Below, piece after piece: positions 1 through 64,000 of a stretch of DNA of 64,000 nt. Position 1 is the stretch's first letter, and the number at the start of each line of letters is the position of its first letter. Where the stretch lies: positions 101,928-165,927 of the forward strand of contig DJHE01000019.1 of NCBI GenBank assembly GCA_002432945.1, in the 5' to 3' direction. The notes under the pieces were generated by a model, which saw only the letters and a program-made list of their open reading frames with translations, searched no databases and was not told the DNA's origin. The stretch is from Synergistaceae bacterium UBA5827 (GTDB lineage: Bacteria; Synergistota; Synergistia; Synergistales; 79-D21). The translations under genes were made by a program, and so were the position numbers.

Positions 1-187
1 GGTATTTCCGGGCAAGAATGAGCAGGACTGCTCCGTGGGCACATCCCAATTCCAGGACTCTTTCGCCTTTTCTCAACCTGGCTGCAGCCGAGAGCAGCAC
101 TGTGTCCACGGAGACACGGGGGCCTTCCTCGGGCTGGAGGAGGCTTAATTCGCCGTACAGGATATCGTCGCGCGTCGTTTTGCTCAT
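1..187 (-). CDS. SAM-dependent methyltransferase, TrmN6/YfiC-like (N-terminal part only; gene runs off the window start)
   Basis: Own minus-strand translation from ATG at 187: MSKTTRDDILYGELSLLQPEEGPRVSVDTVLLSAAARLRKGERVLELGCAHGAVLLILARKY. It has D-x-VLL and LELGxxxG (SAM motif I). The ATG overlaps the smc stop (ATGA, 184-187). Absent from the ORF track because it is truncated. Confidence 0.5.
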   Translation of the reverse strand, partial: MSKTTRDDILYGELSLLQPEEGPRVSVDTVLLSAAARLRKGERVLELGCAHGAVLLILARKY

Positions 188-3100
188 GCCCAATCCTCCA
201 TGCGAACCCCGACAACCTGCGATAGCCCGGGCTCGGAGAGCGTGACTCCATAGAGGACATCCGCTTTTTCCATCGTCGTTCTACGGTGGGTCATGGCGAG
301 GATCTGCAGGTCCCGGGCATATTCTCCCGCGAGGTCCACGTAACGCCGAAGGTTAACCTCGTCGAGAGCGGCATCTGCTTCATCCAGGATCGCGATGGGA
401 ACACGGGCTTCTTCCATCGCCGCGAACAGGAGGGCAATCGCCGAGAGGGACTGCTCCCCGCCCGAAAGCTGGGCCAATCCCTGGGGGCGCTTGCCCGGTG
501 GCCGTGCCGTCACTTCAACACCCGCCTCCCAGCCCTCCCCCTCCCCTTCGATTTCCAGATGGGCTTCCCCACCACCGAAGAGGCGCTGGAAGAGGGTGTC
601 GAAACGACGATCAATCCCTTCCATGGCCAGGCTGAACACTCGTGAAGCCTGGCTATCGGTCTCAGCGATAAATTCCTGTAGGGTGCGGATGCCTTCTCTC
701 ACGTCGGCACACTGTTCCGATAGGAAAGTCGTTCGTTCCCTGAGCGATTCTTCTTCGGAAAGGACGCCCATCTCCACGTCCCCCATCGCCCTAAGGGTTT
801 TCTCTGCGTTCCGGATCGCCCGTTTCACATCCTCCAAATCAGTTTCCCCTCCGGCGCCTTTGCCGGGATAAGGGAACTTTTCCTCCCATTCCCCCGCGAG
901 TTCCGCCAGGCTGTTTGCAGCTTCAAGGATTTCCCGCTCGAGTTCCCCGAAACGGGTCCGGCAGCGGCGAAACGCTTCCTGTGCCCTGCCTTCCCTGGCA
1001 ACGACACGAACGAGATCCTTCCTGTTCCTCCCGGCTCGAGCGGAAAGGCCGCTTTCACGCATCCTTATCTCCCTTCCCTGTTCCCAGAAGGAGAGATAAC
1101 GCTTCCCCAGGTCGGACAAATCCACCAGGAGCTTATCGAGTGTCCGCCCACGCCCTGCGACCTCCTCTTCAGCCCTTTTCAAGGCCTCAAGGACACCCTT
1201 TTTTTCCTTCTCTACCCTACCCAGCAATTCCAGGGCCCCTCGCCTCCTTTCCTCTGAAAGGAGGACCTCGTTTTCAAGGTTCGAAATATTTTCCTCAGGG
1301 GTTTGGTCCTCAATGCCCTTTTCCATGGAGCGCAAGAGGGTTACTGTCTTTTTTCGTTCGAGGAAAAGTTCCCCGAATGACCGCCCCGCTCCCGAAAGGG
1401 CTTCCAGGGTTTTCGTCCCGGCTTCCTGCAGGCGCAAATCTTCCCTATCGACCCGGTCTTTTTCACCCTTCAGCAGGCGCAGGTTATCCTCCGCTTCCCT
1501 TCGCTTGTCGAACAGTTCCTCTTTCTCGGCCGCCGTCCTGATCTCCAGGCTTTCAGCCTCGGACAAAATGGACTGAAGGCGATCGGCCTCGTTATGCGCC
1601 TCTTCCAGCGAGGCTTCTAGCTGTTTCCTGCGCCGGCGTAGTTCGATGACTCCCGAACCGCTTTTCTGGCTTCCTCCGCTCACGGACCCGCCAGGCATGA
1701 AGACATCGCCTTCCAACGTGGCGACAGCAAGCCTCGGGTGGCGTCTCACGAGACGGGCCGCAGTATCGTAGTCCTCCACGAGGAGGAGATCACCTAAAAT
1801 ATGCCCCATGGCTTTTTTCCACTTTTCGGCGATCCCGAGAAGGTCGATTGCCCAACCCAGGACTCCCGGCTCGTTTTTCGGTTCAACTTCCCGAACCGGC
1901 CTCAAGGGGCGACATCGTTCCAGGGGAAGGAATGTCGCCCGGCCGGCGCTTGCCTGCCGGAGACCCTCGATGCAGAGGCGAGCCTCATCCATGTCTTTTA
2001 CCAAGAGCCAGAACTGCCTTGCCCCCAGAAAGGATTCGAGGGCCTTTTCGAAACGGGGGGGACATTCGAATGCCTCGATGACAGGAAGAGGAGAAGCCGA
2101 AATCCGGCCCAGCCTCGCCGCTGCCATGAGAAACTGGACTGGGCGCGGAAAGGCTTGCCCATCCATTTTCTGGCTCAGGCTTTCCAATTCCGAGGCAAGC
2201 TGGCTCACCTGTTTTCGATGCCTCGCAATATCAGCAGCAGCTTTCTGGGAGGCGGCAAATGCAGCCGAGTGGAACTCGATTGCCGCCTCGCATTGATTCA
2301 GGCTTTCTGCGGCTGATCGCTCGGCCTTGACCAAAGCCTCCCCCAGGCGCAAAGCCCCCGTGCCTGCCTTCCTCTTTTCTTCGACAAGGGCCCAATAGTG
2401 ACGGCCCAAGCCCTCCAGGCAAACTTTTAACGACTCTGTTGCGGAATCCTGCTCCGCCTTTTTTCGAGAAAGAGCCTTTCGAGCGTTATTTTGCCTTTCA
2501 AGTTCTTCCTGCCGCTGCAACCTTGCCTGCCTGGCCGCCCTTGCTGCGGCACGCTTTTCGGAAAGTTCAGCTTCAAGGGATTCCGCCAGGTCACGCTGGG
2601 TCCTTTCCTCCCTTTCCAGGTCCAGTAGGGTAGCGCGTTTTCTCAGGGACTCCGCTTGCGCTTCCTTGAGTTGGTCCCTGTCCCTCCTGAGGGCCGAAGC
2701 GAGGGAAGCCGCCTGGCGAAGCGTTCCCTGGAGGGCTTGGAAAGCAACGTTTCCTTCTTCCCGGCAAGACTCCATCTCTTCCTGGACAGTGGCGAGATTC
2801 CGCTCTAGAAGTTCTCTCCTGCGTGTCCAGCCCTCGCTCCAAAAAGCGTGGGTTGCCTGTTCCCGTTCCAGCAGGGAGCAGCGGTTACGGAGGGACTCGA
2901 GGGCAGATTCCGAGCGTTCCCTTCGCAACCAGTAAAACACTCGCCTCTGGTCTTCCAGGGCCGTCAGAACCTCCTTGGCCTTCCTCGCTTTTTCGACCAT
3001 CGGGGCAATTTCATTGCGACGGGCGGAAAGTTCCGACAAGAGGGTTGCAAGGCGTAGCAACTCTTCCTCGGCCCGCTTAAGGCGATCGACCGCTTCTTCG

Positions 3101-3600
3101 CGCTTCCTGCGGTAAAGATCTATGCCGAAGAGCCCTTCCAGCAGCATTCTCCGCTGGAGAGGCTTTTGCTGGATGATTTCGGAGATCTCTCCCTGCCCGA
3201 TGAAAGCGAAGCGGACACCCTCCAGCCCCCAGTCCCTCTTGACCTGTTCCAGGTCCTGGAGACGCACACGGTTTCCATTGACTGTGACAGAGGCCGCCCC
3301 TTCCCGGTCCACCTTCCTCCGGATCAGGCATCCGTCCTTGCCCGCGAGGAGCCTCACGGCCACTTCGGTTTCCCTGCACGAGGGGACGCTTGCACTACCC
3401 TGGAAAAGAAGATCTGTCTGCCGTGAAATCCTTAGGTCCGATGGTGCCCCTTCCCCAAGAACCCAGCGCATGGCGTCCAGCAGGTTGCTCTTGCCGCTCC
3501 CGTTGGGCCCAACGATGCAGGTCAAGCCCGGTGACAGGGAAAGGTCGTGGTCACCCCCGAAACTCTTGAATCCCTTAAGTTGAAGCTGGGCGATATACAT
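184..3600 (-). CDS. smc: chromosome segregation protein SMC
   Basis: 1138-aa ORF. Walker A GPNGSGKSN, long E/R/L-rich coiled-coil arms with a hinge, C-terminal LSGGEQSL signature and ILDEADAALD Walker B. Confidence 0.95.
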   Translation of the reverse strand: MYIAQLQLKGFKSFGGDHDLSLSPGLTCIVGPNGSGKSNLLDAMRWVLGEGAPSDLRISRQTDLLFQGSASVPSCRETEVAVRLLAGKDGCLIRRKVDREGAASVTVNGNRVRLQDLEQVKRDWGLEGVRFAFIGQGEISEIIQQKPLQRRMLLEGLFGIDLYRRKREEAVDRLKRAEEELLRLATLLSELSARRNEIAPMVEKARKAKEVLTALEDQRRVFYWLRRERSESALESLRNRCSLLEREQATHAFWSEGWTRRRELLERNLATVQEEMESCREEGNVAFQALQGTLRQAASLASALRRDRDQLKEAQAESLRKRATLLDLEREERTQRDLAESLEAELSEKRAAARAARQARLQRQEELERQNNARKALSRKKAEQDSATESLKVCLEGLGRHYWALVEEKRKAGTGALRLGEALVKAERSAAESLNQCEAAIEFHSAAFAASQKAAADIARHRKQVSQLASELESLSQKMDGQAFPRPVQFLMAAARLGRISASPLPVIEAFECPPRFEKALESFLGARQFWLLVKDMDEARLCIEGLRQASAGRATFLPLERCRPLRPVREVEPKNEPGVLGWAIDLLGIAEKWKKAMGHILGDLLLVEDYDTAARLVRRHPRLAVATLEGDVFMPGGSVSGGSQKSGSGVIELRRRRKQLEASLEEAHNEADRLQSILSEAESLEIRTAAEKEELFDKRREAEDNLRLLKGEKDRVDREDLRLQEAGTKTLEALSGAGRSFGELFLERKKTVTLLRSMEKGIEDQTPEENISNLENEVLLSEERRRGALELLGRVEKEKKGVLEALKRAEEEVAGRGRTLDKLLVDLSDLGKRYLSFWEQGREIRMRESGLSARAGRNRKDLVRVVAREGRAQEAFRRCRTRFGELEREILEAANSLAELAGEWEEKFPYPGKGAGGETDLEDVKRAIRNAEKTLRAMGDVEMGVLSEEESLRERTTFLSEQCADVREGIRTLQEFIAETDSQASRVFSLAMEGIDRRFDTLFQRLFGGGEAHLEIEGEGEGWEAGVEVTARPPGKRPQGLAQLSGGEQSLSAIALLFAAMEEARVPIAILDEADAALDEVNLRRYVDLAGEYARDLQILAMTHRRTTMEKADVLYGVTLSEPGLSQVVGVRMEDWA

Positions 3601-5041
3601 TGACCTTGTGTTCCGCCTGCGTCATGGACCCCTGGAAATCAAGGCGGAATTTCTCCCATGGGAATCCAGGCATCTCCCTGAGGAATATTTTCCTCCCGAA
3701 TTCTTCCTCCCAGGCCTCGATATAATTTTCGACAATATGCCGGGCCACGGCTGGATAAAGCTCGAGGATCAGGGCCTCTGCTTTTCCTGAGCGGCACACC
3801 TTCCTCAGGAATCGCTTGACCGATAGGGACACGGTGTCCTCCTTGAGTACCCATCCGTTCCCCGAACAGAACGGGCAACTGCGCGTGAAGGCCCCCTTGA
3901 GATCCCCCCGGGCCCGTTTGCGCGTGATCTCCACGAGTCCGAGCTGGGTCACCCCGTAAACCCGGGCCTTGCAGCGATCATGCCGGAAGAGCTCCTCAAG
4001 TCGCTGCAGGAGGGCGTTCTTGTCTTCCTCGTATTCCATGTCGATAAAGTCAACAACCACAATGCCGCCGATCGACCTCAGGCGCAGGACCCGGTAGATC
4101 GACTCCGCAGCTTCGAGATTTGTCTTAAGGACTGTTTCCCGGAGGTTCGTCACCCCGACGTACTTTCCGGTGTTCACGTCGATGACGGTCAGGGCCTCCG
4201 CCTGGTCTACCACAAGGGTCCCTCCCGAGGGCAGCCAAACCTTGCGTTCCAATGCGGCAGCCAATTCCTTCTCTATGCCGTAAAACTCGAAGATTGGAAC
4301 GGATCCCGCGTAAAGCTCGACCTGCGGTGTCCGCTCGGAAAAGAAATCGCGGACATAGGCTGCAACTTTTTCGTATTCTTCGGGACAATCGACGACGATC
4401 TCGGAAACATCCCCGTTGAGTTCATCCCTCAGGATCCGTCCCACCAGCCCTATATCCCGGTACAACAGGGAAGGAGCCGGCTGGCTTTCCGCCAGAGAAG
4501 AAATTTCCTGCCAAAGCTCCAGGAGCATCGCCAGATCTCCTTGGAGAGCTTCCGCGGGAACTCCCTCGGCTACGGTCCTGACGATGATCCCGAACCCAGT
4601 CGGGCGAAGGGCACGGGCAATCTGCCTGAGGCGCTTTCTCTCCCCTTCGTCGAGGATCCGCTTGGAAACGCCCGTTTCGCTTCCTCCCGGGACCAAAACC
4701 AGGAAACGGCCGGGCAGTGAAACCCGGGCCGAGACCCTGGCCCCCTTTCCCTTTCGGGCTGCCTTTACGACCTGTACGACGACCTCTGCGTTTGCCCGTA
4801 TGTCGATCCCACGGGCATCCTCCAGGTAAAGGAAGGCATTCCGACCATCCCCCAGGCTCACGAACGATGCGTTCATGCCGGGGAGGACACTGTCCACCCT
4901 CGCCTTGAATATTTCCCCGGCCTTTTGCGTTTCCCACATCCGCTCGCTAAAGATCTCTGCAACGCGCCCCTCTTCCAAAATCGCCAGGCGCATTTCTTCC
5001 GAATCAAGAACATTTGCGATAATCTGTCTTTCTATCGTCAT
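3575..5041 (-). CDS. rng: ribonuclease E/G family protein (RNase G-like)
   Basis: 488-aa ORF. N-terminal S1 domain (GEIFKARVDSVLPGMNASFVSLG) and catalytic-core VVDFIDM motif. The 3' end overlaps the smc start by 26 nt. Confidence 0.85.
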   Translation of the reverse strand: MTIERQIIANVLDSEEMRLAILEEGRVAEIFSERMWETQKAGEIFKARVDSVLPGMNASFVSLGDGRNAFLYLEDARGIDIRANAEVVVQVVKAARKGKGARVSARVSLPGRFLVLVPGGSETGVSKRILDEGERKRLRQIARALRPTGFGIIVRTVAEGVPAEALQGDLAMLLELWQEISSLAESQPAPSLLYRDIGLVGRILRDELNGDVSEIVVDCPEEYEKVAAYVRDFFSERTPQVELYAGSVPIFEFYGIEKELAAALERKVWLPSGGTLVVDQAEALTVIDVNTGKYVGVTNLRETVLKTNLEAAESIYRVLRLRSIGGIVVVDFIDMEYEEDKNALLQRLEELFRHDRCKARVYGVTQLGLVEITRKRARGDLKGAFTRSCPFCSGNGWVLKEDTVSLSVKRFLRKVCRSGKAEALILELYPAVARHIVENYIEAWEEEFGRKIFLREMPGFPWEKFRLDFQGSMTQAEHKVNVYRPAST

Positions 5042-5057
5042 CCCGTCACTCCCCAGG

Positions 5058-5657
5058 CTAAACGAGAGGCTTTACGATGCTCTCTTCCCAAGCTCCCACT
5101 ACAGTTCTCAGGATCAACAGGTCCCCCCACCCCTCCACGAGGCCGGCGGCCCTCAAGGCCTTGACGAAGAGCCCTGGCCCGAAGCGATCCGGCTGGGCAA
5201 GGACTACCCTGGCCGAGTCCTCCTCCATCTCCAGGACATGGAGAACTTTTTCTTCCTGCAGGAAGGGTTCGATGGCCCGAGTCAACTCGTCAATGCTGGG
5301 AGGGAGTCCCCTGAAAAAGATCCTGTACTCTCCGGCCTTGCAGAGACGACTTAGGGGCGGTCCTTCGACGGGCCCCGCGCGAAGGATTTCAAACCCCCTA
5401 GGCATGGACCTCTGCCAGGCATCAAGCATTGCTTCACCCCAATTGCCCACCCAGATTTCGGCAGGTTCAGCCAGAGCTGGGACACCCACCGGCAGGGCAG
5501 GCCCGAGGCTAATTTTCGGATGCGGGGAGAATCCCTCCGTCTGGAGGATTTCCATTCCTGCCCTCCTGGCGGATCGGGCAATGAGGGGAGGCATTTCCAC
5601 ATGAGGAACAAAGGCAGCCAATCCCCTCTTGGAAAAGAGGAAACGGATCCGGCTCAT
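5058..5657 (-). CDS. radical SAM-linked protein (DUF2344 / TIGR03936-like), function unknown
   Basis: 199-aa ORF starting MSRIRFLFSKRGLAAFVPHVEMPPLIARSARRAGMEI, typical of the family found fused or adjacent to TIGR03960 radical SAM enzymes. 4-nt overlap with the upstream radical SAM gene. Confidence 0.7.
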   Translation of the reverse strand: MSRIRFLFSKRGLAAFVPHVEMPPLIARSARRAGMEILQTEGFSPHPKISLGPALPVGVPALAEPAEIWVGNWGEAMLDAWQRSMPRGFEILRAGPVEGPPLSRLCKAGEYRIFFRGLPPSIDELTRAIEPFLQEEKVLHVLEMEEDSARVVLAQPDRFGPGLFVKALRAAGLVEGWGDLLILRTVVGAWEESIVKPLV

Positions 5658-7522
5658 CGATTGGCCTCCCCATCAAGGCGGGGACACTCTGACGACAAGA
5701 AACCGCATGATTGGCACCCTCCGGTTCTGCAATCCGGCGTCGTTGCTGCAGAAAACGCCTTTCCCCTTTCACGCCAAAGAAAATCACGGCTCACTCCAGT
5801 ATCGATATGATCCCATGGAAAAGATTCGTGCTCCTGCCGGCTGCGGTTGGCGTAATCCGCCGGATCCAGCCCCTCCGACTCGAAAGCCTGCATCCAGGTA
5901 TCGAAACGGAATGTCTCCGTCCATCCGTCGAAACGGCACCCGTTTCTCCAGGCTCTCTCTATCACATCCGCAAGGCGGCGATCCCCCCTCGCGAAAACCC
6001 CTTCGACATAGCCCTGTCTCGGATCGTGATAATTCATCGAGATCCGTGGGTTCCCAAGTTTCCCCTTAAGCCACCGGCAACGGGATTCGGTTTCCAGAAA
6101 AGGTAGTTGAGGTTCCCACTGGAATGGCGTGTGCGGCTTCGGGATGAATCCGTTGACGGAAACGGACACCTCGGCTCTTCGGTGGCGCTTCCTCAGGATC
6201 CCGAAAGCTTCCCTGCAAATGTCCAGGATTCCCTGCAGGTCGGTCTCCGTTTCCGTCGGGAGGCCCACCATGAAATAAAGTTTCACCCTGTCCCAGCCAT
6301 GTTCGCTGAGGGCTTCCAGGGTCGTGCGGATATCTTCCTCGTCTATTCCCTTGTTGATGACATCCCGCAAGTGTTGGCTTCCTGCTTCCGGGGCAAAGGT
6401 CAACCCGCCTCTCTTTACCGTCTCCAGGCTTGCAGCCAGTTCCACGGAAGAGGCATCCATCCGCAGGCTGGGAAGGCTCAGCTTGATCCCTGGAGCCCTT
6501 AACTCTCTGGAGAGGGTTTCGAGGACAGGAACCAGGCCCGTGTAATCGCAGGAGGATAGCGACACAAGCCCGACTTCTTCCCAACCGGTCTTCTTCAGCA
6601 GGTCCCTGGCGATGTCGATGACCTTTCCAGGGCTTCTTTCCCGGACCGGCCGGTAAATCATTCCAGCCTGGCAGAACCGGCATCCCCTTGAACAACCACG
6701 AAAAACCTCCACCGGAACCCTGTCGTGGATGATTCCCGTATCGGGAACGATCAGGGAAGACGGGGCAAACGCGGTGTCCATATCGAGAACAATCTGGCGC
6801 TTGATCGGTAGTTGTTGCCTTGACTTGATCTCGACTCCCCTGTCTGTGAATTCGCACGTCGAGAAGGCCGGAACGTAAACACCTGGCAAGCCCGCGAGGC
6901 AGGAAAGGCGCTCTCCCCTGTGGCAACCGCGGGTCTCGGCCATCACTTTCAGGACGGACGGGAGCAGTTCTTCACCATCCCCCAGGCAAAAGAAGTCGAT
7001 GAAAGGTGCCAGAGGTTCGGGGGCAAGGCCTCCTGGACCTCCGGCCATGACCAGCGGGTCTCCCTCGCGACGATCCTCAGACCTGATGGGAATGCCTCCA
7101 AGGTCTAGCATCGTCAGGATATTCGTCGCGGTCAACTCGTACTGGAGCGTGAACCCGACAGCGTCAAATTTTCCAAGGGGAGTGCCCGATTCGAGGGAAA
7201 CCAGGGGCAATCCCTCTGAGCGCAGGGACATCTCCATGTCGCCCCAGGGGCAATAGGCCCTTTCCGCCACGACTCCACCAAGGGAATTCGCCAGTGCATA
7301 GAGGATCTGGAACCCCAGGAAGCTCATCCCGACCTCGTATGTATCGGGAAAAGCCAGGCAGATTCGTACTGCGGAATTTTCGGTCCCGCTGATTTTATCG
7401 ATCGAGCCCCATTCCTGCCCGATGTACCGCGACGGATGCTTGACCGTCGCAAGGAGGGGCCACAACGTGCTTTTCAACTCAAAAGGGCGTTCCACTTTTT
7501 TATTCACCTCAAGAATCGTCAT
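5654..7522 (-). CDS. B12-binding-domain radical SAM protein (TIGR03960-like), function unknown
   Basis: ORF 5654..7597. CxxxCxxC cluster motif in FRGCSRGCRFCQAG. Start moved to ATG 7522 (MTILEVNKK...) because the upstream extension overlaps the rodA 3' end; the RBS is weak, so the start is uncertain. Confidence 0.8.
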   Translation of the reverse strand: MTILEVNKKVERPFELKSTLWPLLATVKHPSRYIGQEWGSIDKISGTENSAVRICLAFPDTYEVGMSFLGFQILYALANSLGGVVAERAYCPWGDMEMSLRSEGLPLVSLESGTPLGKFDAVGFTLQYELTATNILTMLDLGGIPIRSEDRREGDPLVMAGGPGGLAPEPLAPFIDFFCLGDGEELLPSVLKVMAETRGCHRGERLSCLAGLPGVYVPAFSTCEFTDRGVEIKSRQQLPIKRQIVLDMDTAFAPSSLIVPDTGIIHDRVPVEVFRGCSRGCRFCQAGMIYRPVRERSPGKVIDIARDLLKKTGWEEVGLVSLSSCDYTGLVPVLETLSRELRAPGIKLSLPSLRMDASSVELAASLETVKRGGLTFAPEAGSQHLRDVINKGIDEEDIRTTLEALSEHGWDRVKLYFMVGLPTETETDLQGILDICREAFGILRKRHRRAEVSVSVNGFIPKPHTPFQWEPQLPFLETESRCRWLKGKLGNPRISMNYHDPRQGYVEGVFARGDRRLADVIERAWRNGCRFDGWTETFRFDTWMQAFESEGLDPADYANRSRQEHESFPWDHIDTGVSRDFLWRERGKAFSAATTPDCRTGGCQSCGFLSSECPRLDGEANR

Positions 7523-8633
7523 CTGGTCGCGGGTTTTCGACGAAAACACTCTGGACGAGCCCCAAGGCAATCCCGAGCGAAAGAAGAGAGCTCCCACCGT
7601 AACTCAGGAATGGCAGGGGAAGTCCGGTTACGGGGGCAAGCCCCATGCTCATTGCCATGCCTTCCAGTACCTGGAACCAGATCCAGCCCGCGATGGAGGC
7701 GACAAGGACTTTCCCGCGGAGATCCCTGGATTTGACTCCGGCAGCGATGATACGCCAGAGCAAGAGTGAGAAGAGGGCCAGAAGGACAATGCCGCCCAGG
7801 AAACCAAACTCCTCCGCAAAGACGCTGAAAATGAAATCCGTGTGGGGCTCCGGGAGAAAACCCAGCTTGCTCTGTGTTCCCATCATGAACCCCTTGCCGA
7901 CCAGGCGTCCCGAACCCACTGCGATCCTGGACTGGATCACGTTGTAACCCGCCCCGAGAGGGTCGACATAGGGATTCAAAAAAACCATGAGTCGCAGGCG
8001 CTGGTAGGTCTTGAGAAAATGCCAGGCGAACGGCATGGCCAAAAGGGCTGCACCGCAAAGCCCAACCAGGTAGCTCACTGGTGTTCCTGCTGCGTACAGG
8101 GCTGTAAGGATCATGACCGAAAGCACGATGGCGCTCCCGAGGTCAGGCTGTGCCAGGACGAGGACGAGGCTCATCCCCGCCAGCGCCAGGACGCCTGCCA
8201 GGTCTCTCGTCTTCTTCACCGGATGCCTGCAAAGGTGCTTGGACAGCAAGAGGGCAAGGGCCACCTTGGTTACCTCGGAAGGCTGAAGTCGAATTCCTGC
8301 AAAACCGATCCAGCTTTGGGAACCCCTGGCGACATGTCCCAGGACCAGTACAATCACCAGGAGAATCAACGCGATTCCGTAAAGCCGGTAGGCCAATTCA
8401 AGAAGGCGCAAGTAACCGATCCGCAAAACCACCGCATAAGCCGAGAAGGAGACAAGTCCCCAGATTGCCTGCCTGACAACGAAAGCCCCGGCGTTTTTCT
8501 CCATGCCGAGGCTGGCGCTGAAGATCGAAAAAAGGCCGATGAAGAAAAGGGCCACGGTCGCAAACAACAGATTGCGGTCAGACGAAACGAACAGCAACCG
8601 TAGGATATTCCCCTTCTCCTCCCGCAGTTTCAT
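7509..8633 (-). CDS. rodA: rod shape-determining protein RodA (FtsW/RodA/SpoVE family)
   Basis: 374-aa polytopic membrane ORF with C-terminal PLPFLSYGGSSLL motif. Sits downstream of pbp2-minCDE. ATGA overlap with the minE stop (8630-8633). Confidence 0.9.
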   Translation of the reverse strand: MKLREEKGNILRLLFVSSDRNLLFATVALFFIGLFSIFSASLGMEKNAGAFVVRQAIWGLVSFSAYAVVLRIGYLRLLELAYRLYGIALILLVIVLVLGHVARGSQSWIGFAGIRLQPSEVTKVALALLLSKHLCRHPVKKTRDLAGVLALAGMSLVLVLAQPDLGSAIVLSVMILTALYAAGTPVSYLVGLCGAALLAMPFAWHFLKTYQRLRLMVFLNPYVDPLGAGYNVIQSRIAVGSGRLVGKGFMMGTQSKLGFLPEPHTDFIFSVFAEEFGFLGGIVLLALFSLLLWRIIAAGVKSRDLRGKVLVASIAGWIWFQVLEGMAMSMGLAPVTGLPLPFLSYGGSSLLSLGIALGLVQSVFVENPRPDDDS

Positions 8634-8926
8634 GCAGGTTCCGCCCTGCGCTCCGCTCTCCTCTTGACGTTCTTGACGGGGATGTTCGCCACAAGCGCCA
8701 CGGAACGCTCTTCTTTCGAAAAATCAAGCTCGATCTTGTCTTCCTCGATATCGAGATAATTGCTGATGACCCCGATAAGGTCCTTACGGAGATTTTCCAT
8801 CATTTCCGGGGAAATGTCCGTACGGTCGTGGATCAGGACCAGTTGAAGGCGTTTTTTTGCCGTGTCTTTCGACTTTTCCTTTTTGATCATCTGGAACAGC
8901 CGGGCAAGGAAGTTCATGATATCCAC
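8630..8926 (-). CDS. minE: cell division topological specificity factor MinE
   Basis: 98-aa ORF with KKRLQLVLIHDRTDISPEMMENLRKDLIGVISNYLDI, directly after minD. Confidence 0.9.
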   Translation of the reverse strand: MDIMNFLARLFQMIKKEKSKDTAKKRLQLVLIHDRTDISPEMMENLRKDLIGVISNYLDIEEDKIELDFSKEERSVALVANIPVKNVKRRAERRAEPA

Positions 8927-8929
8927 CCC

Positions 8930-9730
8930 CTAAAGGCCAAGGGCTTTCCGGAGAAAGCCGAAAAAGCCCTTCTGGTCGGAAGCTTCCAGGTCGAGGAGGG
9001 GTATTTCTTCACCGAGTATGCGGCGAGCCACGTTGGAGAAGGCCCGGGCAGCTATCGATTCGTCTCCCAGGGTCAGTGGTTCTCCCTTGTTCGTAGAGAC
9101 GACGACAGCCGTATCGTCTGGTATGACTCCGATCAGGTCAATCGCCAGGATATCGAGGACATCCTTGACGTCGATCATGTCGCCGGATTTTACCATCGCA
9201 GGTCGCAAGCGGTTGAGGACCAACCTTATCGGGGATTTTGACATGGATTCCAGCATGCCGATGATTCGATCCGCATCTCGGACGGCAGAAACCTCGGGGG
9301 TCGTCACGACGATGGCCTCGTCGGCACCAATCGCAGCGTTGCGAAACCCTTGTTCTATGCCCGCAGGGCTATCGATCAGCGTGATATCGAAGTTTTCCCT
9401 GAGTTCGTCGCAGAGTTTCAGCATCTGGTCGGGGCTCACCGCATCCTTGGTTCGCGTCTGTGCGGCAGGAAGCAGGAAAAGGTTTTCCACCCGCTTGTCC
9501 CGTACCATGGCCTTCTGCAGCTTGCAGGCACCTTCGACAACGTCCACCAGGTTGAAAACGATCCTGTTTTCAAGACCCAGAACGACGTCCAGGTTTCTCA
9601 ACCCGATATCCCCGTCAACAGCCGCGGTCTTGTAACCTGCCTTGGCTAGGGCAACAGCAAGGTTTGCCGTCGTTGTCGTCTTGCCGACCCCGCCTTTCCC
9701 AGATGTCACGACGATAATTCTCGGATCCAT
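8930..9730 (-). CDS. minD: septum site-determining ATPase MinD
   Basis: 266-aa ORF with deviant Walker A VVTSGKGGVGKTTTTANLA and a C-terminal amphipathic tail. Confidence 0.95.
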   Translation of the reverse strand: MDPRIIVVTSGKGGVGKTTTTANLAVALAKAGYKTAAVDGDIGLRNLDVVLGLENRIVFNLVDVVEGACKLQKAMVRDKRVENLFLLPAAQTRTKDAVSPDQMLKLCDELRENFDITLIDSPAGIEQGFRNAAIGADEAIVVTTPEVSAVRDADRIIGMLESMSKSPIRLVLNRLRPAMVKSGDMIDVKDVLDILAIDLIGVIPDDTAVVVSTNKGEPLTLGDESIAARAFSNVARRILGEEIPLLDLEASDQKGFFGFLRKALGL

Positions 9731-9760
9731 AAAGCCCCCTCCTCCTCTTTCAAGCTATGG

Positions 9761-10444
9761 TCAAGGCAATTCCTTTGCGATCAGGGTGTCTCCCTCCACT
9801 GCGAAAAGAACGCTCTTCCCGTACCAGGGAGACGCACTGTCAAAAGTGCTGAAGAGGCGGCCGATCCTGACCTGTGTCGCTTCGAAGGACTTGGCGATGA
9901 CCCTGGAGGAAATGTTGCCTTCCGCCCCAGCGTGAACCAATCCCTGCAGCCTGCCCCAAACGACGATGTTCCCTGCCGAAACGATTTCGGCCCCATCGTT
10001 CACGTGTCCGACGACGAAGACATCACCGGGGTGCTCCACTTTCTGCCCCGACCTTAGAGACCTCTCCACGAGAAGCGTCTGGAAAGACCTGGCGGCCCTC
10101 ATTTCGGGCACCGGAGCCATGGGCTCTCCTACCGCAAGTCCTGCCGATCTAAGCAACTTCAGTCCCTCGTTGTCGAAGCTCACCCATGATAGGAGGTTCA
10201 GCCCGTGTTTCCAAACCACGTCGGTCAGCAGCCGTCCGATAAAAGCACTGGAGATCGGCCTTCCCTGGAGGTCCAGAACGACACGGCCGCCTTCCAGGAG
10301 GTGACGAGCTCCTTCGACCGTTTTTTCCAGCCCGGACCAGACGTCGGAATCGGGGATCCCTTCAGGAACGACAAGGCGAAGATGGCCTGCGCCCCCTTTT
10401 AAGGTGACAGCAGCCTTTTCCCTTTCGACTTCCATCTCCTCCAC
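9761..10444 (-). CDS. minC: septum site-determining protein MinC
   Basis: 227-aa ORF with a C-terminal beta-helix region (GNIVVWGRLQGLVHAG), located upstream of minD. Confidence 0.85.
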   Translation of the reverse strand: MEEMEVEREKAAVTLKGGAGHLRLVVPEGIPDSDVWSGLEKTVEGARHLLEGGRVVLDLQGRPISSAFIGRLLTDVVWKHGLNLLSWVSFDNEGLKLLRSAGLAVGEPMAPVPEMRAARSFQTLLVERSLRSGQKVEHPGDVFVVGHVNDGAEIVSAGNIVVWGRLQGLVHAGAEGNISSRVIAKSFEATQVRIGRLFSTFDSASPWYGKSVLFAVEGDTLIAKELP

Positions 10445-10453
10445 ACCCCTCTT

Positions 10454-12193
10454 TCAGCGCTCGACACCCACTAGGTAAGCCAAAACCTGTCCGACAAGGG
10501 GAGCGGCTACCGAGCTCCCATGTCCGCCTCCCTCGACCAGCGCGACCGCAACGTATCGAGGGTTATCTGAAGGAGCATACCCCACAAACCAGGCGTGGTC
10601 ATCCCCATGTGGATTTTGAGCCGTGCCCGTCTTGCCTGTAACGGTCACCCCGTAAACACCTGAAGCCCTGCCTGTCCCCGATTTGACGACTTCCTCCATC
10701 CCCTTCCGAACCCAGCCAAGGGCTTCCCTGGGAAGGTGGAGATCGGTCCCCTGGGGATGTTCACTCGCCGAAAGATGCGGAACGACGAGGGTCCCTCCGT
10801 TGGCGAGGGCAGCATAAACCCGGGCCAGTTGCAACGGGGTCATGAGAAGGAATCCCTGGCCGATGGAATAGTTGACCGTATCCCCATGGAACCAGGACTC
10901 GGAAAAACGTCTTTTCTTCCACTCCCGTCCTGCAAGGTTTCCGCGGGCTTCACCAGGAAGGTCGATCCCCGTCACCTGCCCCACTCCCAGGCGGCCGGAC
11001 CACTCGAGCAGTCGATCAGCCCCAAGCCAGAGCCCAACCTGGTAGAAGTATACATCACAAGAATCCTTAAGAGCCGACACAAGGCTCACTGTGCCATGTC
11101 CGCCCCGCTTCCAGCAGCGAAAAACCCGGTTCCCGACCTTTAGCTGGCCCGGGCAATGAACTGTCGTGTGCGGGGTCACAACTTTCTCCACAAGTGCGGC
11201 CAATGCGGGCACAGCCTTGAACGTCGACCCGGGCGGGTAGGCTCCGCTGATCGCCCTGTTCATCATCGGCCGGTCCGGATCCTTTAGCAGGCGCCCCCAT
11301 TCCCCGGCTGATACCCCCCAGGTAAGGGGATTCGGGTCATAGGAGGGTGCCGAATAGAGCACCTTGACTGCCCCGTCCTTTACATCCATGGCAACGATGA
11401 CACCTTTCTTGCCTCCGAGGAGTTGCTGTGCCTCCCTCTGGGCACCCAGGTCAAGGGTTAGCCTAAGGTCCTGCCCCTTGGTTGGAGGAATCCGGCTCAA
11501 ACTCCGCCGTCTCCTGCCCACCGCATCCACCTCGACCGCTTCCTCCGCTGCCATCCCTCTCAGGGTCCCCTCGTGCACGAGTTCGACTCCCGTTTTTCCG
11601 ATCAGGTCTCCCACCATGTATTTCTCCTCGGCACGGGACAAAATTTCATCCTTGGTAACTTCACCGACATATCCTATGACATGGGCGGTCAGGGCGCCGG
11701 CTGGATACACTCTTCGGAAAACAGGCGTCGGGGAAAGGAATTTCGGGAAAAAAGGGTCCGAAACGAGGCTTGCAACCTGCCCAAGAGTCAGGTTGGATGC
11801 AACGGTAACAGGTCGGTACGGGGCCCAGTATTGTTTTCGTATGCTTTCCCCTAGCCCTTCCGCTGTCGCAGGGATCCCCTGCTTCTGTAGAACAGCTGCG
11901 ACTTCGCCGAGGACCTTGGCTTCTTTCAGGTCCGGAGGATAGCCAACGATGTCAAAGGTCCGTACGCTAACGGCCAAGGGAGCTCCATGGATATCCGTGA
12001 CTTCCCCTCGGGGACTTGAAGTCCTGATGACGCGAATCTTGTTCTGCGTCGAAAGGAAAGAGTAGTGTTCCCCCCTCAAAACCTGGAAGAAAAGGAGGGA
12101 CAAGGCAAGCCCCAGAAGGGAATAGGCCATGAAGACACGAAGGTGGCTCAAGCGTAGGTTTAGCTGGGAGCGGCGTCCTATTTCTCTAGTCAT
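10454..12193 (-). CDS. mrdA: penicillin-binding protein 2 (elongation transpeptidase)
   Basis: 579-aa ORF with N-terminal TM segment, STFK active-site motif and KTGTAQ motif. Sits between mreD and minC. Confidence 0.9.
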   Translation of the reverse strand: MTREIGRRSQLNLRLSHLRVFMAYSLLGLALSLLFFQVLRGEHYSFLSTQNKIRVIRTSSPRGEVTDIHGAPLAVSVRTFDIVGYPPDLKEAKVLGEVAAVLQKQGIPATAEGLGESIRKQYWAPYRPVTVASNLTLGQVASLVSDPFFPKFLSPTPVFRRVYPAGALTAHVIGYVGEVTKDEILSRAEEKYMVGDLIGKTGVELVHEGTLRGMAAEEAVEVDAVGRRRRSLSRIPPTKGQDLRLTLDLGAQREAQQLLGGKKGVIVAMDVKDGAVKVLYSAPSYDPNPLTWGVSAGEWGRLLKDPDRPMMNRAISGAYPPGSTFKAVPALAALVEKVVTPHTTVHCPGQLKVGNRVFRCWKRGGHGTVSLVSALKDSCDVYFYQVGLWLGADRLLEWSGRLGVGQVTGIDLPGEARGNLAGREWKKRRFSESWFHGDTVNYSIGQGFLLMTPLQLARVYAALANGGTLVVPHLSASEHPQGTDLHLPREALGWVRKGMEEVVKSGTGRASGVYGVTVTGKTGTAQNPHGDDHAWFVGYAPSDNPRYVAVALVEGGGHGSSVAAPLVGQVLAYLVGVER

Positions 12194-12647
12194 GGCGTGT
12201 TCGGCCTTGGCGGATGAACAGGGCGGTCAAACCGAGGACACAGGCAAGGGCCATCCCCTGCTGGGAAACGAGCGGGGAATGCAACCCCAAACCATGCCCG
12301 GAAAGCAGGGCTGGAAGGAAAGATGAGAACCCATGGGCGGCAATTGCCCAGACGAAAAAGAGGATAGGGTTGCCTCTACGGCCAGGGGGAATATGCGACC
12401 AGGCCCAAGCGCTGCCAGCGACTAAAAGGATATAGGCACTCGAGGTCACCCCCGGAAGCGCTGTCCATCTCAAGTCCCAAAATAGGCCCGTAGCAAAAGC
12501 CGGGATGAATAGCGGCGTCGCGTCCTCGCATCGGAAAACCGCGATCCAGACCAGGGCAAGAACAGTAAAATCCGGAACAATGGCCGTGCCGGAAAAAACG
12601 ACCTGAAGGAGGTCCCGGGCAAGGAGAGAAAACCAAACAATAGCCAT
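12186..12647 (-). CDS. mreD: rod shape-determining protein MreD
   Basis: 153-aa highly hydrophobic ORF immediately after mreC (1-nt overlap). Called on position and composition. Confidence 0.75.
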   Translation of the reverse strand: MAIVWFSLLARDLLQVVFSGTAIVPDFTVLALVWIAVFRCEDATPLFIPAFATGLFWDLRWTALPGVTSSAYILLVAGSAWAWSHIPPGRRGNPILFFVWAIAAHGFSSFLPALLSGHGLGLHSPLVSQQGMALACVLGLTALFIRQGRTRHD

Positions 12648-13417
12648 TACGGTTTCCCCCCTGAGATCACCTTGACCTTGTAAAGCCTTGAAAGATCCGC
12701 ATTGAGGCTCAGCTTGTAAATGCGGTACCCGCCTATCTCCGACCCGATTCCTGAAACTATGCCAATAGGGATACCAGGCGGCAATTGCTCTGAAACGAGA
12801 GCTGTGCTGAGATTCATCCCTATCCTGAGATTCTTTTCCGCAGGAACGTAGAGCAACCAGACGTTACCGTCCCCTTCCCCGTTCAGGACCCCAAGATCCC
12901 TGGTTTCCTCAACCACGACTGGGATGTAAAGGGATGGGGAAGTCAAAAGCTCGATCCACGCCGAATTTGATTCGACCCTAGAGACCTTCCCTACCAGGGC
13001 ACCGTCCTGTGTTGCCCCCATGCCGGGTCGGATCCCGTCCTTGAATCCCCTGTCTATCCGGACTTCGGACCACCATGCAGCCGATGACCTCAATGTAACG
13101 TGCCCTTCCTGGACTCCCGGCCCTGAGCCGAAATTGATGGTTGTCTGGAGAAGTCCGCGCAAGGAAAGGTTTTCTTTTTCGAGACGATCGATCCTTTCAC
13201 GCAAAGCCCTTTCCCCCGCGGCGAGATCAACCGTCCTGGCAACTGCGTTTCTTAGAATCCTGGCGGGCCACTCGGGTACTCTCATGACCAGACCGGTCAG
13301 GTCCATTGCCTTGTCTACAAGAAGCGACCCCGGGGAAACGGCCGCAAGAAGCAGGCTAAGGGAAAGCGTTCCCAGGAAAAAAATCCAGTACCGCGTCCCG
13401 GTACGCCCCATCGCCAA
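12647..13417 (-). CDS. mreC: rod shape-determining protein MreC
   Basis: 256-aa ORF with N-terminal TM segment, a coiled-coil stretch (LRERIDRLEKENLSLRGLL), then a beta-rich domain. Follows mreB. Confidence 0.85.
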   Translation of the reverse strand: MAMGRTGTRYWIFFLGTLSLSLLLAAVSPGSLLVDKAMDLTGLVMRVPEWPARILRNAVARTVDLAAGERALRERIDRLEKENLSLRGLLQTTINFGSGPGVQEGHVTLRSSAAWWSEVRIDRGFKDGIRPGMGATQDGALVGKVSRVESNSAWIELLTSPSLYIPVVVEETRDLGVLNGEGDGNVWLLYVPAEKNLRIGMNLSTALVSEQLPPGIPIGIVSGIGSEIGGYRIYKLSLNADLSRLYKVKVISGGKP

Positions 13418-13427
13418 CCTCCCCGGC

Positions 13428-14483
13428 CTAAAGGGAACCCCGTTCGACCGTACTCATGACCGGGCGCTTGGAATCCAGGTCTTCAAGGACCTTGGCCAAT
13501 CCGTAGGAGACGGCAATGAGAGGATCGTCAGCGACAAAAACAGGGACATTGAGAGCCTGCGACAGGCGTTGGCTCAATCCCCGCAAAAGCGCTCCTCCCC
13601 CTGCGAGGACAAGTCCTTGTTCATAGATATCCTTGACCAGTTCCGGGGGAGTCAGCTCAAGGGTTTCCCTGATGGTGTCCTCGATCTTCTCGACGACAGG
13701 TTCGATAGCTTCCCGCACCTGTACGGATGAAAGCGTAACGGACCGGGGCAAGCCGTCGGTGAGATCCCTTCCCTTGACCTCCATCCGGAGTTCCTCGTCA
13801 AGGGGGACGACACTCCCGAGGTCGCACTTGATTTGTTCCGCTGTCGCATCTCCGATGGCAAGCTTATGGTTCAGGCGCATCATGTTCACGATCGCGCTGT
13901 CGATCTCATCCCCGGCCCCTCTAATGGACTTGCTCACCACGATTCCGCCCATTGAAAGGACCGCAACCTCGCAGGTTCCACCCCCGATATCGACGACCAT
14001 GTTCCCGCGCGGTTCATGGATGGGAAGGCAGGCTCCCAAGGCGGCCGCAAGGGGCTCCTCTACCACGTAGGCTTCCCGGGCACCCGCGGAAAGGGTCGCG
14101 TCAACAACCGCCCGGCGTTCAACTTCGGTGACACAGGCCGGAACCGATACGACAACTCTGGGACGCGAAAAGAATCCCCTGCGGTCATCCGCCAGGCGGA
14201 CAAAATGGGAAATCATCGCCTCCGTCATGTCGAAATCTGATATGACACCCTCCCTCATCGGCTTTACCGTTTCGATTCCTGCCGGCGTTTTTCCGACCAT
14301 GGCCTTGGCCTGCTTTCCAACAGCCAGTATCTCCTTCCGGCCACCCCGGACCGATTTACGGACGGCAATGACCGAGGGCTCGTTGATGACGATCCCTTTC
14401 CCCTTCACATAGACGACGACATTTACCGTACCCAGGTCGATCCCGATATCACTGCCAAAAAATCCTGAAAATAAACGAAACAA
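13428..14483 (-). CDS. mreB: rod shape-determining actin homologue MreB
   Basis: 351-aa ORF with IGIDLGTVNVVVY phosphate-1 motif and DIGGGTCEVAV motif. Confidence 0.95.
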   Translation of the reverse strand: MFRLFSGFFGSDIGIDLGTVNVVVYVKGKGIVINEPSVIAVRKSVRGGRKEILAVGKQAKAMVGKTPAGIETVKPMREGVISDFDMTEAMISHFVRLADDRRGFFSRPRVVVSVPACVTEVERRAVVDATLSAGAREAYVVEEPLAAALGACLPIHEPRGNMVVDIGGGTCEVAVLSMGGIVVSKSIRGAGDEIDSAIVNMMRLNHKLAIGDATAEQIKCDLGSVVPLDEELRMEVKGRDLTDGLPRSVTLSSVQVREAIEPVVEKIEDTIRETLELTPPELVKDIYEQGLVLAGGGALLRGLSQRLSQALNVPVFVADDPLIAVSYGLAKVLEDLDSKRPVMSTVERGSL

Positions 14484-14505
14484 GGCTTCCCCCCGCTTTC
14501 ATGGT

Positions 14506-15165
14506 TCAATGGACGCCCACCTGGCGGGAACTCCCGCCAGCGACGACGAAATGACCGACCAATTCTATACCCAGCAGCTTCAGCTGCCTTGAAACCGACG
14601 CTGTTAGGGAACGATCCTCATCGCTCGGCTTCGGGTTCCCGTCAGGATGATTGTGGATAAGCACGACTCCCGCCGCACCAATGCGAACGGCCCTGCGGCA
14701 GAGGTAGGGAGCATCCAGGAATGCCCCATCCAGGCCCCCGAAAGAGACTTTCTCCGAACCCAGGAGACGTCCTTCGCGATCGGTGAAAAGAGCCAGGATG
14801 AATTCTCGCTCTTCCCGGATCATTGATTTTTCAAGGCTCTTTAGGGTCGATTGCCAAGAAACCCCTTCGTTTTCCTTGCCGTCACACCAGCTACGCCTTC
14901 CCAGCTCGATCGCCGCAATGAGTGTCGCCGCTTTGGCCGAACCAAGTCCGGAAAATCCGCATAGTTCCGTAGCCGTTGTCTTGGCCAGCGCGCGCTCGTC
15001 AGGATATTCCTTGAGGAGGCTCGCAGCAAGGGCCATCACGTCAGTGCCCTTTTGTCCCGTCCTAAGGAGGACAGCAAGCAGTTCCTGGAGGGATAACGAT
15101 CCGGGACCCATCCGGAGAAGCCTTTCCCTTGGCCGCTCCCCCAATGGCAGGTTCGAAAGACTCAT
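14506..15165 (-). CDS. radC: RadC-family JAMM-motif protein
   Basis: 219-aa ORF with HNHPDGNPKPSDED JAMM motif and an N-terminal HhH-like region. Classic position upstream of mreB. Confidence 0.9.
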   Translation of the reverse strand: MSLSNLPLGERPRERLLRMGPGSLSLQELLAVLLRTGQKGTDVMALAASLLKEYPDERALAKTTATELCGFSGLGSAKAATLIAAIELGRRSWCDGKENEGVSWQSTLKSLEKSMIREEREFILALFTDREGRLLGSEKVSFGGLDGAFLDAPYLCRRAVRIGAAGVVLIHNHPDGNPKPSDEDRSLTASVSRQLKLLGIELVGHFVVAGGSSRQVGVH

Positions 15166-15788
15166 GGCCAGTAAGGGTTTTCCTTCTTCTCTCGGCCGAG
15201 GTTCGTTTCCGGCCCATGCCCCGGCAAAACCGGCAGGGTATCCGCTAAGGCAGCCAGTTTCACAAGGGAAGACTTCAACTCCGTTTCGCTCCCCCCGGGA
15301 AGATCAGTCCGGCCAACGCTCCTGGCGAAAAGGGTGTCTCCCGAAACCAGGAGTTCCTTTGCCCCGTCTCTTAAAAGAAAACAAGAACTGCCTGCCGTAT
15401 GCCCGGGCGTGTGGATGACCCGAACCTCTATACTGCCGGCCCAAAATATTTCCCCATCTTCCAGGACTTTATCTGCCGCGCCCGACTTAACCGGTGATCC
15501 CATCCAGCGCGACAGGTTCTCCTCTGGGCTTGTCAGCATCGTCGCATCCGCGTGATGGATGGCTACGCCCTTCCTCGACCTTTTCCGGGCTTCATCAAGC
15601 CCCCCAATATGATCTCCATGCCCGTGGGTCAGGAGTATCCACTCGATTTCAAGGCCTTTTTCTTCCGCAAAACCGAGGGCTTCGGATGGATCTCCGCCGG
15701 GGTCAACCAGGACCGCCACCCCTTCGGCATCCCATAGGAGGTAGGCGTTTGTCCAAAGGGCCCCCATGGCAAAACGTCGGTATTCCAT
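15162..15788 (-). CDS. MBL-fold metallo-hydrolase (glyoxalase II-like)
   Basis: 208-aa ORF with THGHGDH metal-binding motif and a later HTPGHT motif. Confidence 0.8.
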   Translation of the reverse strand: MEYRRFAMGALWTNAYLLWDAEGVAVLVDPGGDPSEALGFAEEKGLEIEWILLTHGHGDHIGGLDEARKRSRKGVAIHHADATMLTSPEENLSRWMGSPVKSGAADKVLEDGEIFWAGSIEVRVIHTPGHTAGSSCFLLRDGAKELLVSGDTLFARSVGRTDLPGGSETELKSSLVKLAALADTLPVLPGHGPETNLGREKKENPYWP

Positions 15789-15792
15789 CGTC

Positions 15793-16242
15793 CTAGAAAA
15801 CTCCCTTGCTGTCGAGGATAAGCGTCACAGGACCATCGTTGCAAAGCGAGACCTGCATCATCGCCTGGAAAACACCTGTCTGGACGGGAAGTCCCGCTGT
15901 TTTCAAAGCGAGAACGAGGTCATCGTAAAGGCGTTCCGCCTGCCCCGGGGGAGCCGCCGAGGTAAAGGAGGGGCGGCGACCTTTCCTGGCATCCCCGTAG
16001 AGAGTGAACTGGGAAACCAGCAGGATCCCCCCTCCAATATCCCTTACAGAGCGGTTCATCTTTCCGTTTTCATCCTCAAAGACACGCAAGTTGGCCAATT
16101 TTTCCGCCATCCAGGCCACGTCATTCGCGCGATCCTCATGGGTCACTCCTATCAGGACACACAATCCGGCATCAATCTGTCCGGTCAACTGCCCATCAAC
16201 CTGGACCCTGGACCAGGAGACCCTCTGTACAACCGCCCTCAA
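15793..16242 (-). CDS. dtd: D-aminoacyl-tRNA deacylase
   Basis: 149-aa ORF starting MRAVVQRV, with [17 protein letters not shown] motif. Lies downstream of relA as in Bacillota. Confidence 0.95.
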
Positions 16243-16248
16243 GTGACC

Positions 16249-18537
16249 TCACCCCCGGAACACTTCGATAATACCATTCAGTGTATTAAGCTTCGCCATG
16301 ATCCTGTAGAGGTGTTCGACGTCCTTCACCCTGATCTCTATGGTCATCCTCGCCCGGTTGGCGGCGATTACGCTGGCCTTGACCCCGACGATATTCCCGT
16401 CAAGGGATGTGATCGCCTGTGAAACATCGGAGAAAAGTCCCGAGCGATCCATCCCTTCGACCTTGAGTCGTGCAGTGTAGCGATCGGAGATCATCCTGCC
16501 CCATTCAACCGTTACTGCCCTTTCGGACTTGGCTTCCTCCACGTTGCGGCAGTCGGAGCGGTGGATCGTGATCCCTCGCGTACGGGTCACGTAGCCGACG
16601 ATCGCGTCTCCCGGGACGGGACAACAGCAGTTCGCCAGGGAAACGAGGACACCACCTGCGCCTTCGACGACGATCTCCGTATCAAATTCCTTGCGGGTCA
16701 TTGCAGGAGTCGTTGCAGTCGTCGCAGTTTCAATATGGGGCTCAGCCTGTGGCGCGGATCGGTTTTCCAGAATTTTCATAACAACGGTCGAGGCACTCTG
16801 GCTATTCGCCCCCACCGCGACGATAACGTCTTCTCCGCTCGAGTAACCCAGTTCGTGGGCAACCCGGTTCAGTGCACCCGACATCGCCGGTGCACTCCAC
16901 TCGAGTCCCGTATCCCTGCGGCGCAGTTCCCTCTCAAGTAGCTCGCGCCCCTTCAGGATACGTTCTTCCCGCTCTGTTCTTTCGATCTGCCTGAAATAGC
17001 CCCGAATCTTGGATCGAGCCTTACTGCTCCTGGCAATCTTGAGCCAATCCCGCGACGGTTTACCCTGCGGGGAAGTCAGGATCCGGACGATCTCCCCGTT
17101 CTGTATCTCGTAGTCGATAGGGACAATCTTCCCGTTCACCATTGCACCGACATACTTATTGCCCACCTCGGTATGGATCAGGTAGGCAAAATCAAGCGGG
17201 GTGGATCCCGTGGGGAGCGAGACAACGTCGCCGTTCGGCGTGAAGGCGAAGACCTCTGATGTCAGGACGTCCCCTTTCAGGTTTTCCATGAACTCCGAGG
17301 GACTTTCCCCCTGTCCCTCCAGGGCCTGGCGGACCCAGGCCAGGCGCTGGTCCATCTCGTTGAGCCTGGTACCCGGTTCCTTGTAATGCCAATGAGCCGC
17401 AATTCCGTATTCTGCCAGCCAGTGCATCTCCCTCGTCCGTATCTGGATTTCGAGAGGCTCCCCGCTCGGCCCGATTACGGTAGTGTGAAGGGATTGGTAC
17501 ATATTGTTCTTGGGGTTGGCCACATAGTCATCGAACTGGCCCGGGATCGGTTTCCAGATCGTATGGACGATTCCCAGTACCGAATAGCATTCCGCAACCG
17601 TTCCGACGATGACCCTCAGAGCCAGGAGATCATAAAGCTGCTCAAGGGAGAGATTCTTGCGCTGCATCTTTTCGTAGATGCTGAAAAAATGCTTGGCGCG
17701 CCCGGTGATGGAAACATCTATCCCGATCTCTTTCATTTTTTGGTTCAGGACGTCGATGGCCTGCTTGATGATCTGTTCCCGTTCAGGGAGCTTCTTCCTG
17801 ACCCTTCTTCGAATTTCGTAGAACATCTCCGGATCGAGGACCTTGAACGAAAGGTCTTCAAGGTCTCTCTTCATCTGGTAGATACCCAGCCGGTGTGCCA
17901 GCGGCGCGTATATTTCCACGGTTTCCTTGGCAATCCGGACCTGCTTGTCTCTGCGCAAGGTCTGTATCGTCCTCATATTGTGCAGGCGATCGGCAAGCTT
18001 GATGAGGACAACCCGGATATCTTTAGCCATGACAAGGAACATTTTCCTGAGATTCTGGGCCTGGTAATCCTCGAAGGAGTTGAATGGCAGCTTGCCCAGC
18101 TTCGTCACTCCGTCCACCATGACGAGGACGTTTTCCCCAAAGGCGTTGCTAATGGTCTCTCCGGTAAGGTCGGTGTCCTCGAGGACGTCGTGCAGGAGCG
18201 CTGCTGTTAGCGTATCGATGTCCAGTTCCATGTCCGCGAGGATCGAAGCCACGGAAATCGTATGAACGATATAGGGTTCGCCCGAAGATCGCTTCTGCTG
18301 CTCGTGCCCGACCGAGGCCATGACCATCGCCTCACCAAGCCTGCCTAGCTCTTCCCTGGAGAGATACCGGGACACTTTCCCCCAGAGTTCCTGCCATGCC
18401 AGCTTGACTGGTGCAACGCGCTGGGATTCACCGATCCGCCCAAGGAAGCTGTCTCTCAGGAGACGCAGGGATTTGCCCCCCTCATGGGAGACGGTTTCCG
18501 GCAACTTTGGCATTGCGCGGCTCTCAGGCTCATCCAT
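16249..18537 (-). CDS. relA: bifunctional (p)ppGpp synthetase/hydrolase RelA/SpoT (Rel)
   Basis: 762-aa ORF with HD hydrolase domain (HDVLEDT), synthetase domain, TGS domain and C-terminal ACT domain. Confidence 0.95.
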   Translation of the reverse strand: MDEPESRAMPKLPETVSHEGGKSLRLLRDSFLGRIGESQRVAPVKLAWQELWGKVSRYLSREELGRLGEAMVMASVGHEQQKRSSGEPYIVHTISVASILADMELDIDTLTAALLHDVLEDTDLTGETISNAFGENVLVMVDGVTKLGKLPFNSFEDYQAQNLRKMFLVMAKDIRVVLIKLADRLHNMRTIQTLRRDKQVRIAKETVEIYAPLAHRLGIYQMKRDLEDLSFKVLDPEMFYEIRRRVRKKLPEREQIIKQAIDVLNQKMKEIGIDVSITGRAKHFFSIYEKMQRKNLSLEQLYDLLALRVIVGTVAECYSVLGIVHTIWKPIPGQFDDYVANPKNNMYQSLHTTVIGPSGEPLEIQIRTREMHWLAEYGIAAHWHYKEPGTRLNEMDQRLAWVRQALEGQGESPSEFMENLKGDVLTSEVFAFTPNGDVVSLPTGSTPLDFAYLIHTEVGNKYVGAMVNGKIVPIDYEIQNGEIVRILTSPQGKPSRDWLKIARSSKARSKIRGYFRQIERTEREERILKGRELLERELRRRDTGLEWSAPAMSGALNRVAHELGYSSGEDVIVAVGANSQSASTVVMKILENRSAPQAEPHIETATTATTPAMTRKEFDTEIVVEGAGGVLVSLANCCCPVPGDAIVGYVTRTRGITIHRSDCRNVEEAKSERAVTVEWGRMISDRYTARLKVEGMDRSGLFSDVSQAITSLDGNIVGVKASVIAANRARMTIEIRVKDVEHLYRIMAKLNTLNGIIEVFRG

Positions 18538-18550
18538 GCGGGGTCACCTC

Positions 18551-20224
18551 CTAACCGGGAGCTTTTGATAATACCGGTTTTTCCAGGAAAAGTTCGACAC
18601 GCGGCCGCCCTCTCCAGAAACTCTTCCGCGCCCGATAGACCCATCCCTCGATCGAATCCGAATCCTTCAACAAATCGGGGGAGCGGAAAGCTACAATGTA
18701 AGCGTTTCCTGCCTCGATCCGCATGTGCTGGGCCGTTTTTCCAAGAACACATATCCGATCTGTTCCCTTATGGTCCACGTAAAAAAGCGGGGTGGGATTA
18801 CCCATTCCAAAAGGCCCCAATTTTTCAATTTCTTTGAGGCTTCCCAGGGTTAGGTCTGCAGGATGGAGATCCACGACGTCGACTGAATCTTCCTCGGGAA
18901 TCTCAAGCCCGGAAAGAACAACCTCGAGAGTGTCCCTGACCATGGGCCATTGCTCCCGGTTTACGCTGAAACCAGCCGCCTGGCGATGGCCGCCCCACTC
19001 ATTGAGGGATGCGGAAAGCCCCTTCAAAACGGAAACGGCATCTCCTCCCTTTGGCACCCTCAACGTTCCGCGGACCATTCCGGAGCCTACCGGTGCAGCC
19101 AGGGCAACAGGCCGCCCGATTTCGCTGCAAATTCGGCTTGCAACTCCGCTCAGGACCCCGACAGGCCAATCATCCTTGCCTGCTACGCAGCACCTCTTCC
19201 CTTGGAAAAGAACGGATGCCTCTTCCATGATTTTTGCCGTGAGTCCCTGCCTTTTCCTGTTCAAGGCAACCAAATCATCGACGGTCTTTTCCACGGGGGG
19301 CTCCGAAGAGAGAACCTTTACGGAAAGGTCAGCAAGTTCAAGCCTTCCCGCAGCGTTGAGGCATGGGATCAGTTTCATTGCCAGGGACTCGCTGTCCAAA
19401 CCCTGAAGATCAAGCCCAAGTCGACTTGAAAGGACATTGAGCCCGGGCTCCCGTCCCTCCCTGATTTTAGCCAGGCCCTCGCTGACCAGTGCCCGGTTTA
19501 GGAGACCGAGAGGAACGCAATCGGCCACGGTCGCAAGCGCAACAAGGCCAAGATTATCCAGGAGCCATTCCCTCTGTTCCACAGCGCTCTTCCAGGCCCA
19601 CGTCCAGAGGACTGCCGCCCCGCAGAGGCTTTTCGCTTCCTTGCCGCCCTTGAACTGCGGGTTGACAATTACGGCGCCCGAAGGAGACTCGGCATTCCCG
19701 TCCTGAGGCAAGTGGTGATCGAAAACGAGGACATCCATTCCGAGGCTCTTTGCCGTATCGATCGACAGAGAGCTGGAAGTTCCGCAGTCAACCGCGACCA
19801 GGACATCACATCCTCGCTGGGCAATCCGGCGAACGACTCGTTCATGCAAGCCGTAACCTTCCTGGTGGCGATGGGGGATGAAATAGCCTACATCTGCACT
19901 CCTTCTTGTGCAGAGCCTCGCGGCAAGGGTTGTCGCGGACACCCCATCCACGTCGTAGTCGCCGTACACCACAACCCTGGTACCCGGGCCGATACGTTCG
20001 AAAACCTTTTTCGCGATCGAAACATCGATCCCGAGGTCAAGCTCATTCAGTAGTGACGGTAGCTCGGGGGAAAGCCAGCCTCCGGACTTTTGATTCCCGG
20101 CTCCACCCCTCATCCTCAGGATCGTGGCAACCAATGGAGAGCAGCCGACCTCGCAGGCGAGGTCGGCTGAAAGATCATCAACACGCCAGTGCCGGAGGGA
20201 ACCGGGCTCAAAACCCGCAATCAC
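18551..20224 (-). CDS. recJ: single-stranded-DNA-specific exonuclease RecJ
   Basis: 557-aa ORF with DHH motifs (YGDYDVDG, VFDHHLP) and a DHHA1 region. GTG start overlaps the upstream stop (GTGA, 20221-20224). Confidence 0.9.
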   Translation of the reverse strand: MIAGFEPGSLRHWRVDDLSADLACEVGCSPLVATILRMRGGAGNQKSGGWLSPELPSLLNELDLGIDVSIAKKVFERIGPGTRVVVYGDYDVDGVSATTLAARLCTRRSADVGYFIPHRHQEGYGLHERVVRRIAQRGCDVLVAVDCGTSSSLSIDTAKSLGMDVLVFDHHLPQDGNAESPSGAVIVNPQFKGGKEAKSLCGAAVLWTWAWKSAVEQREWLLDNLGLVALATVADCVPLGLLNRALVSEGLAKIREGREPGLNVLSSRLGLDLQGLDSESLAMKLIPCLNAAGRLELADLSVKVLSSEPPVEKTVDDLVALNRKRQGLTAKIMEEASVLFQGKRCCVAGKDDWPVGVLSGVASRICSEIGRPVALAAPVGSGMVRGTLRVPKGGDAVSVLKGLSASLNEWGGHRQAAGFSVNREQWPMVRDTLEVVLSGLEIPEEDSVDVVDLHPADLTLGSLKEIEKLGPFGMGNPTPLFYVDHKGTDRICVLGKTAQHMRIEAGNAYIVAFRSPDLLKDSDSIEGWVYRARKSFWRGRPRVELFLEKPVLSKAPG

Positions 20225-20583
20225 TGCATGGCCCCGCCTTCCGGAATTCCACCCTCCACCTCCACGGGCTCGGATTGAATTCCACTTGCGACATTTGGCT
20301 TGAAAGCTTCAAGCAACTGCTGCTTCTCCTGTTCCAGGACCCGAATTCGTTCATCTTGTTCCTTTAGCTTGCGGCGCAGGGCTCCTCGTACTTCTATGAG
20401 CGAAGCAAGGGAGACAATCCACATGAGAAGACCTCCCGCTGCAAAGAGAAGGATATCCCAAAGCCCTTGGGGAAGCGTCTTTTCCCAAATGATAAAACGA
20501 ACGACCACGTCTCCCGTATTCTGGAAAGCATAGCCGGCTGCCACCAACATAGCCAGCAGGATTGCGAGGGCATAGCTTTTCAC
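20221..20583 (-). CDS. LapA/DUF1049-like small membrane protein
   Basis: ORF 20221..20619. Two TM helices then a coiled-coil tail (LKEQDERIRVLEQEKQQLLEAF). Start refined to GTG 20583 (RBS AAGGAGGG 6 nt upstream), overlapping the radical SAM stop as GTGA. Confidence 0.6.
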   Translation of the reverse strand: MKSYALAILLAMLVAAGYAFQNTGDVVVRFIIWEKTLPQGLWDILLFAAGGLLMWIVSLASLIEVRGALRRKLKEQDERIRVLEQEKQQLLEAFKPNVASGIQSEPVEVEGGIPEGGAMQ

Positions 20584-22064
20584 ATTGTTCCCTCCTTCTT
20601 TGCGGCTCCGAGGCCGCATATATTTCTTCTACCGGATGCTCTGCCAATCCGGGCACTGGCCTCCGGTTTCTCTTCATTTTGGAGAGCTCTCAAATATTTT
20701 TCCCGCCCAGTTTTTTCCCAGAGCGGATCATAGATCTCCCTGATCTCCGCAGCGTAGCAATCCAGTTTTTCAGCCATTTCTCCCAGTATAGATCCCGCCC
20801 CCGGATGCGTAGGCCGGGCGTTCGTACTCGCGACAATTTTGCGAAGGACATGCGGGTGATCGATGATCAGGCATGGCCTCAGGAGGTTGTCGTCATCGTA
20901 GGGCTGAGCCTGCCGAATCGCCCTGAAAAACGGGCTGTCAATAACATCCGTCAACGCTTTCCCATGAATATTGTCCACCGCAAAATGCACGAACACGCAA
21001 GGCTCGACATCCCCGTTGGCGATGATATGGAGGTAGCGCTCCCCACCCGCCATACAGCCGTCAACATAGGGACCGTCATTCCAGAAATCACCCATGAAAA
21101 TAGGTTTTTCTCTGCGCCAAACTTCGACTTTTTCGTGGAGGAAAGCTCGCTGTTCTGGTTTCGCCATGAGAGAGATATCCGGCTCAAGCCCTGCAGGAAT
21201 GTATTGAAAAAACCAGCCGACAAAGCATCCTGCAGCGATCATCGCTTCAATGAAGTCATCCGAAGCGATCTCTTCCGCGTTCTCCCGCGTGAAAGTCGCG
21301 CTAAACCCGAAGAGCACCCCTGCGTTCCGAAGGCGTGAGAATGTCGACAGGATCTTGTCATACATCCCCGGGCCACGCCGAAGATCGGTGCTTTCGCGGC
21401 TTCCTTCAATCGACACCATCGGAGCGACATTGCCAAGCTTGGCCAGTTTCTCGACCATAGCGTCATCAAGGAGAGTCCCGTTGGTATAAACCTGGAAGAA
21501 ACAATCGTCATGCTTTTTCCACAGGTCCAGAAGGTCTCCCCGGATAAAGCACTCCCCGCCGGAAAAGGTGAAAAAATACATTCCAAGCGCCTTCGCTTCC
21601 GTCAGGATGCGGTCCAGTTCGTCGAAGGAAAGCTCCTCCTGGTTCCCGTATTCCGCAGCATAGCACCCTCGGCAACGAAGATTGCAGCGCATCGTCGGGC
21701 TGATCACCATGAAATTGGGAAGGTGAAGGTGCCTTGTTTTTTCTTCCCTGTCGCGGATACCTCTGCCGAGCACAATGAAATTAACGAGGAAATTCGCGAT
21801 GAACTTTTTTCGCACGTGGGGATTAAGTTCCCGGAACGTTCTCCTGAAGACCCCCACGAAGGGGTCGTTCTCTTGCACCATTAGGCTGAGTTTTTCAAAT
21901 CCCGCCTTATGGTACCTGGACGGGGCAAGGGTCGAAATCTTCCTGAAAAGGGCGGCAAGGTCCTTCTCTTTACCATCTTCGATAGCCTTGGCCAGGTGAT
22001 CTAGCAACCTGGCTGAAACAAAGCCCCTGGCCTGGTCGAACATGGACAACCCCACCATGCTCAC
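20580..22064 (-). CDS. radical SAM protein with about 100-aa N-terminal extension and Cys-containing C-terminal auxiliary domain; function unknown
   Basis: 494-aa ORF with CNLRCRGCY cluster motif and a downstream region containing DGCMAGG and GDVEPCVF. GTG start (or ATG at 22058) overlaps the upstream gene stop. Confidence 0.8.
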   Translation of the reverse strand: MSMVGLSMFDQARGFVSARLLDHLAKAIEDGKEKDLAALFRKISTLAPSRYHKAGFEKLSLMVQENDPFVGVFRRTFRELNPHVRKKFIANFLVNFIVLGRGIRDREEKTRHLHLPNFMVISPTMRCNLRCRGCYAAEYGNQEELSFDELDRILTEAKALGMYFFTFSGGECFIRGDLLDLWKKHDDCFFQVYTNGTLLDDAMVEKLAKLGNVAPMVSIEGSRESTDLRRGPGMYDKILSTFSRLRNAGVLFGFSATFTRENAEEIASDDFIEAMIAAGCFVGWFFQYIPAGLEPDISLMAKPEQRAFLHEKVEVWRREKPIFMGDFWNDGPYVDGCMAGGERYLHIIANGDVEPCVFVHFAVDNIHGKALTDVIDSPFFRAIRQAQPYDDDNLLRPCLIIDHPHVLRKIVASTNARPTHPGAGSILGEMAEKLDCYAAEIREIYDPLWEKTGREKYLRALQNEEKPEASARIGRASGRRNICGLGAAKKEGTM

Positions 22065-22372
22065 GCTCCCTTCGTTTCCAGCCCTTCAAGCCGTTCCTCC
22101 AGGCGAAGCAGTTTCCCCTCAAGTTCGACAAACTCTTCCTTTGACACCAGCGGAAGATGGGTTAACAGGCGCTGGAGCTCCTTCTGGAATCCAGCGATCA
22201 ACATCTGCCTTCTCTCGGCAAGCGATCGCTCGACATCTTGCAGGAGGCCATCCAGGTCCGACTGGCTTAGAGCTCCCCGCTGAACAAGGGGGTTCATGCT
22301 TTCCTTCATGATCGCAAGCGCTGCTGCACCCGTGCCAACGCCCTCCATGAGCAATTGCAGGACCGTCTCCAT
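22061..22372 (-). CDS. small coiled-coil protein, phasin/COG3937-like
   Basis: Inner part of ORF 22061..22522. ATG 22372 is preceded by a G-rich RBS. Sequence METVLQLLMEG...LVSKEEFVELEGKLLRLEERLEGLE resembles PHA-granule/phasin-like regulators. The upstream 50 codons overlap the secF terminator and are rejected. Confidence 0.45.
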   Translation of the reverse strand: METVLQLLMEGVGTGAAALAIMKESMNPLVQRGALSQSDLDGLLQDVERSLAERRQMLIAGFQKELQRLLTHLPLVSKEEFVELEGKLLRLEERLEGLETKGA

Positions 22373-22422
22373 CGATTCCCCCCCCTTCCCTTTTCCTACA
22401 CTATCATTATAACCTCGCCTTA

Positions 22423-22462
22423 AAACGACAGGGACGGCGTTTGTGCGCCGTCCCTGTCGTTT
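22423..22462 (-). terminator. intrinsic terminator downstream of secF
   Basis: Perfect 17-bp inverted repeat AAACGACAGGGACGGCG / CGCCGTCCCTGTCGTTT with a 6-nt loop. On the minus strand the stem runs into TTTT. Confidence 0.7.
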
Positions 22463-22479
22463 AACGCCTTGTGCCTGGA

Positions 22480-23352
22480 TTAACGGGGAGACTTCTTGTA
22501 CCACTCGCAGAGAAGAGCACAAGCGATGAAAACCGAGCTGTATGTCCCGATGATGAGCCCAACAAGAAGCGCGAATGAGAAATCAGCAAGGACCGGCCCC
22601 CCGAAAAGAAAGAGCGCAAGTACAGGAAGCAGCGTCGTAAGGGACGTATTGATTGTCCTGGAGAGTGTCTGGTTCACCGAATCGTCCAGCAGTTTCTCGA
22701 TGCCAAGCTGGCGCATCTTGCCCCAGTTCTCCCTGACCCGGTCCAGCACGACGATAGTATCGTTAATGGAGTACCCGACAACCGTCAGGATGGCGGCAAT
22801 GTAAGTCAGCGAGATTTCACGGCCCGTAAGGGCGAAGGCTCCCGTGACTATGATCGCGTCGTGGGCCAGGGCGGCGACGCTGACAGCGGCAAATCGGAAC
22901 TGGAACCGGACGCTGACGTAAAGGAGGATTCCCACAAGCGCCAGGACAAGAGCGACAAGCGCCCCCCTGGTCAATTCCTTTCCGACAACCGGCCCGACTT
23001 TCTCCAACCGCAGGACCTGGATTTCACCGAATTTCTGCCTCAAGGCATCTCTAGCCTGTTGCCCGATCGTTTCTTCACCCGCCTTGAGCCGGATGATCAT
23101 CCCCCGTTCGCTGTACGCCTGGATGACAGCCTGTTCCTGGCCAACCGCAGCCAGGGCTTCGCGAACCTCCTGGACCGAGGCGGCAGCTGGGAACTCAACT
23201 TGCAGGAGCGTGCCCCCCGTGTAATCGATTCCGAGATTCAAGCCCTTGAATGCGATCAGGAAAAAACTTGCGAAGATCATGGCGATACTGATGCCAATGG
23301 CGACGCGCCGGAATGCCATGAATTCGAACCGCTTGTCGTGTAACAGCTTCAT
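22480..23352 (-). CDS. secF: protein translocase subunit SecF
   Basis: ORF 22480..23466. Start refined to ATG 23352 (MKLLHDKRFEFM..., RBS GAGGGAGGG 6 nt upstream). Six-TM SecD/F architecture. Confidence 0.9.
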   Translation of the reverse strand: MKLLHDKRFEFMAFRRVAIGISIAMIFASFFLIAFKGLNLGIDYTGGTLLQVEFPAAASVQEVREALAAVGQEQAVIQAYSERGMIIRLKAGEETIGQQARDALRQKFGEIQVLRLEKVGPVVGKELTRGALVALVLALVGILLYVSVRFQFRFAAVSVAALAHDAIIVTGAFALTGREISLTYIAAILTVVGYSINDTIVVLDRVRENWGKMRQLGIEKLLDDSVNQTLSRTINTSLTTLLPVLALFLFGGPVLADFSFALLVGLIIGTYSSVFIACALLCEWYKKSPR

Positions 23353-23365
23353 GCTCGTCCCTCCC

Positions 23366-24757
23366 TCAGTTCGACCCGAGGGCCTTTTTTCGGTTGAAAT
23401 CCAGCAGGAACTGCAGGATGACCCGGGTGACCAGGACGTTACAGAAAACGCTGGAAATGATTCCAATACTCAACGTCACCGCAAAACCGCGGATTGGGCC
23501 GCTACCGAAGTAGAAGAGGATCGCCGCCGCGATGAGTGTAGTGAGGTTCGAGTCGAGAATCGTCGTGAGGGCCTTTCGGAAACCCGCATCCAGCGCGGCA
23601 AGCTGCGTCTTGCCTGATCTCAGTTCTTCCTTCATTCGTTCGTAGATGAGGATGTTCCCGTCAACCGCCATACCGATGGTCAGGACGATGCCCGCTATAC
23701 CTGGCAGCGTCAGAGTGGACCTGAAAGTGATCAGCCCGGCAAACACGAGCAGGATCGCAACGCTCAGGGCCATGTCCGCCGCTATTCCGAGAAAACGGTA
23801 GTAGACCAGCATGAAGATAAGGACCAGGATGGCACCGATGAACCCGGCTCTCAGGCCGGCGCGGATCGAGTCAGAGCCAAGGGTAGGGCCAACCGTGCGG
23901 TTCTCGGCCACTTCGACCGGTACCGGCAGAGCGCCAGCCCGAAGCATGATCGCAAGCCGGTTTGCCTCGTCGACGGTAAACCTTCCCGTGATTTGTGCTT
24001 CCCCACCACTAATCCGTTCCTGGACAACCGGGGCCGAAATGATCTCCCCATCCAGGACGATGGCAATCTGCCGCCCGATGTTGCCCGCGGTCGCCTCGTC
24101 GAAAAGCCGGGTTCCGTCCGGGCTGAACTTTAGGGAAACCATCGGCCGCGAGAGGCTGTCAAACCCCGTCTTGGCATCCTTCAGGTCTTTCCCGACCACG
24201 TAGGTCTTTCCCAATAGGTAGGCTCTCCCGTCCTTGTCCCTTCCGACAGAGACGCCGGGTGTGCTCGCCACCCGTGCCTTCAGCTCCTGCGCAACGGCAT
24301 CCACTTCATCCTTGGCTTTCTGCCACCTGGACTGGGCGGCAAGGAAATCTTCGTCGCTGGCATAATTTGGCCGGTTGGGAGCAGGTGGAACGGCTGCCGT
24401 GGACTGGAGCACCTCCTTGAATTCCAGGAGAGCCGTCCTTCCTATCAACTCAAGGGCAGCCTCCGGGTCCTGGATTCCTGGTAGATCCAGTATGACCCGA
24501 TCCTTACCCTGCCTCTGGATAACCGGTTCGGCGACGCCATATTGGTCAACCCGGTTCCGGAGGACCGCAATCAAACGGTCGATGCTGTCATCGGTCAGGG
24601 GGCTCTCAGCCGTTTCCTTTGCCAGGAGGACGATATGCGCACCCCCCTTGAGATCCAAACCGAGCCGGACTCTTCCCTGGATTGGGAACACTGCAAAAAG
24701 TCCTGCCACAACCACCGCGGCGACAAGAATCAGCCGCCAGCGATCCCTCTTCAACAT
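23366..24757 (-). CDS. secD: protein translocase subunit SecD
   Basis: ORF 23366..24847. Start refined to ATG 24757 (MLKRDRWRLILV..., RBS AAGGAGG 8 nt upstream). Periplasmic domain plus C-terminal TM bundle. Confidence 0.9.
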   Translation of the reverse strand: MLKRDRWRLILVAAVVVAGLFAVFPIQGRVRLGLDLKGGAHIVLLAKETAESPLTDDSIDRLIAVLRNRVDQYGVAEPVIQRQGKDRVILDLPGIQDPEAALELIGRTALLEFKEVLQSTAAVPPAPNRPNYASDEDFLAAQSRWQKAKDEVDAVAQELKARVASTPGVSVGRDKDGRAYLLGKTYVVGKDLKDAKTGFDSLSRPMVSLKFSPDGTRLFDEATAGNIGRQIAIVLDGEIISAPVVQERISGGEAQITGRFTVDEANRLAIMLRAGALPVPVEVAENRTVGPTLGSDSIRAGLRAGFIGAILVLIFMLVYYRFLGIAADMALSVAILLVFAGLITFRSTLTLPGIAGIVLTIGMAVDGNILIYERMKEELRSGKTQLAALDAGFRKALTTILDSNLTTLIAAAILFYFGSGPIRGFAVTLSIGIISSVFCNVLVTRVILQFLLDFNRKKALGSN

Positions 24758-24877
24758 GGGACAAACCTCCTTGGGAAACAACTCGAGTCCGGACATCCGG
24801 TGGCGGGGGCCTGAAGCGTCCCGTCCCCGCCATTCGCAGTCCGGCAATACCGTTTTTCGATAAAGCCGTCAGGACAG

Positions 24878-24909
24878 AAAAAAAGGGAGCAGGCGCAATG
24901 ACCCACTCC
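24878..24909 (-). terminator. hairpin plus T7 run between yajC and secD (possible attenuator or partial terminator)
   Basis: Minus-strand GGAGTGGG...CCTGCTCC imperfect stem (contains G-U pairs) followed by TTTTTTT. Confidence 0.35.
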
Positions 24910-24926
24910 TCTTGCCGGCAAGGATT

Positions 24927-25256
24927 TTACGCTTCGGGTATACCTTCAACGGCAGGCGTCTCTTCCTTCTTGCCCGCTTCCTCACTCTTCTTGTACTGCA
25001 CGGAAGATTTCAGGATACGGGCCTTCACCCCGTCAGCGATCTCCAGGATGTAGCTGTCATCCTTTGTCTCGCGGACGATTCCGAAGAAACCGCCAGCCGT
25101 TACAACCTGGTCTCCCCTCTTGATCGAGGCAAGCATCTCCTGGTGCTGACGCTGCCGCTTCTTCTGAGGACGAATGATCAGGAAGTAGAAAATTACGACA
25201 AACAACGCGAGGGGAAGAAGCATCCCCATGAGTCCACCCTGTGCTCCACCAGTCAA
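24927..25256 (-). CDS. yajC: preprotein translocase subunit YajC
   Basis: 109-aa ORF with a single TM segment then IIRPQKKRQRQHQEML and GDQVVTAGGFFG motifs. TTG start with RBS GGGAGG 7 nt upstream. Confidence 0.9.
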   Translation of the reverse strand: MTGGAQGGLMGMLLPLALFVVIFYFLIIRPQKKRQRQHQEMLASIKRGDQVVTAGGFFGIVRETKDDSYILEIADGVKARILKSSVQYKKSEEAGKKEETPAVEGIPEA

Positions 25257-25313
25257 ACCGAACGCCTCCCGTCTTCAGTCTCGTTTTTTGGCATGGACAA
25301 TTCTAACACGACT

Positions 25314-25940
25314 TTACCGTTCGAGCTGCTTGAGAAAGAAAAGAAGCTTCTCTAGTTCCGTCGCGATATCCACATGGTAGACCAGCACGGATTTCGGGAC
25401 AATAACGGCCGTCTGGGCAAAGGACAGGATACCGCGGATCGTCCCGGAGGAAACGGCTCGGTCGACACACCCCTGCGCTGCAGCTGCTGGTACGGTCAGG
25501 ATCAAGATTTCCACCTGTTCCTCCCGGAGTGTCTCGGTAATTTTCTCAATGGGATAACAGGGAATTCCCATGATTGACCGTCCGACCTTCTGGGGGTCGT
25601 TGTCAAACAGGGCCAGGACCTTGAACTTGCTGCTCTGGAACGCCTTATGTCCCAAAAGCGCCTCACCGAGTCGTCCGACTCCTATCAGGGCAATACGCCA
25701 GAGACGAGGGGTCGACAGGATGCTCTTGATATGTTCGTAGAGCTTCTCAACGTGATATCCGACACCGCGCTTGCCGATCTCGCCGAAATAGGAGAGGTCC
25801 TTGCGAACCTGGCTCGCTTTCAGGGAAAGCATTTCCCCCATTTCCTGGGAAGACACGACCCTTCTCCCTTCTTCATGAAGGAGTTCCAGAAGCCGGTAAT
25901 ACTGGACTAGTCTTTCGATTGTCGGCTCAGCGACTTTCAT
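25314..25940 (-). CDS. rex: redox-sensing transcriptional repressor Rex
   Basis: 208-aa ORF with an N-terminal winged helix (QVRKDLSYFGEIGKRGVGYHV) and a Rossmann domain (IALIGVGRLGEAL). Confidence 0.9.
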   Translation of the reverse strand: MKVAEPTIERLVQYYRLLELLHEEGRRVVSSQEMGEMLSLKASQVRKDLSYFGEIGKRGVGYHVEKLYEHIKSILSTPRLWRIALIGVGRLGEALLGHKAFQSSKFKVLALFDNDPQKVGRSIMGIPCYPIEKITETLREEQVEILILTVPAAAAQGCVDRAVSSGTIRGILSFAQTAVIVPKSVLVYHVDIATELEKLLFFLKQLER

Positions 25941-25976
25941 TGACGCAATCCTCCGATCATGGGATGAACCCTTTGG

Positions 25977-26357
25977 TCAAGAACGGCTGGCGACTACCTC
26001 GATTTCGACGAGGGCCCCCTTCGGCAATGCAGAAACTTCCACGAAGGATCGCGCTGGCGGTTCCTCCTTGAAGTAGCGTCCATAGACCTCGTTGACACCA
26101 GAGAAGGTTCCCATATCCGTAGAAAAGACTGTCGCCTTGACAACATCGCGGAAGGTCAATCCCTGGGATGCAAGGATCGCCCCGATATTCTTCAGGACCT
26201 GTTCAGCCTGGGCCGCGGCATCCCCATCCACCATCTCACCGTTTTCAGGGTTGATGGGGATCTGGCCGGAAAGGAAAAGCAGTTCCCCTGACCAGACTCC
26301 CTGGCTATAGGGCCCTATCGCAGCGGGCGCATTTTGAGTGGAAACGATTTTTTTCAT
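25977..26357 (-). CDS. RidA/YjgF family reactive-intermediate deaminase
   Basis: ORF 25977..26405. Start refined to ATG 26357 (MKKIVSTQNAPAAIGPYSQG...), typical of the family. Confidence 0.85.
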   Translation of the reverse strand: MKKIVSTQNAPAAIGPYSQGVWSGELLFLSGQIPINPENGEMVDGDAAAQAEQVLKNIGAILASQGLTFRDVVKATVFSTDMGTFSGVNEVYGRYFKEEPPARSFVEVSALPKGALVEIEVVASRS

Positions 26358-26420
26358 CCGGGCACACTTCCTCTCAAGAAAGTTTTCTATCCTGATCGCA
26401 GACAAACCTCTCCAGAGGAG

Positions 26421-26681
26421 TCACTGCTCCTCCACCCGGCGATCTTCCAGGATCCGGAAAGGCATTTCTCCCCTCTTGATGAGCCTCTCGTCATCAGTAA
26501 GGACATCCAGGACAACGAGGCGCCGGGGATAGGCCACCTCAATCCTGTCGGACACCCGGACCTCTGCTGAAGGCCGGACGATTCTTCCATTCAATTTGAC
26601 TGCACCCAGCTCGACCATTTCTTTTGCTACGGTACGGCGCTTTACGAGGTGCGAGAGCTTGAGGAAAAGATCAACGCGCAT
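26421..26681 (-). CDS. S4-domain RNA-binding protein
   Basis: ORF 26421..26699. ATG 26681 has RBS AAGGAGAG 5 nt upstream. MRVDLFLKLSHLVKRRTVAKEMVELGAVKLNG is an S4 fold signature. Confidence 0.75.
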   Translation of the reverse strand: MRVDLFLKLSHLVKRRTVAKEMVELGAVKLNGRIVRPSAEVRVSDRIEVAYPRRLVVLDVLTDDERLIKRGEMPFRILEDRRVEEQ

Positions 26682-26752
26682 GATTGCTCTCCTTATCACA
26701 AACCGTCAGAAGTATAGCAAACCCCGCTTCCTCCAACAAATGTCTTCTGGCC

Positions 26753-27982
<1,230 letters not shown>

Positions 27983-27987
27983 TCCGG

Positions 27988-29727
27988 TCATCTCCTTCCC
28001 TTCAGGATCCGGGCCAGTTCGTTCAATCGAGACATGTCTTCGCTGGCCGCCAACCCCCTGGTCATTTTTTCCCTCAAACCCCGGTACTCCTTTTCGATGA
28101 CCCTTTTCTTGAGGCTGGATTCGACCTTTAGCCATGCATCCTCCACGTTGCTGAAAGCCTCGCAGAAATCTCCCCCAACTGCGAGAGCCGCTTCCAGGAA
28201 CCGATCGTTCGTTTCATGCCACCGTCCCTGCAGCGATTCCGGGGATTCTCCATTCAATACGGCTGCGACGGCTCCCTGGACCTTCTCGTCGGAAACCAGC
28301 GGCAGAATCGCTTCAGGGGCTAAACCGGAGCGCTTTTCAGGGGACTTCCACAAGAGAAAAAGGAGTGCCGCTTCCCATGGGTCAGGAGGCAATCCTCCCC
28401 CCTTATCCCCTTCATTTACATATACGCGATCAGAGGCGGATTCCCTCTTTTCCGTTTCGGATGGAAATTTTCTTACCGCCAGTTGCCTGTCTCGGAGAAT
28501 TTCGGCAAGCTGGTGTTGGAAAACCCCGAGAGAACTCGCGATGGACGCGAGATGTGGGGCCAGGTCCAGCATGGAAAGCTCCGCAAGCCCTTCCAGTATC
28601 TCTTCGACGACCTTCTTCCGCCCTGGGCCTTCCAGGGTCGCCCTTCTTGCGTGGACATGGTAAAGCGGAAGGGGTATTGCCTCCCCAAGAGCCAGCCTGA
28701 AAAGGTCCGAACCACCGGAGGAGGCCAGGAGTTCATCGGGGTCCTTTCCCCTCGGCAATTCCACAACGTGGACATCGAGCCCCTCCTTCTGGAGAAGGGT
28801 CATCCCCCTGAGAGTCGCTTCCTGTCCTGCGGCATCACTGTCATAGCAGATAAGGACACGGTCAGCCATTCGTTTCAGCAGCGCCGCCTGCTCCGCCGTC
28901 AAGGAAGTCCCGAGAGTGGCGACAGCATTCCGAAAACCGCACAGGTGCAGGCGCAGGGCATCCATGTACCCCTCGACGACAATTGCTGCGCCGATTTCCC
29001 GAATCGATGCCTTGGCAATGGGAAGAAGGTAAAGCAGGGCTCGCTTGTTGAAGAGTGGTCCTTCGGGGCTATTGATGTATTTTGCCCCCTCCCCTGATAG
29101 TATCCTTCCTCCAAAAGCAGTCAGTTTACCGGCAATATCCCGGATTGGAAAGAGGACTCGGCCACGGAATCGGTCGTAATCTCCCTTTTGCCCTTCGATG
29201 ATGAGGCCGCAGGCAAGTGCTTCCTGCCTGGTGACCCCTTTCTTCTGGAGCAGGCTCCATAGCGCATCCCACGCCGGCGGAGCCCATCCAAGCTCGAATT
29301 GTGACCATGCCGAAGACTCAAGCTGCCGGGTCCCAAGGTATTTGCGAGCCGCCTCGCCGGAAGGCGATTGCAGGTTTTCCCGGTAAAAGCCCAGGGCAAT
29401 CTCCATTATTTCGGAAAGGTTGCGCTTGCCGCCTGCGCTTCGCCGAATCTCCACTCCTGCCCGTTCCGCGAGCATTTCCATCGCTTCCGGGAAAGAAAGC
29501 CCTTCCCGTTCCATCACGAAGGAAAAGATATCGCCTCCACGGCCGCATCCATAACAATGAAAGGTCTGTCTTTCAGGGGAGACGTAGAAGGAAGGGGTTT
29601 TTTCGGCATGGAAGGGGCAAAGCCCCCTGAGGTTTTTCCCCACCTTGCGAAGGGGGACGGAATCTCCGACGAGTTCGACGATATCAAGCCTTTCCTTGAT
29701 TTCCCGGACGGCTTCGTCCTGGCCCAT
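27988..29727 (-). CDS. dnaG: DNA primase DnaG
   Basis: 579-aa ORF with a zinc-binding domain ([26 protein letters not shown]) and a TOPRIM domain (VVEGYMD). Confidence 0.95.
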
Positions 29728-29751
29728 TCGGACACCTCCAGACTGGGAGAA

Positions 29752-29781
29752 GCCGAGGGGGGCAGGACTGCCCCCCTCGGC
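29752..29781 (-). terminator. strong GC hairpin between hppA and dnaG (terminator-like, no clear U tract)
   Basis: GCCGAGGGGGGCAG / CTGCCCCCCTCGGC, 14-nt perfect arms separated by 2 nt (about 12-13 bp effective stem). Lies 51 nt after the hppA stop and 24 nt before the dnaG ATG. Confidence 0.45.
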
Positions 29782-29832
29782 GACGTTCGTATTTCGGGAA
29801 GTTGCGAAAATTAACCGGTCGGTTCGGCTCGC

Positions 29833-31794
29833 CTAGACAAATAGCGGGGCGATGACGACCGCCACGACGGACATGAGCTTGATCAGGATATTCATGCTGG
29901 GACCGGCTGTATCCTTGAATGGATCGCCGACCGTATCTCCAACGACGGCGGCAGCATGGGCCGGAGTCCGCTTGCCTCCATGGTGTCCCTCTTCGATGTA
30001 TTTCTTCGCGTTATCCCAGGCACCGCCTGCATTGGCCATGAAGATGGCGAGCATGACGCCCGTCACGATCGAGCCGCCTAGAAGCCCGCCAAGAGCCGCA
30101 GGACCAAGGAGGATGCCAACCAGCACCGGGGCGACGACGGCCATGAGCCCTGGAACGACCATCTCGCGGAGGGCAGCAGCGGTGGATATATCCACGCAGC
30201 GCTCATACTCGGGACGGCCGGTGCCTTCCATGATGCCCGGGATTTCGCGGAACTGGCGCCGGACTTCGTCGATCATTTTCTGGGCAGCGCGACCAACGGC
30301 TCCGATCGCAAGGGCACCGAAAATAAAGGGAAGCAATCCTCCGATGAAGAGCCCGACCATGACCTTCGGGTCACGCAGGTCAATCACGTCGATATGAGCT
30401 GCCTGGGCATAGGCGACGAAAAGCGCCAGGGCTGTCAGGGCGGCAGAACCGATAGCCAGCCCCTTGCCCACGGCTGCAGTTGTATTGCCAACAGCATCCA
30501 ACTTGTCGGTGATCTGCCGGATTTCATGGGGCATGTGGCTCATCTCGGCAATGCCCCCCGCGTTGTCGGCTATCGGGCCATAGGCATCAACGCTCAGGAC
30601 CATGCCCGTGATGGCAAGCATCCCGACAGCGGAGCAGGCAATCCCGTACAGCCCGCCAAAGCGGACTCCGACCAGGGTCGCAGCGCAGATGAGAAGGACT
30701 GGAACAGCCGTGGATTTCATTCCGATTCCAAGTCCCGAAAGGATGTTTGTCGCAGGTCCTGTCAGCGAGGCTTCGGCTATTTCCTTGACCGACTTATAGC
30801 TGGAAGAGGTGTAAACCTCTGTGGCGAAACCGATCGCAACACCTGCAACCGTACCTGCAACCACGGCATAGAAAAGGGTCAGTTCGCCGAAAATTGCCCG
30901 GGTCAGGAAGAACGTGCCCACGATCAGGAATGCGCCGGTCGCATAGGTTCCTCGGCTAAGAGCGGCCTGAGGATCCCCGTTAGGCCCGACCTTGACGAAA
31001 AAGGTTCCCAGGATGGAAGAAAGGATGCCAAGCGCTGCAAGGAGGAGAGGATAAACCATCCCCGCATTTCCGAAGGTAACGATCCCGATCGCCATACAGG
31101 CAACAATGGCGTTGACGTAGGATTCGAAAAGGTCCGCTCCCATTCCGGCGATATCGCCGACGTTGTCTCCCACGTTATCGGCAATGACGGCAGGGTTTCT
31201 CGGGTCATCCTCGGGAATGCCCGCCTCTACCTTGCCGACCAGGTCCGCACCGACATCAGCCGCCTTGGTGTAGATACCGCCGCCCACACGGGCAAAGAGG
31301 GCAATGGAGCTGGCACCGAAACCGAAACCGACGACAATGTTCGGGTCCTTGAAGAGAAGGGTGCAGAAAAGGATGCCTAGAATACCGATGCCGACGACGT
31401 TCATGCCCATGACCGAGCCGCCGGTGAAGGCCACCGTCAACGCCTCGTTCATGCCCTTCGTGGCGCTGAAGGCAGTTTTTCCGTTGGCCTTCGTGGCAAC
31501 GTTCATGCCAAAATAGCCCGTCATCGCGCTGCAGAACGCGCCGAGGACAAAGCAAATTGCCGTGCCCGCGCCTATCTTCCAGAAGAGCAGTCCGCCCACA
31601 ACCACGACGAAAGGCATTAGGGCCTTGTATTCCCTGTAGAGGAAAGCCAACGCCCCTCCGTGGATGATGGTGGAGAGCTCGTTGATCCTTTCGTTTTCCA
31701 CCTTGACGGCGCCGATCTTGCCCGTGGCCCAGATCGCGTAGGCCAAGGCAAGAACCCCTGACAGCGCCACCATAAGAATGACTTGTGTTCCCAT
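29833..31794 (-). CDS. hppA: membrane-bound ion-translocating pyrophosphatase
   Basis: ORF 29833..31914. Start refined to ATG 31794 (MGTQVILMV..., RBS AAAGGAGG 8 nt upstream). About 16 TM segments, with GDNVGD and DNAGGIAEM motifs. Confidence 0.95.
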
Positions 31795-31885
31795 CGATGA
31801 AACCTCCTTTGGACTATGAATATTCATTTGGCGTAACAACTTGCCCGCCCCAGCAGGGCGGGCATTGGCATGAAAAGCGCCCATT

Positions 31886-31914
31886 ATTATAGACATCTCG
31901 TGCATCCAGCACAA
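31886..31914 (-). promoter_or_regulatory. sigma-70-type promoter candidate for hppA
   Basis: Minus strand reads TTGTGC (31914-31909), 17 nt, then TATAAT (31891-31886). The predicted leader contains an 8-bp GC hairpin (31843-31863). Confidence 0.5.
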
Positions 31915-31958
31915 GGGACCCGGACAGAATCGGGGACCTCAAGTGAAAACCCGGGCGG

Positions 31959-32600
31959 TCACCGCTCTGGGATATCCCGCCTCCGGATATGAATGTAAAC
32001 ATCCCGCCCCTCGGTATCCTTGAGGGATCGAAGCATCCCCTGGATGGATTCCTGTAGGAATTTTGCCAGGTAGGGCTTGAGAAAAACATTCCTGCCGTCG
32101 ACATGGAGGCTTATGGAAGGGAAAACCTTGCCCCGGACCAGGCGTTCGGCGAGAAGGCTGGCCAGTTGATCCTCTTCTCCCGGGCCAAAAGAGGGCGTCT
32201 TGTCGGTTCTTCCCTCCCGGCTGTACCAGGCAAATATCCCGCCGACGCCTTTCGGGCAGTCTTCGGGGGGGCCTACCCAGATGCGGGGCAACGGCAAATC
32301 CTTTCCGCCTTCCAGGAGGACCAAGTCAACATCCGGCATGAGACGTTCGACCAGCCATTCCAGTTCGGGCTGGACCTCCTGGGCCTCCTTGCGGACCCCA
32401 TCGGGTCCCCAAAGGATGGTCGGGATCCCTTGTCCAAGGAAAAAGCCGGTGTCGGTTCCCCCCTTGCCCAAGATGGCTTCGTGCGTCCGCTTGACGAAAC
32501 CCACCCGGATTCCCATGCCCTCCAGCCGGGAAGCCAGGTCAAGGCAAAGTGTGGTCTTGCCGGAATTCTTGAAACCGCTTACGGCAACAAAGGCTTTCAT
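31959..32600 (-). CDS. MobB-like P-loop protein with C-terminal extension
   Basis: ORF 31959..32645. Start refined to ATG 32600 (MKAFVAVSGFKNSGKTTL Walker A), overlapping the upstream stop as ATGA. The last 60 aa or so extend beyond a typical MobB. Confidence 0.6.
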   Translation of the reverse strand: MKAFVAVSGFKNSGKTTLCLDLASRLEGMGIRVGFVKRTHEAILGKGGTDTGFFLGQGIPTILWGPDGVRKEAQEVQPELEWLVERLMPDVDLVLLEGGKDLPLPRIWVGPPEDCPKGVGGIFAWYSREGRTDKTPSFGPGEEDQLASLLAERLVRGKVFPSISLHVDGRNVFLKPYLAKFLQESIQGMLRSLKDTEGRDVYIHIRRRDIPER

Positions 32601-33790
32601 GAAGCTGATGTCCCGGTGGAGCCCGCCTGGCGAAGGTTGAGCCAAATCCGGCGGTAGGCATCAAGGCAGAAGAAGAAAAGGGTCATGACAAGCGGACCCA
32701 GGAAAATCCCCAGGAAACCCAGGGTCGCAAGGCCGCCCACAACCCCGATGAAAACGATGAGGATGTGAACCTTGCTCCCCTCGGAAATAAAGACCGGCCT
32801 CAGGAAATTGTCCACGGTACTGACGATGGCTAGTCCCCAGAATGTCAAGGTCAGCGCCGCCCCGTGCTGTCCCGTGGAGAGAAGGTAAAGGGCACCCGGA
32901 ACCCAGACCAGGGCCGTCCCTACAAAGGGAATGATCGCGAAAATGAACATCAGGGCACCGAATAGGAAAGCGTTCGGGAGCCCCACCCACCACCAGCCCA
33001 GGGCACCGAGGAATCCCTGTACGGCAGCCGTGAAGGTAAAACCGTAAACGACCGCCTGGAGCATCCTTCTCCCACGCGAGAGCATCGCGTCGGTTTCCTC
33101 CGCGGAAAGGGGGACGATATCCCGGATATACTCAACGATGACATGCCCGTCACGGATCATGAAGAAGGAAGCAACGGTAATGACGATCATCTGAAAGACC
33201 AGCTTGAGGGCACTTTCGAAAACGCCCTTGGAAACGCTTGCGATCCACCCCGAAAACCATCTTCCAAGTTGCCCTATGAGATCGTTCACAAGGTTGACCT
33301 GGGAGATCCAGGGTTTCAGGAATTCCTGGAGCGACTGGGGAATTAGTCCGAAAAGAAAGGATATATCCTGTTTTTCCAGTTTTTCCACGATGTCCGTCAG
33401 CCGACCATAAAGGGCCATGCCGTCGTGAGCCAGGTAAAACACGAAGAGGATGGCCGGGAGAAGCAGCATTGCGATGATAACGGCCGTTGTCAGGGCAGCT
33501 GCGATATTCGCGAAACGCCGGCGGAAAAGCCGCACGTGGAGAAGCTGGAAAAGAGGGTAGCTGAAAAAGGAGAGGATAATCGACCAAGCCAGCGGGCGTA
33601 GCAGGGGGAAGGCCAGCAGGAGGGCAATCGTCGAAAGCGCCGCGAAAAAGACGACGAACGGGACGAAGGTTCCTCTTGGCCGATTCCTGGCCACTTCAGG
33701 ACTACTCGCCTCCACCACGATGGAGACCTCCTTCCGAGATAAGGGCCGCTGAAATCCCGGCTCCCAGGCCATTATCGATATTGACGGCAA
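32597..33790 (-). CDS. AI-2E family transporter (PerM/UPF0118)
   Basis: 397-aa polytopic membrane ORF with a family-typical C-terminal glycine-rich TM region. The annotated start overlaps the larB 3' end by 89 nt, so the true start is uncertain. Confidence 0.75.
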   Translation of the reverse strand: MPSISIMAWEPGFQRPLSRKEVSIVVEASSPEVARNRPRGTFVPFVVFFAALSTIALLLAFPLLRPLAWSIILSFFSYPLFQLLHVRLFRRRFANIAAALTTAVIIAMLLLPAILFVFYLAHDGMALYGRLTDIVEKLEKQDISFLFGLIPQSLQEFLKPWISQVNLVNDLIGQLGRWFSGWIASVSKGVFESALKLVFQMIVITVASFFMIRDGHVIVEYIRDIVPLSAEETDAMLSRGRRMLQAVVYGFTFTAAVQGFLGALGWWWVGLPNAFLFGALMFIFAIIPFVGTALVWVPGALYLLSTGQHGAALTLTFWGLAIVSTVDNFLRPVFISEGSKVHILIVFIGVVGGLATLGFLGIFLGPLVMTLFFFCLDAYRRIWLNLRQAGSTGTSAS

Positions 33791-34478
33791 CCACGTTGGG
33801 GCAGCAACTGTTAAGAATGCCCAGAAGGGCCGACAGTCCTCCCCAGTTCGAACCGTACCCCACGGATGTCGGCACTGCCACGACCACGGTCTTCAAGAGC
33901 CCTGCCGCGACCGTAGGCAGGGCTGCCTCCATGCCGGCCACTGCGACCACCACATCAGCGCTTCGGAGTTCGGGCAAAACGGCGAGAAGGCGATGAAGGC
34001 CGGCCACACCCACGTCAAAGTGCCGAGTGACCCGGCAACCGCAAAGCTCCGCAACAAGTGCGGCTTCACAAGCCACCGGCAGGTCTGCCGTGCCCCCGCA
34101 GATAACCCCGACGCTCCCCCTCCGGGGATGGTCGGACCCCCTTCGGTAACCGATTCGCGCGACCTCGTCGTAGACAAAGCCGTCAAGGAGGGCCCCTACC
34201 GTTCCGGCCTGTACCTCGTCCATCCTGCTGAAAATCAGGGTTTCGCTCCTGTCGGAGCAACCTCCCGCGATTTTCTCAAGCTGCTTCGCCGTCTTGCCCG
34301 GGCAATAGATGACTTCACCTATACCGCACCGGTAAGCACGGTGAACATCCAGGCGGATGTCGTCCATGTGGAGGGTCGCCATCCTCGACAAGGTCTCGAG
34401 CCCTTCCTCGACAGACATCTGTCCGCCTCGGATCTTTTCAAGGAAATCCCGGTACGGGCCCTCGGGGTTGGGATTCAT
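33702..34478 (-). CDS. larB: nickel-pincer cofactor biosynthesis protein LarB (PurE-like carboxylase/hydrolase)
   Basis: 258-aa ORF. The N-terminal region (RLDVHRAYRCGIGEVIYCPGKT) followed by a PurE/AIRC-like domain (GSVGVICGGTADLPVA, AVAGMEAALP) matches LarB architecture. Confidence 0.75.
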   Translation of the reverse strand: MNPNPEGPYRDFLEKIRGGQMSVEEGLETLSRMATLHMDDIRLDVHRAYRCGIGEVIYCPGKTAKQLEKIAGGCSDRSETLIFSRMDEVQAGTVGALLDGFVYDEVARIGYRRGSDHPRRGSVGVICGGTADLPVACEAALVAELCGCRVTRHFDVGVAGLHRLLAVLPELRSADVVVAVAGMEAALPTVAAGLLKTVVVAVPTSVGYGSNWGGLSALLGILNSCCPNVVAVNIDNGLGAGISAALISEGGLHRGGGE

Positions 34479-34491
34479 CTCCGCAGGAACC

Positions 34492-36033
34492 CTACTCCCA
34501 TTCGATCGTTGCCGGGGGCTTGCTCGTCACATCGTAAACGACCCGGTTGACCCCCTGGACCTCGTTGCAGATCCGGTTTGCCGTCCTGTTGAGGAGGTCC
34601 GCCGGCAGCCTGGCCCAGTCCGCGGTCATCGCATCAAGCGATTCGACCGCCCGGAGAGCGATGGCCTCGGCATAGGTCCGTACATCACCCATCACACCGA
34701 CGCTACGGGCAGGCAATAGGACACAGAAGGCCTGCCAAAGTCGATCGTAGAGACCCGCCTTCCGGACCTCGTCGATGAAAATCGCATCGGCCCTTCTCAG
34801 GGTATCGAGACGGTCGGCTGTGATCTCGCCAAGGCATCGGACCGCCAATCCCGGCCCCGGGAAAGGATGTCGCCCGAGTATCAGTTCCGGTACCCCAAGC
34901 ATTCGGCCGATTTCACGCCCCTCGTCCTTGAAAAGGTCACGCAGGGGTTCGAGGATTTTCAGGGACATCCTCTCGGGAAGCCCCCCAACGTTGTGGTGCG
35001 TCTTGATGACCGCGGCTCCCTTGCCCTTGTGCCCGCTCTCGATGATATCGGGATAGAGGGTTCCTTGGAGAAGCCATTGCGCCCCCCCGATCTCCGCAGC
35101 CTTCTCCTCGAAAACCCGGACAAAGAGTTCGCCGATGATCTTTCTCTTCCTTTCGGGTTCGGAAACCCCCCTGAGCCCTTCCAGGAAACGATCCGATGCA
35201 TCGACGTAATGGATTCGCAGGTTCATTCCGCGGTAAGCCTCCAGGACTTCTTCCGCCTCGTCCAGGCGCAAGAGGCCGTTGTTGACAAAAATGCAATCGA
35301 GTTGATCCCCGATCGCCCGTGCAGTCAGGACCGCCGCCACGGTTGAATCCACTCCACCGGATAGCCCGCACACAACCCGATCGGATCCCACCTGCTCCCG
35401 GATCGCCCGGACCGACTGGTCCGCCCAGTCGCTCAGGTTCCAGTCAGGCACGCAATTGCAGATGGAGAAGAGGAAATTCCTTAGGATCTCCATCCCCCTG
35501 GGCGTGTGCGCCACCTCAGGGTGGAACTGCAGGGCCGTGATCCGGCTTGACTTGTCCGCAAACCCCGAGATGAGCCCTCCCCTGCTTTCGGCGATGGCAT
35601 GGCATCCCGCCGGCAGCGAGGTCACACTGTCCCAGTGGCTCATCCAGACCGACAGGGATTCGGGCATCCCTTTCAGCAGCGAGTTTTCGGAATCCAGGAC
35701 CCTGACTTCCGCAGGTCCGTACTCAGCCAGGGGGGCCTGCATGACGGTCCCCCCCAGGCGATGGGCAAGAAGCTGCATGCCGTAGCAGATCCCCAGGATC
35801 GGGATCCCGGAATGGAGGATTGAATCCGGGATCGCCGGGGCGTCTTCCTCAAGGACGCTCCGGGGCCCCCCGGAAATGATGATCCCGTTCGGGTTGCGGG
35901 CCAGGATCGCCTCTTCCGGCGAATCCCACGGAAGGATTTCACTATGGACCTGGAGTTCCCGTATGCGCCTGGCGATGAGCTGCGTGTACTGGGAACCGCA
36001 ATCCAGGATGACGATATTCGAATGAGATGCCAT
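34492..36033 (-). CDS. guaA: glutamine-hydrolysing GMP synthase
   Basis: ORF 34492..36156. Start refined to ATG 36033 (MASHSNIVILDCGSQYTQLIARRIREL). GATase domain, ATP-PPase SGGVDS motif, and a C-terminal end of PPATIEWE. Confidence 0.95.
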   Translation of the reverse strand: MASHSNIVILDCGSQYTQLIARRIRELQVHSEILPWDSPEEAILARNPNGIIISGGPRSVLEEDAPAIPDSILHSGIPILGICYGMQLLAHRLGGTVMQAPLAEYGPAEVRVLDSENSLLKGMPESLSVWMSHWDSVTSLPAGCHAIAESRGGLISGFADKSSRITALQFHPEVAHTPRGMEILRNFLFSICNCVPDWNLSDWADQSVRAIREQVGSDRVVCGLSGGVDSTVAAVLTARAIGDQLDCIFVNNGLLRLDEAEEVLEAYRGMNLRIHYVDASDRFLEGLRGVSEPERKRKIIGELFVRVFEEKAAEIGGAQWLLQGTLYPDIIESGHKGKGAAVIKTHHNVGGLPERMSLKILEPLRDLFKDEGREIGRMLGVPELILGRHPFPGPGLAVRCLGEITADRLDTLRRADAIFIDEVRKAGLYDRLWQAFCVLLPARSVGVMGDVRTYAEAIALRAVESLDAMTADWARLPADLLNRTANRICNEVQGVNRVVYDVTSKPPATIEWE

Positions 36034-36137
36034 GAAAGAGCCCTGAGGGCTTCTCCCCCTTCGGCTTGAAATCGGGATGGTCGTATTCGGGATTATCTTA
36101 ACAGACAAAGACATCGACGGAGAACCGCCCTTGTCGG

Positions 36138-36167
36138 AAAAAAAAAGCCCCCGCATTGCGCGGGGGC
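36138..36167 (-). terminator. intrinsic terminator of groES-groEL
   Basis: Minus strand reads GCCCCCGC-(5-nt loop)-GCGGGGGC followed by T9. It begins 19 nt after the groEL stop. Confidence 0.85.
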
Positions 36168-36185
36168 CAAGCTGGAATTCTATCC

Positions 36186-37829
<1,644 letters not shown>

Positions 37830-37846
37830 CTAAATGGTGTCCAGGG

Positions 37847-38134
37847 TTACTCAACGATCGCGAGGATATCGCGCTCGCTCAGGATCAGGTATTCTTCGCC
37901 GTCAACCTTAACCTCGGTACCGGAATACTTTCCGAAGAGGACCCGGTCGCCGACCTTGACTTCCGGCGGGAGCTTCTGGCCGTTCTCCAGGACCTTGCCC
38001 GACCCGACGGCCATGACCTTGGCTTCCTGGGGCTTCTCTTTCGCTGTGTCCGGTAGGACGATCCCGCCGCGGGTCTTTTCTTCCTGGGTCAGGACCTTGA
38101 CGACGATACGATCCGCCAAAGGCTTCAACTGCAT
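37847..38134 (-). CDS. groS: co-chaperonin GroES
   Basis: 95-aa ORF starting [14 protein letters not shown]...[18 protein letters not shown], with RBS AGGAGGG 8 nt upstream. Confidence 0.97.
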
Positions 38135-38166
38135 GAGACATCCCTCCTGCGATTTGGTTTATTGTA

Positions 38167-38193
38167 TTAGCACTCGTCGATAGCGAGTGCTAA
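38167..38193. promoter_or_regulatory. CIRCE operator (HrcA binding site)
   Basis: TTAGCACTC-GTCGATAGC-GAGTGCTAA is a perfect match to the CIRCE consensus TTAGCACTC-N9-GAGTGCTAA. It sits between the predicted -10 box and the groES RBS. Confidence 0.9.
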
Positions 38194-38206
38194 TTTCCCG
38201 GTGAAA

Positions 38207-38235
38207 AGTGTAGGAGCCACCCCCGATTCTCTCAA
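38207..38235 (-). promoter_or_regulatory. sigma-70-type promoter candidate for groES-groEL
   Basis: Minus strand reads TTGAGA (38235-38230), 17 nt, then TACACT (38212-38207), immediately upstream of CIRCE. Confidence 0.6.
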
Positions 38236-38313
38236 ACGGGACCTAGGCCGATAAAAGGTGAATAGGCGCGCTTTAGGGTCTGAATTTGCTTCTTTCTTGT
38301 TTATTCTTCGTTT

Positions 38314-39354
38314 TCAATCGGATAAAAGAGGCAATGCAGGATCAGGTGACAGATCAAGCCCACTTCGGCGTCCTCTCCAGTAGCCGTTGAAAGCGGCAGC
38401 GGCAACCATCGCGCCATTGTCGGTGCAGAGATGGGCAGGTGGCAGAAAAACCTGCCAGTCCTTCCTTGCCAGGAAGGCAGCCCGCAGGCCGCTGTTCGCC
38501 GCAACCCCCCCCGAAAGGGTGACCCGATTGACCCCGGTCATGCGGACAGCCAGGTCCACCTTGGTGAGAAGGGCCGAAACCACGGCTTTCTGGAAAGAAG
38601 CACACAGGTCCTCCACGGGAACCACACCCTCGTTCTCGAGGCGGCGAAGGAGAGTCAGTGCCGCTGTTTTCAGGCCGCTGAAACTAAATTCGACCCTTGG
38701 AGTGTCAGCCATGGGGACAGGAAGAGGAAAAGCCCCGCAGTTCCCCAGTCCTGCCAGGCGATCGATTGCGGGCCCGCCGGGATAACCCAGCCCAAGGACC
38801 TTTGCAAGCTTATCGTAGGCCTCGCCGGCGGCATCGTCCCTCGTGCAGCCTAGAAGGTTGTAATCCCCGAAAGCCCTTACCAGGATGACTTCCGTATGCC
38901 CCCCGGAAACAAGGAGGGTCAGGAAAGGAGGGGAGAGTTCCGGAGAATGGATGACATTGGCGAAAAGGTGCCCCTCCAGGTGGTTCACGCCCAAAAGGGG
39001 CAAATTCCAGGCCTGGGCTAGCGCTTTCGCCGTCATGACGCCCACGAGCAGCGACCCCATCAGCCCCGGTCCCGCCGTGACGCCGATGAGGCCGATTTCG
39101 CGGGAAGGGTCCTTTATTCCTGTCTCTGAAAGTGCCGAGAAGAGCAGAGGAAGGATCCTTTCCTGGTGATCACGCGAGGCCAGTTCCGGGACAACCCCGC
39201 CATACGGCGCATGAAGCCCGAGCTGGCTGGAAATCAAGGAGGACAAAACCCTGGACTGCCCTTCTAGGATCGCCACGGCCGTATCATCGCAGCTGCTCTC
39301 TATACCGAGGGTCAGGAAACGTTCCGGCCTCAATGCCCTCCACACCCCCTGCAT
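38314..39354 (-). CDS. tsaD: tRNA N6-adenosine threonylcarbamoyltransferase TsaD
   Basis: ORF 38314..39435 with LGIESSCDDTAVAI and GVNHLEGH motifs. Start is ambiguous: ATG 39354 overlaps the upstream zinc-ribbon gene by 25 nt, while TTG 39333 (TTGA overlap with its stop) gives MRPERFLTLGIESS. Confidence 0.9.
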   Translation of the reverse strand: MQGVWRALRPERFLTLGIESSCDDTAVAILEGQSRVLSSLISSQLGLHAPYGGVVPELASRDHQERILPLLFSALSETGIKDPSREIGLIGVTAGPGLMGSLLVGVMTAKALAQAWNLPLLGVNHLEGHLFANVIHSPELSPPFLTLLVSGGHTEVILVRAFGDYNLLGCTRDDAAGEAYDKLAKVLGLGYPGGPAIDRLAGLGNCGAFPLPVPMADTPRVEFSFSGLKTAALTLLRRLENEGVVPVEDLCASFQKAVVSALLTKVDLAVRMTGVNRVTLSGGVAANSGLRAAFLARKDWQVFLPPAHLCTDNGAMVAAAAFNGYWRGRRSGLDLSPDPALPLLSD

Positions 39355-39515
39355 CCTCCGCAGGAACCGCCGCACTGGCAGGCCTTCGAACTCCTTTTTT
39401 CTCCCCTCTCGTGCAGAAGGACTTTTCCCCGGCACTTAGGGCAACGGGAGGCGAACCCTTCCGATTCGAACCGGTGGTCGCAGGATGCGCATCGATAAGC
39501 GTGGGCAGGGGTCAT
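39330..39515 (-). CDS. FmdB-family zinc-ribbon protein (CxxC-CxxC with Cys/Gly-rich tail)
   Basis: Inner part of ORF 39330..39728, starting at ATG 39515 (ATGA overlap with the upstream stop): MTPAHAYRCASCDHRFESEGFASRCPKCRGKVLL...CQCGGSCGGCRGCGGH. Confidence 0.7.
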   Translation of the reverse strand: MTPAHAYRCASCDHRFESEGFASRCPKCRGKVLLHERGEKRSSKACQCGGSCGGCRGCGGH

Positions 39516-40051
39516 TTGCCGGGAACCTTCCATTTCGCCTCTTCCTTTCCATATCCGACCACGATCTCCGTGCCTGCCTTGAGAACAGTCTTGGGAACGC
39601 TGAACGCCAGCGTTCCCGTGAAACCGCTCGGCAACTCCCCGGTCGGCGTATATTCTTTCATGGTAAGTAAATCTTCTAAGGAGACTCCATGGGAGCCGAC
39701 AAAAAGGTTCCCGGGAACAAGTTCCCATGGGGTGAAAGTCTCAAACCTGAGAATGAAGAGTGATTTCCCCTTGAGGGACTTCTCCCCAAGGTGCCGGGAA
39801 TGCCAGGTCAGCCATTCGGGAGAACCCGGGTCCGCCCTGGCCGTTGAAGCAAGGGCCGCATCGACATAGATAAAGGTCAACCTCGCCCTGGCCCCGAGAA
39901 CGAGGTCGCCCAGGACCTGCCCGTCAATCCAGACATTTGCCGACCTTTCTTCAAGAAGCTGGTCCAGGTCTTTGGGCTGGGCAGCCCCGGCATCTCCCGC
40001 AAGAACAAACAGCGAGAGAAGAAGCAGGTATGCACACGCCAGGCGCTTCAT
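39512..40051 (-). CDS. hypothetical secreted protein
   Basis: 179-aa ORF with signal peptide MKRLACAYLLLLSLFVLAGDAGAA. I recognised no motif. Confidence 0.55.
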   Translation of the reverse strand: MKRLACAYLLLLSLFVLAGDAGAAQPKDLDQLLEERSANVWIDGQVLGDLVLGARARLTFIYVDAALASTARADPGSPEWLTWHSRHLGEKSLKGKSLFILRFETFTPWELVPGNLFVGSHGVSLEDLLTMKEYTPTGELPSGFTGTLAFSVPKTVLKAGTEIVVGYGKEEAKWKVPGK

Positions 40052-40057
40052 CTTTCC

Positions 40058-40984
40058 TCACTCTCCCCTGCCTTCGTCAATTGGGGCGGAGCCCTCCCGG
40101 GTGCCCCCGGTCAGTTCTTCCGCCGTGAACAAATAGGATGTCCCGCAAAAATGGCACCGGACCTCATGGGCTTCCTCCGGTTTTTCTTTCCCCATCGACT
40201 CCACCAGGAGAACCCGGGCAAGTTCCCGGCTGCACCGGCACGAGAAAGAAAACCCTACGTCTTCGAACCACTCGATTCCCATCCCGTCGAAGAGCGTCTC
40301 CATGGCGCTCCGGGCATCTCGATGCGCTTCCAGGAAGCCGCTAACGGAAGGGGTGTTCCTAATTCTTTCCTCGACGGCGCGAATGAGAGGCTCTTCCGCC
40401 CCGGGCAAAACCTGGACCATATACCCCCCAGCCGACAGGACCTTTCCCGGAGCGGCGCTCACGCCCAGGCCGACCGCTGTCCCCGTCTGCTCGGACAGAC
40501 GGTAGTAATGGGCAATGTCCTCGGCCACTTCCCCCGAAAGGAGGGGTACCTGGCTCGACATGGGCTCCTTCATTTTTACGTCCCGGAAAACGCTAAGCGT
40601 CCCGTCCTTTCCCACGCCTGAGGCAACGTCCAGTTTCCCCGCGGCCGAAGGAGGCAGTTCCACCCCCGGGTTGGCCACGTATCCCCGAACCTGCCCCTCG
40701 GGCTCGGCATCCGCGACCACGAGTCCAAGAGGGCCTCCCCCATCAAGCTTTAGTGTAACGCGGGCCTTTTTAAGCTTGATATCAAGAGCCATCATCATGG
40801 CAGCCATCATGAGACGCCCGAGTGCAGCAGCGGCAAGAGGACTCAGCTTCTGCCGACGCATCGAGTCCGCCACCAGGTCATCCGCCTTGACAGCGAAAAT
40901 CCTGAAGTTCCCCCCCGCCAGGAGTCCCCTGGATACCACGGCACCGGGCCGGGACTCTCCGGTTTGCTCCTTTTCCTTTTTCAA
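40058..40984 (-). CDS. hslO: redox-regulated chaperone Hsp33
   Basis: 308-aa ORF with the C-terminal zinc switch CRCSRE...CHFCG. Confidence 0.9.
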   Translation of the reverse strand: MKKEKEQTGESRPGAVVSRGLLAGGNFRIFAVKADDLVADSMRRQKLSPLAAAALGRLMMAAMMMALDIKLKKARVTLKLDGGGPLGLVVADAEPEGQVRGYVANPGVELPPSAAGKLDVASGVGKDGTLSVFRDVKMKEPMSSQVPLLSGEVAEDIAHYYRLSEQTGTAVGLGVSAAPGKVLSAGGYMVQVLPGAEEPLIRAVEERIRNTPSVSGFLEAHRDARSAMETLFDGMGIEWFEDVGFSFSCRCSRELARVLLVESMGKEKPEEAHEVRCHFCGTSYLFTAEELTGGTREGSAPIDEGRGE

Positions 40985-42540
40985 GAGGTTCTTTCCTCCT
41001 TCTCAAGAGCCCCGAAGACCCATTTCCACTCGGGGCATCCCATCTTCCACGAGGCAAGCCCATAAACGACCGCCCCAACCAAAACGGAGACGAAAACCCA
41101 GGCCAGCTTTCTCCAGAGCGCAACCCCCGGGTTGTAGGGAAGGAAAAAGGCCCCGGCAAGGATTGCCGCGGACATTATCGCGAGGGCGGCTCCATGGCAA
41201 AGCATCCACCCGGCCGTCAGGACCTTCATGGGTTCGCCCAGGTGGCGGCGTAGTCTCCACGCTCCCATGAGAGCCCCGCCTGTAAAAGCGAGGGATGAAG
41301 CCAGGGCTAACCCCGCATAGGAAAAAAAACGGACTAGGAGAATGCTGAAGGCAAGGTTCAATAAAACGGTGACCCCTGTGACTTTCAGCGCCTCCCTGGG
41401 CAATCGTCTTGCATAGAGCCCCCTCATCACAACGGTCGAGCAGGCCATCCCCGGAAGCCCCAGCGCATAAAGCGCCATGCACCGGCTTGTCGCTTCCCAC
41501 GCCCAATCGTTGAAGGCTCCACGGACAAAGAGGACGTGGACGATGGGCCTGGCCAGCAGGGTCATCCCCACGACAACGGGCAGGATCACGAACAGGGTGA
41601 ATCGCAGGGCATCCCTGACCATCAGGGCAAAACCGGCGGTCTCCTCGGACCCGAGGCGGGAAAGCATCGGGAGTACCGCCTGGGAGATGGCGATGACGAA
41701 AAGCCCGAGGGGCAGCTGGATGACGCGGTCTGCATAACTTAGGACCGAAATCGTACCGCCCTCCAGGAAGGATCCCACCATCCGGCTGATTACGGGATTG
41801 ACCTGGTTCAGGGACAGACCTGCCATGTAGGGGAAAAAAAGGCAGATAACCTTCCTAAGTTCCGGGTTTCCCCAATCCGGCCTGGCCGGGACGAGAGGCA
41901 TCCCGAGAGCCCCCGCCCTCCACCACTGTAGGAGCATCTGGGCGGCGCCCCCCGTCAACACGGCCACCGGAAGGGCCCATATCCCCATGCGGGGTGCTAG
42001 AATGGCCAGGAGTGCAATGTAAAGAAGGTTGCTCAGCGCAGGGGCGACAGCAGGGACGAAATAGCTGTCCAGTGTATTGAGGACCCCCATCGCTAGAGCC
42101 GCAACGGAAACCAGCAGCAGGAAGGGGAACATGAATCGCGTCAGGATAATCGCCAGGCGGGCGTCGTCCCCCGAGAAACCGGGAGCCATGATCCTAACGA
42201 GAAAAGGGGCGCCCAGGAACCCGATAAGGACCGTCGCGCCCCCGGCAATCAACAGGACCGTTGTCATCTGGCGAGCGAGCCTCGAAGCCTTTTCGCGACC
42301 GTCCTCGGCCATCACCCGCGAAAAGACGGGCACAAAGGCTGCCGACAGCGCACCTTCCGCCAGGAGCTGCCGGGACAGGTTCGCGAGCGTATAGGCAACC
42401 AGGAAGGCATCCAGCTGGCGCGTCGCCCCGAAAAGGGCCGCGGTGATGATCTCCCGCAATAGGCCGAGGACACGGCTCGCAAGGGTTCCGACCATCATTC
42501 TCATAGCGTGACGCACCATCTTGCTCAAGGGGGAAATCAT
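40981..42540 (-). CDS. murJ: lipid II flippase MurJ (MviN)
   Basis: ORF 40981..42735. Start refined to ATG 42540 (RBS AGGAGG 7 nt upstream). N-terminus has GTLASRVLGLLREIITAALFGATRQLDAF; about 14 TM segments. Confidence 0.9.
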   Translation of the reverse strand: MISPLSKMVRHAMRMMVGTLASRVLGLLREIITAALFGATRQLDAFLVAYTLANLSRQLLAEGALSAAFVPVFSRVMAEDGREKASRLARQMTTVLLIAGGATVLIGFLGAPFLVRIMAPGFSGDDARLAIILTRFMFPFLLLVSVAALAMGVLNTLDSYFVPAVAPALSNLLYIALLAILAPRMGIWALPVAVLTGGAAQMLLQWWRAGALGMPLVPARPDWGNPELRKVICLFFPYMAGLSLNQVNPVISRMVGSFLEGGTISVLSYADRVIQLPLGLFVIAISQAVLPMLSRLGSEETAGFALMVRDALRFTLFVILPVVVGMTLLARPIVHVLFVRGAFNDWAWEATSRCMALYALGLPGMACSTVVMRGLYARRLPREALKVTGVTVLLNLAFSILLVRFFSYAGLALASSLAFTGGALMGAWRLRRHLGEPMKVLTAGWMLCHGAALAIMSAAILAGAFFLPYNPGVALWRKLAWVFVSVLVGAVVYGLASWKMGCPEWKWVFGALEKEERTS

Positions 42541-42581
42541 CACAGGACCTCCTGCAGTCCAACGTGAAAGGGGAGATCCCC

Positions 42582-43043
42582 GTGGGGGAAATCCGCACAA
42601 CAGTCTGGTGCCTGGGAAACCCGCTTCGGGGAGATGACGGGGCTGCCGTTCGTTGCGGGGAAATGCTGCTTGAAGCCCCGGAAACTCATCTCGAGGTCGT
42701 CCTGTGCGAGGCGGTACCGGAAAACTTTGCGGCACCGCTCCGCAGGACTCCCCCCGAAAGGCTTGTCATCCTCGACGCCTGCCTCATGGGAACTGAACCC
42801 GGAACGATCCGGATGCTGGACTTCGAATGCCTGGACGGCCTTACAGAAACAACCCACGGATTGCCCCTGGGGGGAATCCTGAAGGATATCCTTCCTCGGG
42901 AGAAAGTCTTTGTCATCGGCATCGAACCCGGGAACACCGATTTTTCGCTCGCCCTCAGCCCCAAGGTCGAAGCCGCCGTTCAACTCCTGGCCTGCGCCCT
43001 CAGGGACGGGTCCTGGATCCGCATCCCGGGAGCCCCCTTATAG
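42582..43043 (+). CDS. hydrogenase maturation endopeptidase (HybD/HycI/FrhD family, peptidase A31)
   Basis: ORF 42564..43043 (GTG). The internal GTG at 42582 has RBS AAAGGGGAG 6 nt upstream. GNPLRGDDG motif, then Asp in VILDAC and His in THGLPL (the metal-ligand triad of the family). Only plus-strand gene in 50 kb. Confidence 0.75.
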   Translation: MGEIRTTVWCLGNPLRGDDGAAVRCGEMLLEAPETHLEVVLCEAVPENFAAPLRRTPPERLVILDACLMGTEPGTIRMLDFECLDGLTETTHGLPLGGILKDILPREKVFVIGIEPGNTDFSLALSPKVEAAVQLLACALRDGSWIRIPGAPL

Positions 43044-43769
43044 GGTGAACCGGTCTCCAAGGTAGTACTTGCGGGCGACCTCGCTCTCTGCAACGTCCTT
43101 CGGGGTTCCCTCTACCATGATCTTCCCCTGGTGGATGATAGCTGCCCGATCCGTGATTGCAAGTGTGTCTCTCACGTTGTGATCGGTTAGCAGGATGCCG
43201 TACCCTTTCCCCCGTAGTCCCAGGATCATCTGCTGGATATCGAAGACCGCGATGGGATCGATCCCGCTGAAAGGCTCGTCAAGGAGAAGGAATTCCGGCA
43301 TGGCTGCAAGGCAGCGCGCCAGTTCTACCCGCCTTCTTTCCCCGCCGCTCAGCGCGTAGCCGGGTGAGTCGGCGATACGGTCAATGCTGAACTCGGAGAC
43401 CAGGTGGTCAACCAGCCTATCCCGCTCTGCGGATGTCTTTTCAAGCTCCTGCAGGACCAGGTCCAGATTTTCGCGAACCGTGAGATTCCGGAAGACGGAA
43501 GGTTCCTGCTGCAGGTAGCCCACACCCATCCGGGCTCTCCGGAACATCGGGAGACTGGTGATGTCCCTGTCGTCGATGAGGATCGATCCCGCATCCGGGC
43601 GGACCAGGCCGACGATCATATAGAAGGTCGTGGTCTTCCCGGCCCCGTTGGGGCCCAGGAGCCCAACGATCTCGCCCTGCCTGACTTCGATGGAAACGGA
43701 ACTGACAACCTCTCTTCCCTTGTAGGATTTCTCAAGGGAAACCGCCCGGAGGACATGGGAAACCGTCAC
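43038..43769 (-). CDS. lptB: LPS export ABC transporter ATP-binding protein LptB
   Basis: 243-aa ORF with Walker A GPNGAGKTT and LSGGERRRVELARCLA signature. Sits downstream of an OstA/LptA-like gene. Confidence 0.9.
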   Translation of the reverse strand: MTVSHVLRAVSLEKSYKGREVVSSVSIEVRQGEIVGLLGPNGAGKTTTFYMIVGLVRPDAGSILIDDRDITSLPMFRRARMGVGYLQQEPSVFRNLTVRENLDLVLQELEKTSAERDRLVDHLVSEFSIDRIADSPGYALSGGERRRVELARCLAAMPEFLLLDEPFSGIDPIAVFDIQQMILGLRGKGYGILLTDHNVRDTLAITDRAAIIHQGKIMVEGTPKDVAESEVARKYYLGDRFTL

Positions 43770-44617
43770 GGCGTCTTGCTCTCCTTACCCGGGGTGAAGA
43801 TCAGTTGCGGCCGCCCCTGTGCCTCGATCCTCCTGGAGGCCAGGTTGTAGAGGATGGTTTCCGACCGGACGCTCCGCCCTGACTGGATGGCTTCGGCATT
43901 GCCGACCAGGGCCACTGTCCCTTTTGCCTTCGAGAATAGCAGGCGATCCCCCTTCAGGGTGACGGGTGTGCCATCGCTGCCCTCGGCAACGGCAGAAACC
44001 TGTCCGGTTGCGGCCAATTCGCTCAGGTCCTGCCCATCGGTCCTGCCCTCTATCCTGCCTGCCTTAAGGGAGATCCTTTCCTGTCGGTCCTCGAAGCGCC
44101 GAACCTGCGATGCCCATAAGCGGTCGCCTTTTCTGCCCGCTTCCCGGGCTTCGAGAACCCGTCCCGGCATTTCGGCAACCACGCCGCCCTTCGCCACGTA
44201 TTCAGGGGAAGGACCGAAGACCCATTCAAGAGAGGCGGCGGCAAGCCGCTCCTGCGGCCGCGTCAGGACCACCTGCCCGGAGGCCGTGACACGCTGCGGT
44301 GCCCGGTCGATAAGAGATATCTCCTGTGCGGAGAGTTCCATCTTTTGCGCTGTCCATTTGGCCCTTACGGATCCCCAGGCCCTGAAAGTCTCTCCTGCCG
44401 GATCCCCTTCAGCAAAACCTGCTGCCAGGTCCAACCCGTCCCTTTCAAGCCGGACGTTGCCCTCCGCGCGGATCAGCCGGCTTGCCGGGTCATAGGTCAG
44501 TGTGTCGGAAGTCAGCTTGACCTGGCTTGCGGTCGCTGTTCCGGAGCCTCCGGCAAGAAAACCGAGGGACAAAAGAAGGACACAAAGGAACCCGGTCATT
44601 TTCCCGGAACCGAACAT
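43766..44617 (-). CDS. OstA/LptA-family periplasmic protein (about twice normal LptA length)
   Basis: ORF 43766..44653. Start refined to ATG 44617 (RBS GGGGAG 8 nt upstream) with a signal peptide. Contains repeated OstA_N-like beta-jellyroll segments (LTSDTLTYDP...AEGNVRL; LKGDRLLFSK...GNAEA). Confidence 0.65.
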   Translation of the reverse strand: MFGSGKMTGFLCVLLLSLGFLAGGSGTATASQVKLTSDTLTYDPASRLIRAEGNVRLERDGLDLAAGFAEGDPAGETFRAWGSVRAKWTAQKMELSAQEISLIDRAPQRVTASGQVVLTRPQERLAAASLEWVFGPSPEYVAKGGVVAEMPGRVLEAREAGRKGDRLWASQVRRFEDRQERISLKAGRIEGRTDGQDLSELAATGQVSAVAEGSDGTPVTLKGDRLLFSKAKGTVALVGNAEAIQSGRSVRSETILYNLASRRIEAQGRPQLIFTPGKESKTP

Positions 44618-44649
44618 CGCGCACACTCCCCTCCCCGGCCCACGCCGGG

Positions 44650-45333
44650 TCAAAACGAAAACCTTTCCCCGGGTTCAAGCCGGATTCCCTCGACCCAGCC
44701 GGGCAACCCGGACAGGAATTCCTGCGGGTCCGCCTCGATTCCAGGAAACGTATTGTAGTGCATGGGAACGACCCGTTTGGGCCTAATCATCTCAACCGCC
44801 CGCAGGGCGTCCGGGATGTCCATGACATAACACCCGCCGATCGGCAGGAGCGCCAGGTCTATCTCCAGGACCTCAAGGAGCCCCATTTCGGTCGTCAAAC
44901 CGGTGTCCCCGGCATGGTAGATCCTGAAACCTCCAATCTCCAGGACGATCCCTACGGCTACGCCTCCATAAAACGTCTCTTTGCCCTCCGTGATCCCTGA
45001 ACCATGGACCGCGGGTACGAACTTGACCCGCCCAAAGGGGAAGGGAACCCAGCCGCCAACGTACATGGGACGCGTCTTGAGCCCTTTTCCTGAAAGGAAG
45101 CGGCAAATCTCCGCGTTGGCCACCGCAGTTGCCCCCGTTCGCAGGCCCAGCTCGACGGTGTCCCCCAAATGATCTCCGTGGCCATGCGTCACGAAAAGAT
45201 GAGTCAGGCTTTCAAAATCCCCGGGAACCGCGCAGGCCTGGTCGTTGCCCTTGAGAAAGGGATCGACCAACCCTTCCAGCCCTGTGGCGCTCACGTGGAA
45301 AACGGAATGACCCAAAAAACGGATCATGGACAT
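44650..45333 (-). CDS. UPF0173-family metal-dependent hydrolase (MBL fold)
   Basis: 227-aa ORF starting MSMIRFLGHSVFHV, with FVTHGHGDHLGD motif. Confidence 0.8.
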   Translation of the reverse strand: MSMIRFLGHSVFHVSATGLEGLVDPFLKGNDQACAVPGDFESLTHLFVTHGHGDHLGDTVELGLRTGATAVANAEICRFLSGKGLKTRPMYVGGWVPFPFGRVKFVPAVHGSGITEGKETFYGGVAVGIVLEIGGFRIYHAGDTGLTTEMGLLEVLEIDLALLPIGGCYVMDIPDALRAVEMIRPKRVVPMHYNTFPGIEADPQEFLSGLPGWVEGIRLEPGERFSF

Positions 45334-45623
45334 TTCCTCATCCTCCCCTCCACCTGGATATCGGTCTCGCTGTAATGCCCGGACTCGTGAACCCTGACTC
45401 CCGACAACGCCAGCTCGACCTCGACGCCCTTGCCCTCAAGCTCAAGCTTCACAGGTTCCAGGCGGTGTGCCTCTGCCCAGTCGGCCATCGCCCGTGATTC
45501 TTCCCAGCCTTCAACCACCAGGTCACCATGAACCGTCCCGGAGAGGGGGTCGACTTCAAGCCGGTATCGCCAAGGCCAAGATGCAGAGCCGTCGCGGATC
45601 CCCCGGCCCTCGAGGGTCGTCAC
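45324..45623 (-). CDS. hypothetical protein (about 99 aa)
   Basis: ORF 45324..45710 overlaps the aspS 3' end. The only start that avoids this is GTG 45623 (GTGA overlap with the aspS stop). No recognisable motif, so coding status is uncertain. Confidence 0.3.
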   Translation of the reverse strand: MTTLEGRGIRDGSASWPWRYRLEVDPLSGTVHGDLVVEGWEESRAMADWAEAHRLEPVKLELEGKGVEVELALSGVRVHESGHYSETDIQVEGRMRKCP

Positions 45624-47419
45624 ACCCGGTCGCCACCCTCGCCGATAGAAATGCCAAGTTCCTTCAGTTGTTTGCCTTCCACTTCCGAAGGCGCCCCGGA
45701 CATGAGGCACTGGGCTTTTGCCGTCTTCGGGAAAGCCATGACCTCACGAATCGAACGACATCCGCAGAGTAGGGCCACCAACCGGTCAAAACCCAGTGCA
45801 AGTCCTCCGTGTGGCGGTGTTCCGTAGCTCAAGGCCTCCAGGAGGAACCCGAACCTTTCCCTGGCTTGCTCCTGTGTGAAGGAGAGGACTCCGAAAACGC
45901 GTTCCTGCACCAACGGGTCGTGAATACGGATTGACCCTCCCCCGATTTCGCTCCCGTTCAACACGAGGTCGTAAGCCCTGGAGCGAACCTTTCCCGGATC
46001 CGTTTCAAGGAGGTGAATGTCTTCAGGGTGCGGGGCCGTGAAGGGGTGGTGCATGGCGCTCCAGCGCCCGTCTTCTTCGTCCCATTCCAGGAGGGGGAAG
46101 TCCCTCACCCACAGGAAAGCCCAGGCGGAGCGATCCACGAGGTCCAGCCGTGATGCGATTTCAAGCCTCAAGGTCCCCAGCATCGAGCAGGTTGAGACCC
46201 ATTCCCCGGCCGCCACGAAAAGGGCGTCTCCGTCACCGAGGCCGGAACTCTCGCAGAGGAGCTGGCGCCCGCCTTCGTCCAGTGTTTTCACGAGGGGCCC
46301 CTTCAGTTCGCCCGCCTTGGCCTGGAAAGCAGCCAACCCCTTGGCGCCCAGTCCCTTGGCCCGTTCGTCGAGATCCGACAGGTCCTTGCGGGAAAACGCG
46401 GCTCCGCCGGGAACACGCAGGCCGCGAACGGTACCGCCCTCTGCCAGGATCTTTCGGAAAGGCTCGAAATCCGCCTTTTCGAACACGGGGTCGAGGTTGC
46501 AGATGCTCATGGGGATTCTCAGGTCGGGCTTGTCGCTGCCATAAGTTTCCATGGCTTCCTTCCAGGTCAGTTGAAGGAAGGGAGTCCGTATTCCCTCGGA
46601 AAGGATTTCAGCGAAAAGGCCTTTCACGTAATCCTCTAGAAGCCCGATGATATCCGTCTCGGTAATGAAGCTCATCTCAAGATCCACCTGCGTGAACTCG
46701 GGCTGGCGGTCCGCCCTCAGGTCCTCGTCCCGGAAGCACTTGACGATCTGGAAATACCGGTCGCAACCGCTGACCATGAGGATCTGCTTGAAAAGCTGCG
46801 GCGATTGCGGCAGGGCATAAAACTCCCCGCGGTTCACACGGCTCGGGACGAGGTAATCCCGTGCACCTTCGGGCGTCGACTTTGTCAGGATCGGCGTCTC
46901 GACCTCCAGGAACCCGTTACGAACCAGGAAATTGCGAGTGAAGGCAGCCGCATGGGCCCTGACCCGCAGGTTCTCCTGCATCTTCGGCCTTCTCAGGTCA
47001 AGATATCGATGGCGAAGGCGGAGATTCTCGTCAACCTTGTCCACTTCGCCCATCTCGAACGGCAGAGGGGCGGAAGGTGAAAGCACGAGAAGGTCTTCGG
47101 CCAGGATTTCCCACTCCCCGGTGGCCAGGTTTGGGTTCTCCGTTCCTGACGGACGGCGCCTCATTTTCCCCTTTACCGCCAGGACATATTCGCTCCGAAG
47201 GTCCTTTGCCGACTCATGAGCTTCAGGTGTAGTTTCCGGGTTAAAAACCACCTGGATTGTTCCAGTATGGTCCCAGAGCTCCAGGAAGATGATCCCTCCC
47301 AGGTCTCGGCGCTTCCTCAGCCACCCGTTCAGGACAACTTGCTGCCCCTCGATCTCCGAACAGACCAGGCCACAATAAACTGTTTTCTTCCACGAATCGT
47401 CAAAATACCGGGCACTCAC
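45620..47419 (-). CDS. aspS: aspartate--tRNA ligase
   Basis: ORF 45620..47494 with class II motifs, an OB-fold N-terminus and a GAD insertion. The upstream part overlaps the hisS end. GTG 47419 (VSARYFDDSWKKTVYCG) has RBS GGGAG 9 nt upstream. Confidence 0.93.
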   Translation of the reverse strand: MSARYFDDSWKKTVYCGLVCSEIEGQQVVLNGWLRKRRDLGGIIFLELWDHTGTIQVVFNPETTPEAHESAKDLRSEYVLAVKGKMRRRPSGTENPNLATGEWEILAEDLLVLSPSAPLPFEMGEVDKVDENLRLRHRYLDLRRPKMQENLRVRAHAAAFTRNFLVRNGFLEVETPILTKSTPEGARDYLVPSRVNRGEFYALPQSPQLFKQILMVSGCDRYFQIVKCFRDEDLRADRQPEFTQVDLEMSFITETDIIGLLEDYVKGLFAEILSEGIRTPFLQLTWKEAMETYGSDKPDLRIPMSICNLDPVFEKADFEPFRKILAEGGTVRGLRVPGGAAFSRKDLSDLDERAKGLGAKGLAAFQAKAGELKGPLVKTLDEGGRQLLCESSGLGDGDALFVAAGEWVSTCSMLGTLRLEIASRLDLVDRSAWAFLWVRDFPLLEWDEEDGRWSAMHHPFTAPHPEDIHLLETDPGKVRSRAYDLVLNGSEIGGGSIRIHDPLVQERVFGVLSFTQEQARERFGFLLEALSYGTPPHGGLALGFDRLVALLCGCRSIREVMAFPKTAKAQCLMSGAPSEVEGKQLKELGISIGEGGDRV

Positions 47420-47450
47420 CGCTTCAGGACTCCCTTCAAGAGAAAAAACC

Positions 47451-48728
47451 CTAACAACGTTCAGATCCCGCCCTGGCGGCGAGGTCGGCCACAACCCTGC
47501 CTCGTGCGACTTCTGCCTGGGTTCCCGTGGCCATTTCCTTCACGGCTACGACTCCCTTTTCGATCTCGCTCGAGCCCAGGACGCAAACAAAAGCGGATTT
47601 CGCGGTTCCGGCAGCTTTCATCTGGGCCTTCACGCCCTTGCCGGAAGTGTCCATATCCGCGGGAACTCCTGCCTTTCTCAGTTCGTAGAGGAGGCGCAGG
47701 CCCTCGTCCCGGGCGCTGTCTTCGGCAACCACCACCGTGGCAAAAATCGATGGTTCCGCGCCGAAGCTGAGCCCTTGCTGTTCCATCGTCAGGACGATGC
47801 GATCCAGTCCGGCGGCAAACCCCACCCCCGGGGTGTGGGGTCCACCGATCGCTTCCGCGAGGTTATCATAGCGTCCCCCGCCGCATACGGCATTCTGGGC
47901 CCCGAGGTCACCCGACAAGACCTCGTATGCGGTTTTCGTGTAATAGTCCAGACCCCTGACCAGCCTCTTGTCGATCCGGAACTTCGCCCCAATGAGGTCC
48001 AGCCCCTTCAGGACCTCGTCAAAGTGGTCCCTGCATTCCCCGCATAGGTGATCCCGGACATCCGGGGCCCCGTCCGTTACGGCCTTGCAGGTTTCGACCT
48101 TGCAATCAAGGATCCTCAGGGGATTTCGATCGAAGCGTCCCTGGCAGGTCGGGCAAAGGGAATCGAAATGCTTTCGAAGGTAATCCTGCAGGGCTCCGCG
48201 GTAGAGAGGCCTGCAGGCTGGACAGCCCACCGAGTTCACCAGGACCTCCAGGTTGGCCAGGCCGAGCCTGCGGAAAATTTCCAGGGAAAGGGCAATCACT
48301 TCGACGTCCACTAGCGGGCTGGAAGAGCCGATAGCCTCGAAATCCAGCTGCCAGAACTGGCGGTAGCGTCCCTTTTGCGGGCGCTCGTATCGCATCATGG
48401 GACCCGCGCACCATAGCTTGGAAGGCTGGGGGCCACTTGCCATTCCATGTTCCAGGTAGGTGCGCACCATCGATGCTGTCGCCTCGGGCCGAAGGGTCAG
48501 GCTGCGGCCGGACCGGTCAGAAAACGTGTACATTTCCTTTTCAACAACGTCCGTGGTCTCGCCAATCCCTCGTGAAAACAGTTCCGTCTGCTCGAATATC
48601 GGCAGATGGACCTCCCGGTATCCGAAATCCTCCGCTATTTTTCTGGTCACCTCGAAAATCGATGCCCATTTCCAGGACTCGTCCGGGAGTATGTCTCTCA
48701 CGCCACGGGGCGCCTTGATGTTTTCCAT
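47451..48728 (-). CDS. hisS: histidine--tRNA ligase
   Basis: 425-aa ORF starting MENIKAPRGVRDILP, with class II motifs and a C-terminal anticodon-binding domain. Confidence 0.95.
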   Translation of the reverse strand: MENIKAPRGVRDILPDESWKWASIFEVTRKIAEDFGYREVHLPIFEQTELFSRGIGETTDVVEKEMYTFSDRSGRSLTLRPEATASMVRTYLEHGMASGPQPSKLWCAGPMMRYERPQKGRYRQFWQLDFEAIGSSSPLVDVEVIALSLEIFRRLGLANLEVLVNSVGCPACRPLYRGALQDYLRKHFDSLCPTCQGRFDRNPLRILDCKVETCKAVTDGAPDVRDHLCGECRDHFDEVLKGLDLIGAKFRIDKRLVRGLDYYTKTAYEVLSGDLGAQNAVCGGGRYDNLAEAIGGPHTPGVGFAAGLDRIVLTMEQQGLSFGAEPSIFATVVVAEDSARDEGLRLLYELRKAGVPADMDTSGKGVKAQMKAAGTAKSAFVCVLGSSEIEKGVVAVKEMATGTQAEVARGRVVADLAARAGSERC

Positions 48729-48804
48729 CCGTTCTGACCTCCTGCAAATTTTGAGTTCGTGACGTGTATTTTACCCGAAAGGAGAGTAATTTCATCTGCC
48801 CCGC

Positions 48805-48844
48805 AAAAAAAGGCGGCCTCGCTCCTTGCGGAGGGAGAACCGCC
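48805..48844 (-). terminator. intrinsic terminator downstream of spoVS
   Basis: Minus strand reads GGCGGTTCTCCCTCCGCAAGGAGCGAGGCCGCC, an imperfect GC-rich hairpin followed by TTTTTTT. Confidence 0.6.
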
Positions 48845-48873
48845 AAGACGTCTCCGTTTCCCGGGGTGAAGAC

Positions 48874-49134
48874 CTAGCGGGCCTCCAGCTGGAACTTGAT
48901 CGCGGTCCGCTCCTCCCCGTCGATCTCGATTTTTGCAAAAGCAGGAATACAAACCATGTCGATCCCGTTGGGGGCGACGTACCCCCTCGCGATTGCGATC
49001 GATTTCACTGCCTGGTTAACGGCTCCTGCGCCCACGGCCTGCACTTCCACCGCCCCTTTTTCACGCAGGACGGCAGCCATGGCCCCCGCAACGGACTTGG
49101 GCTGTGAAGTAGCCGAGACCTTGAGGATTTCCAT
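48874..49134 (-). CDS. spoVS: SpoVS-family protein
   Basis: 86-aa ORF MEILKVSATSQPKSVAGAMAAVLREKGAVEVQAVGAGAVNQAVKSIAIARGY..., matching SpoVS along its full length. Confidence 0.9.
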   Translation of the reverse strand: MEILKVSATSQPKSVAGAMAAVLREKGAVEVQAVGAGAVNQAVKSIAIARGYVAPNGIDMVCIPAFAKIEIDGEERTAIKFQLEAR

Positions 49135-49207
49135 ACTCTCCGACCCCCTTGCGCTGGTGTGATGTCGTTCGAATGTCCGAATGAAGCCGCGGGTTCAGGG
49201 TCTGTTA

Positions 49208-49236
49208 ATTGTATCTCCATCCCTTAGGTAAATCAA
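49208..49236 (-). promoter_or_regulatory. sigma-70-type promoter candidate for spoVS
   Basis: Minus strand reads TTGATT (49236-49231), 17 nt, then TACAAT (49213-49208). Confidence 0.5.
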
Positions 49237-49251
49237 GGTTAGTTTATCATG

Positions 49252-50778
49252 TTATCCAAAAAGCAAACGTTCGCGCCCAAAAAGGGAAACCTTTTCCGCA
49301 AGGTCCATTGCAACCTCCCTGGAAGGGAGCTCCGTGCGCCAGGTCCAGTTTCCAAGGAGGCTGGAAGGCTGGTTCATCCTTGATTGGCCGTCAAGGCCCA
49401 GAATGTCCTGCATCGGGCAGATCGCCCAAGCCGCCCGGGAGGAAAGGGCCAGCCTGACGAGGTCTGCAGCCACCCCCTCGGCCCTTACCGGGTGCCCGAC
49501 GTACCGGGACAGGAGGGTACGGCCTTCAGGGCCAAGTTCCTCCTCGAACCATCCGCGGGCCGTGTTGTTGTCATGGGTTCCCGTATAGGCCACGACTGCT
49601 TCGGGGAAGTTATGGGGCGCGTGCGGGTTCGACCCGGCTTCCCCGGAAAAACCGAATTGGAGGACCCTCATACCGGGAAGGCCAAAGCGGTCCTTAAGGC
49701 TTTCTACATCCGGGGTGATGATCCCAAGGTCCTCCGCCACGATGGGCAATCCGGGGTGATCTTCCGCAAGCCGCTTCAGCAGGGCTTCCCCCGGTGCCTT
49801 CACCCACTCGCCCCGGATAGCCGTCTCTTCCCCGGCGGGGATCGACCAGAAGGCAGCCAGTCCCCTGAAATGGTCGAGGCGGAGACAGTCGAAAAGCGAA
49901 AGGGCATGGCAGACCCTTGACCTCCACCATGAAAAATCGTCCCTGCGATGGGTCTCCCACCGGTAGGTCGGGTTCCCCCACCTTTGCCCCGTCCGGCTGT
50001 AATAATCGGGCGGCACTCCTGCTACCGAGATCGGCCGGCCGTCAGGCTCGAGATCGAAACCTTCCTGCCAGCTCCAGGCGTCCGCGCTATCCAATCCCAC
50101 GTAAATAGGCAGGTCCCCGAAAAGGGTGATCCCGCGGCGTTTGGCCTCCTCACGCAGCTTGCTCCACTGGCGGAAAAAAAGCCACTGCCCGAACTCGACC
50201 CTGTCCCTTTCGGGCTTAAGGGTTGACGCGGCTTCCTCCAGTGCCTTGGGGTCCCTCTTCCGTAGAGGCTCCGGCCAATTGAGCCAGGATTTGCCTCCCT
50301 GCGCAGCCTTGATGGCGCAAAAGAGCGAATATGCTTCCAGCCAACCGCCATTTCGCGCACGGAATTCGTCGTACTCCTCCCTATATGCCGGCAGGGAAGC
50401 CCCATCCCTGAAACAACTCCAGGCATTGTCCAGGGCTGCCCCTTTACGATCGAAAACGAGGTCCCAGTTTACGGGGGCTTCGGGTGCCGTCCAATCCGGC
50501 TTTCCGGCAGAAGGGGGAAGGAGCCTCATCCCCACCAGGTCTTCCAGGTCGACAAGCAACTCGTTGCCTGCAAAAGCTGAAACCCCGCAGTATGGAGAAC
50601 CGCCAAGGGCCCTGTCCACAGGGCCTACAGGCAGGATTTGCCAGAGACTCTGGCCCGCATCGACGAGGAAGTCCAGGAAATCCGTCGACTCGACACCCAG
50701 GCCACCGATACCGGCACCCGAGGGCAGGGAGGTGAGATGCTGCAGGATACCGCTTGCACGCTGTCCTTTGAGGTTCAT
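49252..50778 (-). CDS. malQ: 4-alpha-glucanotransferase (amylomaltase, GH77)
   Basis: 508-aa ORF with GH77 hallmarks (GDLPIYVGLDSADAW, LRLDHFRG, IVAEDLG). Confidence 0.9.
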   Translation of the reverse strand: MNLKGQRASGILQHLTSLPSGAGIGGLGVESTDFLDFLVDAGQSLWQILPVGPVDRALGGSPYCGVSAFAGNELLVDLEDLVGMRLLPPSAGKPDWTAPEAPVNWDLVFDRKGAALDNAWSCFRDGASLPAYREEYDEFRARNGGWLEAYSLFCAIKAAQGGKSWLNWPEPLRKRDPKALEEAASTLKPERDRVEFGQWLFFRQWSKLREEAKRRGITLFGDLPIYVGLDSADAWSWQEGFDLEPDGRPISVAGVPPDYYSRTGQRWGNPTYRWETHRRDDFSWWRSRVCHALSLFDCLRLDHFRGLAAFWSIPAGEETAIRGEWVKAPGEALLKRLAEDHPGLPIVAEDLGIITPDVESLKDRFGLPGMRVLQFGFSGEAGSNPHAPHNFPEAVVAYTGTHDNNTARGWFEEELGPEGRTLLSRYVGHPVRAEGVAADLVRLALSSRAAWAICPMQDILGLDGQSRMNQPSSLLGNWTWRTELPSREVAMDLAEKVSLFGRERLLFG

Positions 50779-50830
50779 CGAACGCCCCTCTAACGCTTGG
50801 GAGTGGTCTCCCGCAGGCCCCGGAAGACTT

Positions 50831-50849
50831 CTTCATATTTTATATGAAG
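50831..50849. promoter_or_regulatory. AT-rich 8-3-8 perfect palindrome in the malQ/aminotransferase divergent intergenic region
   Basis: CTTCATAT-TTT-ATATGAAG. The arms are perfect reverse complements, and it stands out in an otherwise GC-rich sequence. Confidence 0.35.
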
Positions 50850-50918
50850 GCGGGACTTTGACGGGACTCCTGTTGACCCTAAAATAGGACCATTGAAGGA
50901 TTCGAGGGAGGAATTCGA

Positions 50919-52130
50919 ATGCAGTGGGAAAGCTTCTTCAACCTCAAAGCCGGCAGAATCGGCCCGTCCATCATCGCGGAGATGGCAAGGATGGTGGGCC
51001 CGGACGGCATCTCTTTCACCAGCGGGGAACCCTCTGCAGACCTCATTCCCCTGGCCGGGCTCAAGGCAGCCTTCAAAAAAACCCTTAGTAACGCCTCGCT
51101 TTTTTCCTACCCCTCCACGCCGGGATACCCCCCGTTGAGGGAATGGATTTCCGAGTGGATGTCCAGCGAGAACCTGGCCCCAGGGTGGATGGATCCTTCC
51201 TGCGTGATCCTGACCAACGGATCCCAGGGAGCCGTGAATTTGGTGGCGGAAACCTTCATTGACCCGCGGGACCTTCTACTGACGGAAAGCCCGACCTACC
51301 CCGAAGCCCTGCTGGCTTTCCAGCGGGAAGGCGCGGTCATCCTGCCCGTCCCGGTCGACGAGGAGGGACCCATACCGGAAGCGCTGGAAGAGGTCCTGGC
51401 CCGGCGGAAGGCGAAGTTCTTCTACACGGTCGTCAACTTCCAGAACCCTTCGGGCTGCACGACGTCGGATCGCAGGAAGGCCGCAATCCTCGACCTGGCC
51501 AGGAAACATGCCTTCTTCATCCTGGAAGACGACCCCTACCGATACCTGCGCTACGAGGGGAAACCCACGCGAAGCTATTTCGAGATGGCCGGGGATGACC
51601 AACGGGTGATCTACCTCGGCAGTTTCTCCAAGATCCTCTCCCCTGGAGTCCGATGCGGCTGGTGCGCCTTCCCGCCAGGAGTGAGAAACAAGCTGCTTGA
51701 GATCCGGCTGAGCCTGGAACTATGCCCTACAGCTCTCACACAGGGCGCTGTTTTCGAGTTCCTCCGCGAGTGTGACCTTGAGGAACACCTGGATGGGCTC
51801 GTCCGTGTCTACAGAACCCGGCGGGATGCCCTCGTCCGGGCCCTTGAAGCTTCGGCTTCCGCTGCGGGGTTGAGACTGAGCGTTCCTAAAGGGGGCTTCT
51901 TCCTCTGGGGGACATGCAGCGGCATACCTGACATGTTCGCCTTTGCCAAGTATGCCGCTGTGGAAAAAAAGGTAGGGCTTATCCCTGGGCGGTTCTTCTA
52001 CCCGAACGTGGGAGACGGAGAGAACACGATCCGCTTTGCCTTCGCCAAGGTGACGCCGGAACAGTCGATGGAAGGGTCAAGACGGTTCAGGGAAGCCCTG
52101 GAAAGCTTCCCCGGAAGGTACAGCCTATGA
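50919..52130 (+). CDS. PLP-dependent aminotransferase (class I/II, LysN/2-aminoadipate transaminase-like)
   Basis: 403-aa ORF with the PLP-lysine motif SFSKILSPGVRCGW. RBS GAGGGAGG upstream. Confidence 0.8.
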   Translation: MQWESFFNLKAGRIGPSIIAEMARMVGPDGISFTSGEPSADLIPLAGLKAAFKKTLSNASLFSYPSTPGYPPLREWISEWMSSENLAPGWMDPSCVILTNGSQGAVNLVAETFIDPRDLLLTESPTYPEALLAFQREGAVILPVPVDEEGPIPEALEEVLARRKAKFFYTVVNFQNPSGCTTSDRRKAAILDLARKHAFFILEDDPYRYLRYEGKPTRSYFEMAGDDQRVIYLGSFSKILSPGVRCGWCAFPPGVRNKLLEIRLSLELCPTALTQGAVFEFLRECDLEEHLDGLVRVYRTRRDALVRALEASASAAGLRLSVPKGGFFLWGTCSGIPDMFAFAKYAAVEKKVGLIPGRFFYPNVGDGENTIRFAFAKVTPEQSMEGSRRFREALESFPGRYSL

Positions 52131-52607
52131 AATGAACTTGCAGTAAGTCACGAGGTCGTCACCGGCCTCGTAGAAATCGGGTATACGCCCGGTTTCACGA
52201 AAACCCGTCCGGAGGTAGAAATGACGCTGCCCTTCGTAATCCTGCCTGCCGGAGGTTTCCACGCGGAGGATTACCCGGCCTGCAAAGGACATTGCGATCT
52301 CTTCAAGATCTTCCAGGATGCGCCTGCCGAACCCCCTCCCCTGGTGTGGTTTCCCGACCACGATCCAGTAGAGGTCCCAAGCCCAGTCCGTCATGGGGGA
52401 TCGTCCAAAAACGGCAAAGGCAGCGATGATCCCCCGCTCCCGTCGTTCAACGAAGAGGTATCCCTTTGCAGGATCGGAAAAGGCATCCCTCAGGACTTCT
52501 TCCAGGATATCCAGCTCGCATCTGCGGAAGGCACCCGTACCTTCCGCCAGGCCGAGGTAGGTCTCCAGGCTATTTCCCGATGGTGAAAGGATGGAGTCAA
52601 CAGGCAT
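52125..52607 (-). CDS. GNAT family N-acetyltransferase
   Basis: ORF 52125..52871. Start refined to ATG 52607 (MPVDSILSP...), an 11-nt overlap with the upstream ATP-grasp gene. Acetyl-CoA motif QGRGFGRRIL. Confidence 0.8.
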   Translation of the reverse strand: MPVDSILSPSGNSLETYLGLAEGTGAFRRCELDILEEVLRDAFSDPAKGYLFVERRERGIIAAFAVFGRSPMTDWAWDLYWIVVGKPHQGRGFGRRILEDLEEIAMSFAGRVILRVETSGRQDYEGQRHFYLRTGFRETGRIPDFYEAGDDLVTYCKFIS

Positions 52608-53583
52608 AGGCAAGAATCCTTTCCACAACTTGGGGGTATGAATAGCCGCAGTTCCTCCCCTGGCGTGAAAATCCGCTGTCCTCGTTGATATCAGGGTTGG
52701 GATTGACGTCAAGGACGTAAGGAAAACCTTCCCTTTCACGCAAATCGACCCTGAAGTACCCTCTACACCCGAGTATCTCCCCTGCCCTGCGCGCCATATC
52801 CACCAACCTTTCCCTGAGGCATGGGGCAATCCCCTCCTCAAGAACCGGCAGGATTTCGCGAAATTCGGCACAGGAAGGATCCCACTTCGAATCGTAATGG
52901 AGGAATGGCACTTTGCCCGAATAACGGGAATAATCGATCATGGAAACACCAAGGACCTCGTAAGGGGGATTCCCCAGAAAGCCTACGTTGAACTCCCGGC
53001 CTGGAATGAACTCCTCCAGGATGATCCCTTTCGGGAACTCGTCCAGTTTTTGGCGGAGGACTTTTTCTAGGCTTCCCTCCTCGCTGACAAGACAATCCCT
53101 TTCGATGCCCACGCTTCCGTCTTCGAAGCAGGGCTTGATGAAAAGAGGGAAATCCAGCCCGGACCAGGGGTGTCCCTCCAGGTCCCTCAAAAAAATCCCG
53201 CGCGGAACCGGGATCGAGTTTCTTTCAAGAAGCCTCTTGGCACCTTCCTTATCGAGGCATTTCCCCAGGGTTGTTGAAGGGTTCCCAGTGAAAGGAACAC
53301 CCAGGTTCTCAAGCATCCGGGCAAAGGAAATTTCCATGCCGGCATCGCCGCTGAATCCCTCGAACAGGTTGAAAACCCGTGCGGGAAGCCGGGAAGAGAT
53401 GACCTCGCGAATCCGGTCAAGACGTGGGAAATCTTCCGCCCTCACGTAAAGTTTCTCTACCGGGACCCCTATGCCGGTAAAAACGGATTCCAGCGACTGG
53501 GTACACCGGAGCACGTCAAGAACATCCGCGCGCCCTGTCTGCTCCAGCCCTACCGTGATCAGGACACGTCCGGGGTCAGGCAT
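52597..53583 (-). CDS. ATP-grasp ligase, D-alanine--D-alanine ligase family (paralogue B)
   Basis: 328-aa ORF with a Ddl-like C-terminal ATP-grasp region (LFIKPCFEDGSVGI, ILEEFIPGREFNV, FRVDLRE...YVLDVNPNP). Confidence 0.75.
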   Translation of the reverse strand: MPDPGRVLITVGLEQTGRADVLDVLRCTQSLESVFTGIGVPVEKLYVRAEDFPRLDRIREVISSRLPARVFNLFEGFSGDAGMEISFARMLENLGVPFTGNPSTTLGKCLDKEGAKRLLERNSIPVPRGIFLRDLEGHPWSGLDFPLFIKPCFEDGSVGIERDCLVSEEGSLEKVLRQKLDEFPKGIILEEFIPGREFNVGFLGNPPYEVLGVSMIDYSRYSGKVPFLHYDSKWDPSCAEFREILPVLEEGIAPCLRERLVDMARRAGEILGCRGYFRVDLREREGFPYVLDVNPNPDINEDSGFSRQGRNCGYSYPQVVERILAYAC

Positions 53584-54616
53584 AACGGCAACCTGCAGGC
53601 AAGGCCAGCCTGCAGCGACTAAAGGCTTCTTCCAGGAGGGTACGGATAAGGGTCGTGTAATCCCCTCCGTTCAGTTCGAAGAGGATCGGGAGATCCCCAA
53701 ACTCGGGGTTGAGTCCCGGAAGCGGGTTAACGTCGATGACACGAGGCATTCCGTCACTGTCCAACCGGAGGTCGATCCTGGCCATGTCCCTGAGTTCAAG
53801 GGCCTCATAGGCCTTGATCGCTTCCGTCTCGATCTGCAAACGGACCGATGCGGGCAAGGATTCTCCGTTTTCGTATCGCATGCACTCGCGCCAGTGCCTT
53901 TTTCGTTCGATCGAGTAGAGGAAGTCCTCTTCCGGACCGGTCCCCGGCAGTACCCGCATGATCCCCAGTACCCTCACCTTGAGGGTGCCGGCAAGGCCTA
54001 CCGTCACTTCTTCGTTGGGCAAGAAATCTTCGACGATGGCGGGTTCATGGTACCTTTCGAGGATATAACGGACTTTCTCGAGGAGTTTCCTCTCGTCCGA
54101 CACTATCGAATCGGCAAAAACCCCTTTGGAGGAACCTTCCCAGCGGGGCTTGACGATGTAGCGCCTTCCCCCTGTGAAAATCCCTTTCAGGGAATCCAGT
54201 TTTTCGAGCCGGTCGATCATGTGCTGCCCGGGAACGGCAACACCAAGAGAACGGAGAAACTGCCCCGTCGTGTACTTGTCCAGGGTCATGCCGAGGGCAA
54301 GCGAATCGGAGCCCGAGTATGGGATACCCAGGCTTTCGAGAATGCAGGGAACCTGCGCTTCCCTGGAACGCGTCTTCCCGCGGCCTTCGGCGATGTTCAG
54401 CACAAAGTCGGGTTTTGTCCTTGAAAGGGATTCGAGGAAAGTGTCATCCTGGTTGAAGAGGAGGACCTCAAAACCATGGCGCTCGATTTCGGTTTGCAGG
54501 GCCTGGATCGTTTCGAGGGGATCGTACTCCTCCTCGTCTTCTCCGTGCCCGGTCTTGAGATTGAAAGTAATTCCGACTGTCCTGACCGGTAGCAGCGGGA
54601 CCTCTTCCTCTTCCAT
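53576..54616 (-). CDS. ATP-grasp ligase, D-alanine--D-alanine ligase family (paralogue A)
   Basis: ORF 53576..54631 (TTG). ATG 54616 is preceded by a G-rich RBS. ATP-grasp motifs YIVKPRWEGSSKGV, VEDFLPNEEVTV and ARIDLRLD...VIDVNPLPGL. Confidence 0.75.
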   Translation of the reverse strand: MEEEEVPLLPVRTVGITFNLKTGHGEDEEEYDPLETIQALQTEIERHGFEVLLFNQDDTFLESLSRTKPDFVLNIAEGRGKTRSREAQVPCILESLGIPYSGSDSLALGMTLDKYTTGQFLRSLGVAVPGQHMIDRLEKLDSLKGIFTGGRRYIVKPRWEGSSKGVFADSIVSDERKLLEKVRYILERYHEPAIVEDFLPNEEVTVGLAGTLKVRVLGIMRVLPGTGPEEDFLYSIERKRHWRECMRYENGESLPASVRLQIETEAIKAYEALELRDMARIDLRLDSDGMPRVIDVNPLPGLNPEFGDLPILFELNGGDYTTLIRTLLEEAFSRCRLALPAGCRYA

Positions 54617-54742
54617 CCTTTTTCCCCCCAATAATCGCTTGATCGATTTTGCGCTTATTCTGACATTCCAGCGGAGGAAATCAAGAGGCCTGCAACAATT
54701 GGTCTCTTCGGTTGAAACGAGACAGCCTCGCGCAGGGATGCT

Positions 54743-55252
54743 ATGATGTCACCCGGGGTGATAAGGCTGGCTTTCACGCTGATGCGCCATAACGCCCGGG
54801 CCAGGATCGGCCCCTTGCTCGCCGCCCTGGCAGTTATATTGGCCGCAAACGTTGCTGTTCGTGCGTGGCGAACCTTTGAACAGGCGGAGACAAAGCGGGG
54901 CTACGAACGCCTTTCGGCAGAAGCGGAAATTCTTGCTTCCCGGTTATCTTTCCTGGAGGAGACTCTTTCGGGGCTTGAGAGAGAATTGGAGGCAAAACGC
55001 CTCCTTATCGAAAAACTGGACGTTGAAATAAGGGAAACATCCGGCAAGGTCCGTCTTGAAGCCCTTGCCAGGAGAGAGTCCGTCGCGAAGCTTTATAATT
55101 TCCAGGCTGAAGACTACCAGGAAACCTACCGAAAATACGAAGGGGAAGTCGCCAATCTCAGGGACATGTACAAATCCCTGAACAAGTTAGCTGACGAACT
55201 GGACCTGCCGTTCCGGGAAATCACGATGAAAGCCAGGGAAAAAAACCCTTGA
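54743..55252 (+). CDS. hypothetical membrane-anchored coiled-coil protein
   Basis: 169-aa ORF with one N-terminal TM segment (IGPLLAALAVILAANVAV) followed by a heptad-rich E/L/K/R region. Confidence 0.5.
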   Translation: MMSPGVIRLAFTLMRHNARARIGPLLAALAVILAANVAVRAWRTFEQAETKRGYERLSAEAEILASRLSFLEETLSGLERELEAKRLLIEKLDVEIRETSGKVRLEALARRESVAKLYNFQAEDYQETYRKYEGEVANLRDMYKSLNKLADELDLPFREITMKAREKNP

Positions 55253-55281
55253 AGGCAACCCGACTTGAAGGGAGGCAAGGG

Positions 55282-55518
55282 ATGAAGCCCGAACTTAAGC
55301 AACTGGACCTTTTTTCCCAGGACATCCCGCAGGACCTCCCGGGCATAGCCGCGTCCCCAAAAGAGAAACCAGCACCTGTCCAGCGAAAAGAGGCTTCACC
55401 AGGCGGAACCGAGTTGAAATCTATCCAGTGCACACGCTGCGGTGAATGGCTTTGCGATGCCCTTCCAGGGGCAAAGGCCTACTGCCCCAGGTGCCGGGTC
55501 TGGTCAGGTTCCAATTGA
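55282..55518 (+). CDS. small zinc-ribbon protein with N-terminal QLDLF motif
   Basis: ORF 55249..55518. ATG 55282 has RBS GGGAGG 6 nt upstream. MKPELKQLDLFSQD..., a Pro/Lys-rich linker, then a CTRCGEW...CPRC zinc ribbon. Confidence 0.5.
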   Translation: MKPELKQLDLFSQDIPQDLPGIAASPKEKPAPVQRKEASPGGTELKSIQCTRCGEWLCDALPGAKAYCPRCRVWSGSN

Positions 55519-55563
55519 AAACCTCGCCCCTGTCCCGCGTACTTGGGTAGGACTTAATGGTGA

Positions 55564-55592
55564 TTGAACGCATTAAAGTTTTCTGGTATAAT
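55564..55592 (+). promoter_or_regulatory. sigma-70 promoter candidate for the yerC-like gene
   Basis: TTGAAC (55564-55569), 17 nt, then TATAAT (55587-55592). About 35 nt upstream of the RBS AAGGAG. Confidence 0.65.
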
Positions 55593-55629
55593 TACGCACC
55601 GAAACCTTGAAAGATTTTTAAAGGAGTTG

Positions 55630-55941
55630 ATGAGCGTGTCCGAAAAGTGGAAAGACCGCCTGACCGATCAGCTCTGCAAAGCCTTGCTCTCTCTCGATTC
55701 GGAGGAGGAGGCTTATCGTTTCCTCGAAGATGTGGCAACGATCGGGGAGATCATCGCTTTCGCACAGCGCCTTGAAGTGGCCCGCCTTCTCTATGAAGGG
55801 AACAACTACCCGCAGGTCGTCCAGAAAACCGGGGCCAGCACGGCGACCATCAGCCGTGCAAAAAATCTCATCGAACATGGTGCAGACGGTTTTACGCTCG
55901 TCCTGGAACGGATCGGGAAAAAGGAAGAAGGAAAGGCCTAG
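55630..55941 (+). CDS. YerC/YecD-family TrpR-like DNA-binding protein
   Basis: ORF 55564..55941. Start refined to ATG 55630 (RBS AAGGAG). LCKALLSLDSEEEAYRFLEDV...RLEVARLL...TGASTATISRAKN is the family HTH signature. Confidence 0.8.
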   Translation: MSVSEKWKDRLTDQLCKALLSLDSEEEAYRFLEDVATIGEIIAFAQRLEVARLLYEGNNYPQVVQKTGASTATISRAKNLIEHGADGFTLVLERIGKKEEGKA

Positions 55942-55957
55942 AGTACCCGTTTTTGCC

Positions 55958-55995
55958 AAGGCCGATGCGCTTGCTTGCGCATCGGCCTTTTTTTT
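55958..55995. terminator. bidirectional intrinsic terminator between the convergent yerC-like and rrf2 genes
   Basis: AAGGCCGATGCGC-TTGCTT-GCGCATCGGCCTT is a perfect 13-bp stem followed by T8 on the plus strand. On the minus strand only a short T run follows the stem. Confidence 0.8.
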
Positions 55996-56395
55996 AAGGA
56001 TTAAGGTCGCTCAATCGCTTGTTGCGCAAATAATCGACAAATTCCCGTTTCATCTTTCCCAGGAGTCCTTCGAAAAGGCATTTTTCAAAGGGACACTTCC
56101 CGCAATCGAGAAGACACGGCTCAATACTGGGCTCGCCTTCGATAAGCCGATAGACATCGTAAAGGGTGATATCCCCGGGGTCCTTCGCCAGGATGAACCC
56201 TCCCCCCGGGCCTCTCGACGAATAGACAAGCCCCCCCTTGGACAGGCGCTGGAAAACTTTGGCCATGTGAGCCTCCGAGACCCCAATCTCTTCAGCCATC
56301 TCCCGGACACTCAGGCGTCCTCCCCTGGAAACCAAAAGCCCCAATCCATGGAAAGCCAGGGAAACCGCTTCAGAAACCTGGACGACTTCAGACAT
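55994..56395 (-). CDS. Rrf2 family transcriptional regulator with putative Fe-S-ligating Cys cluster
   Basis: ORF 55994..56443. Likely start is ATG 56395 (MSEVVQVSEAV..., GGAGGGG 9 nt upstream). wHTH (LSVREMAEEIGVSEAHMAKVFQRLSKGGLV) and a CLLDCGKCPFEKC cluster. Confidence 0.8.
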   Translation of the reverse strand: MSEVVQVSEAVSLAFHGLGLLVSRGGRLSVREMAEEIGVSEAHMAKVFQRLSKGGLVYSSRGPGGGFILAKDPGDITLYDVYRLIEGEPSIEPCLLDCGKCPFEKCLFEGLLGKMKREFVDYLRNKRLSDLNP

Positions 56396-56713
56396 TTCTT
56401 CCATCCCCTCCGGGTTTCGGATATTTAGGTTATTTGATGCCATTATTCCTTAAATGTCAAGTCCGTTAAAATTTTCCGGGGAAATGGAACGTGCCTCTTT
56501 TAACTAACCTAACTTATTTAAGACAATACCCGATTGTTCATTGACGGAACCGTTATTCTAAAATCTTTTCTTATAAGTCTTTGTTATGGCTTATCGAATT
56601 CCCTTGACTCTCCCCCTCTTATTTGTTTTAAATTAGGCTGGGTGCAATTGCCGGATGAAGCCCTTCCTGCCGTTGCTCCGCGATTACAAACATTTTTGGG
56701 AGGGATGGGAGTT

Positions 56714-57973
56714 ATGCAGAATCGAAAGTTCCTGGCCATCGTTTCGCTGCTCGTTTTCGCCCTGGTCCTCTCCGCAAGCTGCGCGCTTGCTGCGGAGAAA
56801 GTCCTGAAGATCGGTGTGCTCTTCCCGCTAACCGGCCCCTGCGCCACTGCGGGACAGCGCTGCGTAGCCGCTGTCGAAACAGCGGCCGAGGTGATCAACA
56901 ACAAGCACCCCGAACTGGATGTCCCCCTCGCCAAGCAGGAAGGCATCCTCAAGGGAACAAAGATACAGCTGGTCGTCGCGGACACCCAGGGAAAGCCGGA
57001 CGTCGCGAAGTCCGAAGCCGAGAGGCTCGTTAACCAGGAAGGTGTTTACACCATCATCGGTTCCTACAACAGTTCCGCCTCCAAGCCCGCCTCCGCCGTG
57101 ACGGAGCGCTCGAAGAAAATTTTCATGTGCGGCTGCTCAAGCTCCGCTGCACTGACTGACCGGGGCTTCAACTATTTCTTCCGGCTTGCACCGACCGACA
57201 AGACTGAATCCCACGAATTCGTCGAATACATCGGATGGCTGAACAAGAACCAGAAAGCCGGCATCAAGACAATCGGTCTCATTTATGAAAACACCGAGTT
57301 CGGCAAGCACGCCGCCGACGAAGGCAAAGCCGCAGCAAAGGCTGCCGGCTTCGAAGTCGTGGTCGACGTTCCCTTCAACCCAGGTGCCACGAACCTGAAC
57401 AGCGAAGTCCAAACCCTCAAGGCAAAGAACCCGGACGCCGTTTTCGGGGCCTGCCTCGGCGGAGACTACACCCTCTGGGTCCGGACGATGAAGCAGATGA
57501 ACTGGCTGCCGAAGGTCGCCCTCAACTACTGCACGGGATACCAGGACCCGAAAATCGCCCAGCAGCTGGCCGCAGACGGGAATTTCTTCATGGGCGGCAC
57601 GGGCTACTCCCCGGAGATCGGCGCGAAATACATGAAGAAAGTCGCCGCCGTCGAGAAGATCTACACCAAGAAAGTCGGCGTCCCCTTTGACAGCGATTCC
57701 ATCCAGGAAGCCGTCGCCCTCTTTATCCTGGCCCAGGCCATCGAGAAAGCGGGTACCCTTGATGTCGAAAAGGTGGCCGACGTGCTTCGCACGACAACCT
57801 TCGACTCCCCGCTTTCCCTCGGCGGCAAGGTTGCTTTCGGCCCGGGCGGGCAGAACATGAAAGCGACCAGCATCATTACCCAGCTTCACGACGGGAAATA
57901 CATGCCGGTGTACCCGACAAGCTACGCGGAGATCAAGGCAACCGTTCCCATGACACCGTGGGATAAGCGCTAA
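56714..57973 (+). CDS. ABC transporter substrate-binding protein (branched-chain amino acid / LivJ-like, type I PBP)
   Basis: ORF 56534..57973. Start refined to ATG 56714 (RBS GGGAGGG 9 nt upstream). Signal peptide MQNRKFLAIVSLLVFALVLSASCALA, then KIGVLFPLTGP. Confidence 0.85.
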   Translation: MQNRKFLAIVSLLVFALVLSASCALAAEKVLKIGVLFPLTGPCATAGQRCVAAVETAAEVINNKHPELDVPLAKQEGILKGTKIQLVVADTQGKPDVAKSEAERLVNQEGVYTIIGSYNSSASKPASAVTERSKKIFMCGCSSSAALTDRGFNYFFRLAPTDKTESHEFVEYIGWLNKNQKAGIKTIGLIYENTEFGKHAADEGKAAAKAAGFEVVVDVPFNPGATNLNSEVQTLKAKNPDAVFGACLGGDYTLWVRTMKQMNWLPKVALNYCTGYQDPKIAQQLAADGNFFMGGTGYSPEIGAKYMKKVAAVEKIYTKKVGVPFDSDSIQEAVALFILAQAIEKAGTLDVEKVADVLRTTTFDSPLSLGGKVAFGPGGQNMKATSIITQLHDGKYMPVYPTSYAEIKATVPMTPWDKR

Positions 57974-58000
57974 TCCGCCTGGTCCGGAAAACATTTTCCC

Positions 58001-58032
58001 GGGGCGGGGGTATTCATGCCCCCGCCCCTTTT
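58001..58032 (+). terminator. intra-operon hairpin after the binding-protein gene (partial terminator or mRNA stabiliser)
   Basis: GGGGCGGGGG-(8-nt loop)-CCCCCGCCCC followed by TTTT. Located 28 nt after the livJ-like stop and upstream of the livH RBS. Confidence 0.6.
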
Positions 58033-58063
58033 AACTTGACCCGTTCCGTTAGGAGGATCTCGC

Positions 58064-58924
58064 ATGAGCACGTTTGTGCAGGTAATGCTGGATGGGCTCC
58101 TGGCCGGAATGCTCTACGCCCTCGTGGCTGCAGGACTGAGCCTGATCTGGGGGGTCATGGACGTCATCAATTTCGCCCACGGCGAATTTCTCATGGTGGC
58201 CATGTACCTGAGCTACTGGCTGGGATTCCTGGCCCACGTCGACCCGATCGTTTCCTGGGTCGCCTCGGGAGCCTTTGTTTTCATTCTCGGGGCACTAACC
58301 TATCGCTTCATCGTGTCACGCTGCATCGGCAAGGCGGCCATGGCTCCCCTACTGGCCACCTTCGGCCTGTCTATGTTCCTGAAGAATTTTTGCCTGAACC
58401 GTTTTTCCCCAAATTTCAGGATTTTACAGACCACTGTTCTCGAGGGTAAGAAAATTATCCTGGGCGACATCGTGATCGGCCTTCCCCAACTTGTTACCGG
58501 CCTGTTTTCACTTGCGATCCTTTTTGCCCTCTATTTCCTAATGAAAAAAACGCGACTCGGCTGGGCAATCCAGGCCACGGCCATGGATCGGGAGGCCGCC
58601 GAACTCATGGGCATCAACACGGACCGGATCTACCTCCTGGTCTTCGGACTCGGGGGGGCCTGTGTCGGGATCGCCGGAGGACTGCTGACTTCGTACCTCG
58701 CCGTCCATCCCGAAGTCGGCGCCCTGTTCGGCCTTATCGCCTTCCTTATCGTCGCAATGGGCGGTTTCGGAAGCATCCCCGGAGCATTGGCGGCAGCAAT
58801 CCTTATCGGCCTGGTCGAAGCCCTGGCTGGATTCTATATCGCTCCGGTCTTCAAGTATGTCGCCGTCTTCGCCATGTACCTGGCGGTCATCATGATCAGG
58901 CCCAAGGGCCTGTTCGGGTGGTGA
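58064..58924 (+). CDS. livH: branched-chain amino acid ABC transporter permease (LivH-like)
   Basis: 286-aa polytopic ORF starting MSTFVQVMLDGLLAGMLYALVAAGLSLIWGVMDVINFAHGE, typical of LivH. Confidence 0.9.
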   Translation: MSTFVQVMLDGLLAGMLYALVAAGLSLIWGVMDVINFAHGEFLMVAMYLSYWLGFLAHVDPIVSWVASGAFVFILGALTYRFIVSRCIGKAAMAPLLATFGLSMFLKNFCLNRFSPNFRILQTTVLEGKKIILGDIVIGLPQLVTGLFSLAILFALYFLMKKTRLGWAIQATAMDREAAELMGINTDRIYLLVFGLGGACVGIAGGLLTSYLAVHPEVGALFGLIAFLIVAMGGFGSIPGALAAAILIGLVEALAGFYIAPVFKYVAVFAMYLAVIMIRPKGLFGW

Positions 58925-58929
58925 GGATC

Positions 58930-59934
58930 ATGAAGACACGGAAATTTGAGCAAAAGGACTTTCTCTGGATCGGGCTGGTCTGCATGCTTGCCGCCCTCCC
59001 CCTTGTCCCAGGCCTGATCGGGAACTCCTTCCGCGCCCATGTCCTGATCCTCATCCTGCTCTACGCGAGCATGGCACAATCATGGAACATCGTCAGCGGC
59101 TACGCAGGCCAAGTTTCTTTCGGCCACTCAGTCTTTTTCGGGATCGGGGCCTACGGAGCGGGAATGGCCGTGGTCACCTACGGGCTAACCCCGTGGCCGG
59201 GCTTCCTTGCCGGTGCCGTCCTCGCCGCGGTTGTTTCCGTCCTCATCAGCTACCCGTGTTTCAAGCTGAAGGGACATTATTTTGCGATCGCGACCTTCGC
59301 CATCGTTGAGATTTTCAACCGCCTCTTCATGGTCTGGGATTGGGTCGGCGGGGCCTTGGGCCTGGATTACCCGATCCTGCCCGACGGATGGAAAAACTTC
59401 GTCTGGTCCGAGACGAAGGTCGGGTTCTTCTATGGGGCGCTGGCCCTTTTCGTCTTGATTTTCGGCATCGTCCGCTGGATCGAAACCCACCGTCTCGGCT
59501 ATTACCTCAGGGCCGTCCGGGAAGGGCAGGAAACTGCGGAATCCCTGGGCGTGAACAGCTCGGCCGTAAAGATTTCCGCCATGGCCTTCTCGGCTTTCCT
59601 GGCCGCACTTTGCGGCGGGTTCTTCGTGCAGTACAACTACCGCGTCGATCCTCCCATGGTCATGTCCCTGGACATGTCCATGAAATTCGTGCTCATCACG
59701 ATCCTCGGAGGAGTGGGAAACTTCTGGGGCCCCCTCCTGGGCGCGGCGATACTGATCCCCCTCCAGGAGTACTCCCGGGCCTACCTGACAGCCCTGGGAA
59801 GCGGCGTCGACCTGGTCATTTTCGGAATCATCATCATGCTGATGATGATCAAGCAACCCAAGGGAATCATGGGAATCCTTCAGGACCTCGGCCTCGGGGC
59901 CAAGGAAAGGAAACGGGAAGGGGAGGCAGACTGA
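58930..59934 (+). CDS. livM: branched-chain amino acid ABC transporter permease (LivM-like)
   Basis: ORF 58918..59934 (GTG); the first ATG is at 58930. Polytopic, with GYAGQVSFGHSVFFGIGAY motif. Confidence 0.9.
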   Translation: MKTRKFEQKDFLWIGLVCMLAALPLVPGLIGNSFRAHVLILILLYASMAQSWNIVSGYAGQVSFGHSVFFGIGAYGAGMAVVTYGLTPWPGFLAGAVLAAVVSVLISYPCFKLKGHYFAIATFAIVEIFNRLFMVWDWVGGALGLDYPILPDGWKNFVWSETKVGFFYGALALFVLIFGIVRWIETHRLGYYLRAVREGQETAESLGVNSSAVKISAMAFSAFLAALCGGFFVQYNYRVDPPMVMSLDMSMKFVLITILGGVGNFWGPLLGAAILIPLQEYSRAYLTALGSGVDLVIFGIIIMLMMIKQPKGIMGILQDLGLGAKERKREGEAD

Positions 59935-59935
59935 G

Positions 59936-60691
59936 ATGGCCCTTCTTGAAGTGCGCAACCTCACCATGAAGTTCGGCTCCCTGGTGGCCAACAGCGATGT
60001 CTCCTTCGACGTCGAGGCGGGGACGATCGTCGGCCTGATCGGGCCCAACGGTGCCGGCAAGACAACCCTTTTCAACTGCGTGGCGGGCTTTTACAAGCCG
60101 ACCGAGGGCACAATCTCCTTCGACGGCGATGACATCACGAGCCTTCCCGCCTACCGGATATCCAGGCTTGGAATGGCCCGGACCTTCCAGGTCGTCCGCC
60201 CCCTCAAGGAGATGACCGTCCTCGAAAACATCCTTGTCGGGGCCTATCTGCGCGAGGCGGATCCCGAGAAAGCGCTCGAGATCGCGGAAGGCTGCCTCAA
60301 AACCTGCTTTCTCGAGCAATTCAGGGAACGCCCCGCGGGGGGCTTGACCATCGGCAACAAGAAACGCCTGGAAGTCGCCCGTGCCCTTGCGACAAGGCCG
60401 AAACTCCTTCTGCTGGACGAAGCTGTGGCCGGCCTGACCTCGACCGAGGTCCGCCACATGGTGGACCTGATCAAGGGTTTAAGGGAAAGCGGCATCACGA
60501 TCCTCATGGTGGAACACATCATGGAGGCGATCATGCCGATCGCGGACAAGATCGTCGTCCTGGACAGCGGGATCAAGATCGCCGAAGATCGGCCGCAGGT
60601 CGTTGTTGAGGATGAAAATGTCATCAAGGCCTACTTCGGTGAAAAATTCAGCAAGAGGCTGAAGGCCATGAAGGATGGTGGCAGGGCATGA
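59936..60691 (+). CDS. livG: branched-chain amino acid ABC transporter ATP-binding protein (LivG-like)
   Basis: 251-aa ORF with Walker A GPNGAGKTT and Walker B LLLLDEAVAG. Confidence 0.9.
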   Translation: MALLEVRNLTMKFGSLVANSDVSFDVEAGTIVGLIGPNGAGKTTLFNCVAGFYKPTEGTISFDGDDITSLPAYRISRLGMARTFQVVRPLKEMTVLENILVGAYLREADPEKALEIAEGCLKTCFLEQFRERPAGGLTIGNKKRLEVARALATRPKLLLLDEAVAGLTSTEVRHMVDLIKGLRESGITILMVEHIMEAIMPIADKIVVLDSGIKIAEDRPQVVVEDENVIKAYFGEKFSKRLKAMKDGGRA

Positions 60692-61404
60692 GCGATGCGA
60701 TGCTGAGCGTCAACCAGATTCATTGCGCCTATGACTCGGTCCCGGTCATACACGGCATCTCCCTGGAGGTGAAAGAAGGTGAGATCGTGGCCATCGTCGG
60801 GGCCAACGGCGCAGGAAAATCCACGACCATGCGGACGATTGCGGGGCTCATGCACCCGGTAAAGGGAAACATAAACTTCTTGGGGGAAGACGTGACCCAG
60901 ACTCCCAGCTACGCAATGATCACGAAAGGAATCAGCTTTGTTCCCGAGGGCCGGCGGCTTTTTTCCAAGCTCACCGTGCGCGAGAATCTCGAGCTCGGAT
61001 CCTACATCGAAAAAAACCGTGCAGTGATCGACGAACGCCTTGAGGAAGTCTTCTCTCTCTTCCCCATCCTCAAGAAAAGGGAAAACCAGGTTGCCGAGAC
61101 GATGAGCGGCGGAGAGCAACAGATGTGCGCGATCGCCCGCGGGCTCATGTCAAGGCCGAAGCTTCTCATGCTGGACGAACTTTCCCTGGGGCTCATGCCC
61201 TCTCTCGTCGAAAAGGTCCTTGAAACGGTCGTGGAAATCAACCGCAAGGGAACGACCATCCTCCTCGTCGAACAGATGGTCCAGGAAGCCCTGGAAATCG
61301 CATCGAGGGGTTACGTGATCCAGACGGGGCGAATCGTCCAGGAAGGTTCCGCAAGGGATCTCCTCGAATCGGATTCGGTCCGCAAGGCTTACATGGGGCT
61401 CTAG
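60688..61404 (+). CDS. livF: branched-chain amino acid ABC transporter ATP-binding protein (LivF-like)
   Basis: 238-aa ORF with Walker A GANGAGKST, MSGGEQQMCAIARGL signature and LLMLDELSLGL Walker B. Confidence 0.9.
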   Translation: MSDAMLSVNQIHCAYDSVPVIHGISLEVKEGEIVAIVGANGAGKSTTMRTIAGLMHPVKGNINFLGEDVTQTPSYAMITKGISFVPEGRRLFSKLTVRENLELGSYIEKNRAVIDERLEEVFSLFPILKKRENQVAETMSGGEQQMCAIARGLMSRPKLLMLDELSLGLMPSLVEKVLETVVEINRKGTTILLVEQMVQEALEIASRGYVIQTGRIVQEGSARDLLESDSVRKAYMGL

Positions 61405-61423
61405 TTGAGCGAAACGGGAAAAA

Positions 61424-61457
61424 GGGGTGGCCGGCCAACTGCCGGCGACCCCTTTTT
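61424..61457 (+). terminator. intrinsic terminator of the liv-type operon
   Basis: GGGGTGGCCGGC-CAACT-GCCGGCGACCCC (12-bp stem, one mismatch) followed by TTTTT. Confidence 0.8.
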
Positions 61458-61530
61458 CCCTGGATGCAAAGCGCCCCTTCTGCTGGTATGCTTAGAAATG
61501 TGAAACAACTGCAACGGAGGGGATCTCGAC

Positions 61531-62307
61531 TTGAATTCCTGGAAAAAGTGGATGCTTGCCGCCCTTATGTCCTGCTTCCTTGCCTTGCCGGCTGGAGCTG
61601 CCACCCCCGCGGCGAAAGAGACGAAAGAATGGAATCCGAAGCCTTCAGAGCGCTGGATCGAAGTGGTAAAGAAAGAACGTCGCCTCTATCTCCGGCAGGG
61701 AGAAAAGGTGCTGAAGACTTATCGCGTGGCCATAGGCAGCGGGAAAGGAACCAAGAAAAGCCCCATCGACAAGATCACCCCTGTCGGGGTCTTCACGATT
61801 CGCCGGATCGCGGACCCGACGAACTGGATTTTCGACCCCAAGGTCTTCAATGAACCCGGAGAACCGCAAAAGGACGTTTACGGGAAATGGGCCATCAGCT
61901 TCAGGAACCCGTGGAACCTGGCCATTCACGGGACAAATGCCCCGTGGTCCATCGGGAAGGCCGTTACCCACGGCTGCATCCGGCTGAAAAACCCGGATAT
62001 CGAGGACCTGATCAAGCACGTCAAGCCGGGTATGAAGCTTGTCATCCGGGAGCAGCCGGTTTTTCCTGCAAAGGCGATGGAAGCGCCCCCGAAGGTTGCA
62101 AAACCGCTTCCGGCGCAGGCGGTTGAGATACCTTTGCCCCAGGCCAACCTCGAGTCCGCCGACTTGTCCCCCGCTGTTTCAGGGGACTTGCCCCCTGTAG
62201 TTTCAGGTGACTTGCTTCCTGGCGTTTCAAGTGACATCAAGCCCGAAAATATCACGCCCGAACCTTCGGCCCCGGTACAGGAGGAAACATCCCCACCCCA
62301 GGTTTGA
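61531..62307 (+). CDS. L,D-transpeptidase (YkuD domain) with repetitive C-terminal tail
   Basis: 258-aa ORF with a TTG start (RBS GGAGGGG 8 nt upstream) and a signal peptide. Catalytic motif HGTNAPWSIGKAVTHGCIRL. Confidence 0.85.
   Translation: MNSWKKWMLAALMSCFLALPAGAATPAAKETKEWNPKPSERWIEVVKKERRLYLRQGEKVLKTYRVAIGSGKGTKKSPIDKITPVGVFTIRRIADPTNWIFDPKVFNEPGEPQKDVYGKWAISFRNPWNLAIHGTNAPWSIGKAVTHGCIRLKNPDIEDLIKHVKPGMKLVIREQPVFPAKAMEAPPKVAKPLPAQAVEIPLPQANLESADLSPAVSGDLPPVVSGDLLPGVSSDIKPENITPEPSAPVQEETSPPQV
62161..62232 (+). repeat. 3 x 24-bp imperfect tandem repeat inside the L,D-transpeptidase 3' region
   Basis: GACTTGTCCCCCGCTGTTTCAGGG / GACTTGCCCCCTGTAGTTTCAGGT / GACTTGCTTCCTGGCGTTTCAAGT, encoding DLSPAVSG-DLPPVVSG-DLLPGVSS. 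Confidence 0.85.
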
Positions 62308-62332
62308 CCCGTTCGGCTAGCTCGGAACCGGG

Positions 62333-62974
62333 CTAAAGACGCCCTGCGGCTATCCTGCGAAGGATGATCCATGCTTCCGCTGATAGACCCCAAAGCGGCA
62401 TTTCGCCGCAATAATCCGCGGGATCTCCAAAACCCGCGAGGAAGCCGTTCACCCGGGCCGCTGTCGTGGAATCGACAAAGGACCGCTCTTCAGGGAAGAG
62501 TTCCCTGAAGGCCTTCATCAGGACGGGATCGCGACGCAACCGGTATTTCTGGTGGTAGTCTTCGGCCCGTGTGAAACCCGTGAAGGGAAGCACTTTCGTA
62601 ATCAAAGGACGGTCGACTGCGGAGGCAAGCCGTTTTCGGCTTTCCTCCGCTTCCCTTTCCTGGACCGGTGAATGGACGAAGATTAACGAAGCGTATTGGC
62701 GGGACCAAGCGGGCCGTGTCGGGTCATGGGATTCCCAGAAAAGATCCAGAAGCCGGCTGTAAGGGACGACTGCCGGGTCAAAGTCGACCTGGACAGACTC
62801 CGAATGATCTCCAATGTCATGGTAGGTCGGATTCGGGTAGGCGCCCCCCGCGTAGCCGACGCACGTGCGGAATACCCCATCGAGGCTCCCGAACCGGGAG
62901 TCCGGGCCCCAGAATCAGCCAAGGGCAAAGGTGGCGGTCTCAAGAAACCTGTCAGTTTCGCTTTTGTTTGTCAT
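62333..62974 (-). CDS. msrA: peptide-methionine (S)-S-oxide reductase MsrA with in-frame UGA (predicted selenocysteine) at the catalytic position, codon 20 (62917-62915)
   Basis: Own translation from ATG 62974 (RBS AAGGAGG): [46 protein letters not shown]...FWESHDPT...AEDYHQKY..., stop at 62333. It is a single frame of 214 codons. The TGA replaces the Cys of the GCFWG motif. The ORF track shows only the last 90 aa. Confidence 0.75.
62882..62904 (-). promoter_or_regulatory. candidate bacterial SECIS hairpin downstream of the msrA UGA
   Basis: mRNA reads UGA-UUCUGGGGCCCGGA-CUCCCG-GUU-CGGGAG-CCUC. It has a 6-bp perfect GC-rich apical stem (62900-62886) with a G-first loop starting 21 nt after the UGA, extendable by G-C and G-U pairs across one A.C mismatch. 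Confidence 0.5.
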
Positions 62975-64000
62975 GCCCCCTCCCCTCCTTCCGCTGAAGA
63001 ACTTTCTTCCTTCCAGGGCCTCCCTGGTGAACTCCCGCGGGGCGCACAAGGCAGTTCGGGCCCAGGCCGACCAAGTCCGGGCGACCCGCCTTGTAAAGGG
63101 CTTCCCTGACGAGATCCGCGTTCTTCGGGTCACGATACTGCAAGAGTGCCCTCTGGAGCCTTTTTTCATGCGCGGTTTTCGCCACGTACACCTTCTCGCC
63201 GGTTAGCGGATGAATCCCTGTGTAATACATGCAGGTTGAGAGCGTCCCTGGAGTAGGAATGAAATCCTGGACCTGCTCCGGATGCGTGCCGGTGTCCCGT
63301 AAAAACTCCGCCAGCTCGACGGCTTCCCTGAGACCTGCCCCGGGGTGGCTCGACATGAAATAGGGAACCAGGTACTGCTCTTTCCCAAGCTTGCGGTTTG
63401 CCCTCCCGTAAGCTTCCACGAACTGGAGGTAGGCACTCTTCCCGCTTTTTCCCATGAGATCGGTCACCTTCTGCGAAACATGCTCTGGAGCAACTTTCAG
63501 CTGGCCGCTGACATGGTGCTCGCAAAGCTCTGAAAGGAAGGGTTCAACCCCTCCCTCCAGCAGGTAGTCGTAGCGTATTCCCGAGCGAACAAAGACCTTC
63601 TTGATCCCGGGCAATCCCCGGATAGCCCTCAGGAGATCGAGGTATTCGGAATGATCGGTGTCGAGTTTCGGGCATGGGCTGCACCCCAGGCAATCGCGAC
63701 CTCGGCAGGTACCGCGTTCGAGCTGGTCGGCACAGGAGGGATGGCGGAAGTTTGCCGTCGGACCCCCGACATCATGAATGTACCCCTTGAAGTTGGGCAT
63801 CTTTGCCAGGAGGGTCGCTTCGTTCAGCAGGGACTCCTTGCTCCGGGATTGGATGATCCTCCCCTGGTGCGAAGAAATCGCGCAGAAGCTGCATGCCCCG
63901 AAACAGCCACGGTGGCTGACCAGGCTGAACTGGACCTCCTGGATGGCGGGAACGCCTCCTTCGGGTTCGTAATCCGGATGGAAAGTGCGGGCATAAGGCA
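62952..64000 (-). CDS. YgiQ-family radical SAM protein (UPF0313), C-terminal part; the 5' end lies beyond the window
   Basis: ORF 62952..63800 continues stop-free to the window edge in my translation: ...[63 protein letters not shown], which contains the CxxxCxxC motif. Its 3' end overlaps the msrA start by 23 nt. Confidence 0.85.

Follow-up and report, generated by a model that had tools for sequence, protein, structure and literature searches.

A predicted selenocysteine-containing methionine sulfoxide reductase A, interrupted by an in-frame TGA, in an uncultured Synergistales bacterium

Background

Does an msrA reading frame with a TGA at the codon for the catalytic residue represent a broken gene, or does it encode a selenoprotein that gene callers do not recognise? 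The question is raised by a locus in the 64-kb stretch of DNA analysed here (64,000 nucleotides, in the following the window), for which an earlier note, made from the sequence alone, had suggested a functional gene for a selenocysteine (Sec)-containing methionine sulfoxide reductase and a host that decodes UGA as Sec. In bacteria the signal for Sec insertion, SECIS, is as in Escherichia coli fdhF a hairpin that directly follows the UGA within the coding region, and SelB binds to its apical loop.

The MsrA of Clostridium (Alkaliphilus) oremlandii OhILAs (CoMsrA) natively contains Sec, is of the 1-Cys type, has an activity approximately 20-fold above that of its Cys form and accepts glutaredoxin (Grx), and not thioredoxin, as reductant (PMC4479559). 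The same study describes a helical domain (residues 145-209) that is not present in other MsrA structures, and it employed the E55A and E55D variants in a substrate-induced dimerisation assay. Moreover, MsrA with the motif GUFWG/H is given as an experimentally verified bacterial selenoprotein in a 2026 review (PMC13188914). With CoMsrA characterised and the GUFWG/H type verified, the family is thus already known, and the msrA gene of the window is a new, so far unannotated member of this biochemically characterised selenoprotein family.

The msrA reading frame and its product

The msrA gene is located at 62333..62974 on the minus strand and comprises 213 codons plus the stop. Its frame opens with an ATG at 62974-62972, which is preceded, with a 9-nt spacer, by the Shine-Dalgarno sequence AAGGAGG (62990-62984, minus strand); 19 codons then lead to the TGA at 62917-62915, and 193 sense codons follow before the TAG at 62335-62333. 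The start codon, ribosome binding site, TGA, 193-codon frame and stop are all present where the earlier note had placed them. The ORF list, in turn, has only a 90-aa tail with a TTG start at this locus (62333..62605), and so there is no in-frame ATG, GTG or TTG between the TGA and 62605, as had also been noted.

Codon 20 (62917-62915, minus strand), the UGA that is predicted to be recoded and to specify the catalytic residue, gives the motif G-U-F-W-G if read as Sec, and G-TGA-F-W-G matches the GUFWG/H pattern of the review cited above. It corresponds to Sec16 of CoMsrA and aligns with the engineered Cys16 in the chains of PDB entries 7C13 and 4U66, which are Sec-to-Cys crystal forms. With Cys put at the TGA, the product matches Pfam PF01625 with E = 2e-39 (135.6 bits; cut-off 23.7). 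This match and the Cys16 alignment agree with the earlier proposal that the TGA occupies the place of the catalytic Cys in G-C-F-W-G. The PMSR catalytic domain covers residues 13-146 (62537..62938, minus strand) and includes the GDHSES motif with Glu59, the counterpart of CoMsrA Glu55 in the alignment. It is followed, at residues about 149-213 (62336..62530, minus strand), by the C-terminal helical domain that is specific to the selenoprotein-type MsrA clade; it is recognised from the CoMsrA alignment, which extends gap-free through this domain over CoMsrA residues 145-193 (end at 189-193). For PF20939, 'Selenoprotein MsrA helical domain', the window protein is sub-threshold (E = 0.3) and homologues from the clade pass.

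The best matches among solved structures, with E = 4e-48, are the CoMsrA entries 7C13, 4U66, 4LWJ, 4LWK, 4LWL, 4LWM and 4W8C, and the BLASTP alignment to CoMsrA is gapless with 42% identity over 189 residues. Classical MsrAs are far behind at about 1e-29 (E. coli MsrA, 1FF3, E = 4e-29). The window protein and CoMsrA have in common the PMSR domain together with the C-terminal helical domain, a Sec in G-U-F-W-G close to a short N-terminus, and the conserved Glu of GDHSES. They differ in that CoMsrA comes from a clostridial host whereas the host here is a Gram-negative-type Synergistales, in that CoMsrA has zero Cys residues whereas C38 and C189 are present in the window strain, and in that Grx is the reductant in C. 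oremlandii whereas the window enzyme is known from its sequence alone.

The classical Cys-type MsrA, e.g. the 3-Cys enzyme of E. coli (1FF3), shares with the window protein the PMSR fold, a GCFWG-type active site and presumably also the methionine-S-sulfoxide chemistry, but its nucleophile is Cys, its C-terminal resolving Cys residues are recycled by thioredoxin, and it is without the helical domain and without a SECIS. In an uncultured Pseudomonadota MAG (locus L008, ~4098) and in Syntrophobacter sp. SbD1 (L069, ~4925) a GGCFWC msrA is present 1-2 kb from the Sec-type gene; the two types are therefore distinct paralogues. The MsrA of Chlamydomonas reinhardtii likewise has Sec in place of the catalytic Cys (reviews, including PMC13188914), but it is eukaryotic, with the SECIS in the 3' UTR and another decoding machinery.

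The catalytic codon among related loci

The search for homologues covered one genome per species, with a query limited to the 193 residues 3' of the TGA, and the nearest 80 loci were kept. Since the query lies wholly downstream of the TGA, the search is without bias toward any catalytic codon. These 80 msrA loci show 45-57% identity, and the catalytic codon is TGA in 77 of them and a Cys codon (TGT or TGC) in the other three. Specifically, 74 TGA, two TGT and one TGC were parsed directly, and three loci that the pattern had missed have TGA as well (within G-U-F-W-H or G-U-F-W-T). In the TGA loci the codon is surrounded by a context of 14 protein letters. They span at least 12 bacterial phyla, the sources being Nitrospirota, Chloroflexota, Desulfobacterota, Syntrophales, Planctomycetota, Bacillota, Synergistota, Spirochaetota, Acidobacteriota, Actinomycetota, Pseudomonadota, Calditrichota and others. 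Of the earlier statement that Sec-type MsrA is known from a few anaerobic bacteria, the existence of such forms stands and their rarity does not, the clade being predominantly Sec-encoding across many phyla.

The three loci with a Cys codon come from a Thermococci archaeon (L064), a Thermoplasmatota archaeon (L074) and a member of the Dehalococcoidia (L004), and the first two are the archaeal members among the nearest 80 loci. This distribution would fit a switch between Sec and Cys that follows the decoding system of the host.

A SECIS-type hairpin downstream of the UGA

A SECIS-type hairpin is located at 62902-62884 on the minus strand, with the 5' arm G62902-C62896, the loop GGUUC at 62895-62891 and the 3' arm G62890-C62884. 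It starts 12-14 nt after the UGA, and its core stem, 14 nt after the UGA, consists of the 5 bp CUCCC/GGGAG; the core can be extended by G62895-C62891 and is followed outwards by an A.C mismatch and then a G-C pair. The folding free energy is -12.4 kcal/mol in the window as compared to -0.6 to -7.3 kcal/mol in the three Cys-codon loci (L004, L064 and L074), which are without the hairpin and have different pairings.

Covariation was analysed in a gap-free alignment of 75 UGA-containing sequences for a 7-pair stem. The fraction of paired stem cells is 83.8%, versus 25.7-57.1% with the partner slid one to three columns, and at two stem pairs both partners have changed in a compensatory manner, in 16 and 17 sequences (C-G, U-A and A-U in one; U-A and G-C in the other). 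None of 500 shuffles reached the observed covariation score or paired fraction, and the RNAalifold consensus independently identified the identical stem. Of the five pairs in the core, the inner three are C-G throughout, with the synonymous sites frozen; as they never vary, they provide no covariation information.

The constraint is also seen at the codon level: across the hairpin the codons CGG, UUC, GGG and xCC are almost fixed, where the Ser/Ala codons always end in C, Arg is CGG in 51 of 51 cases and Gly is GGG in 73 of 75. The third-position entropy is 0-0.5 bits at codons +6 to +9 and ~1.9 bits at the control Gly codons +3, +13 and +20. Since the stem is itself translated, its pairing also couples two amino acids: residue 26 (Ser/Ala) changes in concert with residue 30, where Ser, Gln, His, Arg, Ile and others occur. 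Rfam gave no match in the whole window at the gathering threshold, nor in 62700-63050 at E <= 10. The single-sequence fold z-scores are unremarkable (+0.9 for 76 nt and -1.0 for 27 nt), so that it is the comparison between sequences that provides the evidence for the hairpin.

With its position, its size and its G/A-G-U-U-C/U apical loop, the hairpin fits a candidate bacterial SECIS. We take it to resemble the paradigm of the E. coli fdhF element, and its placement in the ORF, 12-14 nt past the UGA, with a small G-U apical loop (GGUUC or AGUUY) presumably agrees with the bSECISearch criteria. Like the fdhF element it is situated inside the ORF and directly 3' of the UGA, but its stem is shorter (5-7 bp), its sequence is another and there is no evident bulged U; binding of SelB is putative.

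Strain variants, syntenic orthologues and selection

In three independent assemblies (L085-L087; ENA ERZ2931041, JGI 3300035433 and JGI 3300028916) the msrA locus shows no difference (100% identity), and the nucleotide identity is 98.8% in two Logan assemblies and 96.3% in JGI 3300033630. The strains L088-L090 and the syntenic orthologues L092-L094 have all kept the TGA and an intact frame. Two features of relatives had been singled out in the earlier note as informative, namely whether they carry TGA or TGC/TGT at this codon, and whether additional frame disruptions point to decay. Each strain variant and each syntenic orthologue examined has TGA, as do the 77 of 80 loci above, and further disruptions were found in none of the relatives examined. 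The proteins from L092, L093 and L094 are 70-87% identical in amino acid sequence to the window protein, and their genes have retained the short N-terminus, the start codon and a purine-rich GGAGG-type site; such sites are at the equivalent place in L089, L092 and L093.

In the 96% variant (L089) 15 of the 24 differing codons are synonymous, and four of the synonymous changes (F10, L11, E12 and A17) fall within the 19 codons before the TGA, which means that this N-terminal segment evolves as translated sequence. The 19 codons thus appear, judging from these substitutions, to be under purifying selection. Between the window strain and L088 there are seven nonsynonymous and six synonymous differences, and dN/dS is only moderately low.

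The Cys residues of the window MsrA are C38 and C189. Codon 38 (62861-62863) is TGC in the window strain, as in the identical assemblies L085-L087, and Arg (in RTRVGYAGG) in L088-L090, L093 and nearly the whole family; C189 is missing from the database homologues P0002, P0003 and P0007. As C38 and C189 are not kept among orthologues, the clade is without a conserved resolving Cys, although either residue may have a role in this strain. The R38C change is strain-specific, is located 18 residues past the Sec, and may be neutral, damaging or a new resolving thiol.

Annotation of the family in databases

That gene callers truncate genes of this kind, as stated in the earlier note, is borne out by the gene tables of L085-L087, which have either no call at the locus or just the 90 aa. 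The closest database proteins (P0001-P0007) are 66-89% identical to the window protein, are all 138-182 aa long and start after the TGA, which is the expected signature of truncated gene calls. The predicted starts differ between the truncated homologues (LRTRV, VIRTRV, MVRTRV and LDLFW). The next protein, P0008 (L097, 1097-1099; metagenome contig JAAUYF010038963.1), has a Trp in place of the Sec in its database entry (GWFWG). Its DNA has TGA and then the identical hairpin, and the deposited Trp is therefore an annotation artefact; evidently UGA was taken as a Trp codon when the contig was translated.

A probable Sec-encoding gene and the alternatives

The conservation of the TGA, the covarying hairpin, the constraint on the N-terminal codons and CoMsrA as the closest structure support the reading in the earlier note of a functional Sec-MsrA gene, and we regard it as very probable that the locus is a functional msrA encoding a CoMsrA-type selenoprotein. 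The UGA at codon 20 would then be recoded as Sec in translation. The hairpin (CUCCC-GGUUC-GGGAG) would act as a bacterial SECIS, with SelB-GTP carrying Sec-tRNA(Sec) binding to the apical loop, and at the UGA the stalled ribosome would receive Sec from SelB. The predicted product of 213 aa, with the PMSR and the C-terminal helical domain, would reduce methionine-S-sulfoxide: the selenolate of Sec20 is expected to attack the sulfoxide, whereby Met would be released and a selenenic acid left. As the clade has no conserved resolving Cys, regeneration of the enzyme would presumably depend on an external thiol reductase, which for CoMsrA is Grx. Moreover, from the comparative evidence and the lineage of the host we infer that the host decodes UGA as Sec and has selA, selB, selC and selD.

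The only rival with non-negligible weight, although an improbable one, is that of a relic, i.e. a gene that is of the Sec type by descent in a host that recently lost its Sec machinery, such that translation now ends at the UGA without yielding an active enzyme. The moderately low dN/dS between strains could be taken to speak for a relic, and so could the outcome of the search for the Sec machinery: selA, selB, selC and selD were not found in ~81 kb, comprising the 64-kb window, ~7 kb past its right end and 10 kb past its left end. ARAGORN predicted no tRNA, and hence no selC, in the whole window, and Pfam analysis of the ~50 window ORFs, as well as the ~7-kb right and 10-kb left flanks, gave no other selenoprotein families. 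However, the TGA, the hairpin and the frame are maintained in orthologues of the Synergistales lineage down to 70% amino acid identity, most changes in L089 are synonymous, and the Synergistetes/Synergistota have been described as rich in selenoproteins (PMC9312934).

We give very little credence to the possibility that msrA is a pseudogene, derived from a Cys-type gene through a nonsense mutation of TGC/TGT to TGA. Gene callers do treat msrA as broken, and the window strain has the unusual R38C, but a random nonsense mutation predicts neither a TGA in 77 of 80 loci from many phyla and in every strain and orthologue examined, without further frame disruptions, nor synonymous changes upstream of the TGA, nor an adjacent hairpin that covaries.

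Just as improbable is that the UGA is a real stop and that translation begins further downstream, e.g. at the TTG at 62605 or at an unconventional start, to give a shorter protein. The 138-182-aa homologue calls that begin after the TGA would fit such a protein, but these products are without the catalytic residue and the first beta-strand, the predicted starts are inconsistent between orthologues, and the stretch from the TGA to the downstream pseudo-starts is the most conserved part of the family.

Least likely of all is an alternative code with UGA as Trp or Gly genome-wide (translation table 4 or 25), as the deposited Trp of P0008 might suggest: that Trp is an artefact, the catalytic nucleophile position needs Cys or Sec, and TGA is both the commonest stop codon of the 46 Pfam-supported window genes (TGA 26, TAG 12, TAA 8) and internal in frame in msrA only, which excludes a genome-wide reassignment.

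With msrA read as a selenoprotein gene, the public assemblies lack it or give a hypothetical protein of 90 aa in its place, and close homologues are deposited as fragments without the catalytic residue. With the 213-aa selenoprotein restored, an enzyme for the repair of methionine sulfoxide would join the inferred physiology of an uncultured Synergistales member of methanogenic hydrocarbon-degrading consortia, and the organism would be recognised as one that uses selenium. For recovery of the family from metagenomes, the UFWGPD context together with the conserved hairpin provides a simple signature. Current understanding of selenoproteins is left unchanged, and the main value of the finding is the correction of annotation.

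The UGA members share an almost invariant SECIS core, CCC-GGUUC-GGG. It is conceivable, though we are rather doubtful, that the whole CoMsrA-type clade is Sec-encoding by default, with a single origin and wide horizontal spread of the gene together with its SECIS. If this were the case, mis-annotation would be systematic, with P0001-P0007 all truncated and the next protein carrying Trp at the Sec position.

Genomic context and host

Upstream of msrA, the 3' part of a ygiQ-family radical SAM gene (DUF3362, Pfam PF11842) is present at 62952..64000 on the minus strand and runs off the window; in L085 and L087 the gene is full length with 630 aa (Radical_SAM_N and DUF3362). The ORF of 282 aa listed at 62952-63800 begins at the first start codon within the window, which is not the true start of the ygiQ gene. 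The ygiQ stop overlaps the msrA start by 23 nt (62952-62974), and the two genes are thus probably co-transcribed. In L092-L094 the gene order is the ygiQ-type radical SAM gene, msrA and then, convergently, ykuD and livFG (liv transporter), and this conserved ygiQ-msrA pairing in Synergistales orthologues also suggests co-transcription. To our knowledge there is no known functional link between the ygiQ-family gene and msrA.

According to Pfam analysis of the ~50 ORFs, the window is an ordinary chromosomal region with housekeeping genes only. Among these are genes for SMC, RNase G, RodA, MinCDE, PBP2, MreBCD, RelA, RecJ, SecDF, Rex, RpoD and DnaG, and further for a proton-pumping pyrophosphatase, GuaA, GroES/EL, TsaD, Hsp33, MurJ, AspRS, HisRS, MalQ, a Liv-type ABC transporter and YkuD. 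A mechanical scan of the window for ORFs interrupted by a single TGA gave 153 candidates. One of these (128 + 701 aa, 29833-32325) was rejected as a selenoprotein, being the proton-pumping pyrophosphatase (PF03030) preceded by non-coding-looking sequence. A HycI-type hydrogenase maturation protease is encoded at 42564-43043 on the plus strand (gene calls on identical contigs), between the opposite-strand lptB-like and murJ genes, and MobB at 31959-32645. The two hint at hydrogenase/molybdoenzyme metabolism, with no such enzyme gene within the window itself.

For the GroEL of the window, identity is 95-96% with proteins labelled Synergistaceae or Synergistales bacterium and 83-84% with the homologues from Thermanaerovibrio, Aminomonas and Thermovirga, and the host is therefore an uncultured member of the Synergistales. 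Comparison of synteny with the 80 named loci gave no placement. The assemblies GCA_029216075 and GCA_032941855 are whole metagenomes rather than genome bins. One contig that carries the window genes occurs in the metagenome of the methanogenic benzene-degrading consortium DGG-1A, and a related organism is present in a dichloromethane-degrading culture, the habitat of the host being strictly anaerobic methanogenic consortia.
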